DNA of 56,031 nucleotides, taken from a virus (taxonomy: Duplodnaviria; Caudoviricetes). Each line of letters starts with the position of its first letter. The stretch's first letter is position 1. The stretch covers positions 1 through 56,031 of IMG/VR virus record IMGVR_UViG_3300046837_000115; one strand, given 5' to 3'. The notes beneath the pieces were generated by a model. The model was given only the letters and a program-made list of their open reading frames with translations, made no database searches and had not been told where the DNA came from. Position numbers and translations under genes: made by a program. Positions 1 to 56,031 of this stretch are shown here, piece after piece.

Positions 1-117
1 GGCCCGTTCGGGACCGTGCTTATGACCCGCGGGCGGGGCGGCCTCGGCAGCGGGACCGGCGCGGCGGGCGCCGACGGAGAACCAGGAATCGTCTACACCA
101 TCTACGCAGCGGAGTAG
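1..117 (+). CDS. C-terminal part of a Gly-rich putative virion protein; probably continues the ORF open at the window end (55519..56031)
   Basis: Frame 1 reads GPFGTVLMTRGRGGLGSGTGAAGADGEPGIVYTIYAAE* with TAG at 115-117; same phase as the ORF running off the 3' end. Confidence 0.6.
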   Translation, partial: GPFGTVLMTRGRGGLGSGTGAAGADGEPGIVYTIYAAE

Positions 118-126
118 GAGCCCAGA

Positions 127-300
127 ATGGAACACCGCGGAATCATCTACTGCCCCGATTGTGAGCAGACACTTGAGGTCACACCGTCCGAGTTCGTCGC
201 CCACCGGCAAACGGAACACCCGCCCGAACCCCGTGCCGTCGCTGTGTCGGGGATCCAGACACGCGAGGCGCACGGCTACCAACCCACCGAGGAGGACTAG
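127..300 (+). CDS. 57-aa hypothetical protein with CxxC...HxxxxH zinc-finger-like motif
   Basis: GGAG upstream; ATG at 127; MEHRGIIYCPDCEQ...AHRQTEH...SGIQTREAHG...; not in the ORF track. Confidence 0.55.
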   Translation: MEHRGIIYCPDCEQTLEVTPSEFVAHRQTEHPPEPRAVAVSGIQTREAHGYQPTEED

Positions 301-731
301 AGCGTGACCGTCGCGACGCGGGGCTTGCCGCCGTACGCACGACGTGTGGCGAGGCTCTCGTTGTAGATCGCCACAGCAGCCAACGCCTGCTCGCGCTTCG
401 GCCCCGACAGCCACGGCCAGATCGTGCGAAGGATCTCCACGGCCGCTGGGCCATTCTTCGATAGACGATAGAGCGGTCTGCGGCCGGGCCGGTTCTTCGT
501 GATCGGGCCAATGATGTTTCCATCGCCGACCGCTTGTTGGAAGCGTTCGAGCGTCGACCGTTCGGCTTGCGTGACGATGATCCTGATCGTCGGGTAGTCC
601 TTGTTGCGGTACGGCTTCTCGCGTTTCAGGTGGGGACGCACGTGCATTAGTTGCGTGCAGCCTTCTCCGTCATAGAAGCCTGCCGCCCAGGCCAGCTCGT
701 GCGAATCCCTAGTCGTTTGCACACCGTACAT
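297..731 (-). CDS. Free-standing single-motif LAGLIDADG homing endonuclease-like protein
   Basis: ELAWAAGFYDGEG motif followed by typical LAGLIDADG-fold segments (IIVTQAE..LERFQ, YRL, IWPWL.GPKREQA); antisense to its neighbours; true start may be GTG at 722. Confidence 0.8.
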   Translation of the reverse strand: MYGVQTTRDSHELAWAAGFYDGEGCTQLMHVRPHLKREKPYRNKDYPTIRIIVTQAERSTLERFQQAVGDGNIIGPITKNRPGRRPLYRLSKNGPAAVEILRTIWPWLSGPKREQALAAVAIYNESLATRRAYGGKPRVATVTL

Positions 732-745
732 TCTACCGCTAAGGG

Positions 746-1177
746 GTGAGTCCGATTGCCAATTTGCTGACAGACACGGGCCGCGAGGCGTTTCTCGTAG
801 CGAGCTATGGTTGGAAGGCGGGCTCGGTCCCGGCTACATGGGTCCCCTATGTCTCGGGGTCGATGGGGAACGCCCCAGGCGGCATCGTGTTCCTGTCCGA
901 CATCACCTCAGCCGTATGGCGGGCAAGAGGGACGTACCTGACGACGAAGACGACGGCGTCCGGGATCGCCGACAGCGACGACACCACGTTGGTCGGTGTC
1001 GGGTCGGCTGGTTCGGCCACCGCCGTCTACATTCTGCTCGTCAACGAGACGGGTGCGTCGCAGACGTCTCTGGTGGGTGCCGTGATCGACACCGCGACCG
1101 GCCTGCCGTTCCTCCCGAACGGAGGCGACGTGACGGTCTCGTGGGACAACGGGGCCAACCGTATCTTCAAGTTGTAG
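746..1177 (+). CDS. Conserved phage virion protein
   Basis: AN.L.D.GRE.FL N-terminus and IDTATGLP..PNGGDVTVSWDNGANRIFKL C-terminus, a pattern I recognise from phage structural modules. Confidence 0.7.
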   Translation: MSPIANLLTDTGREAFLVASYGWKAGSVPATWVPYVSGSMGNAPGGIVFLSDITSAVWRARGTYLTTKTTASGIADSDDTTLVGVGSAGSATAVYILLVNETGASQTSLVGAVIDTATGLPFLPNGGDVTVSWDNGANRIFKL

Positions 1178-1208
1178 CTTCAAACTGTAATCCCACCAGG
1201 AGGCGCCA

Positions 1209-1463
1209 ATGCCGTCGGCGAGCCTGCACGTGCCGGTGATGGCCGAGACCGCCGACGTCGCCGCGGCCCGGCAGGCGCTGGTCGCGTTCCACGACGAGCT
1301 GCCTGCGTCGTCGCTGTTCAAGAAGTGGCAGCAGGCGAACCCGAACGAGGCCGCCCACCTTGAGGCGTACTGGCTGAACCGGTCGATGCGACCGATCATC
1401 GCCACGGCGTTCGGGATCGCGTACCGGTCGGCGATCGACGCCTACCACGACCTGGGGGTCTAG
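1209..1463 (+). CDS. Hypothetical protein
   Basis: AGGAGG RBS; packed in the operon. Confidence 0.6.
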   Translation: MPSASLHVPVMAETADVAAARQALVAFHDELPASSLFKKWQQANPNEAAHLEAYWLNRSMRPIIATAFGIAYRSAIDAYHDLGV

Positions 1464-1465
1464 AT

Positions 1466-1894
1466 ATGGCGACGCAAAAGGTGGGGTTCCCGGTCACCCC
1501 CGGTGCAGGAGCGACCCTCGCCGCCGAGACCGACTTCAGCGGCGTGAAGGTGCCTGTCCATTTCGCTCACCAGGCGAGGACTGTCCCCGTCTATGGCGGG
1601 AACGCGAGCTTCCATGTCGGCACGTTGGGTGTGGCGTCTTCGAAGGATCTGCTGGCGATGGTGCCCGGCGGGACATCAACCCCGTCCGCGAACTTCCTCC
1701 GCGTCTACGTCCCCGCCGGGGGCCAGGCGGCGTTCTGGTCGAACGGGCTCGATCCCGTGGTGCAGACGGGGGCGCCGCAGATCAGCGGCGACTCGTACTA
1801 CGACTTCCCGAACGTGCTCGAACTGACGCACCTGTACGCGGTCGGGGTGTCGACGGCATGCCCGGTCGCGCTGCAGTGGGAAAAGACCGGGTAG
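1466..1894 (+). CDS. Hypothetical beta-rich virion protein
   Basis: 142-aa ORF tightly packed in the structural operon. Confidence 0.65.
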   Translation: MATQKVGFPVTPGAGATLAAETDFSGVKVPVHFAHQARTVPVYGGNASFHVGTLGVASSKDLLAMVPGGTSTPSANFLRVYVPAGGQAAFWSNGLDPVVQTGAPQISGDSYYDFPNVLELTHLYAVGVSTACPVALQWEKTG

Positions 1895-1895
1895 G

Positions 1896-3275
1896 GTGCA
1901 CGGCCGCAGCCACCTCGTCCGTATCGTCGGCACGCTGTTCGTGCTCGGCGCCCTCTCCGGCGGCATCTACCAGGGCGTGGCGTCGACCGGCGGCAGCTCG
2001 CCTCCTCCGACTGGAACAGCGAACCTCTGGGTCGACGGGAACGGCGGCACCTGCACCCGCCAATCGACCGCCGGGGCCTACGTCGACGCTGCAGCGTGCT
2101 CGTCCCTCCCCGCCGCCTACACGGCAGCCAACGCAGGCGACCTTGTTCTGGTCAAGTGCGGGACGTACGGTCAGCAGGTGTTCACCACGAACAAGACATC
2201 CGGCGCGAACGTCGTGTTCCAGGCCGAGACGACGCAATGTGCGACGTTGGGGTCGGTTCAGTTCACCGACGGCGGCGACCGTTCCACCGTTCAAAACTTC
2301 GTCATCAGCGACGGCTTCTACGCCGTCCTGAACGACAACAACAGCCGTAGCTCGTCGTTCGTCACGATCAATAACAACATCATCGACCCCGGTGTGGAGG
2401 CGCGCCACCAGGTCATCCTCGTTAAGAGCGCGCAGGACTGGGTGATCTCGAACAACACGATCGGCCCGGTCTGCTGCGGCACCGGCACCGACAGCCCTGA
2501 GGGGATCAGGATCGTCCCGCAAAGCAACAACGTGACGATCTCGAACAACCTGATCCAGTACGTGAGTCGCGACTGCGGATATTGGCCTAGCTCCGGCTGG
2601 GGCTCCTGCCCAGGCACGACGTGCAACCCGGCCTGCCACACCGACGGGATCCACATATGGGGCTTGACGAACGGCCACATCATCGGGAACCGCATCTACG
2701 CGGACGACTGCCAAGGGATCTACATCGAGCATCCAGGTAACGAGACGTTGGGTCCGATCGACGTGATCGACAACGCCGTCGGCCCGTTGGCGGAGAGCTG
2801 CGGCAGCGCCGGGATCAAGATCCACGCCGACAACGCGACCGTTCAGGGGACGTGGACTATTGCGTTCAACAGCGGGGCGGAAGCATTAGAGATCGGGTCG
2901 TTCTCGGGATGCTCCCCCTGCACGTTCAACCTCATCGGTAACTACATGCCTCTGTTCACACTGGACTCCGGCGGCAACGACGCCGGGTGCAACCCTCCGA
3001 ACGTGGCTGTCAACTACTCGTACAACGTGTGGACGTTCGTGAACGGCGGAACGAACACGGCGTGCGGGTCGCACGACATCTACACCGGCGCGGGAGGGTC
3101 GTTCGTGAACTCGACAGGGGCGCCCAACCTGGGCGTCGACCTCCACACGACCGGCTCCGTGTCGGCAGACAACTACGTCCCGACAGGGATCTGCACCCCG
3201 GTCGCCCCCGCTGACTTCGACGGCCAGGTCAGGCCGATCGGGGCCGCGTGCGACGCCGGGGCGGACGAGCGCTAA
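1896..3275 (+). CDS. Right-handed beta-helix (pectin lyase-like) protein with N-terminal signal/TM segment
   Basis: Hydrophobic N-terminus; repeated ISNN.I and GI.I beta-helix rungs; C-terminal DFDGQVRP.GAACDAGADE (choice-of-anchor Q-like); Cys-rich. Confidence 0.75.
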   Translation: MHGRSHLVRIVGTLFVLGALSGGIYQGVASTGGSSPPPTGTANLWVDGNGGTCTRQSTAGAYVDAAACSSLPAAYTAANAGDLVLVKCGTYGQQVFTTNKTSGANVVFQAETTQCATLGSVQFTDGGDRSTVQNFVISDGFYAVLNDNNSRSSSFVTINNNIIDPGVEARHQVILVKSAQDWVISNNTIGPVCCGTGTDSPEGIRIVPQSNNVTISNNLIQYVSRDCGYWPSSGWGSCPGTTCNPACHTDGIHIWGLTNGHIIGNRIYADDCQGIYIEHPGNETLGPIDVIDNAVGPLAESCGSAGIKIHADNATVQGTWTIAFNSGAEALEIGSFSGCSPCTFNLIGNYMPLFTLDSGGNDAGCNPPNVAVNYSYNVWTFVNGGTNTACGSHDIYTGAGGSFVNSTGAPNLGVDLHTTGSVSADNYVPTGICTPVAPADFDGQVRPIGAACDAGADER

Positions 3276-3875
3276 ATGGCGTTCCCGACCACCTCCGTCC
3301 TCGACCAGTTCACCCGCGCGAACGGCGACCCTGGAGCGAACTGGAACGGTCCGTCGTTCGGCGACGCGAACAAGCTGACGATCTTCTCGAACCAGATCGA
3401 GAGCGCGGCGGCGGCGTTCGGCTCGGAGTGCTGGGTAGCATCGACGTTCGGGCCGGGGATCGAGGTGTACGCCGACCTCGCCTCGGCGATCTCGGGCGGC
3501 GGCTCTGTCCGGCTTCTCATCCTCGACTCGCCGACGAGCGGCACCGCCAACGGCTACTACCTCGTCGCCGACTCGGGCAACAACTTCAACCTAGCGAAGT
3601 CAGTCTCCGGCTCGGGGTCGACGATCCAGACCGGGACGCAGGCTGTCGCGTCCGGCGACTCGTTCGGCTTGCAGTGGATCGGCACCACCGTCGCGGGCTG
3701 GTACAAGGCGGCGGCCGGGGCGTGGACGCAAATCGTGTCTATCGTCGATGCGTCGGTTGCGAACGCGGCCGGTTTCTACATCGGGATCGAGCTGTCGACC
3801 AACATCGGCGGCAACCTCCTCGACAACTTCGGCGGCGGCACCGCCGTCACGATGAAGACGGGGGCGTTCCAGTGA
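3276..3875 (+). CDS. Concanavalin/lectin-like virion protein
   Basis: D.FTRANG..GANW start, NGYYL, DNFGGG beta-sandwich pattern; ends TGAFQ. Confidence 0.6.
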   Translation: MAFPTTSVLDQFTRANGDPGANWNGPSFGDANKLTIFSNQIESAAAAFGSECWVASTFGPGIEVYADLASAISGGGSVRLLILDSPTSGTANGYYLVADSGNNFNLAKSVSGSGSTIQTGTQAVASGDSFGLQWIGTTVAGWYKAAAGAWTQIVSIVDASVANAAGFYIGIELSTNIGGNLLDNFGGGTAVTMKTGAFQ

Positions 3876-4312
3876 CCGCGAATTTCGGGTGGCCCCAGCC
3901 TGCGGCGCACGCTGACGGGTTGCAGCCCGCCCTGAACGCCATGATCCGCGACCTCGACGCGATGGTCCATAGCGTCGCCACGTTCGGCACGGCTGGCGCC
4001 CTCACAACCCTGGTCGGGGTCGGCAGGTTCCTGTTCCCTGCGGCGGCAAGGATCATCAACGTCACGTTGGCGGTGGATACTGCCCCGACGGGGGCGTCGA
4101 TCATCTGTGACGTGAACAAGAACGGGACGACGGTGTTCACGACGCAGGCGAACCGGCCGTCGATCGCCGCAGCCGCTAACGCGTCGGCGGCTGCCGTCCC
4201 GAACGTGACAGCCATCGCCCTCGGCGACTACCTGACCGTCGACATCGACCAGGTCGGTTCGACCATCGCCGGCGCCGATCTTGTCGTCCAGGTGTATTAC
4301 GTGTTCGCGTGA
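3872..4312 (+). CDS. Phage fibre/decoration domain protein
   Basis: GTG overlaps the upstream TGA; TAPTGASIICDVNKNGTTVF...GDYLTVDIDQVGSTIAGADL is a conserved phage structural motif. Confidence 0.7.
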   Translation: MTANFGWPQPAAHADGLQPALNAMIRDLDAMVHSVATFGTAGALTTLVGVGRFLFPAAARIINVTLAVDTAPTGASIICDVNKNGTTVFTTQANRPSIAAAANASAAAVPNVTAIALGDYLTVDIDQVGSTIAGADLVVQVYYVFA

Positions 4313-7300
4313 CGTTCCCGCTCGGAACAGCCCCATCGTACTACGCCACCTGCTCGTTCCCGAATGCGAGGCACGGAATCTTCTACGTTGGCGACAGCGT
4401 CACCATCACCTTGAGCCAGTCCACGCCCACCGCGTATTACGTGAAGGACTACTACGGCACCACCGTCTCGAGCGGCAGCACGTCAGGGACGACCTGCACC
4501 CCTACCCCGCCTGGTGGTGGCTGGCTTCCCGGCTGGTACCGGATCTACTTCACCGGGGCGAACACCGACGCCGTCTACGGCCCGTCGTATGGAGCGACGA
4601 ACTTTTGTGTCATCCGTGCCAACAGTCACTTCCCTACGTTGCCGAGTCCGTCTGTGAAGGGGAACGGGTCGCCAGGTCATCATGGCGTTCCGCCAGATTT
4701 GATTACACGTGGTTGTATGGGAATGGCGACAGCTCGGCTGAGTATCGTGCCTATGCCTGACCCCAATAGTGGCACAGCCGACCGTCTGTCTGACATAGCG
4801 TTGGATGCACCACTCGCAACTACTTGGTGGACGCAGCCACCCGACAATGATACGTGGGAACAGGGTCGCTCGCGGTATTTGTGGGTGGCGTTCTCCAACC
4901 AGGCGTATGACAGGCTTACGGCCGGGGGTACTGTTTCTTTCTACCCGAAGGACGAGACACAGGTGGCGCATGCCGATAAGATTTTTGTGTCAACGTCTGC
5001 GGGAACAGTTAGCGGCGACAAGTATGTTGTCTACTATCCGGACGCTTCTACGGTTGTTGAGACGTATGACAATCAGGCGGACGCGGTAGCTGCGGCGGCT
5101 GTGATCAACGCGGCGTCTGCTTATATTTGGATGTTCGGCCCAAGCGGGCGTCCAAGTTACATAACTGCGACCGCAATCGGTAACGCCTACTACACAGGTG
5201 TAAAGCTGTGCTCATCCACCTTGTTCCCGCTGGGCATCCCGTATTACGAGGGGCCGATTAACGAGCCAGGGATAGGTAGATACCTTGGGCAGCAGATGCG
5301 TATGTTCCGTGCCGCCGTGAAAGCGGGCAACCCTGACGCCCAGGTGATCGGGCCGTGCCCTGTTGACATCACTAATCCAGCGTGGAGCAATTTCTTCATC
5401 TCTGGCGGGCTTAACTACATAGATGCACTCTCGTTCCATGACTACAACACTGCCGTTTGTGGCGACCTAAACCAGGGCCGCACACAGATTGAGGCGTTCC
5501 TGGCGCTGTTGGCTGCGAACGGATGGACAGGTCCGCTATGGCAGACGGAGGCGCAGAGCGCGATGACTTGCGTGTATGGCGTTCATCATCCGCGCCGCGC
5601 CCGGACTTGCATGCTGCACATGCTGTTGTGGGAGCAGTACGGTATACCGCGAGAACGGAACTGCTACTGGTACGACGTCTCGATCGGGTTTTGGGGATTC
5701 CCGGTGTGGGCGTGGAATGGCGACGAAAGTTCTCAGCCTCAGGTGCCGATGTACCGGACACTGACGGAGGAAACATTCAATATGCCGCACCATCATCGGG
5801 TGTATTTCGGTAGCCCTGCCGCAGACGCGATCTTCCTCGGCAGCGTCTACGGGAGTTCCACTACACTCGGCCCGTCTACCTTGGTGCTGATCTCTGCTAG
5901 CCATATCCCCGGCGCTACCGTCACGATCTCAGTAGCGGGCACCACCTCGCCGCTGACGGTCGTGGACGCTTTCGGGAACACATCGACGGTCACGATCTCG
6001 TCCGGGCTGGCCGTCATCCCTGTGGATGACGTCCCCACTTACGTGCGCCTGCCTGCCGGCGTCACCGTCACTGTCAGCTCGGTACTCGATTGGGGCACGT
6101 CTCCGCATCCGAACGTGGCTGCACTCGGCGCCGCAACCCTCGGCGGTGCAGCCACTCCCGACATCAACGACGGACAGTTCCTCAATCTGTATGCCGCCTA
6201 TCCGGGCGGCATCGGGATCGCGTACTCGCCGGTCACCGTCCCAGACGACATCGCCATCGCGTTTGATCAGGCGGTCACTGTTGACCGCGTCATCATCTGG
6301 TGTGGCCCCTGCTGGCAGTCGATGGGCGTCCTCGTCGATTTTGACATCGACACGTCGAGCGACGGGGTGACGTGGACGACCCGCACGACGGTCACGAAGA
6401 CGACGCCGAGCTCGTTCAACCACGGAACTAGTTCGACCAACGCTGGTTGCAAGCAGGAGACGTACAGCGACGAGCAGTGGATCTTTCCGGTCACGTTGCC
6501 GTCTCCAGTGTCATGCCAGTACATCCGCGCGCATGTGCGGGCGACGAGTTATGGAGGGGAGCCGGACGCAGCGGCGGTTGCTGCCGGCGGCCAAGGAAGG
6601 AATGAACAACGTGTCGCCGTCGAGGAGATGATGGTGATGTCGTCGACGGTGCCCACTCTGCCAGGCCAGTACGACACGGAAGTGTTGGCTGACAGTCCGA
6701 ACGGCTACTGGAAACTCGCGGAGGCGTCCGGGGCGACTGCCGTGGGTCAGGTCAATTCACCAGCACTTGACGGTGTGTACTCAGCAACATGCGTTCTAGG
6801 CGTGCCCGGCCCATTGAGCAGCTCCGCCACCGCTGTATCGCTGCCGAACGCATCCCCGATCGCCGACATCCAGATTCCGAACAACTCCCTCCTCAACCTT
6901 GGGGCCACAGACGTGCTTACCGTCGAGTGCTGGTTTAAGCCTCCCCCGACGATTTCGTCGACGCGGACTATCGTTGAGCGCGGGTCGGGACGGTGGGGCA
7001 TCAGCCTGCTCTCCACCGGATTCGTTCAGTTCGCGAAGCCTGGCGTGGCGGGCATTGTTACTTCTACTGTCGCCTGCTCGAGCGGCTGGAACCATGTAGT
7101 CGCTACCAAGAGCGGCGCCGACATCCACATCTACCTTAACGGCGTCGACGTGTCCGGGACGGTAACCAACACGGCGCTCACCGACGGGTCGGGAGTGTTC
7201 TATATCGGCGACAACGCGGGTGCGTCAACGTTCGCTGACGGACAAGTCGCGTGCGTCGCCCTATACCCGACCGCGCTTACGGCCGCCCGTGTATTGGCGC

Positions 7301-7620
7301 ATTACAAGGCTGGGTTGCGGCCGCAAGTTCCTGTGAACACTGTGGCGCCGGCAATTGTCGGGAGCACCCGGCTAGGAATGCAACTGTCCTGCACGACTGG
7401 CGTCTGGACAGGCGGTGCCACCGGCTACGCCTATCAGTGGAAGCGCGACGGCAGCAACGTCTCAACAGGGCCGCACTACCTGAAAACTTCGGCTGACATC
7501 GGCCACTCTGTCACTTGCACGGTGACAGCATCGAACGCGGCCGGGTCAGCGTCCCAAACGTCCAATTCAATTACCGTTGCCGCCGCACAAGCGTCAGCAG
7601 TGGGGATGGTGAGTATTTAA
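4309..7620 (+). CDS. 1103-aa modular glycoside hydrolase (clan GH-A-like TIM barrel) + F5/8-like + LamG + Ig-like domains; putative receptor-binding protein or depolymerase
   Basis: EGPINEP (acid/base), DALSFHDY, LWQTEA (nucleophile); SSDGVTWT discoidin motif; DSPNGYWKL.E...TVECWF...WNHVV LamG; PVNTVAPAI.G...YAYQW.RDG Ig-like. Confidence 0.7.
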   Translation: MTFPLGTAPSYYATCSFPNARHGIFYVGDSVTITLSQSTPTAYYVKDYYGTTVSSGSTSGTTCTPTPPGGGWLPGWYRIYFTGANTDAVYGPSYGATNFCVIRANSHFPTLPSPSVKGNGSPGHHGVPPDLITRGCMGMATARLSIVPMPDPNSGTADRLSDIALDAPLATTWWTQPPDNDTWEQGRSRYLWVAFSNQAYDRLTAGGTVSFYPKDETQVAHADKIFVSTSAGTVSGDKYVVYYPDASTVVETYDNQADAVAAAAVINAASAYIWMFGPSGRPSYITATAIGNAYYTGVKLCSSTLFPLGIPYYEGPINEPGIGRYLGQQMRMFRAAVKAGNPDAQVIGPCPVDITNPAWSNFFISGGLNYIDALSFHDYNTAVCGDLNQGRTQIEAFLALLAANGWTGPLWQTEAQSAMTCVYGVHHPRRARTCMLHMLLWEQYGIPRERNCYWYDVSIGFWGFPVWAWNGDESSQPQVPMYRTLTEETFNMPHHHRVYFGSPAADAIFLGSVYGSSTTLGPSTLVLISASHIPGATVTISVAGTTSPLTVVDAFGNTSTVTISSGLAVIPVDDVPTYVRLPAGVTVTVSSVLDWGTSPHPNVAALGAATLGGAATPDINDGQFLNLYAAYPGGIGIAYSPVTVPDDIAIAFDQAVTVDRVIIWCGPCWQSMGVLVDFDIDTSSDGVTWTTRTTVTKTTPSSFNHGTSSTNAGCKQETYSDEQWIFPVTLPSPVSCQYIRAHVRATSYGGEPDAAAVAAGGQGRNEQRVAVEEMMVMSSTVPTLPGQYDTEVLADSPNGYWKLAEASGATAVGQVNSPALDGVYSATCVLGVPGPLSSSATAVSLPNASPIADIQIPNNSLLNLGATDVLTVECWFKPPPTISSTRTIVERGSGRWGISLLSTGFVQFAKPGVAGIVTSTVACSSGWNHVVATKSGADIHIYLNGVDVSGTVTNTALTDGSGVFYIGDNAGASTFADGQVACVALYPTALTAARVLAHYKAGLRPQVPVNTVAPAIVGSTRLGMQLSCTTGVWTGGATGYAYQWKRDGSNVSTGPHYLKTSADIGHSVTCTVTASNAAGSASQTSNSITVAAAQASAVGMVSI

Positions 7621-8501
7621 TGGGGCTACTTGCAGGAACCCTGTACGACCCGGCTGCGGCTGTGACAAAGGCTACTTCAGCTTTGTTGGCGATGACAGCT
7701 CTCGACACCACAAACCTGAGACTGACGTTTACCGCTCCTGCGAACGGTGCGGTGCTTGTCCGTCAAGCCTGTACTCAAACAGGGGCGACAACTATTCCCC
7801 GTATCCATTTCGGGGTTCTCGATGGTGCGACAGTGCGTGGTAGGACGTATCCGATGGACGGGGTGACTACCCGCCTGGCGGCGGTCTCATACGGTCAAGA
7901 AAGCGTTTGCGTAGTCAGTGGTCTCACCCCGGCGGGGTCGTACACGTGGGATGCTGCTTATAGTGTGGATAACGCTATAGCGGGCACCAACTTAAAATAC
8001 GGCGGTCCAAATGACGCGTCCGGTGCGGACGCTTGGGGTGGATACTCCTTTGAGATTTGGGACACGCCGACACTGCTCGGTTCTGTGTTGTACGATCCGG
8101 GGACTGCGGCGGGTGCTGTGATGACGTCGCTGATCGCGATGACAGCGCTGGATACGGCGAACGCCAGGATCACGTTCACGGCGCCCGCATCTGGACAAGT
8201 GTTCTGGCGTATACGTACTTGTTACACCGGGTCGGCCACGTTGCCCTCAGTTCTGCTAGGAATCCTTGACGGAGCCACGGTCAAAGCTAGAGCGGTGCCG
8301 ATATACGGTTCCGCCGCGAACACGATCTGGGACGCTAGTGGTCTCGTCGCTGTAACACCGACCACGTCGTACACGTGGGACGCCGCTTACGCTGTCCAGG
8401 TGGTGTCCGGTGCCGGTGGGACGTTGAAGTGGGGTGGCCCGAACAACACTTCTGCTAACGATGCGTGGGGCGGACTGGCCTACGAGATTTGGACTGCCTA
8501 G
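7620..8501 (+). CDS. Virion protein made of two tandem ~145-aa repeats
   Basis: ATG overlaps the upstream TAA; LYDP.AA...AMTALDT.N...SYTWDAAY.V...LK.GGPN.....DAWGG..EIW occurs twice. Confidence 0.7.
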   Translation: MGLLAGTLYDPAAAVTKATSALLAMTALDTTNLRLTFTAPANGAVLVRQACTQTGATTIPRIHFGVLDGATVRGRTYPMDGVTTRLAAVSYGQESVCVVSGLTPAGSYTWDAAYSVDNAIAGTNLKYGGPNDASGADAWGGYSFEIWDTPTLLGSVLYDPGTAAGAVMTSLIAMTALDTANARITFTAPASGQVFWRIRTCYTGSATLPSVLLGILDGATVKARAVPIYGSAANTIWDASGLVAVTPTTSYTWDAAYAVQVVSGAGGTLKWGGPNNTSANDAWGGLAYEIWTA

Positions 8502-8588
8502 ATGCCTTTCACCGCTAATCAGTTGATCCTGGCCGAACAGCAGCCGCCTCCGCCTCCGCCCCCGCCCCCGACCGGCGCGTTCCACTAA
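8502..8588 (+). CDS. 28-aa polyproline peptide MPFTANQLILAEQQPPPPPPPPPTGAFH
   Basis: ATG directly after the upstream TAG; fills the gap to the next RBS; not in the ORF track. Confidence 0.45.
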   Translation: MPFTANQLILAEQQPPPPPPPPPTGAFH

Positions 8589-8598
8589 AGGAGACCAG

Positions 8599-9153
8599 AT
8601 GGCTGTCACCCACAAGTTCGTGTCGTCGGTCGCGAACATCGGCGGAGGGACGTACATCCAGCCGACCCACTGGAACGACCAGCACGCGGCGCCCATGTGG
8701 CGCGCCTACGACTTCGACCCAGGGTTGGCACCCGCGTCGTTCGGGATCCCGTCGACCGCAGGCGCGTCAGGGATGGAGTTCCCGAACAACACGCCGCTCC
8801 TCCGTGGCGCGTACGACTTCACGAACGTCACGAACATCTACGTCGCCGCCGTTGTCGCGTCGACGTTCGCGCTCGGATCGACGGCGCTCAGGTTTCAGTA
8901 CGCCCCCTCGGGGTTCCCCGGCTCCTGGTACTCGTTCGACGCCACCGGCGGGTCGGCGCCGTTCGTGAGCGTCGCGTCCGGGAACAACGCGTCGATGTAC
9001 CTTGCGGGGTCGAATGGCGCGATGTTCGGTCCGACCGCCGCCGTGTCCGCCGCCGCGAAAGCGCTCCCACAACCCCTGAACGTGAGGCTGGCAGGCTACG
9101 GCGGCAACGGGTCGGCGCCCCAGCTAGGACCGATCGACGTCTTCGTGACCTAA
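8599..9153 (+). CDS. Hypothetical virion (fibre-like) protein
   Basis: AAGGAG RBS; MAVTHKFVS...IQPTHWNDQH N-terminal motif typical of phage fibres. Confidence 0.65.
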   Translation: MAVTHKFVSSVANIGGGTYIQPTHWNDQHAAPMWRAYDFDPGLAPASFGIPSTAGASGMEFPNNTPLLRGAYDFTNVTNIYVAAVVASTFALGSTALRFQYAPSGFPGSWYSFDATGGSAPFVSVASGNNASMYLAGSNGAMFGPTAAVSAAAKALPQPLNVRLAGYGGNGSAPQLGPIDVFVT

Positions 9154-9168
9154 CCGGGAGGGGGCGCC

Positions 9169-10911
9169 GTGCCGATCGCCCCGATGCAGCAGGCGTTCGA
9201 CAGTCCCGGCTTCCAGTCCGCCGACCCAGAAGCGTTCCAAACCGGGCTACGAGCCCAGTCCACCCCCGATCTTGTCGATACGGCGTTCCAGCCGGGGGCG
9301 TTCCAGGAGGAGAACAACCCGGTAGGCACCGGCGCTATCGCGTCGCTCGAAGCGTTCGGGACCGCAGCCCGAATCGTCAGGATCCAGTCGCCGGTAGCGC
9401 TCGCCACCGCAGAGGCGTTCGGAGCCGCCGATCATGTGCTCAGGGTCGTCGGGAACGCTGGCGCCGTCGGATCGCTGGAGGCTTTCGGTGTCGCGGATGC
9501 CCTCCGAGTCGTTCGCAACGCCGGGGCTGTCGCCAGCCTTGAGACCTTCGGGACGACCCGCTCGGTGTTCCTGGTCAAACCGGTCGCCCTGGCGTCTCTG
9601 GAGGCGTGGGGGACGCCGACGATCGCCCCGGTTGTGCTCGGCGGCATCACCGCCGCCGGAGGCATAGCGTCCCTCACAGCGTTCGGGACAGCCAACGTCG
9701 TCCGGATCCTCGCCCCGGTCGCTGCCGCGACGGCGGAGACGTTCGGCGTCCCGCGCTCCGTCTTCCTCATCGAACAGCAGGGGCTTTTCCCGTTCCCGTG
9801 GCAGCCGCTCGCGTTCCAGGAAGACAGCCCGCTCGCCTACGGCGCGATCGTCAGCCAAGAAACGTTCGGGACCCCGCGGGCGGTGTTCCTTACTAAACCG
9901 GTGGGGATCGCGACCGCGGAGGCGTTCGGGACGCTCACCACGAACATGCTGTACGCCGCGGGCGCGATCCCGTCCGCTGTCGCGTTCGGAACCGCCCACG
10001 TCCTGTTCGTCGTCAAGCCGGTCGGGCTCGGAAGTTCGGAGGCGTGGGGCACCTCGACCCTACACCTCGGCGCCACGACCATCACCAGTGCCGGGGCGGT
10101 CGCTTCGCTTGAGGCGTTCGGTGTCGGCCGGGTCGTCCGTCTTATCTACCCGCTCGGCGTCGTCTCCGCGGTAGCGTTCGGAACCCCGACCCGTGTCGTC
10201 GTACCGGCCGGGATCAGTATCGCCGGAGCGATCGCGAGCCTCGAAGCATTCGGCGTCGGCCGCGTCCTGTTCGTTGTCAGCGCCCAGGGCGTCGTCTCGG
10301 GGCAGGCGTTCGGGGTGGCGCATCCCGTCCGGATGGTCAACAACTCGGGCGCGATCGCAAGCGCCGCCCTGTTCGGCACCACGCGCGCCATCAGGGTCGT
10401 CGGCGCACAAGGCGTCGCGAGCCTCACCGGGTTCGGGAACCTGACCATCAACGCGCTGTATCTGCTGGGTATCGGGACGGCCGAGAGCTTCGGGACGTCT
10501 CACGTGATGTTCGTCGTCCGCAACACCGGCGCGATCTCGTCGGCGCAGTCGTCCGGGACAAACGGGCGCGTCCAACGAGTCACCGCGCCGACCGGAACGG
10601 GATCGGCCGAGTCGTTCGGTCAGGCCTCCCACGTGCTGCGGATCGTCACGGCGGTCAACATCACGACCGGCGAACAGTTCGGCACCGCCACACTCGTCCC
10701 GCCACAGCTCGGGGGCGGCTTCCTCGGCGGGCTCCGCGTCCAAGACCGGAACGTGTACGACGTGGCCGTGATCGACGGCGAAACCTACCTGGTCACGGTG
10801 CAGGACATCCCGGTCGGCGGTCTCACTGTCGGCGACCTCGAACGCTACGGCGTCGGCGCCGCAGACAACGGGGTCGGGGATGTGCTGGTCGGCGACCTTC
10901 AAGGAGGCTGA
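9169..10911 (+). CDS. Repeat-rich fibre-like protein with about 21 (A/G)IxSxEAFG repeats
   Basis: ~20-aa repeats counted in the translation; AFQ motifs at the N-terminus. Confidence 0.75.
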   Translation: MPIAPMQQAFDSPGFQSADPEAFQTGLRAQSTPDLVDTAFQPGAFQEENNPVGTGAIASLEAFGTAARIVRIQSPVALATAEAFGAADHVLRVVGNAGAVGSLEAFGVADALRVVRNAGAVASLETFGTTRSVFLVKPVALASLEAWGTPTIAPVVLGGITAAGGIASLTAFGTANVVRILAPVAAATAETFGVPRSVFLIEQQGLFPFPWQPLAFQEDSPLAYGAIVSQETFGTPRAVFLTKPVGIATAEAFGTLTTNMLYAAGAIPSAVAFGTAHVLFVVKPVGLGSSEAWGTSTLHLGATTITSAGAVASLEAFGVGRVVRLIYPLGVVSAVAFGTPTRVVVPAGISIAGAIASLEAFGVGRVLFVVSAQGVVSGQAFGVAHPVRMVNNSGAIASAALFGTTRAIRVVGAQGVASLTGFGNLTINALYLLGIGTAESFGTSHVMFVVRNTGAISSAQSSGTNGRVQRVTAPTGTGSAESFGQASHVLRIVTAVNITTGEQFGTATLVPPQLGGGFLGGLRVQDRNVYDVAVIDGETYLVTVQDIPVGGLTVGDLERYGVGAADNGVGDVLVGDLQGG

Positions 10912-10913
10912 GT

Positions 10914-11237
10914 GTGTCTACACCGCAAGGCGTCTCACGCTACGACCTCCACGACCTGGTGCGGTTCACCGGCAACTTCGTCGGCACCGACGGGATCACC
11001 CCCGCGGACCCGTCGACGGTCACGTTTCTGTTCAAGGACGCCAACGGCAGCGTCGGGTCGTATCAATACATCGGAGGGCCTGGCGGTGGCTCGATCACTC
11101 GGATCAGCGCAGGCGTGTATGCGAAAGACGTCACCGTGGTAGTGGCAGGTACGCATTTCTACCGGTGGGAAGGCACCGGCGGGCCGCAAGCGTCCGAGGA
11201 GTGGACAGTCACAGTCGCGCAGAGCTTCATCCTCTGA
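10914..11237 (+). CDS. Small beta-sandwich adaptor-like protein (paralog of 12889..13191)
   Basis: YDL.DLVR...ADPS.V.F...G.Y..DV...YRWEGTG. Confidence 0.7.
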   Translation: MSTPQGVSRYDLHDLVRFTGNFVGTDGITPADPSTVTFLFKDANGSVGSYQYIGGPGGGSITRISAGVYAKDVTVVVAGTHFYRWEGTGGPQASEEWTVTVAQSFIL

Positions 11238-11253
11238 TTAAGGAGGAGGAGCT

Positions 11254-12876
11254 GTGCCCAGCAACATAGGGTTCCAGCTCAACGCGTTCCAGGAAGACCC
11301 CTACGCCTCCGGCGCGGGCGCGCTCCCCAGCCTGGAAGCGTTCGGCACACCACGTATTGCGCAGCCGAGGAACCCGGTGGCGACGCTCGTCTGGGACAGC
11401 AACGGGTTCGAGGCCGGAACCGCGCTCAGCACCTATTTCTTCACGACCGGCGGGGCGCCAATCATCGACACCGCCGTCTCGAAGAACGGCCAAAACTCGT
11501 TCAAGGTCAGCGGCGATCCGTCCTGGGGGAGGAAGAGCCTCCCGGCAGGGCAGAAGGTCGCCGTCGCGAGGTTCTACATCAAGCTCGACACGCTCCCGTC
11601 GGCCGGTATCGAGCTAGCCACGCTCGGCGGCTTCCGGCTCGGCTACGACAGCACCCACCAGTCATTCGGTGTTATCGCCGGGACATCGCAGGACTTCACC
11701 GGGAACCACAGCGCCGCGATCTCGGCCGGGCGGTGGTATCTGATCGACATGCGGGCAGACCAGTCGGCATCCACGTGGGTGTTGGACTGGCAGATCGACC
11801 GTGTCGCCCAGACGCAGCTCGCGTTCGTGAACCCTGCCGCGAACGTCTCCGACATCTACCTCGGACACACAACCGGGTTCCCGGTGTCGGTCACGGCCCA
11901 CTACGACGACGCCGTCGTGTCGAACACGTGGGCGGACTACCCGATCGGCGCACCTGCCCTTCCTATCACCCCGGCCGGTATCCCGGCCCCTACCATCTCG
12001 ACGTTCCTGACACCGTGGGCGCAGGCTGACGCGTTCGGCGTCATCGGTCTCAACCGGACGGGGACGACCCCTAAGACGATCTACCCGGCCGGTATCCCGG
12101 TCGCGTCCGGGTGGGGTGACGACTGGGGGGACAACTGGGGCGGCGGCGGCCGGTTCGGCACGGCGCGGGCGGTGTTCGTCACCCGTCCGCCTGGGTTAGC
12201 GAGCGTCACGGCGTTCGGGACACCGACACGGGTGGTCATCCCTGCCGGTGTCAGCGCGACAGGGCATATCGCGTCGCTTGAAGCTTTCGGGACAGCGCAC
12301 GTTCTGATCGTTGTCAGGTCGACAGGGCTCGCGTCGAAGGAAACATTCGGGATCGCGCACCCGACCCGGATCGTTCGAAACACTGGCGCTCTCGGGTCGG
12401 CGGAAGCGTTCGGGACGCCGACCCGGGTCGTTCCCGGCCTGATCCTCTCCGCCGGGCAGATCGCCTCGCTCGAAGCGTTCGGGGCCGCGACCATCCTCGG
12501 CGGTGTCGCCCCACCTGCACCATCGCTACCGGCCCGGCTGTTCATCGGCGACGGCGGCCTGGTCGTGCTTGCATACGGCGACCAGCCACTCTCCGCCGCG
12601 AGGATGGCCGACGGGGCCGCCGCCATCGCGCAAGCGGACGCAGCAGTCGCTGCAGCTGTCGTCGACGGGCAGCTCGGGCTCCTCATCGTGACCGACAGGG
12701 TGACGTCGCTACCGCGGGTGTTCATGAGCGACGCCAGCCTCGCCTCACTGTTGACCGCGGATCTAACCGGCGCAGTCACGTTGTCAGACGCGGCTCTCGT
12801 CGTCTCCCTGTCTGAACTGGTCGGGGTGCGGTTAGCGCCGCTCGACACGTCGGCGACCCTCAACGTGGTGGCGTGA
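11254..12876 (+). CDS. Second SxEAFG-repeat fibre-like protein with an inserted lectin-like domain
   Basis: AAGGAGG RBS; GFQLNAFQED start; six clear repeats; WGDDWGDNWG segment. Confidence 0.72.
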   Translation: MPSNIGFQLNAFQEDPYASGAGALPSLEAFGTPRIAQPRNPVATLVWDSNGFEAGTALSTYFFTTGGAPIIDTAVSKNGQNSFKVSGDPSWGRKSLPAGQKVAVARFYIKLDTLPSAGIELATLGGFRLGYDSTHQSFGVIAGTSQDFTGNHSAAISAGRWYLIDMRADQSASTWVLDWQIDRVAQTQLAFVNPAANVSDIYLGHTTGFPVSVTAHYDDAVVSNTWADYPIGAPALPITPAGIPAPTISTFLTPWAQADAFGVIGLNRTGTTPKTIYPAGIPVASGWGDDWGDNWGGGGRFGTARAVFVTRPPGLASVTAFGTPTRVVIPAGVSATGHIASLEAFGTAHVLIVVRSTGLASKETFGIAHPTRIVRNTGALGSAEAFGTPTRVVPGLILSAGQIASLEAFGAATILGGVAPPAPSLPARLFIGDGGLVVLAYGDQPLSAARMADGAAAIAQADAAVAAAVVDGQLGLLIVTDRVTSLPRVFMSDASLASLLTADLTGAVTLSDAALVVSLSELVGVRLAPLDTSATLNVVA

Positions 12877-12888
12877 AAGGAGGGCCTG

Positions 12889-13191
12889 TTGCCGAACGTC
12901 TACGACATCGGAGACCTCGTCCGGGTGCAGGCCACGTTCCTCGGGTCCGGCGGGCTGGCCGACCCGTCCCAGGTGTGGTTCCTGATCCGTGACGGGGCCG
13001 GGAACAACGCCACCCACCGGTACGGACTGACCCCGTCCGCGATCTTCCGGGCCACCGTCGGCGGCTACTACATCGACGTCGACGTCGCGTCGTCCGTAGG
13101 CGACTGGCGGTACCGGTGGGAAGGCACCGGCAACAACGTCCAGGTGGCGGAAGAGTCAACGTTCAACGCGCGACGCACCTTCAAGCTGTGA
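12889..13191 (+). CDS. Small adaptor-like protein (paralog of 10914..11237)
   Basis: AGGAGG RBS; TTG start; YDIGDLVR...ADPSQV...YRWEGTG. Confidence 0.7.
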   Translation: MPNVYDIGDLVRVQATFLGSGGLADPSQVWFLIRDGAGNNATHRYGLTPSAIFRATVGGYYIDVDVASSVGDWRYRWEGTGNNVQVAEESTFNARRTFKL

Positions 13192-13991
13192 GCCCTGTTG
13201 TTGATGGAGTCTTCGTCCCCCGCACCCCGCTCGTCACCGCCGAACAGCACGTCGGTTTCCTCGCTATCGACACCCACATTCTCACGCGTCGCCGCCGTCT
13301 TGAGTCTGAAGGTGCGCCGTTTGCTCGACGAATCGGATACGTCACCGCCCACCTCGGCATCACCCCCGCCGGAATCCAGGAACGACTCGCCGACCGGCTA
13401 GCGGCAGGTCTCGAAGAGACAGCACGGTTCGGGTACAGGACGGTGCAAGCTGAGGTACGCAGCCTCCGCCGGGCGCGACCTCGGGACGCCCGACATGCGG
13501 CCCGCGCCGGTCTTCTTCTCCCGGACGCGGGCCGCTACGGGCGCCTCGCCATGCAAGGACTCCCCGGCCTGTTGCTCGTGATGAAACACCGCGGCATCGT
13601 CGTCGCCGCCGCCGTCTCGCAAGCCGCCTCCGACGCCGCGAAGAAAACCGAGGACAAGACCGCCGCCTCCCTGGCGGCCATCGCCGCAGCGCAACGGCAG
13701 CTACACAACGGCGTGCTCGAACTCATCGGGGAAGCCCTAAACATGGGGCGTACAGCGGGGGCGCTCGCGATGCCGGAACCGCCGACGTTCGCGATGCGGT
13801 CCGAGCAGCTCGACGGCAACACGTGCGACTCCTGCAACGAACTGCACGGCACCATCGTCGAGGTCGACTCCGCCGACTACTACAGCTACATGCCGCCGGA
13901 GGACTGCGAAGGCGGCGGCCGCTGCCGCGGTGTCTACGTGTACGGCGACGCCGCGGCGGATGTCTCTGCGCCAGTTGAGGAGGCCGCATGA
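13188..13991 (+). CDS. Phage minor head / head morphogenesis protein (Mu gpF-like)
   Basis: SEQLDGNTCDSC..LHG...PP..C.G..RCR zinc motif; GTG overlaps the upstream TGA; lies upstream of the protease. Confidence 0.7.
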   Translation: MSPVVDGVFVPRTPLVTAEQHVGFLAIDTHILTRRRRLESEGAPFARRIGYVTAHLGITPAGIQERLADRLAAGLEETARFGYRTVQAEVRSLRRARPRDARHAARAGLLLPDAGRYGRLAMQGLPGLLLVMKHRGIVVAAAVSQAASDAAKKTEDKTAASLAAIAAAQRQLHNGVLELIGEALNMGRTAGALAMPEPPTFAMRSEQLDGNTCDSCNELHGTIVEVDSADYYSYMPPEDCEGGGRCRGVYVYGDAAADVSAPVEEAA

Positions 13992-14188
13992 ACTGGAAGT
14001 TCCACATAGTCAGCGCCATCCCGCGCAGCGCCCCCAACTGGTTCATGCGGATCCCCGTCTACGCGCAAACACAGACCCACGCTGCTATTACCGGGCGGAT
14101 CGTCGCCGAGGTCACCGGCGCCCGATTGTGGGACGCCCGGGCTTTTTTCGCCACCGGACTGAAGGAGCCAGATGACAACGACGACTAA
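13988..14188 (+). CDS. Hypothetical protein
   Basis: ATGA overlap with the upstream gene. Confidence 0.45.
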   Translation: MNWKFHIVSAIPRSAPNWFMRIPVYAQTQTHAAITGRIVAEVTGARLWDARAFFATGLKEPDDNDD

Positions 14189-14360
14189 GACGCACAAGGC
14201 GACCGCCAAGCCGGTCGACGACCCCGAATTCGTCGCCGCCTACGGCGGCGCGTACCAGGCGTCATGCGGATGCGGCTGGACGGGTGAGGTACGCAGCCGT
14301 CAAGTTCGGGCGCAGGCCGAGGCCGACGGTCACGTCGCCGCAGAGAAGGAGGACTCATGA
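14172..14360 (+). CDS. Small CxCGW zinc-binding hypothetical protein
   Basis: AAGGAG RBS; SCGCGW...H motif. Confidence 0.55.
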   Translation: MTTTTKTHKATAKPVDDPEFVAAYGGAYQASCGCGWTGEVRSRQVRAQAEADGHVAAEKEDS

Positions 14361-15805
14361 ACGATGCCCCACGTCTCGCGGAGTTCGTCGCGCTCGGCGC
14401 CGAAACGATTGACGCTCAGGGCCGCCAGTGGATCGAGGTGATGCCAACCGCGGACAAGATGCGGAACGGACCGTGGTTCTTCACCGTCGAAGCAGGCGAC
14501 CTCGAAACGTACGCGCAGTCGATCCGCGACAACCCCGACAAGATCCCCGTCGACTACGAGCACGCCGCCCAGACAGGCAGGGCGGCCGGGTGGTTCACCG
14601 GTCAGGCCGAAGTCCGCGACGACCGGTTGTGGGCGGAGGTGCAGTGGACACCGAAAGCCAGGCAGGAGATCACCGACGGTGAGTACCGGTTCATCAGCCC
14701 TGAGTTCACGTTCAACCAGAAGGACGGGAAGACCGGCCTGATGACGAGGGCGAAGGACATCATCGCGGCCGCCCTGACGAACAAACCGGCGTTCAAAGAA
14801 CTCGCGCCCGTCGCCGAGCTGCTGGAGTCGGACGAGGTCGACGCGATCTCAGACCTGTACGGAAGCGAGGTCGCCGACATGGTGCTCGCAGCGATGGGTG
14901 GCGACCTCGAGAAGGTGCGGGCCGCTGTGTGGTCGACCGCTTTCGTGAACGACCTGCCTGACTCGTCGTTCTTGCACGTCGAAGGTGGCGGCACGAAGGA
15001 CAGCAGCGGGAAGACGACGCCCAGATCGCTGCGGCATTTCCCGGTCAAGGACGCGTCGGGCAAGGTCGACATGCCGCACGTCCGCAACGCGCTCTCCCGG
15101 ATCCCGCAGTCGAGCCTGCCTGCCAACGTAAAGGCTCAATGCACGAGCGCGGCCCAGAAGATGATGTCAAACGCCGGGGGAAACCCCAGCGCCCAACTGG
15201 AAAGCGAGGCACCGATGAATGTCGAAGAGACCCTGAAGGCGCTGGGTATCGACGAGAGCGCCAGCGTCCCCGAGAAGGTGGCGGCTGTCATGAAGCAGAT
15301 GCAGGACGAGCTGCTAGTGAAGTCGGCCAGGATCGCCGAGCTTGAGGCTGCCGAGGGTGAGTCTGTGAAGCTGAACGACAGGATCGCCGAGCTTGAGGTT
15401 CGTGATTGGCAGCGCGAAGTCGACGTGCTGCTTTCGAAGGCCATCGACAACGGGCAAATCTATCCGCGTGAGAAGGACACATACGCGGAGATGTTCAGCA
15501 CTAGCGGGGAGCGCGTGGTTGAGCTGAAAAAAATCTTGGCGTCGCGTGCCCCGGGAACCGCTGTTTCTCGCAAGGAGCGGGGATCTGGCGGCGGGTCGCC
15601 GCTGTCGTTCGACGATCCTGACATGGTCGCGATCGCGTCCGAGCTTGGCATCAAGGACGACGGAGACCCGCTCGATGCCGACTCTGCCTTCCTGCACATG
15701 CGTGCGATGGCGAGCCTGAAGGAGCAGGGCAAGGGCAGCAACTACACCGCCGAGGAGTACTCGGCAGCTCTCGACGATGCGCAGCGTGTCGGTGTCGCTT
15801 ACTAA
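14357..15805 (+). CDS. Mu-like prohead protease I fused to an extra domain and a scaffold
   Basis: IPVDYEH, AAGWF, VQWTPKA...GEYRFISPEF, AALTNKP motifs; inserted NDLPDSSF...RHFP..D...HVRNAL domain; coiled-coil C-terminus. Confidence 0.85.
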   Translation: MNDAPRLAEFVALGAETIDAQGRQWIEVMPTADKMRNGPWFFTVEAGDLETYAQSIRDNPDKIPVDYEHAAQTGRAAGWFTGQAEVRDDRLWAEVQWTPKARQEITDGEYRFISPEFTFNQKDGKTGLMTRAKDIIAAALTNKPAFKELAPVAELLESDEVDAISDLYGSEVADMVLAAMGGDLEKVRAAVWSTAFVNDLPDSSFLHVEGGGTKDSSGKTTPRSLRHFPVKDASGKVDMPHVRNALSRIPQSSLPANVKAQCTSAAQKMMSNAGGNPSAQLESEAPMNVEETLKALGIDESASVPEKVAAVMKQMQDELLVKSARIAELEAAEGESVKLNDRIAELEVRDWQREVDVLLSKAIDNGQIYPREKDTYAEMFSTSGERVVELKKILASRAPGTAVSRKERGSGGGSPLSFDDPDMVAIASELGIKDDGDPLDADSAFLHMRAMASLKEQGKGSNYTAEEYSAALDDAQRVGVAY

Positions 15806-15835
15806 CCCGCTGCCCTAACCAGAAGGAGATCAGTC

Positions 15836-16243
15836 ATGGCTTTTGAAGGCCAGAAGCACTCCAAGACCTACCTTGCAGGGACGACGATCCCGGCGATGTG
15901 CCCGGTCGCCTACATCGGGAACATCACCGCCGGATCCGCGCAGGTTGCTGAGAAGGTGTGGCCTGTCGGATCGTCCAGCTTCCCGGTGCTCGGCGTCGCC
16001 CGCGCATCGGCCGCCGCCGGACAGCCCGTCGAGGTTGACCTGCCTCACTCGTACGTGAAATGCGTCGCCGTCGCCTCGATAGGCGCTGGGGCACTGGTCG
16101 CGGTCGGCTCCCTCAACGGCGCCCTCGGCCTGATCGCTATCGGGGGCGCGTCCGCGATCAAGTACACGGTCGGCACCGTCGAGCAGCCCGCCGCCGCCGC
16201 CGACGTCTTCACGGTGCTGCTGAACCCGCAGAACATCATCTAA
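15836..16243 (+). CDS. Capsid cement/decoration protein (DUF2190-like)
   Basis: Size, position between protease and capsid, LGVA..AAAGQPV and G...A.AAD motifs. Confidence 0.7.
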   Translation: MAFEGQKHSKTYLAGTTIPAMCPVAYIGNITAGSAQVAEKVWPVGSSSFPVLGVARASAAAGQPVEVDLPHSYVKCVAVASIGAGALVAVGSLNGALGLIAIGGASAIKYTVGTVEQPAAAADVFTVLLNPQNII

Positions 16244-16272
16244 CGCCCGCCCGCTAAAGGAAGGATAGAGAG

Positions 16273-17280
16273 ATGCCTAACCCGACCACGGTGGGCGTTG
16301 TCCATGTCAGCGCACCACTCACGAACCTCGCCCGGCTGTACCGTCCGCTGGACGAAGGCTTTATCGCCGACGAGATCGTCCCACGGCTCCCTGTCGTCCA
16401 CGAGACCGACCTGTACTACACATGGTCGCAGGGAGAGTTCTACGGGACGGAGGTCACCGACCTGACCGCCGACCGCACCGAGCCACGCGAGGTCGACTTC
16501 AACGCAACCACGGCAAGCTACTCGGCCGTCAGGCGCGAGCTTGCGTGGACGATCTCGCAGCGGGAGCGTCAGAACGCCGACAACCAGCTGCGGCTGCAGG
16601 AAGTCAAGCAACTCGGAGTCCTCGGCCGCCTTCAGATGCTCAGGGAGATGCGGTGCGCCGCGATCCTGAACGCGTCCGGTGTCTCGACCGTGATCAACGG
16701 CGAGACGTTCACGGGCGGCTTGAACTCCGGTGCTACGGCGTCGAAGACGGCGTTCTGGGATGGTGCGTCGACGACGTTCCAGCAGATCACCGGCGACATC
16801 ATCAAGGGGATCACCGGGATGCGGCAGGCGATCGGCTTGCGTCCGAACATGATCGTCGTCCCCGCAGCCGTCGCTGAGGGACTGAACAAGTCGCTGTACT
16901 ACAGCGGCACCGCTGGCCCGTTGGTGCAGTACTCCGGACGGCCGGAAGAACTCCCGGCCTACAGCCAGTATCCGCTGCTCCCGTCCCAGATCGCCGGGAT
17001 GCGTGTGCTGGTTCCGGGGAACATCAAGAACACCGCGAACGAGGGCCAGACCGCCTCCTATTCGGACATTTGGGGCGAGACCGTCCTGCTGGCGTACGTG
17101 ACTCCGGGTCCGGCGATGGAGACCCCATCGCTCGCCTACACGTTCACGGCCGAGTCACGCCAGACCCGGACGGCACGCGACGACATCCGCCGCCTAGACT
17201 GGTACGCCGTCGGCGAGACCTCTGTCGAGAGCGTGGTCGCCCCGGCGGCCGGTTGGACGATCACCGACACCCTCACCTAG
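16273..17280 (+). CDS. Major capsid protein
   Basis: LTNLA..Y....FIAD.I.P..PV N-terminus; WD, RPN.IV and WG motifs of the Mu/lambda-E-like capsid family; position. Confidence 0.85.
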   Translation: MPNPTTVGVVHVSAPLTNLARLYRPLDEGFIADEIVPRLPVVHETDLYYTWSQGEFYGTEVTDLTADRTEPREVDFNATTASYSAVRRELAWTISQRERQNADNQLRLQEVKQLGVLGRLQMLREMRCAAILNASGVSTVINGETFTGGLNSGATASKTAFWDGASTTFQQITGDIIKGITGMRQAIGLRPNMIVVPAAVAEGLNKSLYYSGTAGPLVQYSGRPEELPAYSQYPLLPSQIAGMRVLVPGNIKNTANEGQTASYSDIWGETVLLAYVTPGPAMETPSLAYTFTAESRQTRTARDDIRRLDWYAVGETSVESVVAPAAGWTITDTLT

Positions 17281-17292
17281 AGGGGAGCCTTC

Positions 17293-17580
17293 ATGCCGAA
17301 CCCTGTCGGGTTTGAGTTCCAGTCGTTGGCGTCCGGTGTCGTGGGATTGTTGGCGTCGGTGCCGACCACCGCGGATTCGTTCCGGGTCCGTGTCGAGTTG
17401 GCGTCGTGCCGGTGGCTGTCGTCTGCGACACCGAACGCCTCCGTAGGGCTGTTGATCACACCCGGGGACGCGCCGATGCATTTCGCGTTGGCGTCCCCGG
17501 CGCAGTTCAAGTTGTTCCCCTTGGTGGCTGCGCAGTTCACCGTGCAGTACTTCGCGGGCAGCGACCAGTACAAGCTCTAA
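17293..17580 (+). CDS. Hypothetical virion protein
   Basis: GGAG RBS; 95-aa ORF after the capsid gene. Confidence 0.6.
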   Translation: MPNPVGFEFQSLASGVVGLLASVPTTADSFRVRVELASCRWLSSATPNASVGLLITPGDAPMHFALASPAQFKLFPLVAAQFTVQYFAGSDQYKL

Positions 17581-17593
17581 GGGAGGCCCAGAT

Positions 17594-17785
17594 ATGGCTC
17601 GACGGAGCACGTCGTACAGCGTGTACGACAGCAAGGGCCGCCTCCTCGGGGGCGGCAAGAACGTCGACCGCGACACCGCCGTCAAGGTGAAAGACCGGGC
17701 GGTCCAGTCCGGTATGCATGACGTCCAGATGATCCGCAGAGGCCAAGAGGGCAAAGAGCCCGGGCCGCGGGTCCTCGACGCCTAA
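17594..17785 (+). CDS. Hypothetical protein
   Basis: GGAGG RBS. Confidence 0.55.
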   Translation: MARRSTSYSVYDSKGRLLGGGKNVDRDTAVKVKDRAVQSGMHDVQMIRRGQEGKEPGPRVLDA

Positions 17786-17787
17786 CT

Positions 17788-17937
17788 GCGAAGGAAGGGG
17801 CGCTACTGCCTGGCGTCCCTTCCCGTCGCAGGGCTGGAGGACAGCGGTGTAACCCTCATCTGGGCGGGCTCGCACCGCTGTCCTCGAACCCTGCCCAGAT
17901 ACCAATCGCGACACGTGAAGGAGTTAAGCCCAGATGA
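17788..17937 (+). promoter_or_regulatory. Structured 5' leader: two hairpins, with a loop complementary to the downstream start codon
   Basis: Stems 17793-17805/17811-17823 and 17837-17849/17873-17885 (13-bp perfect); loop TCATCTGGGC is the reverse complement of GCCCAGATGA at 17928-17937. Confidence 0.55.
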
Positions 17938-20900
17938 TCGTTCCGAAGATTGCTGCCTGCATGATCGTGAAGAACTCCGAGCAGGTGATCGAGAAGGCGC
18001 TGGAGTCGATCCGCCCCTACGTGGACGGGATCTTCATCTACGACACCGGGTCGACCGACAACACCCGAGACGTGCTGGCCGCCCTGGCGAAGATAACGCA
18101 CTGCGGCAAAGACGACGAGGGCGACCTGATGGCCGCCGCACCGATCACCGTGAAACAGGGCGAGTGGCGCGACGACTTCTCGTGGGCGCGTGAGCAGTCG
18201 TTCGCGATGGCGAACGATCCGGGGGAAGACTTCACCCACTACCTGTGGCTGGACGACGACGACGAGATCGTCGGCGCCTCCAACCTCCGCCACCTCGCGG
18301 CGAACATGCCGGAGGACATCCACGCGCTGTCGTTCTACTACGACTACGCCCGCGACGAGGACGGGAACAACGTCTGCCAGCTGTGGCGGGAACGGCTGAT
18401 CTGGCGGCACGCCGACTACCACTGGGTCGAGCCCGTCCACGAGTGCTACGTCCCCCGAGAAGGACAGGCACGACTGTCACCGGTCCCTCCGGGCGTGACG
18501 CACTGGAAGCACCATCGGCCAGCCACCGACCGGTACGACCCGTCCAGGAACCTCGACATCCTTCATGCCTGTCGCGAGAAGGCGGAGGCCGCTGGGGAGG
18601 AGATCAGCCCACGCATCCTCGCCTATCTCGGCACCGAGTACATGGCGAAAGGCGATTTCACCGAGGCCGTCAAGTGGCTCGACCTGTACACCAAGCGTGA
18701 CGACGCCGGGTGGTCGGACGAGCGCTGCCAGGTACGGCACAAGCTCGCGCTGTGCTTCCGCGCGATCGGGAACACGGAGGCGGCGATCAACTGCGAGTTC
18801 ACCGCGATCCGTGAACGCGACACATGGGCGGAGAACTCGATCGGGTTGGCGGCGTGCTTCGCGTCGATCGGCCGGTGGGACCGGGCGGAACACTGGGCGA
18901 AGCAGGCGCTCGCGATCGGCCTGCCGCAGTCACCGCTGATCCTGAACCCGGTCGAGCACAACCTGTTCCCGTGGCTGATCCTCACCGACGCGTACCTGAA
19001 CCGGCAGTCGTACGAGGAGGCGCAGGCCGCCATCGCGAAAGCGCTGGAGGTCGCGCCGATCGACGACGTCAAGGAGAAAAAGCAGGAGGTCGACGTGGCG
19101 GCCAACACCGCCGAACTCGTCGGCGCCGCGCTGATGCTCCGGGAGATCCTGATCCGGCACGACGAAAACCTCAAGGCGTACGACCTGCTGAAATCGGTGC
19201 CGTACGTGATCGAGGACGACCCGAGGATCGTGCACGCCCGCTCGTCCGCGCGCCTTAACATCATCCACGCGGTCGAGCCGGACGAGTACACCCGCTGGTA
19301 CAAGGACGTCCCGAAAGAGTCCACGGTCGGCGACGAGCACGTCGACCAGATAGACCAGTACATCGAGCGGGTCGCGTACCTCGCCGAAGGACTCGCAGAG
19401 CAGGAGACGGAGCTAGGCAGGAAGCCGGAGGTTCTCGACCTCGGCTGCAACGACTTCTGGTTGGAGTGCTTCCTCTGGAAACGCTACGGCATCCACGCCG
19501 ACGGGGTCGAGTTGAACAAAAAGTCGTTTGACCTCGGGCTGAAACGGCGGCGGAAATTCAAGGCGCCCGGCAAGCTACACCACGGCAACCTTCACGACGC
19601 CGCCAAGATCACCGGCAAGAAATACGACGCCGTCGTCCTGTTCGAGGTGCTCGAACACGTCCCTGACATGTCCGCCACCCTCGCGGTGTGCGAGTCGATG
19701 CTGAACCCCGGCGGCCGCGTGTACCTGACGACGCCGAACGGTGCGTTCGACCGCGGCATGATCGACTGGGAACGCGTCGAGCCGAAGGGACACCTCCGCG
19801 CGCTCACGGCAGGGCAGCTGGCCGACCTGCTGCTCACACGCGGGCAGATCGACGACTACCGCGTCCACTGCAACGGACGGCTCACGTTCGCCCGATACAA
19901 GGCACAACCCGCGAAATCGACGGTGAACTTCTACCTGGGCGGCCAGTGGGAGCCCTGGAGCCCGGCGTCGTTGAAAGACGGCGGCATCGGCGGGTCAGAG
20001 ACCGCCGCCGTGCAGGTCGCGACCCGGCTGGCCGCCAGGGGCCACCGGGTTCGCGTCTTCTCCAGCTCCGAGGAAGGACTGGCCGGTGGGGTGCTGTACC
20101 GGCCTCACACGTCATGGGACCCGACGGAGACCACCGACCTCCTCATCGTGTCGCGGTTGGCGCACGTGTTCGACAACCCGATCGGCGCCAGGAAGACCGC
20201 GCTCTGGTGCCACGACCACTCCTACCCGAACGAGCTGACGGCGGAACGCGCGGGGAAGATCGACCATATCGTCACCCTGACCGAGTGGCAGCGGGCGAGG
20301 TTCGCCCGCCTCTACCCGTGGACGGAGAACCGTCTGCGGGTGATCGGGAACGGCATTTCCTACAGGGAGATCGACAGCGGGGAGCCGCGCTATCCGAACG
20401 CCTACAGGCCTTTCGGTGAGCGGCTCCCCCGTGTCGTCTTCAGCCACTCCGCCGACCGTGGCCTGGACGTGATGCTCGACCTGTGGCCGCGGATCCGCGA
20501 GCGGGTGCCGGACGCAGAACTCCACGTGTTCTACGGGTTCAACACCATGGACAGGCTGCTGCCGTTCAGCCCGAACCTCGCCGCCTACAAGGGGGCGCTG
20601 CTGGAGAAGGCGAAGGAGCTTGGCGGCGAAGAGGGCGGCGTGTTCCTCCGCGGCCGTGTCGGACAACTCGAACTCGCCGAGGAGATGCAACTCGCCCGGA
20701 TGGAGGGCTACCCGACTGCGTTCCTCGAAACGTTCTGTATCACCGCCCTTGAAGCGCGGGCGGCCGGGCTGCCGATGCTCACCTCCGACCTCGGCGCGTT
20801 GCGTGAGACCGTCGGCGACCACGGGATCCTCCTGCCATGGGGTCCGGACGAGGACGAGCCCTGCAACCAGACCCCGGAATATCAGGACCGCTGGGTTCAT

Positions 20901-21062
20901 CTGGCGTGCGACCTGTTGACAGACGAGACGGTCTGGAACCACTGGCACGAGTGCGCTCTCCTTGGCGCGGAGCTTCTGGATTGGGACCACAAGGTCGCCA
21001 GCTGGGAGCTGTTGGTCGGTGGCGCGACGGCGAAGGCACGGAGGGAGAAGGTAGCCGCGTGA
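17934..21062 (+). CDS. Multidomain glycosyltransferase: GT2 + TPR-like helices + class I SAM methyltransferase + GT4-like (GT-B)
   Basis: CMIVKN, YDTGSTD, W.DDFS.AR, WLDDDD, VHE; VLDLGC and FEVLEH..PGG.VYLTTPN; GIGGSET, HSADRGL, ETFCITALEA. Confidence 0.88.
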   Translation: MIVPKIAACMIVKNSEQVIEKALESIRPYVDGIFIYDTGSTDNTRDVLAALAKITHCGKDDEGDLMAAAPITVKQGEWRDDFSWAREQSFAMANDPGEDFTHYLWLDDDDEIVGASNLRHLAANMPEDIHALSFYYDYARDEDGNNVCQLWRERLIWRHADYHWVEPVHECYVPREGQARLSPVPPGVTHWKHHRPATDRYDPSRNLDILHACREKAEAAGEEISPRILAYLGTEYMAKGDFTEAVKWLDLYTKRDDAGWSDERCQVRHKLALCFRAIGNTEAAINCEFTAIRERDTWAENSIGLAACFASIGRWDRAEHWAKQALAIGLPQSPLILNPVEHNLFPWLILTDAYLNRQSYEEAQAAIAKALEVAPIDDVKEKKQEVDVAANTAELVGAALMLREILIRHDENLKAYDLLKSVPYVIEDDPRIVHARSSARLNIIHAVEPDEYTRWYKDVPKESTVGDEHVDQIDQYIERVAYLAEGLAEQETELGRKPEVLDLGCNDFWLECFLWKRYGIHADGVELNKKSFDLGLKRRRKFKAPGKLHHGNLHDAAKITGKKYDAVVLFEVLEHVPDMSATLAVCESMLNPGGRVYLTTPNGAFDRGMIDWERVEPKGHLRALTAGQLADLLLTRGQIDDYRVHCNGRLTFARYKAQPAKSTVNFYLGGQWEPWSPASLKDGGIGGSETAAVQVATRLAARGHRVRVFSSSEEGLAGGVLYRPHTSWDPTETTDLLIVSRLAHVFDNPIGARKTALWCHDHSYPNELTAERAGKIDHIVTLTEWQRARFARLYPWTENRLRVIGNGISYREIDSGEPRYPNAYRPFGERLPRVVFSHSADRGLDVMLDLWPRIRERVPDAELHVFYGFNTMDRLLPFSPNLAAYKGALLEKAKELGGEEGGVFLRGRVGQLELAEEMQLARMEGYPTAFLETFCITALEARAAGLPMLTSDLGALRETVGDHGILLPWGPDEDEPCNQTPEYQDRWVHLACDLLTDETVWNHWHECALLGAELLDWDHKVASWELLVGGATAKARREKVAA

Positions 21063-21253
21063 AAGCCTCGCCTCTCAACGGGTTCGTGAAAGCAGACCCC
21101 GCACTGCTGCTCGCGTGCGGGCATGTCGCCTCCGGCTGGACGGACATCGTCTGGCAGCCGCACGGCGAAACGAACCAGGTGCCGTTCTTCGTGTGCCGTG
21201 AGGGCTGCGGAGCGCAGGACTGGGTTCCCGACCCCGAACTCGTCACCGCCTAG
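21059..21253 (+). CDS. Small Cys-containing hypothetical protein
   Basis: GTGA overlap; CGH...CREGC. Confidence 0.5.
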   Translation: MKASPLNGFVKADPALLLACGHVASGWTDIVWQPHGETNQVPFFVCREGCGAQDWVPDPELVTA

Positions 21254-21748
21254 ATGCCGTACCTCGCAGCAACCGAACTAACGTCGATTCTGCCGTGGGG
21301 AGCGACGATCGGCGACACGACGTATCCGCTCAATCTCGGGGAGGTCGCCTCCATCTGCGACGAGGTGTCCGCCGAACTCGACGGCGCCGTGTCCGCGGCC
21401 GGGTACACGGTCCCGATCGGCACAGCGGCACCGCTCGCGCTGTCCCAGATGAAACGGTGGACGAAGTTCGGCGCCGGGGCGATCGTCATGGAGACCCTGT
21501 TGCCGAACGTCGGCGGTGTAGGCGGCAAGTCGTCGCCGATCGCCGACAGGTGGCAGACCGCGTACGACAACGCGATCAAGGCGATCGAGGACGGCAAGTT
21601 CGCGCTCCCAGGTGTCGCCAAGGACTCGGGGGAGACGGGGCGGGCGCTGCCGCGAAGCTACACGACGTCGCATCCGTCCGATGACGTGTTCGTGTCCGGG
21701 TATCAGAGCGGGGCGAGCGTGTTCATCCCGATCGACTGGATGCCGTAG
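21254..21748 (+). CDS. Head-tail adaptor (Mu gp36-like)
   Basis: MPY start, ELDG...AGY.VP, AIKAI.DGK..LPG; position. Confidence 0.7.
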   Translation: MPYLAATELTSILPWGATIGDTTYPLNLGEVASICDEVSAELDGAVSAAGYTVPIGTAAPLALSQMKRWTKFGAGAIVMETLLPNVGGVGGKSSPIADRWQTAYDNAIKAIEDGKFALPGVAKDSGETGRALPRSYTTSHPSDDVFVSGYQSGASVFIPIDWMP

Positions 21749-22249
21749 ATGCCCAGGGGTGTCGGCCCGACGTCGAGCGGCAAGGGCGGCGTCGCGATCG
21801 ACTTCGAGCCCCCCATTGAGTTCATCCTCAAGCAGGCCGGGGCGTTCCGGCGCAGGCTGGAGGAGTTCGCGTCGTTGTGGGAGCTGTTCAAGCCGATCAT
21901 GGGAGCCTACGAGCAGGAGGTGTTCTCGACCCACGCTCACGGCGCGTGGCCCGAACTGGCCCAGTCGACATTGAGGTACAAGACCGGCGAGCTGATGGTC
22001 GAGTCGGGAGCTTTGCGAGCGTCGCTCGTCGACCCCGGGCAGGCCATGCATATTCAGGGTCGCAGTGCCTGGTACGGCACCGAGGTCGAGTACGCCCATT
22101 GGCACCAGGACGGAGGGTCGATCCCCGGCCGACCGCCGCAGCGTCAGCTGATCGAGGATCCGTTCCCGACCAGCACCCGACGGGAGCTTGAGGCGGCAAC
22201 GATCACATGGGTCAACGTGCTCGCACGTGAGACGTGGGGGCTGATCTGA
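21749..22249 (+). CDS. Virion morphogenesis / tail completion protein (Mu gpG-like)
   Basis: W..LA..T, L..SG.LR.SL, GT.VEYA.WHQ.G...PQR motifs. Confidence 0.8.
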   Translation: MPRGVGPTSSGKGGVAIDFEPPIEFILKQAGAFRRRLEEFASLWELFKPIMGAYEQEVFSTHAHGAWPELAQSTLRYKTGELMVESGALRASLVDPGQAMHIQGRSAWYGTEVEYAHWHQDGGSIPGRPPQRQLIEDPFPTSTRRELEAATITWVNVLARETWGLI

Positions 22250-22250
22250 C

Positions 22251-22781
22251 ATGGCGCCCGCCCAACTTCAGCTGTCCGAGCCGGTCATCGACGCCGCCCT
22301 CACGAAACTCCGGGCGGGCATGGCGTCCAGGCTGCAGGCGATCAACACACAGTTCGCGGACAACATGCCGCTATGGATCCCGAGCGATTCCGACTTCTAC
22401 TTCGCCGGTGTCGCCGACAGCGCCCCGATACCGCTCGTCGTCGTCACCGACGGAGGCACCGGAGACCAGGGAAGATTCGCCGAGGAAGGGCCGCACTCGC
22501 TCGCGATCCAGCTCCAGCTCGTGATCCTCGTGTGCGACCAGGATGCCGACCGGCAACGGCTCGCCCGGAAACTCCTGCGGCTAGAGCGCGCCGTCACCGA
22601 AGTCCTCTACGACGACGAACCGAAAGAACAGCTCGTCGTCACCGTCGACGGCGTCACGAACTACCCGTATATCCGTCCGGCCCGTCTCGTACCTGGGCCG
22701 GTGTTCAACCCGGAGGACGACTCAAGCATGTTCCGGCAATGGAGGATCGTCGTCTTCGACGTCCTGAAGTACGAGAACTAA
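22251..22781 (+). CDS. Putative tail terminator
   Basis: Size and position directly before the tail tube gene. Confidence 0.55.
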   Translation: MAPAQLQLSEPVIDAALTKLRAGMASRLQAINTQFADNMPLWIPSDSDFYFAGVADSAPIPLVVVTDGGTGDQGRFAEEGPHSLAIQLQLVILVCDQDADRQRLARKLLRLERAVTEVLYDDEPKEQLVVTVDGVTNYPYIRPARLVPGPVFNPEDDSSMFRQWRIVVFDVLKYEN

Positions 22782-22796
22782 AGGAGCTGATGACAC

Positions 22797-23786
22797 ATGG
22801 CGATCTCGACCGCCGACCCGAACGCCTTTCTGGCGGTCGGGATGCAGTCCGCCCTAGGGACGCCGCAGACAACAGCAGGGAAGCTGCGGTTCGCGAAGTA
22901 CCTCTCGGGCACGAACTTCAACGACGCCCCCGAGGTCGTCTTCCTCCGCGAGGGCGGAGACGGCCTCGACTGGGGGTTCGGCTACAAGAAGAGCCAGAAG
23001 ACGGAGGGGCAGATCGTCATCAACCTCCGTCCGGAGATCACCGGACAATTGTTCCAGGGGATGCCCGCCGGTGCGACATGGGGCGGAGCCTCCCTGATGG
23101 CACAGCATATTTTCATGACCGGCCACGCGTCGTTCCCTTGGATGACGCTGTTCTGCCAGTTCCCCGGCTCGACGATGATCCACATGATCTCCGACGTCCT
23201 GTTCACCGGGTTCACCGTGGAGGCCATGTCGGGGGAGCCGCTGAAGCTGACGCTGCCGTTCATCGGCATCAACCACGGCGCCTCAGCGGCGGCGATCGTG
23301 CCGACGTACATCAACGAGAACCCGTTCATCTACCACTTCAACCCGTCCTACCAGATCGACGGCGCGGCCGACTCGGCGATCAACAGCTGGAAGATCGACG
23401 CCGGTCTCGGGATCGAAGAGCTGCAGGCGCAGTCGTTCAAGCTCGACGACATCGCCGTCCAGAACCGCGACTTCAACTTCGAGGTCACCCGTAGGTACAC
23501 GAACTCGTCGCAGTGGTCGAAGATCCTGTTCGGAGGCGGCATCGTCGCCACGAACACGGTGCCGACCGGGGCGTTTCGTGCCTACAACAACTACGGTGCC
23601 ACCCCCGCGTTCGCGAGTATCGACTTCAACCTGCCGCTGATCGGGTACGCGGACGACAACCTGACCGAGCTGGACCCGGACGGCAAGACCGTCTACGAGA
23701 CAGTCACCGGGAAGGCGCTGAAGTCAGCGACGCACGCGATGATCGTCACGCTGAACAACACGCACGCCTCCGCCTACGCCTCCTAG
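22797..23786 (+). CDS. Major tail tube protein
   Basis: AAGGAG RBS; 329 aa, beta-rich; upstream of chaperone and tape measure. Confidence 0.75.
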   Translation: MAISTADPNAFLAVGMQSALGTPQTTAGKLRFAKYLSGTNFNDAPEVVFLREGGDGLDWGFGYKKSQKTEGQIVINLRPEITGQLFQGMPAGATWGGASLMAQHIFMTGHASFPWMTLFCQFPGSTMIHMISDVLFTGFTVEAMSGEPLKLTLPFIGINHGASAAAIVPTYINENPFIYHFNPSYQIDGAADSAINSWKIDAGLGIEELQAQSFKLDDIAVQNRDFNFEVTRRYTNSSQWSKILFGGGIVATNTVPTGAFRAYNNYGATPAFASIDFNLPLIGYADDNLTELDPDGKTVYETVTGKALKSATHAMIVTLNNTHASAYAS

Positions 23787-23807
23787 CCTGCCGGAGAACC
23801 TAGCGAT

Positions 23808-23857
23808 GACGGCCCCGTCTGCCCTCGCCTCAACAGGGCGGGCGGGCGGGGCCGTTT
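23808..23857. terminator. GC-rich hairpin between convergent genes
   Basis: GACGGCCCCGTCTGCCC...GGGCGGGCGGGGCCGTTT inverted repeat. Confidence 0.6.
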
Positions 23858-24086
23858 AGCGTCCGCCGAATACGTCCTCGTGGAATTGCTCCCACCTGTC
23901 ACGCGGCCCATGCTCTGTCTCGGGTTCAAGTGGCGGGAGCAGGAAGATCATCAGGACGCCGATCCAGCCGAGCAGCAAACCCCACGCCCACCCGTTCCGG
24001 TTCCTGACGTCGCCTTGTGCGACGCACACCCAGACGGGGAGAATCCATAGGACGGTGACGGCGACGAGTACCTCGATGACTGTCAT
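23856..24086 (-). CDS. Small two-TM membrane protein (moron-like)
   Basis: GGAGG RBS and TATAGT -10-like box upstream on the minus strand; RNGWAWGLLLGWIGVL.I.LLP motif. Confidence 0.7.
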   Translation of the reverse strand: MTVIEVLVAVTVLWILPVWVCVAQGDVRNRNGWAWGLLLGWIGVLMIFLLPPLEPETEHGPRDRWEQFHEDVFGGR

Positions 24087-24134
24087 GTCGCCTCCCTTCT
24101 GACTTCACTATACCTCCCTTTTAGGAGCCCGCCC

Positions 24135-24614
24135 ATGCCCGCCCGCATCGTGAACATGGACGACCTCGTCCCCGACGAGCTTGTCTTCAACTACCACGGC
24201 AAGGACTACCGACTGCCCGGCGACATCGACACAGAGACGGTGTTCACGCTTGAGCAGTTGCTTATCGAGATGGCCGAGGCGGAGGGGGATGTCCTCACCG
24301 CGATGGCGGCCAACGTCGAGTCGACTTCGGCTGCCGCTACGAAGAAGGCGCAGGCCGACCAGAAGAAGGCGAAGGAGCATCAACGCCGGGTGACCCGGAA
24401 GACGGAGGCGGAGATCCTCGGCCTGTTCCAGGTCAACCACCCGGAGCTTGAGAAGCTGCCGTTCGGCGTGGTCGGCTTCACGGTCGTGCTCACCTATGTG
24501 CTGGCCGAACTCGGGTTCGCTCAGGCGCCCGCACCGGACCCTACGCCGCCGAGGCCGAACAGGGAGACGAGGAGAGCGAAGTCTCGGCCATTGAATACAT
24601 CGCGGTCCTCGTAG
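24135..24614 (+). CDS. Tail assembly chaperone
   Basis: AGGAG RBS; position before the tape measure. Confidence 0.75.
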   Translation: MPARIVNMDDLVPDELVFNYHGKDYRLPGDIDTETVFTLEQLLIEMAEAEGDVLTAMAANVESTSAAATKKAQADQKKAKEHQRRVTRKTEAEILGLFQVNHPELEKLPFGVVGFTVVLTYVLAELGFAQAPAPDPTPPRPNRETRRAKSRPLNTSRSS

Positions 24615-24802
24615 ACGAGTTCAGGTTCCAGCCGGACTACTGGCGACGCGGCGGCGGCAAACCACGCGGCGGCATGCCTTGGCGTGAGTTCCGCGCCTGG
24701 ATGACGCTCGCGGCGAAACGCAGGCTGGGACGGACGGTCGCGCAGCGGAACGAAGAGCTGCGGCAAGAGTGGGTGCAGCGCAAGCCGGAGGGGAGGCGTT
24801 AG
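24536..24802 (+). CDS. -1 frame extension of the tail assembly chaperone (gpGT-like)
   Basis: -1 frame open from GGACCCTAC: ...AIEYIAVLVDEFRFQPDYW...MPWREFRAW...; its TAG abuts the tape measure ATG. Confidence 0.6.
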   Translation, partial: GPYAAEAEQGDEESEVSAIEYIAVLVDEFRFQPDYWRRGGGKPRGGMPWREFRAWMTLAAKRRLGRTVAQRNEELRQEWVQRKPEGRR

Positions 24803-27800
24803 ATGGCCGAGTCGACCGTCAGGGTGATGTTCCTCGGCGACGCCGCCGGACTATCCGCCGCGACGAAGAAGGGCGAGGCCAGCTTCGGCGCGCTCGGTCG
24901 GGCCGCGAAACTCGCTGGGACGGTGATGGCGGCCGGGCTCGGTATCGCGGTCGTTGAGTCGGTCAAGCTCGCCGTCCAGTTCCAGAAGTCGATGACGATG
25001 ATCCAGACCCAGGCGGGGGCGTCCGCGGCCGAGGTGAAGAAGCTGTCCGGGGAGGTGTTGAAGCTGGCGCCGAAGGTCGGCACCGGCCCCGACGCGCTAG
25101 CGCAAGGGCTGTTCCATCTGGAGTCGCAGGGTCTCCGGTCCGCGAAGGCGATGGACGCGTTGAAGATCGCCGCCGAAGGGGCGAAGGTCGGCAACGCGAA
25201 CCTCGAAGACGTCACCAACGCGTTGGGTGCTGTGATGGTGTCCGGGATCAAGGGCGCCGGTGACCTAAACAACGTGATGGGCGAGCTGAACGCCACGGTC
25301 GGCGCCGGTGACATGCGGATGCAAGACCTCGCCGACGCGCTCGGGACAGGTCTTGCCGCAAAGGCCAAGGTCGCCGGGGTCTCGATCAGGGACATCTCTT
25401 CCGCCCTCGCCGTGTTCGGTGACAACAACATCCGGGGCGCCCAGGCCGGGACGCTGCTCGGTTCGACGATCAGGATCATGGCCGCCCCGTCCGGTGCTGC
25501 CGCGAAAGCGCTGAAGAGCGTCGGGATCTCCGCCACCGAACTCGCGGACGACATCAGGAACAGGGGGCTGGTCGCCGCGATTCAGGACCTGAAAAGTCAC
25601 CTTGAGTCCGCTGGGCTAACAGCGTCGGAGCAGGCCCGCGTGTTGACGCAGGCGTTCGGCGGCCGCCAGTCGACCGGCGTCCAGATCCTCGTCGGGCAGT
25701 TGGAGCGGCTGAAGACGAAGGAGCAGGAGGTCGCGGACGGCGGTAACAAGTTCGGGGCGGCGTGGAAGGCAACCACGGACACGCTGAAGTTCCAGCTGGA
25801 CAAGACGAAGGCGTCGCTTGAGGCGGCCGCGATCCCGATCGGGAACCTGCTGCTCCCGGCTTTGGGGGCGGCAGCCGGGAAGGTTGCCGATTTCGCGGGG
25901 GCGGTGCAGGCGCACATGCCGGAGATCAAGGCGGCATTCGGGGACATCTCGTCGGCGATCGGGGATGTGGGGTCCAAACTTGCTGGTCTCGCCACGTCGC
26001 CGACGGGGATGTCGGCGATCGGTGCGATTGCGGCGGGCGGACTGACCGCCAAAGGCATCGTCGGGGTCAGTGGCGCGATCGCGGGACTCGGCAGCATGTT
26101 GGGCAGGCTCGGCCCGTGGGGACTCGCCGCCTCGGCCGCTATCGGGTTGATCACGTTTGCGTTCATCCGCAGCCGCTTCCAGGTCAACGAGTTCGACGAC
26201 GCCGTCAAGAAGATCCAGAGCACACTCTCAGGCACTCAAAGTGCTGTAGCGCAACATACGGCCGCGGTGAACCAGCTCTCCCAGGCGCATTTGAACGTGA
26301 AGACGTCGGGGGAGCAGCTGCGGGCGGCGGAGCAGGCGCTGGGGGCCTTGTGGCGCGCCGGGAAGGTGGGAACGGATGAGTACACCAAGGCGCAGGATGT
26401 TCTGACGCAGGCCAAGATCAACTCGCGGGTGGCGTCCGCAGAACTCAAGGCGGCAGAGCAGAACGAGGGGAATACGCGGAAAGCGCAGACTAAGGCGATC
26501 AGCGATCAGAAGGATGCGTTTGCGGCGCTCGACAAGAAGTCCGCCGACCTGTCTGGGAGATACGACCGGCTGATAGCCCAGAACAAAACCTTGGCGCAGG
26601 GCGGCTCGGTCGTGTCGCAGCAGCAACGCACCTACAACAAGGAGCTGATGGCGGGGTTGGTAGACAACTACGCGTCGTCGATCTCCAAGCTGCGCGGCGC
26701 GCTGGGGCTGTCCGGGGTGAGCGCCAGAGACGTCAGCAAAGCCGTGCACGAGATCGCCAACCAGATCCACGGGATCCCTCCGCTGAAAGAAGTGCTGGTG
26801 AGGTTGAGGGTGCAGCAACTGTTCGTGACCATATGGGACACGATCCGGCGTACAACCACGCAAGTAACAAAGCCTCTTGCGGGTAGGGCGGGCGGCGGGT
26901 TCGTGCCCGGGTCGTCGCCGGGGGCGCCGACGTTGATCCTGGCGCACGCGGGCGAGGTTGTGTTGAACCAGCAGCAGCAGGAAGCGCTCGGAGGTCAGCA
27001 GGCGATCGCGTCGATGTTCGGGTTCACCGGCCAGGAGGGGCCGGGGTTCGCGTCCGGCGGCATCGTCCGCAGCCGGAAAAGCCCGCACCACTCCCCGAAA
27101 TACACGAAGCCGCTGCGGCGCGCGACGGCGGCGGTGAACCGCGTGAACGCGGCGTTGTCGGCGATCGCCGACGTGATCCAGCGCACCGACCGCTCCTACG
27201 GGCAGCAGGTCCGTGAGGACGACATCACGCAGGAGCAGTTCCTTGTTGATGTGCCGGACGGGAAGGGCGGCACCGTCACCGTCCTCGACAAGGACGCCGT
27301 CGCGCAAAGGTTGAAGGAGATCGCCGGGCTTGTCGGGATGCGAGGCGACATGCTCGCCCTGTTGGACGAGAAGAAGGCCGATTTGGACGAGGCCGTGAAG
27401 GACATGACGATCGCGATCGCTGCGGTGAAGAAGGCGATCGAGGAGGAGCAGAAGGCGATTGCGGCGGACACGAAAGAGATCAAGGAGCTGAACGACGACA
27501 TCAAGAAGCGGCAGGCACGGGTTGACGATGACCGGAAGGAGATCCGGGAGCAGAACAAGGCGATCGCCGACCTCCGCGACAAGGAGAGCGGGGCGCGGAA
27601 GCGGCTGGCTGCGGAGCGGGCGAAGAAGAAGCCGGACAAGGCCGTGGAGGCGAGGATCGTCGCGGAGATCGCCGGGTACGAGAACCAGATCGACAGCCGC
27701 GACGACCGCAAGAAGGTGCTGTCCGACGATGTCGCGACCCAGATCATCGGTGAGCGGAAGGACCGGAACAGGATCAGTGCGGTCACCGCCGACCGTGAGA

Positions 27801-28489
27801 AACACACCCGGATTCTGGGTCAGCTCAGGACGGAGTTGAAGGACTGGCAGTCCGGGCTGGCGGACGACCAGAAGGCTAGGTTGGACTGGCCGCTCGACCG
27901 GCGCGACGTCGAGCTTGACGTGGAGACGTTGAACTACGAGGCCAGCCAGATCCGGGCGATCAAGGCGCCGGAGCCGCAGCCGGACCAGACAGGTGGGGAA
28001 ACGGGCGGCGGCGGGGGCGGGGACACGGGTGGCGCTGGGGGCGGTGATACGGGGCATACGCCGCAGCAGCAGTGGCAGCAACAGAACCAGGGGATCATCA
28101 TCGAACAGCTAAAGGCGTACATCGCGCAGCTGCAGCAGGCTTTGGCGATCGGGGCTGCGCAGCAGGGTGTGATCGCGGCGTTCCAGCGCGGGACGCTGAA
28201 CGTTCCGGTGACCGGCAACTACCAGCTACACGCCGGTGAGCAGGTCACCCCCGCCGGGATAGTCCGCCACCCGATGCCTCCATACCGGATCGGCGGAGAC
28301 GGCAGTCCGGGGGGCGAGTGGGTATACGGCGGCGGCTCGGGCGGGGGGCGCCAGGGGCCGATGCACATCACGCTCGTCGTCGAAGGGAACGAAGGCACCC
28401 TCAAGGACTTTGTTTCGCTCCGCGCCGCCGAGGTGTACGACGAACGCGGACGGCGTGTCGACTACTACCTCCGCGAAGGACGACGGTAG
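24803..28489 (+). CDS. Tape measure protein (TP901-like core)
   Basis: 1228 aa, Ala-rich; G..GAQAGT.L, AFGG motifs; C-terminal AGGG.V and HAGE.V motifs. Confidence 0.92.
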   Translation: MAESTVRVMFLGDAAGLSAATKKGEASFGALGRAAKLAGTVMAAGLGIAVVESVKLAVQFQKSMTMIQTQAGASAAEVKKLSGEVLKLAPKVGTGPDALAQGLFHLESQGLRSAKAMDALKIAAEGAKVGNANLEDVTNALGAVMVSGIKGAGDLNNVMGELNATVGAGDMRMQDLADALGTGLAAKAKVAGVSIRDISSALAVFGDNNIRGAQAGTLLGSTIRIMAAPSGAAAKALKSVGISATELADDIRNRGLVAAIQDLKSHLESAGLTASEQARVLTQAFGGRQSTGVQILVGQLERLKTKEQEVADGGNKFGAAWKATTDTLKFQLDKTKASLEAAAIPIGNLLLPALGAAAGKVADFAGAVQAHMPEIKAAFGDISSAIGDVGSKLAGLATSPTGMSAIGAIAAGGLTAKGIVGVSGAIAGLGSMLGRLGPWGLAASAAIGLITFAFIRSRFQVNEFDDAVKKIQSTLSGTQSAVAQHTAAVNQLSQAHLNVKTSGEQLRAAEQALGALWRAGKVGTDEYTKAQDVLTQAKINSRVASAELKAAEQNEGNTRKAQTKAISDQKDAFAALDKKSADLSGRYDRLIAQNKTLAQGGSVVSQQQRTYNKELMAGLVDNYASSISKLRGALGLSGVSARDVSKAVHEIANQIHGIPPLKEVLVRLRVQQLFVTIWDTIRRTTTQVTKPLAGRAGGGFVPGSSPGAPTLILAHAGEVVLNQQQQEALGGQQAIASMFGFTGQEGPGFASGGIVRSRKSPHHSPKYTKPLRRATAAVNRVNAALSAIADVIQRTDRSYGQQVREDDITQEQFLVDVPDGKGGTVTVLDKDAVAQRLKEIAGLVGMRGDMLALLDEKKADLDEAVKDMTIAIAAVKKAIEEEQKAIAADTKEIKELNDDIKKRQARVDDDRKEIREQNKAIADLRDKESGARKRLAAERAKKKPDKAVEARIVAEIAGYENQIDSRDDRKKVLSDDVATQIIGERKDRNRISAVTADREKHTRILGQLRTELKDWQSGLADDQKARLDWPLDRRDVELDVETLNYEASQIRAIKAPEPQPDQTGGETGGGGGGDTGGAGGGDTGHTPQQQWQQQNQGIIIEQLKAYIAQLQQALAIGAAQQGVIAAFQRGTLNVPVTGNYQLHAGEQVTPAGIVRHPMPPYRIGGDGSPGGEWVYGGGSGGGRQGPMHITLVVEGNEGTLKDFVSLRAAEVYDERGRRVDYYLREGRR

Positions 28490-29926
28490 ATGGATTCTTA
28501 TATCGTGACCAGCCCGGCGGGTAGCCAGATCGACATCGGGTCGTATCTGATCAAAGACACCGGTTTGGACTTCGGGCTGAAAGACGTCGTCCACCACGTC
28601 TACGTGAAGAACCCGCACGCCGAGGCTGTGGTTCAGGCGTTCGACGAGACGAACCCGCGGCAGATGACGTTTCGTGTCCGGTTGGCGTCGAGCGGAAACT
28701 TCACCCAGGGGCTGACGGGGGCGGAGGCGTTCCTCCGCGGCGCCGCCCGCGCCGGAGGTTACATCGACCTGAAACCGGACGGGGTCGCCACGGGTGACAT
28801 GGTCCGCTTCGATATCGTCGGCGGCCGGTACGAGCCCGAGTACGGCCTCGACCTTCAGAAGATCGCGCGTCGCGAGGGGATGCTGTACCTCGATGTTGAG
28901 CCGTTCGGGTACTCGCCGTCCGTGATCACGATCGCCTCGGTGGCTAGTACCTATCTGGGGGCGGTCGCTGTCCCTGGCGCCAGTGTGATCGGCGACGCGC
29001 TCGCCCAGGCCGAGGTCGTCCTCCAGGCCACTGTCGCGTCGAGCTACCCGATCGGGTGGGTGTCGGATGTTGTCGCGTGGTCGCTCGCGGGCAGGGCGTC
29101 GTTCGTGGCGTTCTGGCCTGCCGCGTCGATAGCGTCTGCTGTAGTCGGCGGTGTCGCTGCGGCCGACACCTTCGCGCCGGGCGGGAACGTGCTTCAGCTG
29201 CCGGTCAACCGCACCGCGGGGGCGTGGTCGAAGGTCGCCGTCGCGACGATCCCTGTCGCGCGGGAGCCCGCGTACCGCGGACGGTTCCGGGCGTTCGCGT
29301 TCGCGAAGTGGGCCGCGGCGCAGACGCAGCCCGCCTACCTGTCGATCGACGCTGCTGTGGGTGCGAGCGCGCCGTTCGCGTCATGGGCGAACATCGCTAC
29401 CGTCTTCACCAGCGCGGCGTTCGCGGGCTCGCCTGCCCACCAGGTGCTCGACCTCGGCGAGATGTACCTTCCGCCGGGGGCGTCCGGAATGCCCCAGGAC
29501 GTTCAGCTCCGCGTGTGGGGAGCACCTGGCGCGTCCGGGTTTGCTGCCACGCCGCTCCTCAACCTCGCTGGACTGTACCTGCTGCCGGTCGACGGGCCCG
29601 CCGGTGTGTTGGTTAAGGGTGTTGCGCAGCCGGGGTTCCCTCCGACCAGGGCGGCGTTCCTGTCTACCGACACGCGGCGGACGATCATCGGACAGGCCAC
29701 CCAGGACATGGGGTCCTACTATCCGCTCGCGATCGGCGACCCGAACTACCGCGGTGTCGCGCCGTACATCGGGGCGTCGACTGTCCAGCTAGACTCGTTC
29801 GTCGCTCAGCGTCCTACCACGGCGCTGGTCGGGTCTGCCGGTAACCCGTACGCGCTCGGAGGCGTGAACTTCCAGGCCGCCCGGGTCGCCTACCAGCCAA
29901 GGTTCTATTTCCTGAAGGCGGTCTAG
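28490..29926 (+). CDS. Minor tail protein (distal-tail-like)
   Basis: Directly after the tape measure; L.VEPFGY and YQPRF motifs. Confidence 0.65.
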   Translation: MDSYIVTSPAGSQIDIGSYLIKDTGLDFGLKDVVHHVYVKNPHAEAVVQAFDETNPRQMTFRVRLASSGNFTQGLTGAEAFLRGAARAGGYIDLKPDGVATGDMVRFDIVGGRYEPEYGLDLQKIARREGMLYLDVEPFGYSPSVITIASVASTYLGAVAVPGASVIGDALAQAEVVLQATVASSYPIGWVSDVVAWSLAGRASFVAFWPAASIASAVVGGVAAADTFAPGGNVLQLPVNRTAGAWSKVAVATIPVAREPAYRGRFRAFAFAKWAAAQTQPAYLSIDAAVGASAPFASWANIATVFTSAAFAGSPAHQVLDLGEMYLPPGASGMPQDVQLRVWGAPGASGFAATPLLNLAGLYLLPVDGPAGVLVKGVAQPGFPPTRAAFLSTDTRRTIIGQATQDMGSYYPLAIGDPNYRGVAPYIGASTVQLDSFVAQRPTTALVGSAGNPYALGGVNFQAARVAYQPRFYFLKAV

Positions 29927-29927
29927 C

Positions 29928-31568
29928 GTGGCGCTCGACGCCGGAGGCCCGCAAGGGTTCCAGCTCGAAGACATCCGGGTCGTCCTCGACCGGCCAGGCA
30001 TGCCCGACATCGAGATCACCCCGAACTTCGACACGATGACGTTCGCCACGCTAGCCGTCGGCGGGTTCGGGTCGTGTTCGTTCAGCATCCCCGGGGCGCC
30101 GTCGAAGTGGCGGCAGCAGATCCCCCACCTTTCGCTGCTCCGCGCCAGCTACGGCGGCCGAGTGTTGTACGAAGGCCAGGTCGAAGACATCGCCTTGTCG
30201 ATGTCCGGAGACCAGATGTCGACACGGATCGCCGCGTTCGGGCTGCAGCGGCTACTCGCCGAGGTGGGAGTCAGGCGCGTGTGGCTGCTCCGGTCGATCG
30301 ACTGGCAGACCGGCCGTTTGATCACCGGCAGCTCCGGCGGCGTCATCTTTGTGTACGACCCGGCGAACTGGGGCGGTGTCGCGACCGGCCAGTTCGACCC
30401 GACGTTGCTGTCCAGGATCGGCGTCGAGCTGAAGGGCACGACCGACAGCGGCCCGTCTCCGCTCGGGTCCTGCCAGGGCGTCTACTGGTACACCGGCGGC
30501 GCCACCCTGAACAACATGTTCTTCACGGCGAACAACCAATCGGGGAAAGACCCGTGCGCTATGGCTGTCCAGGCATCGTCGAACGGCACCGCCTGGACCG
30601 ACGTCGCGACCCACACTGGGGCGACGTTCTTCGGTCCGTTGGCGTTCAACGCAGCGCTACCGGCCGGGACGAACTGGGTCCGGATCGTGGCGTACATGCC
30701 GGTGTCTCACACCGGCGGATTGCACGCCTATCTGCAGGTCGAGAACATCGGGGTGACGGGGATCGCGAACGCCCTCGACGCCGCGGGCGGCTACTACGGC
30801 GGCACCATCCTCAACGACCTCCTTGCGCTCGTCCCCGGGTTGACGGTCGGGACGATCGAGTCCGGTAGCGACTTCACCATCGAAGAGATCCAGCGCGCCG
30901 TCCGCTCCAGCATCCTCGACGTTGTCTCGGAGGTCGCGGGGTACTACACCCGCGAGTGGGGGGTGTGGGAGGACGGCCGGTTCGACTGGATCACCCGGAA
31001 CCTCGACCAGCCGCAGTGGGTCGCCCCGCTCTCTGGCTTCACGGCGCTCGATCTGACGGCCACCGTCGACGGGATGGGAAAGTCGTTGTACGTGATCTAT
31101 CAGGACGCGGCGTCGAAGGCGACGTCGGAGCAGTCAGCGGTCGGGACGAGCCAGCGTAACCCGTACGTGAAGACCGGACGGATCAAGGACGCGTTGATCC
31201 AGCCGGGGTTCGCAATGACCGCCGCGTCCGCGTCGCAGCTCGCCGCGAAGCTCGTCGGCGACGTCGCGTCTTATCCGTTGATCCGCGGGACGTTCACCCT
31301 CCCCGCCCGCGCTCCTGTCGCTCATACCGCGCACGGACCGCAGCCTGCGTGGACGATCCGGGCAGGAGACAACATCCTGATCCCCGACCTCCCCACAAGC
31401 GAGCTGGCGTCGTCTGGGAAGAGGGACGGCGAGACGCTGTTCCATATCGTCACGACCGACACCGACCTGGGCGCCAACACGATCCAGCTCACGGTCGAAG
31501 GCCAGCTGAACCGCAGCGACATCCTGGTGGCACGGCTCGCCGCGGTCACCCGGGTCATCGGCGGCTAA
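29928..31568 (+). CDS. Minor tail / baseplate hub protein
   Basis: GGFGSCSF, VLYEGQV, IRAGD motifs; position. Confidence 0.65.
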   Translation: MALDAGGPQGFQLEDIRVVLDRPGMPDIEITPNFDTMTFATLAVGGFGSCSFSIPGAPSKWRQQIPHLSLLRASYGGRVLYEGQVEDIALSMSGDQMSTRIAAFGLQRLLAEVGVRRVWLLRSIDWQTGRLITGSSGGVIFVYDPANWGGVATGQFDPTLLSRIGVELKGTTDSGPSPLGSCQGVYWYTGGATLNNMFFTANNQSGKDPCAMAVQASSNGTAWTDVATHTGATFFGPLAFNAALPAGTNWVRIVAYMPVSHTGGLHAYLQVENIGVTGIANALDAAGGYYGGTILNDLLALVPGLTVGTIESGSDFTIEEIQRAVRSSILDVVSEVAGYYTREWGVWEDGRFDWITRNLDQPQWVAPLSGFTALDLTATVDGMGKSLYVIYQDAASKATSEQSAVGTSQRNPYVKTGRIKDALIQPGFAMTAASASQLAAKLVGDVASYPLIRGTFTLPARAPVAHTAHGPQPAWTIRAGDNILIPDLPTSELASSGKRDGETLFHIVTTDTDLGANTIQLTVEGQLNRSDILVARLAAVTRVIGG

Positions 31569-31591
31569 CCCCTTTTTAGAAGGAGGGTCGC

Positions 31592-32395
31592 ATGGCGCAA
31601 CCAAGCGTCAAGTTCGACCGTGTCGTAAAGGCCGGGATGACCGGCGACGACGTGATCGCGATCAAGATCATCACGTCCCGGGCCGGGTGCTGGCCGTGGC
31701 AGGAGTTCGACAACGTCGCCCACCCCGACTTCATGAACGGCAAGGGGAAGTGGCCGGGGTTGAAAGGGCTGCAGCGCCTGCTCGGCGTGAAGGTCGACGG
31801 TGTCTACGGGCAGAACACCCACGCGACGTCGCTGCCGTTCCGGGTGCCGAAGGGGAAGACGCATGGAGGGGAGTACGTGTGGGACGGCCACGCCCAGGCG
31901 TTGTATGAGGGCGCCTATCCCGACCTCCACGCCCGCACGGTCGTCGCCGACGTCTTCACGTGGTGGCAGTGGATGGTCGACCGGGAGCCGCAGATCGGCT
32001 ACCGGATGTGGCGGCCCATGCAGGAGCTTCGGCTCCACCACGAGCCGCCGCATCTGCCGTTCGACGAGGACTGCTCATCGACGTTCATCTACTGCGCGTT
32101 CCTCGGGGGCGCCAAGAGCCCGGATCTCGCCTATGGGTTCAGCGGGTTCGGGAACACCGACAGCCTGGTCCGGTGCGGGATCCCGATCCTGCAGTCGCAG
32201 ATCGGGGAGTACTGCCAAACCCACTACGTCGGTGTCTACTACGGGACGAGCGTGTGGTCGACGCATCATGTCGCCGCCGCCAAGTCGCCGACGAAGTTCG
32301 GCAGCATGGGACGGCAGGGCGCGCCGGAGTGGTACCACTCGATCGGCGACGGACCCGGGAACGTTGCCGCCATCAGGGCGCACGAGGTTCTGTGA
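31592..32395 (+). CDS. Endolysin: peptidoglycan-binding domain + NlpC/P60-like peptidase
   Basis: LQRLLGVKVDGVYG.NT; DCSS catalytic Cys; HVA His; G.GNT. Confidence 0.75.
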   Translation: MAQPSVKFDRVVKAGMTGDDVIAIKIITSRAGCWPWQEFDNVAHPDFMNGKGKWPGLKGLQRLLGVKVDGVYGQNTHATSLPFRVPKGKTHGGEYVWDGHAQALYEGAYPDLHARTVVADVFTWWQWMVDREPQIGYRMWRPMQELRLHHEPPHLPFDEDCSSTFIYCAFLGGAKSPDLAYGFSGFGNTDSLVRCGIPILQSQIGEYCQTHYVGVYYGTSVWSTHHVAAAKSPTKFGSMGRQGAPEWYHSIGDGPGNVAAIRAHEVL

Positions 32396-32447
32396 CCCGC
32401 TACAGGGAGGGAGGGCAGGGTTGTGACGACTGCCGTCAGCCACAGCC

Positions 32448-33050
32448 GTGGCCGCTGATGACGTACCGCTCCGCGAACTGCTCGAACAACGCCTCGCGGA
32501 CGAGCGACGCTACTACGACAAACGCTTCGACGAGATCGCCGACGCGCTCGCCAAGGCCAGCGAAGCGAACGAACGCCGCCTCGAAGGACTCAACGAGTGG
32601 CGGCAACAGTCGAAAGACCGGGAGGCGAACTGGACAGGCATCGAAGATTTCCGCACGTTCCGGGAAACCTGGCGGATCGCCCACGAAGACCTCGCCGGAC
32701 GGTTCAGCGAACTCGCCGCTAACGCCGTCGCCATCGACCGCTTCGACGCGCTGGAACGGGCAGTCAGTGTGTCCGCGGGCAGGCGCACCGCGATCGCAGG
32801 CGGCGCCGGTGTATTGGTCGCCGTCGTCGCGCTCCTGTTCACGCAGTTGTCGCGCAGCATCCCCACCCACGCGCAGATACAAGGGCAGATCGTGACCGAA
32901 GCCCCCTGGCTACAGGACAAACCCGCCATCGAGGCACGGATCACCCGACTGGAAGTGAGCGAGGCGAAACAGGACGACAGCCTCGCGGGCATCGTCGCGC
33001 TCGACAAGTTCTTCTGCCACACCCGCGCCCCGAAACTACCGGGATGCTGA
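32448..33050 (+). CDS. Coiled-coil membrane protein of the lysis module
   Basis: KA..ANERRLEGLNEWR coiled coil and one TM helix. Confidence 0.65.
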   Translation: MAADDVPLRELLEQRLADERRYYDKRFDEIADALAKASEANERRLEGLNEWRQQSKDREANWTGIEDFRTFRETWRIAHEDLAGRFSELAANAVAIDRFDALERAVSVSAGRRTAIAGGAGVLVAVVALLFTQLSRSIPTHAQIQGQIVTEAPWLQDKPAIEARITRLEVSEAKQDDSLAGIVALDKFFCHTRAPKLPGC

Positions 33051-33115
33051 CCGTGATCATCGCCATCGTCGTCTGCCTGATCGTCGCAGGCGTCCTGATC
33101 GGCAAAGCACTCTAG
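33044..33115 (+). CDS. 23-aa single-TM micro-protein MLTVIIAIVVCLIVAGVLIGKAL
   Basis: Overlaps the upstream stop; entirely hydrophobic; not in the ORF track. Confidence 0.45.
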   Translation: MLTVIIAIVVCLIVAGVLIGKAL

Positions 33116-33129
33116 AAAAGGAGGCGCCG

Positions 33130-33216
33130 GTGCTAGCGACTACCGAGCACGACCTGATCGTGGTCGTCCTGATCCTCGCGGTCATCGCGCTCGTCATCTT
33201 CATCGTCAAACACTAG
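33130..33216 (+). CDS. 28-aa single-TM micro-protein MLATTEHDLIVVVLILAVIALVIFIVKH
   Basis: Strong AAGGAGG RBS; not in the ORF track. Confidence 0.55.
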   Translation: MLATTEHDLIVVVLILAVIALVIFIVKH

Positions 33217-33225
33217 GAGGCCATC

Positions 33226-33477
33226 GTGCCCAACATGCCGGTAACCCCGGTCACTCCGAAAGCCGCACCAGGGCAGTTCGCATCCCCAGACATCACCGCC
33301 GCCCAGGTCCTGTCCGTCATCTCCGCCGTCGCCGCGCAGGTCGTCGCGTGGGGGATCATGACGCAGGGCACGTCGGCGCAGCTCGTGTCGATCGCCGGGA
33401 TCGTGCTCCCCGCCGTCTGGGCGGTCGTTGACTCCGTCATCCGCCACGGACGCGCCACCGGGAGCGCCACAAAGTGA
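33226..33477 (+). CDS. Putative holin (two TM)
   Basis: AGGAGG RBS; two hydrophobic segments; basic C-terminus; lysis context. Confidence 0.6.
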   Translation: MPNMPVTPVTPKAAPGQFASPDITAAQVLSVISAVAAQVVAWGIMTQGTSAQLVSIAGIVLPAVWAVVDSVIRHGRATGSATK

Positions 33478-33785
33478 CCGACGAGGAGAGCCATCACCGA
33501 CCCGACGTAGGGCCTCAGCTCGCGTGGATCGACCAGCGGCTACAGGTGATCGAGCGGCACCTGGAGTCGATCATGCGGAAGCTCCGCTCTGTCCAACACG
33601 ACGAAAGGATCATCATGGCCGACCAGGACGCACTCGACGCAGCTATCGCGTCGCTCCAGACCGCTGTTGACGCCATCGTGGCGAAGCTCGGCGAGGTCCC
33701 GAACGCGCCGGACTTCTCCGCCGAGGTCGCTTCGTTGACGGCGGCGACGGACGAGATCAACGCCGCCCTCGCCCCGCCCGCCTGA
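33474..33785 (+). CDS. Coiled-coil hypothetical protein
   Basis: Heptad pattern; internal RBS+ATG (MADQD) may give a second start. Confidence 0.6.
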   Translation: MTDEESHHRPDVGPQLAWIDQRLQVIERHLESIMRKLRSVQHDERIIMADQDALDAAIASLQTAVDAIVAKLGEVPNAPDFSAEVASLTAATDEINAALAPPA

Positions 33786-33790
33786 CGAAG

Positions 33791-34543
33791 ATGCCGAAGC
33801 TCGGCAAACGTCCGTACGTCCCGGACATTCGGGACATCACGTTCGCCGCGATCAAGCCGGAGGCTCCGCTCCCCATGCCGGAGCCTCCGGCGCGTTTCGG
33901 TCACGGCGGCGCGTTCAAAGACTGGCGCATGCTCGGCAACGACAAGTACGGCGACTGCGTCTTCGCCGGGGGCGCCCACGAAACGATGCTGACGGCGAAG
34001 CTGGGCGGGCATGTAGCGGCGTTCAACGACACTGGTGTCCTGTCCGACTATTCGGCGGTCACCGGGTTTCAGCCGAACGACCCGTACTCAGATCAGGGCG
34101 CCGACGTCCGCGAGACGCTCGGCTACCGCCGTCACACCGGCCTCGTCGACTCCTCGGGGCACCGACACAAGATCGGCGCATACGTCTCCCTCAATGCGGG
34201 CGACTGGACGGAGCTATGGCAGGCAGTCTTCATCTTCACCGCCGTCGGCATGGGCTTTCAGTTCCCCGACACCGCGATGGACCAGTTCGACGCCGGGGAG
34301 CCGTGGGACATCGTCCCGAACGCCCAGATCGACGGAGGTCACTACGTCCCCGTCGTCGGCCGTTCAAGCGTCGGTGTCGGGGCGTGCGTGACGTGGGCGA
34401 AACGCCAGCCGTTCACCCGCAAGTTCTACGAGACATATGCGGACGAGGCGTGGGCGATCATCTACCCCGAAGAGCTAAAGGTGGGGCACACGGAGCACGG
34501 GTTCAGCCTCGCCACCCTCAGAACCTATCTGGGGCAACTGTGA
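33791..34543 (+). CDS. Papain-like cysteine peptidase
   Basis: MLGND.YGDCVFAG, GGHYVPVVG, VTW motifs. Confidence 0.7.
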   Translation: MPKLGKRPYVPDIRDITFAAIKPEAPLPMPEPPARFGHGGAFKDWRMLGNDKYGDCVFAGGAHETMLTAKLGGHVAAFNDTGVLSDYSAVTGFQPNDPYSDQGADVRETLGYRRHTGLVDSSGHRHKIGAYVSLNAGDWTELWQAVFIFTAVGMGFQFPDTAMDQFDAGEPWDIVPNAQIDGGHYVPVVGRSSVGVGACVTWAKRQPFTRKFYETYADEAWAIIYPEELKVGHTEHGFSLATLRTYLGQL

Positions 34544-34638
34544 CCCCCGGCTGGGTCATCCTCATCGTTGTCCCGACCCTGCTCGTCGGGCTCCCCGCGC
34601 TGATCGTGTTCGGGATCCCGGCACTCATCCGCCGGTGA
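34540..34638 (+). CDS. 32-aa TM micro-protein
   Basis: GTGA overlaps at both ends; MTPGWVILIVVPTLLVGLPALIVFGIPALIRR. Confidence 0.5.
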   Translation: MTPGWVILIVVPTLLVGLPALIVFGIPALIRR

Positions 34639-34868
34639 GTGGCGTGTCGCCGCGGCGTCAGCAGATCGCCGCCGCCTCCTGCGGCGCCAGCGCGGGCGTT
34701 CTGTTCGTGTGGTTCCTCGACCTGGCCGGTGTCGCGTTGACCCCGGCCGCTGGCGCCGTCCTCGCGTCGATGTTCACGACCGTCGTGATATCGCTCGGCC
34801 GCGACGGTGTGCGCGGGTTGGCCCGCAAGTTCTGGCGTGGAGTGAACGGAAACGGAGGTGGCACATGA
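34635..34868 (+). CDS. Two-TM holin-like protein
   Basis: Hydrophobic segments; translationally coupled. Confidence 0.55.
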   Translation: MSGVSPRRQQIAAASCGASAGVLFVWFLDLAGVALTPAAGAVLASMFTTVVISLGRDGVRGLARKFWRGVNGNGGGT

Positions 34869-35905
34869 CCCGCCCCCCGTGGTGGCTTGACGCGTGCAGG
34901 CTCCGCGTCGGCCTGCTGAAACGCCCGCAACCCCAGGTTCCGCACCTCACCCGGCCGAACCACGACGCCGAGCTGGACGAACTCGACAGGTTCGCAGCCT
35001 GGCTGGTCTGGTTTGAAGGATCGAAGAAAGGGTTGCGGCCGAAGGTGTGGAAACGCGTCCCCGCCTACGCCTGGAAGATTTGGGGCGAATACGCGGTCGC
35101 GCACCCGAAGCCGCCGATCCCGACGCCGAAGCCGCCTCCGCTGGACGGGCCGCCGTCACGGTGGAAGAACACGCCGTGGACGATCAAGCACGTCCACATC
35201 AGCCACGGACTCCGCACCGTCGACCCCGTCTGGACGATCGACCAGCTGATCGGCCGCGCCCGGCAGGCGGGGTGCGGCGCGATCGTCGCGCAGATCGGCG
35301 GCGACTGCCCCGACCCCGACTGGGCGGAACACTGCCGCGCTCTGTACGCGGCGGGGAAGCAGGCGGGGCTCCGCATCGGCGCGTGGGGACGCATGGACTA
35401 CATCGGGTGGGAGCAAGTCAAGCAGGCGATCCGCTCCGTGCTGCCTTTGGACGGTGTGCTCGCCGACGTCGAGGCCCGCTGCTCAGACCAGCAGCTACCC
35501 GAGCACCTCGTCGCCGAGTTCCCGGGGCTGCCGCTGGGCGTGATCGCCACCGGGGCGATCGACCAGGCGTTCGACAACCACTCGCCGCAGCAGGTGGCTG
35601 CCCGGTTCGGCGATTACTTCGACTACGTCGGTCAGGACTACCACAAGACCGAACTGCCGTTGACGCCGGACGACGGCGAGAACTTCGTCTACTGGCGCTC
35701 AACCGCCAAAGTGGCGCACGGGTTCCGCCACCTGCCTGACGCGGCTAACCACTGGCACGTGCCCGTCGTGATGCCGAACGCGGAGACGTGCCCGCCGCTC
35801 GAGGCCCACCGCGAGTGGCTCAAGGGTTACACGCCGCACTACGGAGTGTGGGACGGTGAACTCGTCGAGGCGAACGGCGAGTGGGACGTGTTCGCCAGCA
35901 TCTAG
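34865..35905 (+). CDS. Putative glycoside hydrolase-like TIM-barrel protein (possible second lysin)
   Basis: GGAGG RBS; Pro-rich linker; GLRIGAWG and DGVLADVE (DxE) motifs. Confidence 0.5.
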   Translation: MTRPPWWLDACRLRVGLLKRPQPQVPHLTRPNHDAELDELDRFAAWLVWFEGSKKGLRPKVWKRVPAYAWKIWGEYAVAHPKPPIPTPKPPPLDGPPSRWKNTPWTIKHVHISHGLRTVDPVWTIDQLIGRARQAGCGAIVAQIGGDCPDPDWAEHCRALYAAGKQAGLRIGAWGRMDYIGWEQVKQAIRSVLPLDGVLADVEARCSDQQLPEHLVAEFPGLPLGVIATGAIDQAFDNHSPQQVAARFGDYFDYVGQDYHKTELPLTPDDGENFVYWRSTAKVAHGFRHLPDAANHWHVPVVMPNAETCPPLEAHREWLKGYTPHYGVWDGELVEANGEWDVFASI

Positions 35906-35945
35906 CCGTCCGCGGCACCTTGTACGTTTAGTGCGCGCGTCCTAG

Positions 35946-35980
35946 CGCCCGTCTCTCCACATGGAGGGGCGGGCGTTTTT
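35946..35980 (+). terminator. Rho-independent terminator ending the late operon
   Basis: CGCCCGTCTCTCCA-ca-TGGAGGGGCGGGCG followed by TTTTT. Confidence 0.85.
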
Positions 35981-35986
35981 GTCGTT

Positions 35987-36199
35987 CTACGGGTCGAGTA
36001 GTCCCGCGAGCCTGAGGAGAGCTAGCGTCGCGTCGTAGTTCGGCCGCGAGGATCCTTCGCGCCACCGTCTGACCCTGCCCGGCGAACTGTAGGCGCCGAG
36101 GTCGAGTGCGCGGGACAGCTTCGAGGATGCGTGGGAGTCGTCTGGCTCTATCTGTGCGCCCTCCATCGCTAGGCGGATCAACTCCATGGGCTCCACCAT
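35987..36199 (-). CDS. Small XRE-like HTH repressor
   Basis: LSRALDL...VRRWREGSSRP.....LL motif; divergent from the early operon. Confidence 0.6.
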   Translation of the reverse strand: MVEPMELIRLAMEGAQIEPDDSHASSKLSRALDLGAYSSPGRVRRWREGSSRPNYDATLALLRLAGLLDP

Positions 36200-36242
36200 G
36201 GAAGCCAAACACGGCCTAGTTGTAATGTCTGCGCGGGCGTAC

Positions 36243-36271
36243 TTGACAGTGCTTGTTTGGACGTGCATACT
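36243..36271 (+). promoter_or_regulatory. Sigma70-type early promoter
   Basis: TTGACA-17 nt-CATACT; TACTTG repeated over both boxes (possible operator). Confidence 0.7.
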
Positions 36272-36282
36272 TGCGCCCTAGT

Positions 36283-36450
36283 ATGACATTGTCGGACGAA
36301 AAGGCAAGAGAAGTGATGCTTTCGGTGCGCGCTGAGCGCGAGTTACGCGATGCGCTTAGTCGCATCGCCACACGAAACGACCGCACGTTGAGCGCCGAAA
36401 TCCGCCGTGCTCTCAAGAAGTACGTGACAGCTGAGGCGAAGGCGGCGTGA
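36283..36450 (+). CDS. Ribbon-helix-helix (Arc/CopG-like) regulator
   Basis: LSVR...ELRDAL..IA...DRTLSAEIRRAL..YV. Confidence 0.75.
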   Translation: MTLSDEKAREVMLSVRAERELRDALSRIATRNDRTLSAEIRRALKKYVTAEAKAA

Positions 36451-36671
36451 CCGACCGTGAGCTTCGTCTTCGGGAGCGGATCGACCGGCTCAGCGACGAC
36501 CTGGAAAAGATCGAGGCGGAGGCCGCGCGTCTGCGTCGCCGTCTCAAGCGGGCGAGCGAGCGTTCGGTCAGGTACCGCAAGCAGGCTCAGAGCTGGCGCC
36601 ACCGTGCCATGTCAGGAAAAGCAACGAGACGCGCAACAACCGCCAAGGCAGCGCGCGTCTCGTCGACGTGA
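36447..36671 (+). CDS. Basic coiled-coil hypothetical protein
   Basis: GTGA coupling. Confidence 0.55.
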   Translation: MTDRELRLRERIDRLSDDLEKIEAEAARLRRRLKRASERSVRYRKQAQSWRHRAMSGKATRRATTAKAARVSST

Positions 36672-36955
36672 GGAGGATACACGTGAACATCTACGACGGG
36701 GCGTTCCTCGACGAGCACCGAGGCTTCGTGCAGCAGGTCGCCGAAGTCGCCGCGACCGCTGTAAAGGCCAGGCTCGCTGATGAGGTCGACCGACGCGACC
36801 TGGACGACATGTACGTCGAGGTCTCGGTCTGGTACTCGGGCCGCACCGGCGGCAACGTGAAGCTGATGACCGGCGACGCCGACCTTCAGAAGGCCGACCT
36901 GCGCGAGACCGAGCCGATCGCGTCGCGGCGTGCATCGTTCGAGGTCGTCAGGTGA
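36668..36955 (+). CDS. Hypothetical protein
   Basis: Coupled ORF in the early operon. Confidence 0.55.
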   Translation: MRRIHVNIYDGAFLDEHRGFVQQVAEVAATAVKARLADEVDRRDLDDMYVEVSVWYSGRTGGNVKLMTGDADLQKADLRETEPIASRRASFEVVR

Positions 36956-38022
36956 GCGTCGCCGTCCGCACCCCCACGCAGGAGCTGGTCGCGCAGGTTC
37001 GGAGCGACGGCTTCGTTGAGCAGGTCAAGCTCGCGCTGCCCGAGGGCATCCCGGAGCGCAGGTTCACCCGGGCGGCCATCACGGCGCTTATGACCAATAC
37101 TGACCTGCAGGGCTGCACGAACGACTCGATCCTCTACGCGCTGATCCAGTGCGCGCAGACCGGGCTCATGCCGGACGGGAAGCAGGCCGCCCTCGTCAAG
37201 TTCAAGGACACCGCGGTATTCATGCCGATGGTCAACGGGTTCCGCTCGATCGCTGCCGACCACGGCTGGGCGCTCGAAGCCACCGTCATCTACGAGAACG
37301 ATGACTTCGATTACGAACTCGGCCTCACCCCGATCATTCGGCATCGACCGGCGAGGCTCGGGACGGACCGCGGCCAGATGATCGGCGCCTATGCCGTCGC
37401 TACGCATAAGGACGGGCGGAAGCTGGTCGAGGTCATGGACGCCGCCGCGATCGCCAAGGTGCGCGCCGTGTCCCGCGCAAAGGATTCCGGGCCGTGGCGG
37501 GACTGGACGGAACGCATGTGGGAGAAGACACCCGCCCGCCGTCTGTTCGGGAAGCTACCGCTCGGAGAACGGGATCAGGACGTCCGTGTCTCCCGTGTGA
37601 TCCAGGCCGACGGCGACTTCGACAAGTCCACACGGCTCCTATACGGGCCGCAAGCTAGGCCCTCGTTGAGGGCCGAACGGGCAGGGGGCGACGCAACGAG
37701 CGGCGGCGATCTCGACGGCGCCGCGTCCTCCTCGTCGCTCCCTGCTCCTGACCTTGATCTGAGCGACGAGCCGATCGACGACGATCCGGGGTCGGAGGAG
37801 CAGGAGACGCTGCTCGCGATCGACGACGCCACCCGGGCGATGGCGATGTTCGCCGCCGACATGGAAGTCAACTTCGGCCGCAAGTACCGCGGCAAAACAA
37901 TCGCCGCCGTCGCCGCCGTCGAGCCCTCCTACCTCGTCTGGTACGCCGACAAGGGCGGCACCGACACGATGAGCCTCCACGTCCAGGCCTACGTCAAGAC
38001 CTACCTCGGCGGCTCCTCGTGA
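36952..38022 (+). CDS. recT: RecT-family ssDNA annealing protein with a small C-terminal FG.KY.GK..YL.W domain
   Basis: ALP....ERF.R, AQTGL.PDG, VIYEND.F, GAYAVA, SGPW..W...MW.KT..RRL.KLP. Confidence 0.9.
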   Translation: MSVAVRTPTQELVAQVRSDGFVEQVKLALPEGIPERRFTRAAITALMTNTDLQGCTNDSILYALIQCAQTGLMPDGKQAALVKFKDTAVFMPMVNGFRSIAADHGWALEATVIYENDDFDYELGLTPIIRHRPARLGTDRGQMIGAYAVATHKDGRKLVEVMDAAAIAKVRAVSRAKDSGPWRDWTERMWEKTPARRLFGKLPLGERDQDVRVSRVIQADGDFDKSTRLLYGPQARPSLRAERAGGDATSGGDLDGAASSSSLPAPDLDLSDEPIDDDPGSEEQETLLAIDDATRAMAMFAADMEVNFGRKYRGKTIAAVAAVEPSYLVWYADKGGTDTMSLHVQAYVKTYLGGSS

Positions 38023-38095
38023 CCTACCTCTACCTCGTCGGCATCATCGTCTGCTCGCTCCGTCTCTGCTACCTCGCCGCCACCTGGGACGAGCG

Positions 38096-38278
38096 ATGAG
38101 CGAGCACGACAACGGGCAGGTCGAGCAGAAGTCGAGCGTGAAGCTGTCGTTGAACGCGAAGGGAGACTGCCAGGTCGAGGTCAAGTGCTACCAGGGCACA
38201 ACGAACGACGAGATGGAGGCGACCAGGCAGCTCGCGATCTCCACGTTTAACGAGACGCTCAAGGCGGTCGGACGATGA
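38096..38278 (+). CDS. Hypothetical protein
   Basis: SSVKLSLNAKG..Q.EVK.Y; coupled to its neighbours. Confidence 0.6.
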   Translation: MSEHDNGQVEQKSSVKLSLNAKGDCQVEVKCYQGTTNDEMEATRQLAISTFNETLKAVGR

Positions 38279-38778
38279 AAGGCGAAGATCCCCGCGAGCG
38301 CTTCATGGAGAAGGTCGCGGTCGACGGGGTCTCCGGGTGCTGGCTCTGGCAGGGCTTCGTCGCCAACAACTCGCACGGCTATGCGACCTTCTGGCTAAAC
38401 GGCAAGAATCGCTTGGCGCATCGCGTCGCCTATGAGTTCTTCGTCGGGCCGATCCCCGAAGGACTCACGATTGACCACGTAAAGGTGCGCGGATGCACGT
38501 CCAAGTCGTGCGTCAACCCCGCTCACCTAGAGGCGGTCACGACCTGGGAAAACACTCTCCGAGGTAACGCGTTGCCCGCGCTCAACTTCCGCAAAACGCA
38601 CTGCGACAACGGCCACCCGTACGACGAGGAGAACACCTACATCACGAAGCAGGGGTGGCGAGCGTGTCGCGAGTGCCACCGCATCTGGAAGCAATCTCCG
38701 AAATACAGGGCTCGCAAAGCTCAGAGCGACGCACGCCGTTATGCGCTTCGTAAAGCAGAAGCGAGGCAGGCGGCATGA
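38275..38778 (+). CDS. HNH homing endonuclease
   Basis: CWLWQG, AHRVAY, IDH...CVNPAHLE.VT..EN, KTHC..GH...CREC. Confidence 0.9.
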   Translation: MKGEDPRERFMEKVAVDGVSGCWLWQGFVANNSHGYATFWLNGKNRLAHRVAYEFFVGPIPEGLTIDHVKVRGCTSKSCVNPAHLEAVTTWENTLRGNALPALNFRKTHCDNGHPYDEENTYITKQGWRACRECHRIWKQSPKYRARKAQSDARRYALRKAEARQAA

Positions 38779-39911
38779 CGAGAATCTTGGCGAGCGGAGA
38801 TTGGCATGCGCGAGAGAACGGCCTGTATCCGGGCTGGCTCGCCGAGCAGGAGGCCGTGTTCAACCAGGTCATCGACCACGCCAACCGGGAAGATGTCGAC
38901 GCGGTCCTGTTGTGCGGCGATCTTTTCGACCGACGTAACCCGTCCACGGCGGAGATCCGGGCGGTGCAGCGTGCCCTCGAGCGGCTGGACTCGCACATTG
39001 ATCTGGTCGCGATCCCCGGCAACGGCATCCATGACGGCAACTACGACGGCGACATCGCCCTCGACATTTTCAACGGCGGCGCGATGCGAGTGTTCCGACG
39101 GCCCGGCATGTGCCAGGTCGGCGACGTCACCGTGTGCGCCCTGCCGTGGACGCCCGACTCGCACCTTGTCGCCGCGATGGGCGGCGGTGAACGGTCGGAG
39201 ATTCATCTGGCAGCGGCTGAGCATCTGATCGACATCGCCCGCGGCCTCCGCGGCCAGGCCGAGGGTGCGGCGGTGCTGATGACCCACTTCGCCATCTCGG
39301 GCGCGGGGTTGCCGACCGGACTCGCAACAGACGACCTACGCGAGCCCGTCCTCCCGTTGGTCGAGCTGATTGATCTTGGCTTCGTCGCGGTGATCGCCTC
39401 CCACATCCACAAGGGGCAGATCCTTGAGACCGACCCGCTTGTTGCGTACACGGGGGCGCCGATGCCGATGAACCACGGAGACCGCGAACCAGCGTACGGC
39501 TGCCTCCTCGTCAACGTCGGTGTCGGCAAGACCGAGTGCCAGCTGCTTCCGTGCCAGTCGCGCCCGTTCCTGACCGTCCCTCTTGATGGGCGAGCGCTCG
39601 CCGACGGTGACGTGACGTTCCTGCGCTCCTTCGACGGTGCTGTCGTCCGCGCTAAGTACTCGTGCACAAGAGAGCAGGCCGAGCAGATCGACCAGCGCGG
39701 CATTCGGCAACAGCTCCTCGACGCCGGTGCGTGGCATGTTCAGATCGAGGCTGACATCGTCCGGGAACAACGCGCTCGGGCCGCTGGTCTCACCGAAGAC
39801 ATCGACGCGGTCGAGGCGATGGGGCGGTTCCTTGAGGCCGAAGGGATAGCACCCGACCGGCGGACTGTCCTGGTCGAGCGCGCTCGCGAGTACATGGAGG
39901 CGGCGCGGTGA
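38775..39911 (+). CDS. sbcD: SbcD/Mre11-like metallophosphoesterase nuclease
   Basis: GDWH, GDLFD, PGN..HD, SHIH motifs. Confidence 0.88.
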   Translation: MTRILASGDWHARENGLYPGWLAEQEAVFNQVIDHANREDVDAVLLCGDLFDRRNPSTAEIRAVQRALERLDSHIDLVAIPGNGIHDGNYDGDIALDIFNGGAMRVFRRPGMCQVGDVTVCALPWTPDSHLVAAMGGGERSEIHLAAAEHLIDIARGLRGQAEGAAVLMTHFAISGAGLPTGLATDDLREPVLPLVELIDLGFVAVIASHIHKGQILETDPLVAYTGAPMPMNHGDREPAYGCLLVNVGVGKTECQLLPCQSRPFLTVPLDGRALADGDVTFLRSFDGAVVRAKYSCTREQAEQIDQRGIRQQLLDAGAWHVQIEADIVREQRARAAGLTEDIDAVEAMGRFLEAEGIAPDRRTVLVERAREYMEAAR

Positions 39912-41920
39912 GACCGCTCGCGTTGCGCTGCGAGAACCTACGTACCTACGAGCGCGTCGATCTGGACATCCCGGAGGGCTTGACGGCGATCGTGGGTCCG
40001 AACGGTTCGGGGAAGAGCACGCTCGCGAACGCCATCGACGTCGCGCTTTTTGGCGCCGACGGGCGGTCGCTCGCCCCGTTGTTCAGTGACGGAGCGGCCG
40101 GAGACCTCCTGGTCGAACTGGAGTTCTCGCACGCTGGCGGCACGTTCCGTGTCCGGCGCGGCTATTGCCCAGCTGGACGCGGAAGGTCGACCCTCGACTT
40201 CGAGGCGTGGATTATCGATGTCTTCGATCCCGGTCTGGCGGCGTGGGCGCCGCTCACGCGGGAGACGCAGGAGCAGACGCAGGAGTCGATCGACGCCGTC
40301 CTGCATTTCGACCGGGAGACGTTCCGCGCGTCGTCGTTCCTAGCCCAGGGTGAGGGCGACTCGTTCACGACCGCGCAGCCGCGTGACCGTAAACGGATCC
40401 TCGGGCAGATCCTCGGCCTGTCGGTGTACGACCGCCTGCTTGAACTCGTCCGCGTCGACAAAAAGATCGCGGAGACGCGGGTCGCTGAACTCTCGGGCGC
40501 GATCGAACGCGCCGAAGCAGAACTCGCCGAGCGCGGCACGGTCTCCGAGCGGCCTGGGGAAGCCGCATCCGTTGAGGCCTCCCTCACCGCCGCGCTCGAC
40601 GAGGCTGAAGACACACTCGCGGGGCTGAATAAGCGTTACATGGCTGCGAAGAGCGCGGTTGAGCGCCGCCAGTCCGCCGAGGCCGCGCTCACAATGGCCC
40701 GTGAGGCGTACGACCGGCAGCGCCAATCGGAGTTCACTGTCGTCTACGAGGCGTGGCGCGCTCGGAGCCGCGCCCGCGACCAGCAGATCGCCGAGTCTGA
40801 CCGGTTGAAAGTGGAGGCCGCGAAGCTCTCCGCCGGGATTTTGGAGCTGTCAGATAAGGCTGCCTTGCTGAAAGTATCGGCTGACAGGCTCGACCGTCCA
40901 GGAGACGAAACCTGCGACCGATGCGGTCAGGAGCTACACGCCGAAGCGCGGCAGCGGGCGCTCGTCAGCATCGAGGCCGAGATCGTCGCGCTGGAAGCGC
41001 GCGGCGGCCAGCTCGCGGACGAACTACAAGCCCTTCCCTCGTGGATGGCGCTGCGACGGCAGGCCGAGCGGATCCTTGTCGGCCCGGAGCCGGTGATCGA
41101 CAGTCATGACTTCGGAGACCGTCTCTCGCTCGCCACCGAAGCCATCACGTCAGCCGAGACCCTTGTCTCCTTTTGTATCAGTCCGGAGCAGCTGACAAAG
41201 CTAGTCCGCGCCGGCCATGTTGCGAAGGCCGAGGTTGACTCGCAACGGGCACGGCTCGACGTGGCGCGCGCCGAGAAGGTCCGGCTAGAGGAGAAGACCG
41301 CGCGGCTCAAGACGGTCGGCGAGCAGCAGGGCGCCTATCTGCTGGAGCGCGGCAAGCTGCGAGACGACCTGGCGCTGCTAGCGATCCTGGAGAGGGCGTT
41401 CGGCCGGAACGGCATCCCTGCGCTGATCCTTGAGTCGACCGCCATCCCGGCGATCGAGACCGAGGCGTCCCGGATCATGCAAGCCCTCGCCGGCGAGCCC
41501 GGACACCCGGTCCGCTGCGAACTTTTGACCCAGCGGGAGACGAAGACTGGGTCCCTGTCGGACGTCCTCGACATCGTGCTCTTCACCGGCGACGACACTC
41601 CGAGGCCGTACGAGAGCTTCTCCGGGGGCGAGCGCACACGGGCAGACCTCGCCCTGCGCATTGCCCTGGCCCGGCTGTTGGCGAACCGGCGTGGGGCGGA
41701 CTCGCAGCTCCTAGTCATCGACGAACCTTCAGGACTCGACGAGCAGGGCATGGCCGCCCTCGTCGAAGTGCTACGCGGGCTACAGGACGAGTTCGCGGTG
41801 CAGCTGATCGTCTCGCACGTCCCCGCGCTTAGAGACGCGTTCGACCACTCGATCCAGATCGTCAAGGACGAGCAGGGCCGCTCCCGGATCGTGGGCGACC
41901 GAGATCCGGTGGGCGTGTGA
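39908..41920 (+). CDS. sbcC: SbcC/Rad50-like SMC ATPase
   Basis: GPNGSGKS Walker A, AQG Q-loop, CDRC zinc hook, FSGGE signature, IDEP, SH. Confidence 0.9.
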   Translation: MRPLALRCENLRTYERVDLDIPEGLTAIVGPNGSGKSTLANAIDVALFGADGRSLAPLFSDGAAGDLLVELEFSHAGGTFRVRRGYCPAGRGRSTLDFEAWIIDVFDPGLAAWAPLTRETQEQTQESIDAVLHFDRETFRASSFLAQGEGDSFTTAQPRDRKRILGQILGLSVYDRLLELVRVDKKIAETRVAELSGAIERAEAELAERGTVSERPGEAASVEASLTAALDEAEDTLAGLNKRYMAAKSAVERRQSAEAALTMAREAYDRQRQSEFTVVYEAWRARSRARDQQIAESDRLKVEAAKLSAGILELSDKAALLKVSADRLDRPGDETCDRCGQELHAEARQRALVSIEAEIVALEARGGQLADELQALPSWMALRRQAERILVGPEPVIDSHDFGDRLSLATEAITSAETLVSFCISPEQLTKLVRAGHVAKAEVDSQRARLDVARAEKVRLEEKTARLKTVGEQQGAYLLERGKLRDDLALLAILERAFGRNGIPALILESTAIPAIETEASRIMQALAGEPGHPVRCELLTQRETKTGSLSDVLDIVLFTGDDTPRPYESFSGGERTRADLALRIALARLLANRRGADSQLLVIDEPSGLDEQGMAALVEVLRGLQDEFAVQLIVSHVPALRDAFDHSIQIVKDEQGRSRIVGDRDPVGV

Positions 41921-42219
41921 CGACGGCGTTCCATCTGTTCCTGGTCGTCTCCGCCTGTTATGCGGTGTACCGGCTGATTTGCTGGCTGGACGACCGTGAG
42001 GTCAGGTTGGACGAGCGGCAGCGGGACGGGCTTCCTAGCCCAGACCGGGATGCGTCTTGCGGAAGCAGCGCGGCCCGTCCCGACCGCTCGTCGAGCCTGA
42101 ACCCGGTCGTTCTCCGCACCGACCTAGGCACTGAGTTCGAGTGCCGGGATTTCTGGCACGCGATCGAAGTCAGCCGCGCCGTGGGCGAGCTGCACCGTGA
42201 ACAAGACCGGGCCGCATGA
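41917..42219 (+). CDS. Hypothetical protein with N-terminal TM
   Basis: GTGA coupling. Confidence 0.5.
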   Translation: MTTAFHLFLVVSACYAVYRLICWLDDREVRLDERQRDGLPSPDRDASCGSSAARPDRSSSLNPVVLRTDLGTEFECRDFWHAIEVSRAVGELHREQDRAA

Positions 42220-42256
42220 CCGCCGCGTCCGTGTCTAGGTACGTCGAGGCGGCCCG

Positions 42257-43273
42257 TTGAGTCATGCGGTACGTCGGCGACATAGAGACCAGAGGTCTGA
42301 CCACGGCGAGTGTGTCTACGTCATGTGGAGCGCTCGCCAGGGCCAATTCAAGATCGGAACGGCCGAAAACACGTGGAAGCGTCAGAAGAACCACGCGACA
42401 TCTAGTCCGGACATTGAACTGGTCGCCGCTGTCCAGCACGCCTCGGCCGGTGCGATCGAGACGAGACTTCTGTCCCATTTCAAGCGCGAGCGGGTCGGCA
42501 TGAGCGAATGTCTTGAGGACTCCGCGGATGTGCGCGCCTGGGTCGAGCGGTTCCGTTCCCGACCAAACGTCGCCACGAGCCACGAGCAGGTTGCGAACTC
42601 CTACACGACCCCTGACTTATGGCCGTGGAGCGAGGACGCCGGGCCGATCAGGATGGACGGACAGATCGGCCTGGACATGACGCTCGGCCCTTACGTTCCC
42701 GACCAGGGGAGCGGCAACGGCCAGACGAGCGCGATCAGCGAGGACTGGTACACGCCAGCGGTCTACGTCGAAGCCACGCGAGAACTTCTCGGCACGATCG
42801 ATCTCGACCCGGCCTCATGCCCGGAAGCCAACCTCACTGTGCGGGCTGAGAACATCTACACGGCCGAGGTTGACGGGCTCCGCCATCGCTGGTTCGGGAA
42901 CGTCTTCCTGAACCCCCCGTGGGGGCGAGTCGGAAAGCCTAAGCGCGCGTTTGTGACGAAGGCGATCGCCGCCTACGAAGCCGGAGAGATCACGGCGGCC
43001 GTCCTGGCGCTCAACTCGAACGCCACCACGTCAGCATGGTTTCAGCCTTTGTTCCGCTACCCGATTTGCTTTCCAAACCACCGCGTCGAGCATCGCGGCC
43101 CGGGCGGCAGTGGGGGCGCTCCGAACAGCGGAACCGTGTTTGTCTACCTCGGCCCGGATGTCGAAGGCTTTGCCCAGATTTTCAGCCGCTTCGGCGCCAT
43201 ACTCCATGAGCTACGGGCAGCTACCGCGGTTTCCCGCAAGCTCGCCGCGGATTACGAGGACGAGGCCGCATGA
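42257..43273 (+). CDS. GIY-YIG/T5orf172-like domain fused to a phage N6-adenine DNA methyltransferase
   Basis: VYVM....FKIG.A....R N-terminus; DWYTP, IDLDPAS, DGL...W.G.VFLNPPW. Confidence 0.82.
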   Translation: MSHAVRRRHRDQRSDHGECVYVMWSARQGQFKIGTAENTWKRQKNHATSSPDIELVAAVQHASAGAIETRLLSHFKRERVGMSECLEDSADVRAWVERFRSRPNVATSHEQVANSYTTPDLWPWSEDAGPIRMDGQIGLDMTLGPYVPDQGSGNGQTSAISEDWYTPAVYVEATRELLGTIDLDPASCPEANLTVRAENIYTAEVDGLRHRWFGNVFLNPPWGRVGKPKRAFVTKAIAAYEAGEITAAVLALNSNATTSAWFQPLFRYPICFPNHRVEHRGPGGSGGAPNSGTVFVYLGPDVEGFAQIFSRFGAILHELRAATAVSRKLAADYEDEAA

Positions 43274-44019
43274 CGGCGGCGTTGCCGATTACGCGGCGGG
43301 AGCGGAAGATGCTCGACGAGCTACGCGCGATAACGCGCGAGAGCGTGGGCGGCCGTCCGCGGCTCCTCGACCTGTTCTGCGGCGCCGGCGGCGCGGCGAT
43401 GGGCTACCACCGGGCCGGGTTCTCCGTGGTGGGGGTGGACATCAAGCCCCAGCCGAACTATCCGTTCGAGTTCGTAGAGGCGGACGCCCTCGACGTGCTC
43501 TCTCCCGGTACGCACTTCGGCGGCTATGTGCTCTCCGTCCAGTTCGACGCGATCCATGCGTCGCCGCCATGCCAGGAGTACAGCTCGGCCGGGAAGGCGT
43601 CCAAGGTAACTAATGGCTCTGTCTACGCCGACCTGTACGGGCCGACGCGTGGCCTGCTCGGGCAAACCGGGGTGCCCTGGGCGATCGAGAACGTCACAGC
43701 AGCGCCGTCGCGTTCGGGGATTCTGCTTTGCGGCTCGATGTTCGGGCTGCCGATCGTGCGGCATCGGATCTTCGAGACGTCGCATCTGATCCTGTCTCCG
43801 TTCGTTTGCGATCACGTTGAGGACGCCATCACCGTCACGGGTCATTCTCCTCAGCGATGGCTGAAAGGCGCCCGAAAGACGGTGCCTAAATCCGAATACG
43901 AGACGGCCATGGGCATCGACTGGATGAAAGTGTCCGAGTTGGTGCAGGCGGTCCCGCCGGCCTACACGGAGTTCATCGGCGACCAGTTGTTGCAGCACGT
44001 CCGGCGGGCGGCGGCGTGA
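43270..44019 (+). CDS. C5-cytosine DNA methyltransferase-like protein (short phage type)
   Basis: LLDLFCGAGG, HASPPCQ, IENV, RHR.FE, A.PPAYT motifs. Confidence 0.85.
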   Translation: MTAALPITRRERKMLDELRAITRESVGGRPRLLDLFCGAGGAAMGYHRAGFSVVGVDIKPQPNYPFEFVEADALDVLSPGTHFGGYVLSVQFDAIHASPPCQEYSSAGKASKVTNGSVYADLYGPTRGLLGQTGVPWAIENVTAAPSRSGILLCGSMFGLPIVRHRIFETSHLILSPFVCDHVEDAITVTGHSPQRWLKGARKTVPKSEYETAMGIDWMKVSELVQAVPPAYTEFIGDQLLQHVRRAAA

Positions 44020-44092
44020 CTGACGCGAAAGATCGTCGCATCGCCGATCTGGGAGCTGACTGTCATCGTCGTCATCACCGGGAGACCAAGTC

Positions 44093-44536
44093 GTGACCGC
44101 CGGGGCTGACCGCGCCAACCGCATCCGGGAGGCGCTGCTCGATGAGCGTCCCTACGACCGATGGGAAGACGCTGGCTCAGAACTACAGGCTCTGCTTCCT
44201 CCAGGCGCAGTGGTGCTGACCGCCGAAGAACTTCGGGAGCTTGAAGACCGCACCAAGCGCGCCCAACATGCTCAGATCGGCTTGGCGAGAGATCTGGAGC
44301 GGAAGCGAGCAAAGTACGCAGCCCTGGTTCGTGCGGGTGACGTGCTCGCCACCCGGCTAGACGAAACACCGGTGCCGTCTCTCTTCGGCTTCGAGGATCT
44401 CGACAAAGCGAAGGAGCAGCAGCAGGCGGTGCGGGCGTGGCTGGCCTTAGCGCACCCGGACGGGGAAGGCCACGCAACAGAGATCGGTGAGCGCGGCGAG
44501 GTTAGCGGCGCCACATGGGAAAGCGCGACGGAGTGA
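44093..44536 (+). CDS. Hypothetical protein
   Basis: GGAG RBS; coiled-coil pattern. Confidence 0.55.
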   Translation: MTAGADRANRIREALLDERPYDRWEDAGSELQALLPPGAVVLTAEELRELEDRTKRAQHAQIGLARDLERKRAKYAALVRAGDVLATRLDETPVPSLFGFEDLDKAKEQQQAVRAWLALAHPDGEGHATEIGERGEVSGATWESATE

Positions 44537-44597
44537 GGTTTGTCCTATCAACCCACGTCGGTCCCGCCGGGATCGGCACGCAACGATGGAGGCAGCC

Positions 44598-45161
44598 ATG
44601 CGGGCAGGTATCACGCTGGTGTGCGCCCTCGCCATGTGTTCGTTGGCGGGGCCAGGTGAAGCGCAGACCATGAAACCACCGAGCAGGGCGCCGCATTCCG
44701 CGGCGTTCTACACGAACACGGTGCCGCGTCATTCGGCCCGGTATCTGACCGCGGCCAAGCTCGCTCGCGGGCTGCGCGGGCTGTGCTCTCGTGGCTCTGG
44801 GGGGTGTGCTCTGGCCGGTCAGGCGTTTGTGATCGAGCAGGCCGGTTGGGAGACGCATACGTCGCCGGGCGCGATGGTCGGCGCCAGCTTCACGGAGAGC
44901 AGCGGGGGTGACGCTGCTTGTGGTGGGAACCCGAAGAACATCTGGGGGTTGTCGTCGTGCGGATCAGGCTGGTACGTGCCTTACTTCCGCACGTGGCATC
45001 AAGCGTTCGTGTTCTTCGCCCGGTTTCTGCACCGTCAATGGCCGGGCGCCAGAACCGTCTACGATTTCCCTGGCTATTCCGCGTGTGATTCGTGCTGGGG
45101 GCCGAGAACAGCACTATGGGCGTCGCGTCTCGGATTCGGCCCGGGGCTGCGGTACCCGTGA
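44598..45161 (+). CDS. Secreted lysozyme-like (glucosaminidase-like) protein
   Basis: GGAGG RBS; signal peptide; ESSGG....N.WG....F..W motif. Confidence 0.55.
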   Translation: MRAGITLVCALAMCSLAGPGEAQTMKPPSRAPHSAAFYTNTVPRHSARYLTAAKLARGLRGLCSRGSGGCALAGQAFVIEQAGWETHTSPGAMVGASFTESSGGDAACGGNPKNIWGLSSCGSGWYVPYFRTWHQAFVFFARFLHRQWPGARTVYDFPGYSACDSCWGPRTALWASRLGFGPGLRYP

Positions 45162-45220
45162 CGTGCTCGGCCTGCCGCCGGTTCCGTCCCTGCCTCCGAT
45201 GCCTCGGGCTGCTGCCGTGA
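45158..45220 (+). CDS. 20-aa CxxC-CxxC peptide coupling adjacent genes
   Basis: MTCSACRRFRPCLRCLGLLP; GTGA overlaps at both ends. Confidence 0.35.
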   Translation: MTCSACRRFRPCLRCLGLLP

Positions 45221-47553
45221 TCTACCTGGCGGACCCGGACGTGACGATCCACCAGGGCGACGCCCTGGATGTGCTGGCCGCGATGCCGGACGGGTCGGTG
45301 CATTGTTGCGTGACGTCTCCGCCGTACTGGGGTTTGCGTGATTACGGGACGGGAGCGTGGGAGGGCGGCGACGAAGGCTGCGACCACGCGAAGCCAACGA
45401 CGACCTACAACCACGGCTTTAACGAGCGGTGGGGCCAGGGCGGCGGACAGCTGAAGCAGGAGAAGAAGTCGGAGGGCCAGTACGCGCAGGAGTGCCCGAA
45501 GTGCGGCGCCCGCCGTGTCGACCAACAACTCGGCCTCGAGGCCACCCCGGACGAGTACGTGGCCCGGATGGTCGAAGTGTTCCGCGAGGTGCGCCGCGTG
45601 CTGCGGGCGGACGGGACGTTGTGGCTCAACATCGGCGACAGTTACGCGCAGGGGCCATCCGGCAGCCCAGGCCCGACAGGTTTAGAGGGCCGGTCGCAGG
45701 ATTCGACACGCGTGCACGTCTCGAAACTTGGAAATGGGCTCAAGCAGAAGGATCTCGTCGGCATCCCCTGGCGGCTCGCGTTCGCCCTCCAGGCAGACGG
45801 CTGGTATTTGCGCTCGGACATCATCTGGGCGAAACCGAACCCGATGCCCGAGAGCGTGACGGACAGGCCGACCAAAGCCCATGAGTACGTGTTCCTACTC
45901 AGCAAGTCGCCGCGGTACTTCTTTGACGCTGATGCCATTCGTGAGCCGCACAAAGAACCCTGGCGCGGACAGGGCGAGGCGGAGAAGAACAACTGGTCGG
46001 TAAATGGCGAAAGGGGCAGCCACGACACCGTGCGCCAGTACAACCCTGCTGGCCGCAACGTCCGTTCAGTGTGGGAGATAGAGCAGACGGGCCGCGAGCG
46101 AGGCGGTACCAAGCACACGCTCATCGAGGACTACTTCAACGACATCTACACCGAGGAGCAGGCGTACTGGCTCGGCTTCCTCTACGCAGACGGCTACCTC
46201 GGACGCCGACACGTCGATCTACAACTCGCAGCGAAGGACGCGGGACACGTTGAGCGGTTCCAGCGTGCTCTCGGTTCAAGTCGTGAGGTCACGATCTCGA
46301 GAGATGGCAGGGCGCGCTTTATCGCCTCATCGCTTCGGATGGCGAATGATCTCGGCCATCTTGGGATGCGCGAGCGCAGCACCATGCCGATCCTCAATGG
46401 CGAACTGACCCGGCACTTTGTCCGCGGCGTGTTCGATGGCGACGGCAGCGCATGGAGCTACCTGCCCGCCGGACGAACCAAGAGACGCTACGGCGCCGCG
46501 TTCCTCGGCAGCCAAGGCCTCCTCGATGAGATCCGGGAAGAACTCGGCCTGCGCGGCAAGCCCAAGTTTTCGCGTGGGATTCATCGCCTGTCGGTTGCTG
46601 CAGGAGATGATATTGCTCGCCTCTACGCCTATCTCTACGACGGGGCCACGGTGTGGCTCGAGCGGAAGCGTGTCGAGTTCCCACAGGCGCAGAGCATCGC
46701 GCCGGCCACATGGAGCATCGCCACACAGCCGTACCCGGAGGCGCATTTCGCCACGTTCCCGGAGGAACTCGTCAGGCGGTGCGTGCTGGCGGGTTGCCCT
46801 GAGTTTGTCTGCAGCGAGTGTTATACTCCGTGTGTAAATGCCGAAGCCACCGAGTCTGATTCCGTACAAGCGGCACTGCAACGTATGCGGCCGGTACTAC
46901 GAGGGTCGGGGAAAGATGTTTTGCAGCCGGTCTTGTCAGACGATTGCGGCAAACCGAGCGCGCGGGAAGAAGCAGCGCCCGCCGTGCCGGAACTGTGGGA
47001 AGCCCGTCAAGACGATGAGGCACAAGACTTGTTCGACCAAGTGCGCCGGCCAGTGGGCAACCAAGACGGGGGCGAATCGTCACCCATTCCCGCCCGAGCG
47101 CCGAGCGGCGAACTGGAAGGGCGGCAGGGTGATCGACGTGAGCGGCTACGTGCGGGTCTACAGTCGCCAGAAGCGTCGATACCTGCTCGAACACCGAGTG
47201 GTGATGGAGCAGAGGCTAGGGCGGTCGCTGACGCGGGGCGAGTTCGTCCATCATCGCAACGGGATCAAGACGGACAACCGGCCCGAGAACTTGGAGCTGA
47301 TGACGCGGAATCCGCATCGGGGAACGGTGGAGTGTCCCCACTGCGGCGAGCGGTTCGCGATTCGCTGAGCCCCTGCTGTGGCGCGCCGCTGAGCCCAGGG
47401 ATCGTCCTAGACCCGTTCATCGGCAGTGGCACCACCGGCCTGGTAGCACGCAAACACGGCCGCCACGCGATCGGCATCGAGCTGAACGCCGACTACTGCG
47501 AGTTGGCGTCGAGACGGTTGGCGCAACAGTCGCTGTTGACGGAGCTGGCGTGA
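45217..47553 (+). CDS. N4/N6 DNA methyltransferase (beta class) with two large insertions
   Basis: VTSPPYWGLRDY, WLNIGDSY, IIWAKPNPMPESV.DR, HFATFP, VLDPFIGSGTT, GIELN. Confidence 0.88.
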   Translation: MIYLADPDVTIHQGDALDVLAAMPDGSVHCCVTSPPYWGLRDYGTGAWEGGDEGCDHAKPTTTYNHGFNERWGQGGGQLKQEKKSEGQYAQECPKCGARRVDQQLGLEATPDEYVARMVEVFREVRRVLRADGTLWLNIGDSYAQGPSGSPGPTGLEGRSQDSTRVHVSKLGNGLKQKDLVGIPWRLAFALQADGWYLRSDIIWAKPNPMPESVTDRPTKAHEYVFLLSKSPRYFFDADAIREPHKEPWRGQGEAEKNNWSVNGERGSHDTVRQYNPAGRNVRSVWEIEQTGRERGGTKHTLIEDYFNDIYTEEQAYWLGFLYADGYLGRRHVDLQLAAKDAGHVERFQRALGSSREVTISRDGRARFIASSLRMANDLGHLGMRERSTMPILNGELTRHFVRGVFDGDGSAWSYLPAGRTKRRYGAAFLGSQGLLDEIREELGLRGKPKFSRGIHRLSVAAGDDIARLYAYLYDGATVWLERKRVEFPQAQSIAPATWSIATQPYPEAHFATFPEELVRRCVLAGCPEFVCSECYTPCVNAEATESDSVQAALQRMRPVLRGSGKDVLQPVLSDDCGKPSAREEAAPAVPELWEARQDDEAQDLFDQVRRPVGNQDGGESSPIPARAPSGELEGRQGDRRERLRAGLQSPEASIPARTPSGDGAEARAVADAGRVRPSSQRDQDGQPARELGADDAESASGNGGVSPLRRAVRDSLSPCCGAPLSPGIVLDPFIGSGTTGLVARKHGRHAIGIELNADYCELASRRLAQQSLLTELA
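46081..46719 (+). mobile_element. In-frame two-motif LAGLIDADG endonuclease domain inserted in the methyltransferase
   Basis: AYWLGFLYADG and HFVRGVFDGDG motifs between SVWEI and WSIATQPY. Confidence 0.75.
46838..47368 (+). CDS. HNH endonuclease nested in the +1 frame within the methyltransferase gene
   Basis: Two CxxC..CS..C knuckles, NWKGGR, GYV, EHRVVME..LGR.L...E.VHH.NG.K.DNR.ENLEL; TGTTATACT just upstream. Confidence 0.85.
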   Translation: MPKPPSLIPYKRHCNVCGRYYEGRGKMFCSRSCQTIAANRARGKKQRPPCRNCGKPVKTMRHKTCSTKCAGQWATKTGANRHPFPPERRAANWKGGRVIDVSGYVRVYSRQKRRYLLEHRVVMEQRLGRSLTRGEFVHHRNGIKTDNRPENLELMTRNPHRGTVECPHCGERFAIR

Positions 47554-47783
47554 GTCATCACCCGGACGGCTGGATCTGCGCCCGAGGCCACTGGGTCCCG
47601 CCCGGCGTCACTCACTGCACCGCCTGCCGGTGGCGCACCGAGCGTGACTCGTGTGATTGCGGCGGGTTGAAGTGGAAGACGTCGACCAGGTGCCGGGATT
47701 GCGACACGGACCGGAAGCGGGCGGCACCCGTGCCCCGATCTCCGGTGGCGCGTGTGACCTCTACCCAGAAGGAGGAGTTGTGA
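47550..47783 (+). CDS. Cys-rich hypothetical protein
   Basis: Several Cys pairs; GTGA coupling at both ends. Confidence 0.55.
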   Translation: MSHHPDGWICARGHWVPPGVTHCTACRWRTERDSCDCGGLKWKTSTRCRDCDTDRKRAAPVPRSPVARVTSTQKEEL

Positions 47784-48577
47784 CGGTAACTCTTGACGCG
47801 ACCCGTGACCTGATCGCGGGCATGAACGCGCAGAGCGCGCGTTGGCTGGTGGACTACTACTACGCGGTGCAGGACTTCCGCATCCAGGCGCAGGGGCAGC
47901 TGCGCGCGATCGTGCAAGAGGCCGACGAAGGAACATTCCTGATCGGCGAGCAGCTCCTCGACGACACGTCTGAGATCGAAAAGAGAATCAGGAAGGCGCT
48001 GGACAAGTACACGGATGAGGTGGTACCGACGGTGTGGGCGAAGTCGATCCACGGCATCGGGCCTGTCCTCGCAGCCGGTCTCGCGGCCCATATCGACATC
48101 GAGAAGGCACCGACGGTCGGCCATATCTGGCGGTTCGCCGGGCTCGACCCGACGGTGAAGTGGGGGAAGGGCGAGAAGAGGCCGTGGAACGCGTCGCTGA
48201 AGGTGCTGTGCTGGAAGATCGGCGACTCCTTCGTGAAGGTCAGCGGGAAAGACACCGACGTGTACGGGAAGGTTTATCGGGCCAGGAAGGAGCAGGAGAT
48301 ACGGAAGAACGAGGCAGGCGACTTCGCCGACCAGGCCGCGGCCGCCCTCGCCGAACGGAAGTTCAAAGTGTCCGATACCCGCAAGGCGTACGAGGCAGGT
48401 CGGCTACCGGACGGCAGGATCGACCTGCGCGCCCGCCGGTACGCCGTCAAGCTGTTCCTCGCCCACTACCACCACGTCGCATACGAGGATCACTACGGCG
48501 AACCCCCGCCGAAACCGTACGCCCTCACCCACCTCGACCACGCCCACTTCATCGCACCACCAAACTGGCCGCTGTAG
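47780..48577 (+). CDS. tasA: IS110/Nop-like RNA-binding protein without a nuclease domain (TasA-like)
   Basis: AGGAGGAG RBS; 265 aa; coiled coil then SIHGIGPVLAAGL...IWRFAGLDP...WNASLKVLCW; no DEDD RuvC or HNH motif; array directly downstream. Confidence 0.8.
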   Translation: MTVTLDATRDLIAGMNAQSARWLVDYYYAVQDFRIQAQGQLRAIVQEADEGTFLIGEQLLDDTSEIEKRIRKALDKYTDEVVPTVWAKSIHGIGPVLAAGLAAHIDIEKAPTVGHIWRFAGLDPTVKWGKGEKRPWNASLKVLCWKIGDSFVKVSGKDTDVYGKVYRARKEQEIRKNEAGDFADQAAAALAERKFKVSDTRKAYEAGRLPDGRIDLRARRYAVKLFLAHYHHVAYEDHYGEPPPKPYALTHLDHAHFIAPPNWPL

Positions 48578-49115
48578 CCGTGAAAGTGGAGGGCACCGAG
48601 AAGAGAGAGCGAGCCGTCCTCAACGAGAGTGCCGTAGCTCGCGAGCGAGCCACCATAGGCGAGGGCACCGTCCCAGGTGAGCGAGCCGTGGTGTCTGAGA
48701 GCACCGTATGGAGCGAGCGAGCCGTCGTTCAGGAGAGCACCGCCCCTGAAGAGCGAGCCGTCACCGCCGATAGCACCGTGCTTCGTGAGCGAGCCGTGAT
48801 CGAAGAGGTAACCGACGATCCCGAGCGAGCCGCCCGTAGGGAGAGTGCCATCGCCACCGAGCGAGCCGTAGAGGGTGAGGGCGCCATTCGCCTAGAGCGA
48901 GTCGAAGTAGTCGAGAGCACCGACGCCTACGAGCGAGCCGAGGCCGTTGAGGGCACCCAGACGCAGGAGCGAGCCGCTAGGCGGGAGAGCACCGATAGGA
49001 GCGAGCGAGCCGCTGATACAGAGAGCACCGTCGACGATGATCGAGCCACCAACCCTGAAAGCACCTCACCCCTGGAGCGAGCCGAGCTGGTCGAGGGTAC
49101 CGAAGATGCTGAGCG
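48576..49115 (+). ncRNA. TIGR-like tandem interspaced guide RNA array, 15 x 36 nt
   Basis: Units start at 48580+36n: 9-nt spacer, GAG(A/G)GCACC, 9-nt spacer, GAGCGAGCC; all 30 spacers differ. Confidence 0.9.
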
Positions 49116-49128
49116 CCCAGAAACACGA

Positions 49129-49146
49129 ACGGCCCCGAAGGGCCGT
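49129..49146. terminator. Hairpin downstream of the array
   Basis: ACGGCCC-CGAA-GGGCCGT; T-rich tail on the minus strand. Confidence 0.55.
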
Positions 49147-49191
49147 CCGGTCGCAACCCCGGCCCGGAGGCGAGGCTGTCGAGGTCCCGCT

Positions 49192-49398
49192 CTAGGCGGG
49201 GGTCACGTCTTCGACGTGTGTGACGCTCAGCGCTCGGCAGGAGCCGTCGCAGTAGACCGTCTCGCCCATCGGGTCGAACGGTCCGGATGGGTGGCCTTCG
49301 CACTCGGGCGCGAAGTTCACCGGCAGGCCGCAGCGCCGACAACCAGCGTCGACCTCAATGTCCATGACGGGCGTCTCGCAGTTGCAGTAAAGGGTCAT
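49192..49398 (-). CDS. 68-aa Cys-rich hypothetical protein with its own promoter
   Basis: AAGGAGG RBS; CNC, CRRC, CEGH and YCDGSC motifs. Confidence 0.7.
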   Translation of the reverse strand: MTLYCNCETPVMDIEVDAGCRRCGLPVNFAPECEGHPSGPFDPMGETVYCDGSCRALSVTHVEDVTPA

Positions 49399-49434
49399 CT
49401 CTGCCTCCTTGGTAGCGGAACCTCGACAAAGGGA

Positions 49435-49463
49435 AGTGTACCACACATGGCGGACGGTGTCAA
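49435..49463 (-). promoter_or_regulatory. Strong sigma70-type promoter
   Basis: Minus strand TTGACA-17 nt-TACACT with TG extension. Confidence 0.8.
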
Positions 49464-50024
49464 GTGAGCCCATGGCTACGCGTAGACGACGGCTTCACCG
49501 GCAACCGCAAAATCCTCGCGCTCGGCACCGACCAACGACGCTGGACATGGATGCGAATCCTCTGCTACGCCGCCCACCAATCCAGCCCAGAAATCCCCCA
49601 CCACATCGGCCACGAAATCAACGGAGCCACCCCCAAATACATCGCAGACCTCCTCGAAATCGGCCTCCTCGACGAAGACGGCCCACACAACTACGTCATC
49701 CACGACTGGGACGACTACAACCCCAAAGACCCCACCAACCCCATGCGCCAAGCCCGCTACCGACAACGCCAACGTAACGCACAAAGTAACGCCACCAGTA
49801 ACGCCGAAGTAACGCACACCGTAACGCCACCCGTAACAGACGAAACCGTTACCGAAGTAACGCCCCACGCGCTGGCACGCGCGCGCGTTCCCACCCCACC
49901 CCAAACAACAAGACCCTTAGAGAGAGATGTATCTGTGGGTTCAAACGTAACTGGGGGCAACGGCCGCAAAGTCAAACCCCCAGACTTGAAAACAGTCGAC
50001 CAGCAGATCGGAGGCGCAGCGTGA
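49464..50024 (+). CDS. Putative replication initiator
   Basis: WLRVDDGF...K N-terminus, L...GL.D, YVIHDW.DYN, RQARYR; internal iteron-like repeats. Confidence 0.7.
   Translation: MSPWLRVDDGFTGNRKILALGTDQRRWTWMRILCYAAHQSSPEIPHHIGHEINGATPKYIADLLEIGLLDEDGPHNYVIHDWDDYNPKDPTNPMRQARYRQRQRNAQSNATSNAEVTHTVTPPVTDETVTEVTPHALARARVPTPPQTTRPLERDVSVGSNVTGGNGRKVKPPDLKTVDQQIGGAA
49774..49863 (+). repeat. GTAACG(C) iteron-like repeats (putative origin)
   Basis: GTAAC at 49774, 49786, 49798, 49809, 49821, 49833 and 49857, plus inverted GTTAC at 49848. Confidence 0.65.
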
Positions 50025-50236
50025 GCACAGTCGCAGAGAGCATCCAAGAACACCCAGACCTCGCAGACTCGTCCATGTGTCACTGGAACCCGAACGGCGG
50101 CTGCACCGGCGCCTGCGGAACGCGCCTCAAGGAGCCGGGAGCCTACTCCCACCGGACGGATCAGTGCGCGGCGATGGGACATCAGACGTGCATGGTTTGC
50201 ATAGACCTTTGGCGCTCATCGAGGGCCGCAGCGTGA
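50021..50236 (+). CDS. Cys-rich hypothetical protein
   Basis: GGAGG RBS; GTGA coupling. Confidence 0.55.
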   Translation: MSTVAESIQEHPDLADSSMCHWNPNGGCTGACGTRLKEPGAYSHRTDQCAAMGHQTCMVCIDLWRSSRAAA

Positions 50237-50466
50237 GAACCGACGACCCGGTGATCCTCGGGCAGCTCAAGGCGATCGAGGCGGCGTGCGCTGGACTGCG
50301 GATGGCGTGCGGATTCCCACCGCTCGTCGAGACACCCGAGACGACTGCGAAACGGAAGCCGCTGTACGAGTGTCAGGAGCCGAGCTGTAGTCGCATGTGC
50401 TACACCCGCGACGACCTGGAGGCGCACCGGCTGATCGACCACGACGTCGAAAGGACGGCAGCGTGA
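50233..50466 (+). CDS. C2H2 zinc-finger-like protein
   Basis: YECQEPSCSR...DLEAHRLIDH. Confidence 0.55.
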   Translation: MRTDDPVILGQLKAIEAACAGLRMACGFPPLVETPETTAKRKPLYECQEPSCSRMCYTRDDLEAHRLIDHDVERTAA

Positions 50467-50675
50467 CCGGCCTCGACGACATCCGGCGGCGGCTCGAAGG
50501 AACACCCGCGCTCCGCGCGTTCCCAGACATCCTCGCCGACGTGGAGCGGCTACTCGCCATCGCAGAAGCGGCGAGCAACCTTTACGACTGCGCTACCGTC
50601 AGCGACTTCCTGATCGGCGCCTGGCACGCGCTTGATGAGGCATTAGTCGCCCTCGACGCGGAGGAACTCGCGTGA
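50463..50675 (+). CDS. Hypothetical protein
   Basis: GTGA coupling at both ends. Confidence 0.5.
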   Translation: MTGLDDIRRRLEGTPALRAFPDILADVERLLAIAEAASNLYDCATVSDFLIGAWHALDEALVALDAEELA

Positions 50676-51376
50676 AGTACCCACGCCCGCTGACCCGGAT
50701 CCAGCAGATCGAGCCGACGACGTTCTGCGATCTCCGCTGCCACTACTGCCCGTCCAAGGACCTGGTTCGTATCCGGAATCAGGAGCGGATGCACATGACC
50801 TTGGACACGTTCGGCCGGTCGCTTGAGTGGTGCCAGCACTTTGCACGGAAGGGCACCCAGGCCGACCTCAGCCTCACCGGCATCGGGGAGACGCTACTCC
50901 ACCCCGACGTGCTGCAGCTCGCCGTCATGGCCCGCGAGATGCTGCCGTACACGCCGATCAACTTCTCCACGAACGGGCTGAAGCTCACCGACGAGCTGTG
51001 CGCCCACTTTCGCGACCACAAGATCATGTTGTTCATCTCGCCGCACCGGCCTGAGAAGGCCGCGTGGGCGTCAGAGCGGGCCGCGAAGTACGGGATCCTG
51101 ATCGGCAACAACTTCGGTGCGAGCGTCTCCAGCTTCGACTGGGCCGGTGTCGTCAAGCACCCCGTCATGGCACCACGCACCGTGTGCGAGTGGTTGCGTG
51201 ACGGGTGGGGGAACGTCCTCGTCGACGGCCGCATGACCACGTGCTGCCTCGACAGTCCTGCGCTCGGGGTGGTCGGGTCTGTCTGGGACGACATCGGGTC
51301 GCTCGCCACCCGACCGTTCAAGCTCTGCGACACCTGCCACATGGTGCCGCCCGCCGAAACGAAGGAGGCCGCTTGA
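50672..51376 (+). CDS. Radical SAM protein with SPASM/twitch-like C-terminus
   Basis: IEPT..CDLRCHYC, GIGE.LLHP, STNG, DG...CC.D, C..C. Confidence 0.85.
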   Translation: MKYPRPLTRIQQIEPTTFCDLRCHYCPSKDLVRIRNQERMHMTLDTFGRSLEWCQHFARKGTQADLSLTGIGETLLHPDVLQLAVMAREMLPYTPINFSTNGLKLTDELCAHFRDHKIMLFISPHRPEKAAWASERAAKYGILIGNNFGASVSSFDWAGVVKHPVMAPRTVCEWLRDGWGNVLVDGRMTTCCLDSPALGVVGSVWDDIGSLATRPFKLCDTCHMVPPAETKEAA

Positions 51377-51960
51377 GCACCGAAGACCTGACCGCCCAGC
51401 AGCGCGTCGTGCACCTGCTCCGCAGCCTGAACGACGCGAAGAACGACTACGGCGAAACCTCCACGGGCGACGGGGTGCGGCTCATGCCATCCGGCTACCA
51501 CGAAGGCTCCTACGCCGAACTTGAGCGGGTGTTGGCCCTCATGCGCGGGTGCCTGCCCGGATGCGGCAGGAAGCGTCCTGGCGTCGCGTACAGGCATCTG
51601 GGCGCGTGCCTCGCCTACCCGTACTGGCACGTCGCCGAGCGCTACCTGCGAGGCGACACGCAGACGATCGAGGTCGGCGTGGTCATCCGGCGGGGAGGGT
51701 CGGAGCTGCTGATCCCGAGACACTGCGAACTCGTGATCGGACAGGCCGTCAGCGGCGTCAAGACCGCGAGGGTCCGCGTCTACCGGTGGAACCCGATCGT
51801 GAAACAACGCGAGATCGAACGCGGCGTCCGCTGGATCACGCAGACGATGTACGACGGCCGCCGGTCAAAGATCCAGCTACCCGACGACCTGTACCGCCGT
51901 GTCCTCGGACTACCGCCGAGGGACGAACGGCTCGGGAAGCGCGTGAAGGTGGCGGCGTGA
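51373..51960 (+). CDS. Hypothetical protein (possible late transcription regulator by position)
   Basis: AAGGAGG RBS; TTGA overlap; last gene before the packaging operon. Confidence 0.55.
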   Translation: MSTEDLTAQQRVVHLLRSLNDAKNDYGETSTGDGVRLMPSGYHEGSYAELERVLALMRGCLPGCGRKRPGVAYRHLGACLAYPYWHVAERYLRGDTQTIEVGVVIRRGGSELLIPRHCELVIGQAVSGVKTARVRVYRWNPIVKQREIERGVRWITQTMYDGRRSKIQLPDDLYRRVLGLPPRDERLGKRVKVAA

Positions 51961-52062
51961 ACCGTGCAACGTTCGACGATTGCTGCTAACGTAACTTCCC
52001 GTGAGCGGGAGAAGTGCGCCCTTGCGCCTTCGACCCCCCGAGACCCTCTCGATCGTAGGTAG

Positions 52063-52263
52063 GTGACCCAGATGCCAGCACGACCCGTCGACCCTGACCT
52101 GCAGGCCCGTGCCCGGGCCGCGTACCTGATGCTGCGCGGGTTGCGGCCCGGGCAGGTCGACCCGATCCTGCTGCTGTCGTACGTGGTGTGGCCCGACGTC
52201 GAACTCGACGACCCCAACGCGGGCACGACCGGCGCCGACGTGAAGCTATCGGCGGCCGCCTGA
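52063..52263 (+). CDS. Hypothetical protein
   Basis: TGATG coupling to terS. Confidence 0.5.
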   Translation: MTQMPARPVDPDLQARARAAYLMLRGLRPGQVDPILLLSYVVWPDVELDDPNAGTTGADVKLSAAA

Positions 52264-52736
52264 TGGCGCGCACACCGGCGATCACGAAGCAGCAACGAGA
52301 CGAGTTCCTTGAGCACGTCCGCGAGGGCATGAACCGCGCCCAGGCCGCCGCGCACCTAGGCATGACCGGACGCCGGTTCCGCAGCCTCGCCAACCGCGAC
52401 GACGAGTTCGCCGCCGCATACGAGGAGGCAAGCGCCGAGGGGCGCGCCACCTTTCAAGACGACCTCCGCGAACAGTGGCGACAGCGGGCCGAAGGATCAG
52501 ACCGTCTCTTCACCCTCCGGATCATCACCCACCTCCCCGAACTCTCCTGGAAACGAGACGCCGGACGCGGCGCCGTCATCACCGCGGAGGAGGCAGTCAA
52601 GCAGTCCATCGACGTCGCCATCGAGTCCGTCCTGGATGAGCTTGCCGCTCGCCGAGAAGCACGATCTCTATCGGCAGGGACGACAGCTGCTGTGGCAGGA
52701 AACGGCAAGACCAGCCCAACTCGAACCACCGGGTGA
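52263..52736 (+). CDS. terS: Terminase small subunit
   Basis: FLE..R.G....AA...G HTH; D.EFAAAY.EA; SDRL; precedes terL. Confidence 0.7.
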   Translation: MARTPAITKQQRDEFLEHVREGMNRAQAAAHLGMTGRRFRSLANRDDEFAAAYEEASAEGRATFQDDLREQWRQRAEGSDRLFTLRIITHLPELSWKRDAGRGAVITAEEAVKQSIDVAIESVLDELAARREARSLSAGTTAAVAGNGKTSPTRTTG

Positions 52737-54030
52737 CTGGCGAACCTGGTACATCCGAGGCGGACGCGGCTCCGGCAAGACACGCACGGGGTCGGAGACG
52801 CTCGCGAACTGGATCGTCCAAGGCGGGCCTGATTGTGAGTGGGCGATCGTCGCCCCCACATACGGTGACGCCCGCGACGTCTGTATGGAAGGCAAGTCGT
52901 CTGGTCTGATCCAGGCGCTCGGCGGCCTGCAGTCGCCGCTGGTTATGAACTGGAACCGGTCGATCGGCGAGCTGTACCTCACGAACGGGTCGAAGGTCTA
53001 CATCGACGGCGCCGACGACGGCGCCCTACGCATCCAGGGGAAGAACCTGTCCGGCGCGTGGTGCGACGAGATCGGGCTGTGGCGGTCGTGGGACCGGGCG
53101 TGGAACGAGTCGCTCGCGTTCGCCGTGCGTATCGCGCCCGGCCGGATCGTCGCGACCGGGACACCGAAGATCGGCCATCCATTGGTCGGCCGTCTGATCG
53201 AAGACCCGAACGTGCCGGTCACGTGGATGCGGACGATGGACAACATCGCGAACCTCGACGCGACCACCGTCCGCGAACTCCACGAGCGCTACAGCGGCAC
53301 CCGCGAGGGAGAGCAGGAGCTTGAGGGCGAATACCTGTCCGACGTCGAAGGCGACGTGTTGCGCCGAGACTGGTGGCAGGCGTTCCCGCTCGACTGGCTC
53401 GAAGACACCTGGCGTGGCCCTCCCCCGGACGGGCTGATCTCCAGCTGGGACACGTCGCTGAAGGCGAAGACGTACTCGGACTTCACGGTCGGCACCTTGT
53501 GGATCACAGCAGGGCCGAACGTGTATTTGGCCCGAGTGTTCCGGCAGCGCTGCGGCCTACCCGACGCGATCCAGGCCGTCCGGGATCAGGTCGCCTGGGC
53601 CACGTCGACGTTCACGTTCCTGCCGATGCAGGTGTTGGTCGAGAACACCGCGAACGGCCCCGAGATCATCGCGCGCCTCCGCATGGAGATCCCCGGGATC
53701 ATCCCCGTCAACCCGGACCGCGACAAGATGTCGCGCGCGCAGGCCGCCTCCGTGCTGCTCGAAGCCGGGAACGTGTACGTCCCCGCAGTTCGGCGCGGCG
53801 ACGGCTTGTTGGACACGTCGACCGGTGAGACCCCCGCGTGGGTCGCTGAACTCGTCGACGAGTGCGCCCTGTTCGACGGCACCCCCGGACGGCCCGACGA
53901 CCAGGTCGACTCGTGCTCGATGGCGTGGACGAGGTTCCTCCGCCGCGGCCACGGATTGGACTGGCGCGCCGACGACGCCCCCGACCCGCAGCCGCAGTTC
54001 AGCGCCGGGGTGATGGTCAAGACTTTCTAG
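52636..54030 (+). CDS. terL: Terminase large subunit
   Basis: GGRGSGKT Walker A, AWCDE Walker B, TGTP, SWD, VEN..NG, DDQVD. Confidence 0.92.
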   Translation: MSLPLAEKHDLYRQGRQLLWQETARPAQLEPPGDWRTWYIRGGRGSGKTRTGSETLANWIVQGGPDCEWAIVAPTYGDARDVCMEGKSSGLIQALGGLQSPLVMNWNRSIGELYLTNGSKVYIDGADDGALRIQGKNLSGAWCDEIGLWRSWDRAWNESLAFAVRIAPGRIVATGTPKIGHPLVGRLIEDPNVPVTWMRTMDNIANLDATTVRELHERYSGTREGEQELEGEYLSDVEGDVLRRDWWQAFPLDWLEDTWRGPPPDGLISSWDTSLKAKTYSDFTVGTLWITAGPNVYLARVFRQRCGLPDAIQAVRDQVAWATSTFTFLPMQVLVENTANGPEIIARLRMEIPGIIPVNPDRDKMSRAQAASVLLEAGNVYVPAVRRGDGLLDTSTGETPAWVAELVDECALFDGTPGRPDDQVDSCSMAWTRFLRRGHGLDWRADDAPDPQPQFSAGVMVKTF

Positions 54031-54039
54031 GAGGCGCCC

Positions 54040-55518
54040 GTGCGTGTAGGCCCGTTCCGCATCGAGCGCCACGCCGTGGAAGCAGCAGCCACGCCCGCGC
54101 CGACACCGCCGCGTGCCGAAGCAGAGCGCGGCGCATCAGGCACCCTGAACCTTCACGGGTTCCTCACCCCCGACGAATACTCGCCCGATCTCCGCTGGCC
54201 GCAGAACCTCCTCGTCTACTCGCGGATGCGCCGCTCGGACGCCGCCGTCCGCGAGGCGCTGCAACACATAATCTCGCCGGTCGCCGGTGCCACATGGGAC
54301 GTCGAACCAGCGTCCGACGACCCCGACGACCTGGAGATCGCCGCGTTCGGCCGGAAGGCTTTGTTCGACTGGCCGCACGAGCCATGGGGGGAAACCCTCC
54401 GGACAGCGATGCTGTATCTGGCGCAGGGCTACCAGGTGTTCGAGCTTGTCGAGGACGTGTTCGACGAGCAGCTGTGCTGGGACGACCCGGCCACCCGGCA
54501 ACAGGTCGAAGGCGAGAAGCGCCAGTTCGTGGGGTGGCGGAAGATCGCGCACCGACGGCCGGAGACGATCTACCGGTGGCCCGAGACGAACGGCGACCTG
54601 GAGGGTGTGCAGCAGCTCGCGTACAAGGACGGCAAGTATCAGCTCCTCGACATACCGATCGAAGCGCTCGTGCTGTTCGTCCACGAGAAGGAGGGCGACG
54701 ACTACACCGGCGTGCCGATCCTCCGCTCCGCCTATAAGGCGTGGTGGATGAAGGAGACGATCGAGAAGATCGCCGCCGTCGCCTACGAACGCCACGGCGT
54801 CGGCCTCCCAGTCGCGTACGTGCCCGAGGACGTTAAGGCCGACACCGCCCAGATGTCACGGATCGAGGCGATGCTGGCAGGGATCAAAGCCGGGGAGTTC
54901 AGCTACCTCGTGTTCCCAGGCCCGAAAGGCGCCGCGCCCACCAGTGGCGGCGGCGTTGGCGGCTACACGTTCGAGATCGTGTCACCCTCCGGCGGCATCC
55001 CAGACTTCTACCCGTTCCTTGAGTACCTCCGCGGCGAGATCAAAGGCAACGTGTTGGCCCGCTTCTCCGAGCTGGGCCACGGCCGCACCGGCGCTAGGGC
55101 GACGGGTGACACCCAGTCTCAAATCTGGTACGACGCGTTGAAGGCCACCGCCGCCTACGTCGCCGAGGTGTGGCAGGAAGCCCTGAACCGGCTGATCGAC
55201 AAGAACTACACGACCGACAAGTACCCGACCGTCGTCGCGAACGACATCGAAACACGGTCGCTCGAAGAGTTCGCTGACGCGACTGCGAAGCTCGTCGGGT
55301 CCGGCGCTGTGGTGACGGACAAGTCGTTCCGGCAGGCGGTCAGGGACCAGATGGGCTGGCCCGACGAGGACGAGGTCGACGAGACGACGCCTGCCGAGCC
55401 GGGCGGCCCACTAGAGGAAGACCCAACCGCGCTACCGCAACCAGGACAGCCGCAGCAGAACGGCAACCCACCGCCAGGGCAGATGCCCACCCAGCAGCCG
55501 CAACCGACCAGGTACTAG
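54040..55518 (+). CDS. Portal protein (Mu gp29/DUF935-like)
   Basis: Follows terL; G...FE.V, G..ILR..Y..W..K, ERHG.GLP motifs. Confidence 0.85.
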   Translation: MRVGPFRIERHAVEAAATPAPTPPRAEAERGASGTLNLHGFLTPDEYSPDLRWPQNLLVYSRMRRSDAAVREALQHIISPVAGATWDVEPASDDPDDLEIAAFGRKALFDWPHEPWGETLRTAMLYLAQGYQVFELVEDVFDEQLCWDDPATRQQVEGEKRQFVGWRKIAHRRPETIYRWPETNGDLEGVQQLAYKDGKYQLLDIPIEALVLFVHEKEGDDYTGVPILRSAYKAWWMKETIEKIAAVAYERHGVGLPVAYVPEDVKADTAQMSRIEAMLAGIKAGEFSYLVFPGPKGAAPTSGGGVGGYTFEIVSPSGGIPDFYPFLEYLRGEIKGNVLARFSELGHGRTGARATGDTQSQIWYDALKATAAYVAEVWQEALNRLIDKNYTTDKYPTVVANDIETRSLEEFADATAKLVGSGAVVTDKSFRQAVRDQMGWPDEDEVDETTPAEPGGPLEEDPTALPQPGQPQQNGNPPPGQMPTQQPQPTRY

Positions 55519-56031
55519 ATGTCCAGTCTTGAGGTCGACCCGGTCGCGATCGGCACCGGCGAAACGTTCGGCACCACGGGCGTGTCCCGAGACTTCCTCG
55601 GCGGCCTCTACCAGGGATCCACGCTATACGGCGCCGGGCTCGACGGCGCCCTGGTCGTCGACACCAACCCCTTCAACGCGAACGACAGATTCGGCGAACC
55701 ACTCGTTGTCGCGAACGTGCTGCAACGCGACGCGTCGTTCACCGACCTGACCATCTTCCAGGAATGCCAGCTTGAACTGGTCATGCCCCGCGCCCTGTAC
55801 GCGAACGACGTCGTCGCGTCGCTGTTCGTGTCCGGGGCTCTTCTCAACCAGGGCCGGATCACCGCCACACCCGCAGCGGCCAGCAGCTTCACCGCAGCGC
55901 ATCCGGTGGCTGGTCTGATCGGAGGCGGCGACGCGTTCGGCGCAGATGGCGCCACTGGGGTCGGCACGGTCGGCAGCGGCTACGGCGGGCTCGGCAACAA
56001 AGGCGGCAAAGGCGGAGACTCCCCCATCCAT
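55519..56031 (+). CDS. Partial Gly-rich virion protein, open at the window end
   Basis: MSSLEVDPVAIGTGETFGT...YGAGLDGALVV...GGLGNKGGKGG; 171 codons with no stop. Confidence 0.65.
   Translation, partial: MSSLEVDPVAIGTGETFGTTGVSRDFLGGLYQGSTLYGAGLDGALVVDTNPFNANDRFGEPLVVANVLQRDASFTDLTIFQECQLELVMPRALYANDVVASLFVSGALLNQGRITATPAAASSFTAAHPVAGLIGGGDAFGADGATGVGTVGSGYGGLGNKGGKGGDSPIH

Follow-up and report, generated by a model that had tools for sequence, protein, structure and literature searches.

A probable ShiLan-type "hidden" homing-endonuclease gene, out of frame in an uninterrupted phage DNA methylase gene

We analysed a 56,031-nt stretch of viral DNA (hereafter the window) and found a complete HNH endonuclease gene inside a DNA methyltransferase (methylase) gene whose own reading frame continues without a stop. 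Comparison with related loci suggests that this is probably a ShiLan-type "hidden" homing-endonuclease cassette, placed out of frame in the methylase, with the host gene read through unspliced. A first-pass annotation had described a 176-aa HNH protein nested in the +1 frame of the methylase, and this holds: one open reading frame (ORF; 46838..47368) lies within the other (44908..47553), and both have Pfam matches.

The methylase ORF is unbroken from 44908 to 47553 on the plus strand. Alignment to the protein P0004 and others places the likely start at ATG 45199 (MPRAAAVIYL...), giving a predicted coding sequence of 784 aa (45199..47553, +) that is read through both of its inserts. The protein matches Pfam N6_N4_Mtase (PF01555) with an E value of 9.9e-46 and a profile score of 156.9 bits. 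Its SPPY tetrapeptide (45316..45327, +; residues 40-43), which we take to be the catalytic motif IV, has S40, P41 and P42 nearly invariant in alignment A5 (104 sequences). It is followed in the protein by motif I, VLDPFIGSGTT, the AdoMet-binding loop (47404..47436, +), where D738, F740, G742, G744 and T745 are invariant in the same alignment (FxGxG, residues 740-744). The methylase core was modelled by AF2 with pLDDT >90, and Foldseek matched it to CcrM, M.PvuII and M.RsrI (6pbd, 1boo and 1nw8; E 3e-8 to 6e-7). Judged by profile, motif order and fold alike, the gene product is a beta-class N4/N6 DNA methyltransferase (PF01555). A megablast search of the locus against phage records returned zero matches.

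The HNH gene (46838..47368, +) begins with ATG, lies entirely within the methylase ORF and is offset from its frame by one nucleotide ((46838-44908)%3 = 1). Its 176-aa product matches Pfam HNH_3 (PF13392) with an E value of 1.8e-12 (47.1 bits; cut-off 24.8) and phrog_20891, "HNH endonuclease", with 8e-26. Alignment A6 shows no variation at the residues of the HH..N..N..H motif (H138, H139, N147, N151 and H160) or at four Cys pairs, and dN/dS values of 0.16-0.31, obtained against the related loci L005 and L042, indicate purifying selection. Base composition also distinguishes the two frames. GC content at the three codon positions of the methylase frame is 0.66/0.49/0.82 upstream of the insert, 0.81/0.57/0.53 over 46838-47368, and 0.62/0.55/0.84 downstream. 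Over the insert the GC3 peak thus falls on the third codon position of HNH, which marks that frame as the coding one. We rejected a frameshift fusion of the N-terminal part of the methylase with HNH: a stop lies 0-3 codons ahead of the HNH ATG in 5/5 same-site loci. In the window it is a TAA in the HNH frame that abuts the ATG (46835..46837, +); L005 and L042 have TAG at the corresponding position. The close lineage of the nested locus is rare: when the read-through text of the window was searched with phmmer against 1.84 billion representatives, 6 proteins reached E<=0.001 and 4 reached E<=1e-10.

Read in the methylase frame, the HNH DNA encodes ~184 aa (46822..47373, +), which is predicted to be a poorly ordered loop. 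The 10-residue blocks from 551 to 710 have mean pLDDT of 32-64, and dN/dS over this text is 1.0-2.0, i.e. there is no purifying selection, so that the per-frame comparison proposed in the first-pass annotation separates it from the HNH frame. The loop is bracketed by cysteines. A CxxC (CSEC; 46810..46821, +) just 5' of the HNH gene is found in 9/9 sequences with HNH at the same site, and a Cys-Cys pair (47374..47379, +) just 3' of the HNH stop is shared by all 6 sequences in alignment A2, while L044 and L046 have CxxC in its place. The GC3 shift and these two elements agree with the earlier description of the overlapped text as low-information and Cys-flanked. In relatives, the turn before motif I, where the insertion lies, consists of 18 aa or of a zinc-ribbon loop of 66-175 aa. 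Past the insert, the unbroken methylase ORF resumes as ...SPCCGAPLSPGIVLDPFIGSGTT and reaches motif I, just as had been noticed. An assembly error is contradicted by contigs of other runs, which confirm the junctions with 0 differences (X2 record 7, 46618-47778; X3 record 14, 46350-46932; X5 record 21, 46688-47192).

We then compared 118 loci fetched around relatives of the HNH gene, 14 of which contain methylase sequence. Methylase flanks the HNH gene on both sides in 8 loci, six with HNH on the sense strand (L005, L042, L044, L046, L047 and L083) and two with HNH antisense (L057 and L092), and the host frame is uninterrupted across HNH in 8/8. L042 was retrieved by a query for which an open frame is a precondition; leaving it out, the count is 7/7. 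Homologs with host-frame stops across HNH, the sign of a split gene, did not occur among the 8 flanked loci. Further cases are known as proteins only (P0002, P0003, P0022 and P0037); these are not an unbiased sample because the search returns uninterrupted ORFs only. L083 holds two nested HNH genes in one methylase. In L092 the host ORF stops at a separate insertion with a different endonuclease ORF, so read-through is not universal for inserts in these methylase genes. Several other loci were set aside. L043, found via the read-through text, is not nested: its HNH gene lies next to a C5 methylase, and the third-frame ORF there is spurious. In L048 and L065 an alternate frame spans HNH with no methylase or any family match, and in L084 the spanning frame extends a DAHP synthase ORF in the upstream direction, again with no methylase; all three were taken as chance. 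In L062, methylase sequence is limited to a C-terminal piece that lies downstream of HNH. A metagenome scan with N-terminal patterns of the HNH alignment returned one partial locus, L040 (residues 10-49), which was left out of the comparisons.

An open host frame could arise as a by-product of high GC, in which case the methylase would be split or dead, with its C-terminal piece made separately or decaying as a pseudogene. Chance alone does produce such frames: of 571 segments of 177 codons from 31 other genes of the window, 56 (9.8%) have no stop in the corresponding relative frame, and long spurious ORFs are present in the window genome and in L043, L048, L065 and L084. Because the raw chance of an open frame is ~10% in this 65% GC genome, the window by itself is unconvincing. 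We examined stop avoidance by synonymous permutation of the HNH-frame codons in 20,000 trials. In the window 3.8 host-frame stops were expected and none is present (P=0.004; 0.4% of the trials had none), and none of the 20 T-ending codons of its HNH gene is followed by AA, AG or GA. Likewise, L005 has 0 against 3.5 (P=0.011), L042 0 against 3.9 (P=0.009) and L046 0 against 6.0 (P=0.00065). In L044 (40% GC), 9.6 stops were expected, none was present, and 0/20,000 permutations were stop-free. The antisense loci L057 and L092, for which 8.0 and 8.7 stops were expected, have none, and together with L047 they extend the avoidance to the other site or the opposite strand; the test gave P=0.23 for L083. 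Stops in the third frame over HNH number 5-15, approximately as expected. To calibrate the null we used 44 control chunks drawn from 30 other genes; observed/expected was 0.98, and 1/44 reached P<=0.01. Synonymous sites are saturated between the three phage copies of HNH (dS 1.3-2.8), so these copies amount to approximately independent trials, and their Fisher combined P is 5e-5.

The avoidance seen in the window recurs in diverged copies and in genomes of 32-41% GC, in which the chance of an open frame is negligible. Both parts of the methylase are under purifying selection (dN/dS 0.24-0.30 for the N-domain and 0.21-0.40 for the piece after the insert), and both catalytic motifs, IV and I, are intact in alignment A5. 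Furthermore, L005 has zero ATG, GTG or TTG codons in the methylase frame from -150 nt to +60 nt of the HNH stop; with no possible restart codon for a separate C-terminal piece, its methylase tail must be read through. We consider a split or dead methylase very unlikely. Taken together, the 8/8 open frames, the selection on the tail and the L005 case give comparative support to the proposal, made in the first-pass annotation, of a homing-type HNH that spares its host by dual coding, and translation through the insert would be part of this.

The open frame would also be irrelevant if the insert were removed by RNA splicing, as a group I, group II or other intron with the HNH ORF inside it. HNH genes are frequent passengers of phage group I introns (PMC11855218), and the insertion site is in a conserved part of the gene. 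However, a search of 44800-47800 with Rfam at E<=10 found no family at threshold, no intron model and only a CRISPR repeat model at 17.7 bits. The HNH ORF spans the insert to ~20 nt of each end, hence there is no space for a ribozyme core, and HNH synonymous sites with dS of 1.3-2.8 are ill-suited to a conserved RNA fold. A spliced intron would be under no selection against host-frame stops, yet host-frame stops are absent from the 8 flanked loci, including the two antisense ones. Pfam found no intein or Hint domain in the methylase ORF. The splicing that the first-pass annotation had kept as an alternative is not supported by these searches, nor by the unconstrained host-frame text, and we regard it as improbable. 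Translational bypass was rejected as well, as the gap would be 531 nt, compared with 50 nt in T4 gene 60.

Signals for expression of the nested gene were sought within the methylase sequence. The extended -10-like sequence TGTTATACT (46819..46827, +) is present 10 nt before the HNH ATG, as noted earlier, and is composed of three rare T-ending methylase codons (TGT TAT ACT). The pattern TGNTATRCT occurs once on both strands of the whole window (0.33 expected; at least one in 29/100 shuffles), and in L005 TGTTATGCT is aligned with this site. A scan for full sigma-70 -35/-10 promoters gave 0 matches in the window and 0 in L005, and a Shine-Dalgarno sequence was not found ahead of the HNH ATG in the window or L005. 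Among the other relatives, L042 has TTGACA-16-TATACT 6 nt upstream of the ATG, L044 and L047 have TTGACT-17-TATAAT and ATGAAA-16-TATAAT just upstream of their nested ATG, and L083 has TTGACG-17-TATAAT, plus a 12/12 site 6 nt upstream of its second nested HNH. These promoter-like sites are suggestive by position only, because their totals in the AT-rich loci are no higher than in shuffles (5 vs 5.4, 9 vs 6.2 and 3 vs 2.9). The relatives lend some support to a putative internal promoter for HNH.

The distribution of the nested genes was mapped on a methylase tree of 104 cores, from which 19/123 rows were omitted for lack of fit to two motif patterns. HNH-bearing rows (7/104) need at least 5 changes on the tree, 4 of them forced by well-supported branches. 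The HNH label is somewhat clustered (5/500 shuffles need as few changes). On this sequence tree, HNH-bearing methylases are polyphyletic and scattered. The row closest to the window methylase is P0004, at 75% identity; it lacks an HNH gene and carries a native zinc-ribbon loop. Cassettes of the nested type belong to unrelated hosts and occupy two sites, in either orientation, but they always lie inside PF01555 genes, which is the pattern expected of a site-specific invader.

This patchy distribution, with a nearest methylase that has no HNH, argues against a gene that no longer homes and has become fixed as a useful phage function, such as a nicking or packaging helper or a methylase partner, sharing its DNA with the methylase. 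Purifying selection on HNH is compatible with a fixed gene, non-homing phage roles of HNH proteins have been described (PMC11855218), and the gene is the sole HNH copy in the complete 56-kb genome. We consider such a fixed role unlikely, and favour a hidden homing cassette, in which the HNH protein would be an active endonuclease capable of homing. Homing is deduced here from phylogeny, and in 4 DNA runs no insert-free allele was seen (zero joints across HNH or the in-frame insert). A speculative partnership of the HNH protein with the downstream "TasA-like" gene (47780-48577; phrog_4285 "transposase", Pfam Transposase_20) did not find support, as relatives of that gene are present in 0/10 loci carrying nested HNH.

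The window methylase contains a second insert, an in-frame LAGLIDADG-type endonuclease of 213 aa (46081..46719, +; phrog_4645 "endonuclease", E 3.9e-35). It is bordered by SVWEI upstream and ATQPYPEAHF downstream, and its final residues, ATWSI, echo the upstream SVWEI. By tblastn it shows ~30% identity to phage endonucleases annotated as LAGLIDADG or "mobile intron protein", and Pfam LAGLIDADG_3 matches it under the cut-off (E 0.0094). A Hint or intein domain was not found in it by Pfam. The insert is missing from L005 and P0004, and GC3 over this region follows the methylase frame. Its fold is unconfirmed because AF2 confidence is low; a weak match to a colicin immunity protein (PDB sequence search, E 0.0037) was taken as chance.

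Homing endonucleases are known to invade phage genes in other ways. In Aeromonas phage Aeh1, nrdA is reportedly split by the free-standing homing endonuclease mobE. As in the window, the host gene contains no intron or intein but an HNH-family gene that is free-standing and has start signals of its own. However, Aeh1 nrdA forms two ORFs whose products assemble, whereas the window has no stop and L005 has no restart codon. I-HmuI and I-PfoP3I are said to be intron-encoded HNH endonucleases with conserved phage genes as their homing targets. Such enzymes depend on a self-splicing ribozyme, and in the window insert none was detected and there is no space for one.

The closest known arrangement is the ShiLan domain, a hidden out-of-frame HNH in the mycobacteriophage DNA methylase gp65, as described by Arsenault, Gosselin and Gogarten in 2025 (PMC11855218). 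The arrangement is not new as a kind, having been published for that domain in 2025. Judging from sequence comparison, the window locus belongs to the ShiLan kind and not to the ShiLan lineage. The two share an HNH_3-type gene that overlaps an unbroken PF01555 methylase ORF in a different frame, the absence of intron or intein signs, a patchy distribution, host-frame text predicted to be an unstructured loop, and a proposal of leaderless or RBS-less initiation. We re-found the ShiLan type in Filuzino, Pollywog and MISSy and in the bacterial MAGs L047 and L083. The two differ in methylase subfamily (SPPYWGLRDYG in the window, DPPYELAFMGKKWD in ShiLan), in insertion site (the turn before motif I against the KPSYEP...KP strand), in frame offset and start codon (1 and ATG against 2 and GTG), and in flanks (Cys pairs against an 11-aa duplication), and their HNH proteins are 38% identical over residues 41-160. 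Unlike ShiLan, the window methylase gene also holds the in-frame LAGLIDADG-type insert. For ShiLan likewise, the 2025 paper did not demonstrate site-specific cleavage and homing (PMC11855218).

The same source describes a hidden HNH-like ORF in the helicase-methylase gp60 of Pacc40, for which its authors deem the HNH assignment less certain (PMC11855218). As in the window, a phage methylase gene holds an endonuclease insertion in another frame while its own frame stays open; Pacc40 gp60 is a second, unrelated case, with a different host protein, site and endonuclease, the two being compared by description only. Inteins with out-of-frame or antisense homing endonucleases are described in bioRxiv 10.1101/2025.01.02.630785. 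They too carry an endonuclease in another frame or strand of an insert that is open in the host frame; they keep Hint domains and leave the protein, whereas the window insert has no Hint domain and its host-frame text is unconstrained. The antisense form and selection for stop avoidance are absent from the Results, Discussion and legends of PMC11855218.

These observations suggest the following model. An HNH_3 cassette with at least its own -10-like start signal would have entered, out of frame, a surface turn before motif I. The host methylase would be neither split nor spliced; the HNH DNA would be translated in the methylase frame as a Cys-bracketed loop of ~180 aa, unconstrained and probably disordered, followed by motif I, to give one methylase of 784 aa. 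The sole constraint on the overlapped methylase frame would be that it has no stops, presumably achieved by synonymous codon choice in the HNH frame. HNH would be made separately from its own ATG, on a probably short-leader or leaderless transcript from the internal -10-like site. The presumed target of the protein is the vicinity of the motif I codons in methylase alleles that have no insert; after cleavage there, repair would copy the cassette together with its Cys-bearing flanks, for which we infer a metal-binding role.

It is quite possible, if somewhat short of an even chance, that HNH_3 cassettes in PF01555 methylases form a widespread, purpose-built class of splice-free homing elements. 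Their build may be a promoter, often for a leaderless ATG, and an HNH ORF that is stop-free in the frame read by the host, which may be sense +1, sense +2 or antisense. Nested cassettes were found in phages, bacteria and archaea, in DNA of 32% to 66% GC. They also stack, as two nested HNH genes in L083 and as the in-frame LAGLIDADG-type insert with the out-of-frame HNH in the window. The CxxC...CC/CxxC flanks may be brought by the cassette and may clasp the loop ends via a metal ion, such as zinc, so that the methylase folds.

For annotation, such loci mean that gene callers give one long methylase and overlook the nested endonuclease. For overlapping-gene statistics, the nested HNH genes would be further real cases of dual coding, and for protein engineering, the turn before motif I would be a place that accommodates insertions of ~180 aa. 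The usual view is that introns or inteins allow homing endonucleases to persist in genes. Recent evidence points to a third route, and the window locus adds to it: the DNA of the invader would be translated in another frame as a harmless loop. Stop avoidance against expectation, at two sites, in three relative frames and in phage, bacterial and archaeal records, makes the case for read-through quantitative.

The methylase gene lies in an outer ORF at 44908..47553 (+) of a complete virus record (56,031 bp, GC 65.5%), which runs for 881 codons without a stop. Alignment with relatives such as the protein P0004 places the real start most likely at ATG 45199, giving a 784-aa methylase with a Pfam N6_N4_Mtase match (E 9.9e-46). 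We found the 176-aa HNH ORF at 46838..47368 (+), offset by one base from the methylase frame and wholly inside it, with matches to Pfam HNH_3 (E 1.8e-12) and phrog_20891 'HNH endonuclease' (E 8e-26). After the HNH, the methylase frame picks up again with SPCCGAPLSPGIVLDPFIGSGTT. The first-pass annotation, which had described a complete HNH nested in the +1 frame of a methyltransferase that stays stop-free and resumes, was thus confirmed. GC by codon position in the methylase frame is 0.66/0.49/0.82 upstream of the insert, 0.81/0.57/0.53 over 46838-47368 and again 0.62/0.55/0.84 downstream. Since the GC3 peak over 46838-47368 sits on the HNH frame, the coding frame there is that of the HNH. An assembly error had been considered as an alternative, and is refuted by the contigs of three other coded runs, which cover the junctions with 0 differences. 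Several runs from soil and rhizosphere (X2-X6), belonging to different studies, also have contigs identical to the locus (44900-47900), and the four runs compared with the window showed no allele lacking the insert.

A scan of viral contigs for the HNH returned 35 loci, and an alternate frame spanned the HNH in only one of them, L005. Its HNH is 75% identical to that of the window and lies at the same place in a homologous 545-aa methylase, with the host frame open. Using the methylase-frame text as query, we found a third phage, L042, with the same build and an HNH ~55% identical. An HNH-alignment scan of genome contigs yielded 80 loci, whose identity over long stretches does not exceed 51%, and an alternate sense frame covered the entire HNH in 7 of the 80. 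Four of these seven have PF01555 methylase hosts: L044 and L046 at the window's site, the turn just before motif I (VLDPF), and L047 and L083 at the site of ShiLan, the published hidden HNH of mycobacteriophage methylases. L084 was rejected as a nested case because its alternate frame extends a DAHP synthase ORF, and L048 and L065 because their alternate-frame ORFs match nothing. Searching 118 loci with methylase pieces (tblastn) gave two further cases with the HNH antisense and the host frame open, L057 and L092. Both are at the ShiLan site, at 2057-3781 of a Woesearchaeota MAG contig and at 1472-4438 (minus strand) of a Nitrospira MAG contig, respectively. Overall, 8 loci have methylase sequence both before and after the HNH, and in 8/8 the host frame runs across the HNH uninterrupted; leaving out L042, which was found by a search that assumes an open frame, the count is 7/7. 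A stop across the HNH in the methylase frame of homologs, which would have indicated a split gene, was found in none of the 8.

The best 120 matches to the L005 methylase in a protein collection were classed by motif patterns. Between HFATFP and VLDPF, 22 have an 18-aa turn (...AGCPEGGxVLDPF), 75 have a zinc-ribbon loop of 66-175 aa (CCPxCGxPW...GWxPSCxH or CPExVCxxCG...GWTDCGH), and four (P0002, P0003, P0022, P0037) carry read-through text of the same kind, 217-218 aa long. The 19 outside these patterns have short or zinc-ribbon turns; all are complete methylases and none is truncated. In L083 (56-2836 of a Cloacimonadota MAG contig, 41% GC), a 926-aa methylase ORF contains two HNH_3 genes, both nested out of frame, at 1021-1479 and 2179-2637. 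Free-standing HNH relatives, as in L010, L012, L027, L031 and L078, often directly adjoin PF01555 methylase genes rather than lying inside them, an arrangement resembling that of Tiff81 and Sashimi (PMC11855218).

A raw open frame is not rare in the window genome: of 571 segments of 177 codons from 31 other genes, 56 (9.8%) lack stops in the same relative frame and 7 in the other alternate frame. As a null for stops, synonymous codons were permuted within the HNH gene in 20,000 trials. The methylase frame of the window has 0 stops vs 3.8 expected, an outcome seen in 0.4% of permutations, and the third frame has 9 vs 6.9 expected. None of the 20 T-ending codons of the window HNH is followed by AA, AG or GA. 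The test is calibrated: over 44 177-codon chunks of 30 other genes, observed/expected was 0.98, with 5/44 chunks lacking a stop and 1/44 at P<=0.01. Relatives likewise had 0 stops, against 3.5 expected in L005 (P=0.011), 3.9 in L042 (P=0.009), 6.0 in L046 (P=0.00065), 3.1 in L047 (P=0.006) and 1.1 in L083 (P=0.23). For L044 (40% GC, 9.6 expected) and the antisense cases L057 (32% GC, 8.0 expected) and L092 (38% GC, 8.7 expected), 0 of 20,000 permutations were stop-free; the mycobacteriophage copy L001 gave P=0.034. Non-host frames of the relatives contain 7-19 stops, in line with expectation. Because HNH synonymous sites are saturated among the three phage copies (dS 1.3-2.8), these copies are close to independent, and the Fisher combination of stop-avoidance P values was 5e-5.

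The comparison of dN/dS in each frame, proposed together with the original claim, gave 0.16-0.31 for the HNH vs 1.0-2.0 for the overlapped methylase text, where identity is 28-44%. The methylase N-domain (0.24-0.30) and the piece downstream of the insert (0.21-0.40) are constrained. In an AF2 model built from a 104-sequence alignment, the methylase core has pLDDT >90 and matches CcrM, M.PvuII, M.RsrI and other beta-class enzymes; the 10-residue blocks of 551-710, which read HNH DNA, have pLDDT 32-64. In L005, the frame of the methylase tail has no ATG, GTG or TTG restart codon between 150 nt upstream and 60 nt downstream of the HNH stop, and therefore the conserved tail can be made only via translation through the insert or after splicing. 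Against removal by splicing, an Rfam search of 44800-47800 at E<=10 gave only a CRISPR repeat model, at 17.7 bits, the HNH ORF occupies the insert to ~20 nt of either end, no Hint domain was found in the methylase ORF, and the host-frame text over the HNH is free to vary. The minus strand of L092 has further endonuclease-like ORFs at 732-1463 and 3567-4277 in the same Nitrospira methylase. Its 989-aa host ORF ends at the 732-1463 insertion, before the C-terminal methylase piece (491-682), so the insertion there splits the gene or is spliced; not every insert is read through.

An HNH-frame stop lies 0-3 codons upstream of the HNH ATG in 5/5 loci of the window's site, and thus the HNH must start independently. 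Neither a Shine-Dalgarno sequence before the HNH ATG nor a full sigma-70 match was found in the window or L005. Rare T-ending methylase codons form TGTTATACT in the window and TGTTATGCT in L005. The former, at 46819-46827 and 10 nt upstream of the HNH ATG, is the sole TGNTATRCT of the window (expected 0.33); it is the extended -10-like element noticed at first pass. In L042, TTGACA-16-TATACT (11/12), a single match in 2.1 kb, ends 6 nt upstream of an ATG. In L044 and L083, TTGACT-17-TATAAT and TTGACG-17-TATAAT precede AAGAGG and AAGGAG, respectively, and L047 has ATGAAA-16-TATAAT. The second HNH of L083 begins 6 nt past a TG-bearing 12/12 TTGACA-16-TATAAT site and seems to be leaderless. The tally of promoter-like matches in AT-rich loci is the same as in shuffles, and therefore only the position of such sites counts. 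The HNH would most likely be made from an internal promoter, with a leader that is short or absent.

A tree was built from 104 methylase cores without the loop (19 of 123 rows, outside the motif patterns, were left out). To place the HNH in the 7 rows that carry it, no fewer than 5 gains or losses are required, 4 of them forced by branches with support >=95. The HNH label is somewhat clustered, with as few changes in 5/500 shuffles. The row nearest to the window methylase, P0004 (75% identity), carries a native zinc-ribbon loop. As reported at first pass for the window, Cys residues flank the overlapped text: CxxC ... CC or CxxC, in the methylase frame, surrounds every HNH at this site regardless of backbone. 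Shared flanks over differing backbones fit a cassette moving together with its flanks. We infer that the flanking Cys bind metal and hold the loop ends together.

The methylase gene of the window has a second invader at 46081-46719, a 213-aa LAGLIDADG-type domain placed in frame between SVWEI and ATQPYPEAHF. It matches phrog_4645 (E 3.9e-35), reaches only E 0.0094 with Pfam LAGLIDADG_3, below the cut-off of that family, and is ~30% identical to phage endonucleases annotated LAGLIDADG or 'mobile intron protein'. No Hint/intein domain was found in it, an intron would have no room, and L005 and P0004 do not carry it. The insert ends in ATWSI, a repeat of the upstream SVWEI; alignment and AF2 take the downstream copy as the conserved strand. 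Further in-frame inserts of ~150-200 aa with LAGLIDADG-like motifs (e.g. WLAATLDAEG) occur at two more sites in methylase relatives, between ALQA and GWYLRS (P0002, P0022, P0089) and after LLSK (P0116), with weak Pfam support (E 0.15 in P0116). Downstream, a 77-aa Cys-rich ORF (47550-47783) shares GTGA with the beginning of a 265-aa protein (47780-48577), which is preceded by a AAGGAGGAG ribosome site. Its only domain is Transposase_20 (IS110-type; Pfam E 6e-5), and it matches phrog_4285 'transposase' (E 2.7e-46). A partnership between the HNH and this 'TasA-like' gene had been speculated and was not borne out by co-occurrence, as a relative was found in 0/10 nested-HNH loci.

The main text of PMC11855218 (February 2025) describes the ShiLan domain of mycobacteriophage DNA methylases as an out-of-frame HNH with a stop-free host frame and no intron or intein signs, predicts a loop, proposes leaderless initiation and gives a second case, Pacc40 gp60. 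A 2025 genome announcement already annotates such a gene (PMC12613952), and inteins with out-of-frame or antisense endonucleases have been described (bioRxiv 10.1101/2025.01.02.630785). We recovered ShiLan-type elements again in Filuzino, Pollywog and MISSy, whose records annotate the methylase only. The window element is of the same kind but of a different lineage: its host belongs to another PF01555 subfamily, its site is the turn before motif I, its frame offset is 1 rather than 2, its HNH starts with ATG rather than GTG, and the two HNHs are 38% identical over residues 41-160. The abstract, results, discussion, legends and tables of PMC11855218 describe neither a permutation test for avoided stops nor an antisense form, and report no element at the window's site. 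Taken together, the nested HNH in the methylase is real and well supported, and the window is a further member of a kind already described recently. Selection against stops at two sites, in three frames and in many host groups goes somewhat beyond the published description.

Follow-up and report, generated by a model that had tools for sequence, protein, structure and literature searches.

The window, i.e. the whole stretch of 56,031 nucleotides that was analysed, carries a dual-repeat TIGR-TasA system, an identity that is nearly certain, and one of the guides of this system, unit 2, has a candidate natural target in a cellular host: its joined spacers are identical to a site at the start of a conserved HNH endonuclease gene of high-GC soil actinobacteria. 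The chances that unit 2 is a real guide against the start of this gene in the host were judged to be even. The system is already known, and only the candidate natural target of unit 2 is new.

The array was constituted by 15 head-to-tail units of 36 nt (48571-49115), placed directly 3' of tasA. Within each unit the order was edge repeat GAGCGAGCC, spacer A (9 nt), loop repeat GAGRGCACC and spacer B (9 nt). Two alternating repeats of 8-12 nt, spacers of about 9 nt and units of 36 nt, which define a dual-repeat TIGR array, were therefore present, together with truncated edges at 48571 and 49111, a hairpin at 49126-49149 and an adjoining Tas gene with a Nop domain predicted from its sequence. The coordinates of the features are detailed in Table 1. 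The consensus scan of the hairpin showed a T-rich tail on the minus strand only, and the RNA fold of the + strand gave the same hairpin, the folding of the whole 61-nt stretch being not unusual (z = -1.0). Since the + strand has no T-run, we infer no more than a likely role of this hairpin as terminator of the array. No Rfam family matched the array. A perfect palindrome of 10 nt, GCTCGCGAGC, was observed at 48637-48646, in which the last 6 nt of the unit-2 spacer B are joined to the first 4 nt of the edge repeat that follows it, and thus this spacer carries the reverse complement of the repeat core.

Table 1. Location of tasA, the repeat-spacer array and its neighbouring hairpin in the window.
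Feature	Position	Strand	Remarks
tasA, nuclease-free TIGR-associated (Nop/IS110-like) protein, 265 aa	47780..48577	+	start GTG 47780
Unit 1, edge repeat truncated, overlapping the tasA stop codon	48571..48606	+	register print
Units 2-15, 14 units of exactly 36 nt	48607..49110	+	period 36 by Tandem Repeats Finder
Spacer A of unit 2, GTCCTCAAC	48616..48624	+	left half of the unit-2 18-mer
Spacer B of unit 2, GTAGCTCGC	48634..48642	+	gives, as reverse complement, the right half of that 18-mer
Closing edge repeat, 3'-truncated, GAGCG	49111..49115	+	like the array ends in the available text of Faure et al. 2025
G+C-rich hairpin 3' of the array, predicted terminator	49126..49149	.	consensus scan: stem of 10 pairs

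One reading frame stays open over the full array, within an ORF of 477 aa (48034-49467), and the array might be taken for a protein-coding or other non-guide repeat, of 12 residues in that ORF. This explanation can be practically dismissed: the repeats are kept at the DNA level and the 9-nt blocks between them vary freely, the open frame begins inside tasA in another frame, the same repeats, separated by spacers that are entirely different, adjoin Tas genes in many contigs, and the array ends agree with the description given in the available text of Faure et al. 2025 (PMC12045711).

The reading frame of tasA was open from 47657, and GTG 47780, which has a GGAGG ribosome-binding site immediately 5' of it and overlaps the stop of the ORF upstream, was considered as the most likely start. 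The product matched phrog_4285 in PHROG (E 4.3e-46) and, as the sole Pfam match above the cut-off, Transposase_20 (E 6.1e-5). Among solved structures it was aligned with TasR 9mty_A (E 5.2e-17) and with TasH 21kl_A and seven more entries (E 2.5e-10), and it was related by tblastn (E 3e-7) to the TasH gene region of Salicola phage CGphi29. These alignments start at residue 151 of TasR and residue 91 of TasH, past the nuclease domains of both proteins, and no HNH or RuvC domain was found above threshold in Pfam or in the structure alignments, HNH_3 scoring E 0.099, below the Pfam cut-off; on these two grounds the protein was identified as a TasA. PADLOC returned nothing for the Tas protein. Its C-terminus is rich in Y and H (HYHHVAYEDHYGE), and it is in this C-terminal region that the available text of Xu 2026 (bioRxiv 10.64898/2026.09.09.750476) places the Y/H processing loop of dual-repeat systems, the likeness being one of composition. 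Supplementary file 3 of Faure et al. 2025 lists a protein identical to TasA six times, and thus the system had already been catalogued.

The closest characterized counterpart is FpTasA of Flavonifractor plautii which, according to the available text of Faure et al. 2025, is likewise a nuclease-free Tas beside a dual-repeat array, with 9-nt spacers A and B, 36-nt units, truncated edges and a terminator hairpin. The system of the window does not differ from it in kind, its variable part being probably of 8+8 nt after a fixed purine; neither this array nor its spacers are described in the available text of that paper. SpTasH of the Salicola phage CGphi29 (21kl/9w03) and TaTasR (9mty) have homologous Nop-type domains and the same dual-strand geometry, but both possess an N-terminal nuclease, HNH or RuvC, and cut DNA, whereas the phage TasA has no nuclease match above threshold.

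The earlier note had proposed that a single contiguous site is recognised, on its two opposite strands, by the two half-spacers; this is the mechanism already published for TIGR-Tas, and hence not new. As described in the available text of Faure et al. 2025, the target is a stretch of 18 bp that becomes unwound, one strand being paired by spacer A and the neighbouring part of the opposite strand by spacer B; cleavage leaves 3' overhangs, and a gap of 1-2 bp between the halves does not prevent it. From these overhangs it was derived here, rather than taken from that paper, that the site reads on its top strand as spacer A followed by the reverse complement of spacer B, A+rc(B). By homology with the characterized systems (FpTasA, SpTasH and TaTasR), on which the whole mode of action proposed here is based, transcription of the array would accompany or follow that of tasA, and the transcript would be cut within the edge repeats, giving 36-nt tigRNAs. 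A TasA dimer with one tigRNA would unwind a site of 16-18 bp, whose two strands would be paired over adjoining stretches, one by spacer A and the other by spacer B. As TasA has no nuclease, the complex would be expected to stay on the DNA and block transcription. In the assays reported in the available text of Xu 2026, TasA proteins (MbTasA) and catalytically dead TasR were sequence-specific repressors.

The 18-mer of unit 2 gave 117 exact matches (18/18) in a genome collection with one genome per species. Among the 80 of these loci that were listed, 65 were in frame as VLNASY in one conserved small HNH gene, at the gene start and in the peptide context VLVLNASYEP(L/I)NVC...; the remaining 15 were in other contexts, two of them alike. 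The resemblance of VLNASY to the N-terminus of an HNH protein family, which the earlier note had pointed out, was therefore correct. By record title (64 tallied), the HNH loci belonged mostly to Solirubrobacterales, Gaiellaceae and unnamed bins of Actinomycetes or Actinomycetota, with a minority of a few Acidobacteriota and one Chloroflexaceae bin, and the genomes with this site were nearly all from high-GC soil Actinomycetota. No exact match was found in the viral contigs of IMG/VR, so the site belongs to cells and not to phages.

A complete genome of the candidate host clade (G001; 2.52 Mb, 70% G+C), chosen for holding the unit-2 site, was used as reference. Its HNH gene encodes a 167-aa HNH_5/HNH protein whose ATG is 15 nt upstream of the site. 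The nearest in-frame start was at this same distance in 32 of the 65 HNH loci, and it was the only possible start in 20 of the 65. The family is very large and very conserved, with 7,780 of 8,000 scored candidates at E 1e-20 or better, and the best 120 relatives listed showed 74-99% identity to the G001 protein. Its members are labelled 'HNH endonuclease' or, by automatic annotation, 'McrA', and PADLOC gave only generic HNH-domain matches for the protein.

The exact allele was present in 3 of 151 genomes sampled evenly over the class, two of the three being the seeds themselves. At two or fewer mismatches the site was present in 172 of 301 genomes; the 150 listed of the 305 matches were mostly synonymous variants, 2 of them being exact and 24 having one mismatch. 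With the spacers in the other order, rc(A2)+B2, 3 of the 151 genomes matched at one or fewer mismatches, none exactly, and a reversed control also matched in 3; unit 6 matched in 1 genome of the same sample. Among the 506 distinct units of the Tas clade, only unit 2 encodes a hexapeptide found in the HNH family, and 2 such cases were obtained in 20 x 506 (10,120) shuffled pairings. An attachment of the phage to this site by integration was also considered and rejected, as the phage has no stretch like the site and no integrase was detected among 37 ORFs scanned.

Three features of this match suggest that the target is real: it was obtained solely in the published geometry, with 18 of 18 positions identical; it is located at the gene start, where a block of transcription would work; and it is absent from viral contigs and present in a plausible host group. 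Against a real target, only 1 of the 15 guides shows anything, and the exact allele is rare, most relatives having synonymous variants.

The five 18-mers given in the earlier note with their translations (units 2, 6, 10, 11 and 15) were all reproduced exactly. The general claim that the joined spacers look like coding sequence was, on the contrary, not borne out, since the codon-usage score of the true A+rc(B) pairs had no excess over chance when compared with permuted pairings (p = 0.30 under the codon model of G001 and p = 0.085 under that of the phage). Owing to the fixed purine at spacer position 1, mostly G in this array, the joined 18-mers are for the most part of the form GNN...NNC, and the coding look of the set is chance plus this fixed purine. 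The 18-mer of unit 10 had four independent matches in IMG/VR (L387-L392), all four encoding DAYDYF within an open frame and differing entirely in their flanks, which shows how codon bias alone puts such 18-mers in frame.

The comparison proposed in the earlier note, whose reading would be refuted if true pairings of spacers A and B hit no more often than shuffled ones, went against the set as a whole: it was no better than shuffled pairs in the phage genome, in G001 or in IMG/VR, with unit 2 as sole exception. The supposed location of the targets in genes of hosts or competitors was supported only for unit 2, in a conserved cellular HNH gene, the other units having no excess. In the phage genome all 15 true pairs were at least 4 mismatches away from any sequence outside the array, in line with the earlier note, which had noticed no self-match by eye, and 23 of 210 shuffled pairs matched at three or fewer mismatches; self-targeting was rejected on this basis. 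In G001, the 14 true pairs had 1 exact, 1 one-mismatch, 10 two-mismatch and 127 three-mismatch matches, and for 182 shuffled pairs the respective means per pair were 0, 0.033, 0.687 and 8.66, i.e. 0, 0.46, 9.6 and 121 when scaled to 14 pairs. Unit 2 accounted for the only exact match, and from 0 to 3 mismatches the remaining 13 full units behaved as shuffled pairs; the one-mismatch match of unit 10 was inside a gene. Allowing gaps of 0-2 bp or using 16-mer cores for all 15 units, no excess was detected in the phage genome or G001, unit 2 apart. In the six-frame translation of G001, the hexapeptides of all units were matched for 43% of true and 36% of shuffled pairs, again no excess.

Exact scans of IMG/VR gave no match for unit 2, 6 for unit 6 (4 independent), 6 for unit 10 (4 independent), 5 for unit 15 (4 independent), 1 for unit 11 and 1 for one shuffled pair, and in these scans of five true units and one shuffled pair no two independent matches had common flanks. 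Targets in rival phages were rejected as an explanation of these matches, since true and shuffled pairs did not differ in having from 0 to 6 of them, with no relation between the contexts. Related arrays were also compared with the HNH loci, and none of 492 distinct units was within 2 mismatches of them; an apparent match in locus L022 proved to be a register artefact overlapping the edge repeat, and another in locus L002 was outside the array. Against G001, 267 units of related arrays had no exact and 1 one-mismatch match, and their shuffled pairings had 0 and 3, respectively.

These results have to be weighed against the explanation that the match of unit 2 is a coincidence, in which an 18-mer made of high-GC codons equals one synonymous version of a deeply conserved hexapeptide and the real targets (rival phages, plasmids or non-conserved host sites) are absent from the collections searched. 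We consider its probability to be a little below even. It agrees with the lack of support from any other guide or related array, with the unrelated contexts of the IMG/VR matches of true and shuffled pairs, and with the frequency of the exact allele, about 1-2% of the class sample, which by our estimate is what ordinary codon choice would give. Furthermore, unit 2 was singled out by recognition of its peptide and was the sole 18-mer scanned against the genome collection. A caution in the available text of Xu 2026 is that, with spacers this short, many matches to targets will be false. The coincidence is opposed by the location of 65 of the 80 listed loci at one homologous position, at the very start of the gene, by the restriction of the match to the published geometry and by the rarity of HNH-family peptides among the shuffled pairings.

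Exact 18-mers are often common to unrelated places in genomes of 70% G+C, which also favours a coincidence. Among the 18-mers of 400 kb of another genome of the same class (G004), 1.3% recurred in G001 and 0.32% did so for the reversed sequence; for 18-mers with 11 G+C the values were 0.59% and 0.06%. Given this frequent sharing, exact 18-mer matches in such genomes need controls matched in composition. An estimate of the chance of a conserved cluster from the 18-mers shared by the two genomes was discarded, since G+C-rich codon strings dominate them. The chance of a cluster such as that of unit 2 was instead roughly estimated, by reasoning and not by computation, at 0.1% to 10%. The inputs were the rate of peptide-level shuffling, about 4e-8 per hexapeptide per pair, and two guesses, namely that high-GC bacteria have 1e4 to 1e5 hexapeptides that are deeply invariant and that about one tenth of the codon spellings are present in the collection. 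They lead to about 0.1-1% for the array, and about 10% is possible if shallow multi-species clusters, from large genera, are counted.

Homologues of the Tas protein were found in 24 viral and 80 metagenome loci, with the same two repeats beside them in other loci, and 845 similar units were parsed from 78 of 105 sources examined, the array of the window included. In 757 units of this Tas clade, position 1 of both spacers was a purine in 98-99% of cases (A 0.61, G 0.37). In the array of the window, 12 of the 14 A spacers and 10 of the 14 B spacers begin with G, and position 2 was G in none of 28. The fixed purine leaves a variable guide that is probably of 8+8 nt; it agrees with SpTasH, for which the available text of Guan 2026 describes pairing of 8 nt of spacer A, with the preceding base (A5) stacked and not paired. 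The G+C content of the spacers was about 50% (0.39-0.63) whatever that of the contig (0.45-0.70), with r = 0.21 over 47 arrays. Spacers sampled from the DNA of hosts or phages would not be expected to show this flat composition, which weighs against a real target of unit 2 and may reflect either a limit on the sites that can be unwound or the way in which spacers arise. Both the fixed purine and the spacer G+C of about 50% bear on how TIGR targets are to be searched.

The composition of the spacers is also relevant to another explanation, that the process which builds the arrays took the spacer pair of unit 2 from host DNA incidentally, the match marking a past host and having no silencing role. 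We regard this as very unlikely. The match is exact and found in cells only, as such a copy would be, and the gain of spacers by TIGR arrays is left unexplained in the available discussions of Faure et al. 2025 and Xu 2026; on the other side, clade spacer G+C does not follow contig G+C, and the copying would have had to set two separate 9-nt pieces, one from each strand of the site, in their correct order and orientation, which favours selection on function.

With respect to the phage, the window is a whole virus record, that of a tailed phage, and encodes portal, terminase, capsid, tape-measure and tail proteins and a RecT/SbcCD module, with several DNA methyltransferase genes just upstream of tasA. 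A nucleotide search with 25 kb of it against cultured phages found nothing, and its portal protein was at most about 30% identical to those of actinobacteriophages. For the capsid protein a single named relative (64% identity) was found, on a 47-kb contig of a bin labelled Gaiellaceae, which is a weak hint to the host; a second named relative, of the portal protein, was in a bin labelled Thermoanaerobaculia. The portal protein had 2 weak matches in 401 genomes. The capsid protein had none in 401 genomes of Gaiellaceae, nor in 15 Gaiellaceae genomes with the exact unit-2 site.

Two peculiarities of the gene content were recorded. At 44908-47553 an insert resembling an endonuclease interrupts a DNA methyltransferase reading frame: residues 106-399 and 831-873 match methyltransferases in PHROG and residues 401-591 an endonuclease, which looks like a mobile insertion or an intein in a methyltransferase gene, and a separate HNH endonuclease ORF (46838-47368) lies within this stretch in another frame. 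Among the head and tail genes, a protein of 1042 aa (17934-21062) had two glycosyltransferase matches and one methyltransferase match.

In the reading preferred here, in which the target of unit 2 has about even chances of being real, unit 2 would guide TasA to the first codons of the HNH gene (about +16 to +33 from the start codon) in the host of the phage. This host would be a soil actinobacterium of high G+C, similar to Gaiellaceae and Solirubrobacterales; the HNH nuclease would be silenced during infection, and the remaining 14 guides would aim at sequences absent from the collections searched. With somewhat less than an even chance of being correct, it is further proposed that the phage turns its nuclease-free TIGR-TasA on the host in this way for takeover or counter-defence, the unit-2 site having been chosen because it is nearly invariant, so that the host could not easily escape. 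The context of this proposal is that the HNH gene is automatically labelled as McrA-like and that the array is just downstream of DNA methyltransferase genes.

The CRISPR-Cas system of Vibrio phage ICP1 targets the host element PLE; it cuts DNA, includes an adaptation module and has many spacers that match the host. It is likewise a phage-borne RNA-guided system directed to host DNA in aid of infection, whereas in the window there is no nuclease and one candidate host match. The same action that is proposed here, a bound complex that blocks transcription, even of a chromosomal gene, is described for MbTasA and dead TasR in the available text of Xu 2026, there with engineered guides in E. coli and here with a native guide and a candidate native target.

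As stated in the available texts of Faure et al. 2025 and Xu 2026, the natural targets of TIGR guides are undetermined and their short spacers make false matches likely. A search of the literature for reported natural targets led only to these same two papers. If the proposed target is true, a TIGR system would for the first time have a natural host target, and the role of TasA would be counter-defence or host takeover. If it is false, the case gives a calibrated warning that, in genomes of 70% G+C, an exact 18-mer may fall on a conserved codon string by chance.

Finally, none of the spacers of the array recurred in the other parsed arrays, and the pattern A2-N9-B2 was found in IMG/VR in 2 near-identical, low-GC places, neither of them an array. 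Some of the related arrays are long, with 45 units parsed in locus L002 (3860-5700) and 67 units with 9-nt spacers in locus L294. Runs of identical spacer pairs are shared by marine contigs, 12 pairs being common to loci L004, L319 and L355, and arrays can thus be stable across samples.
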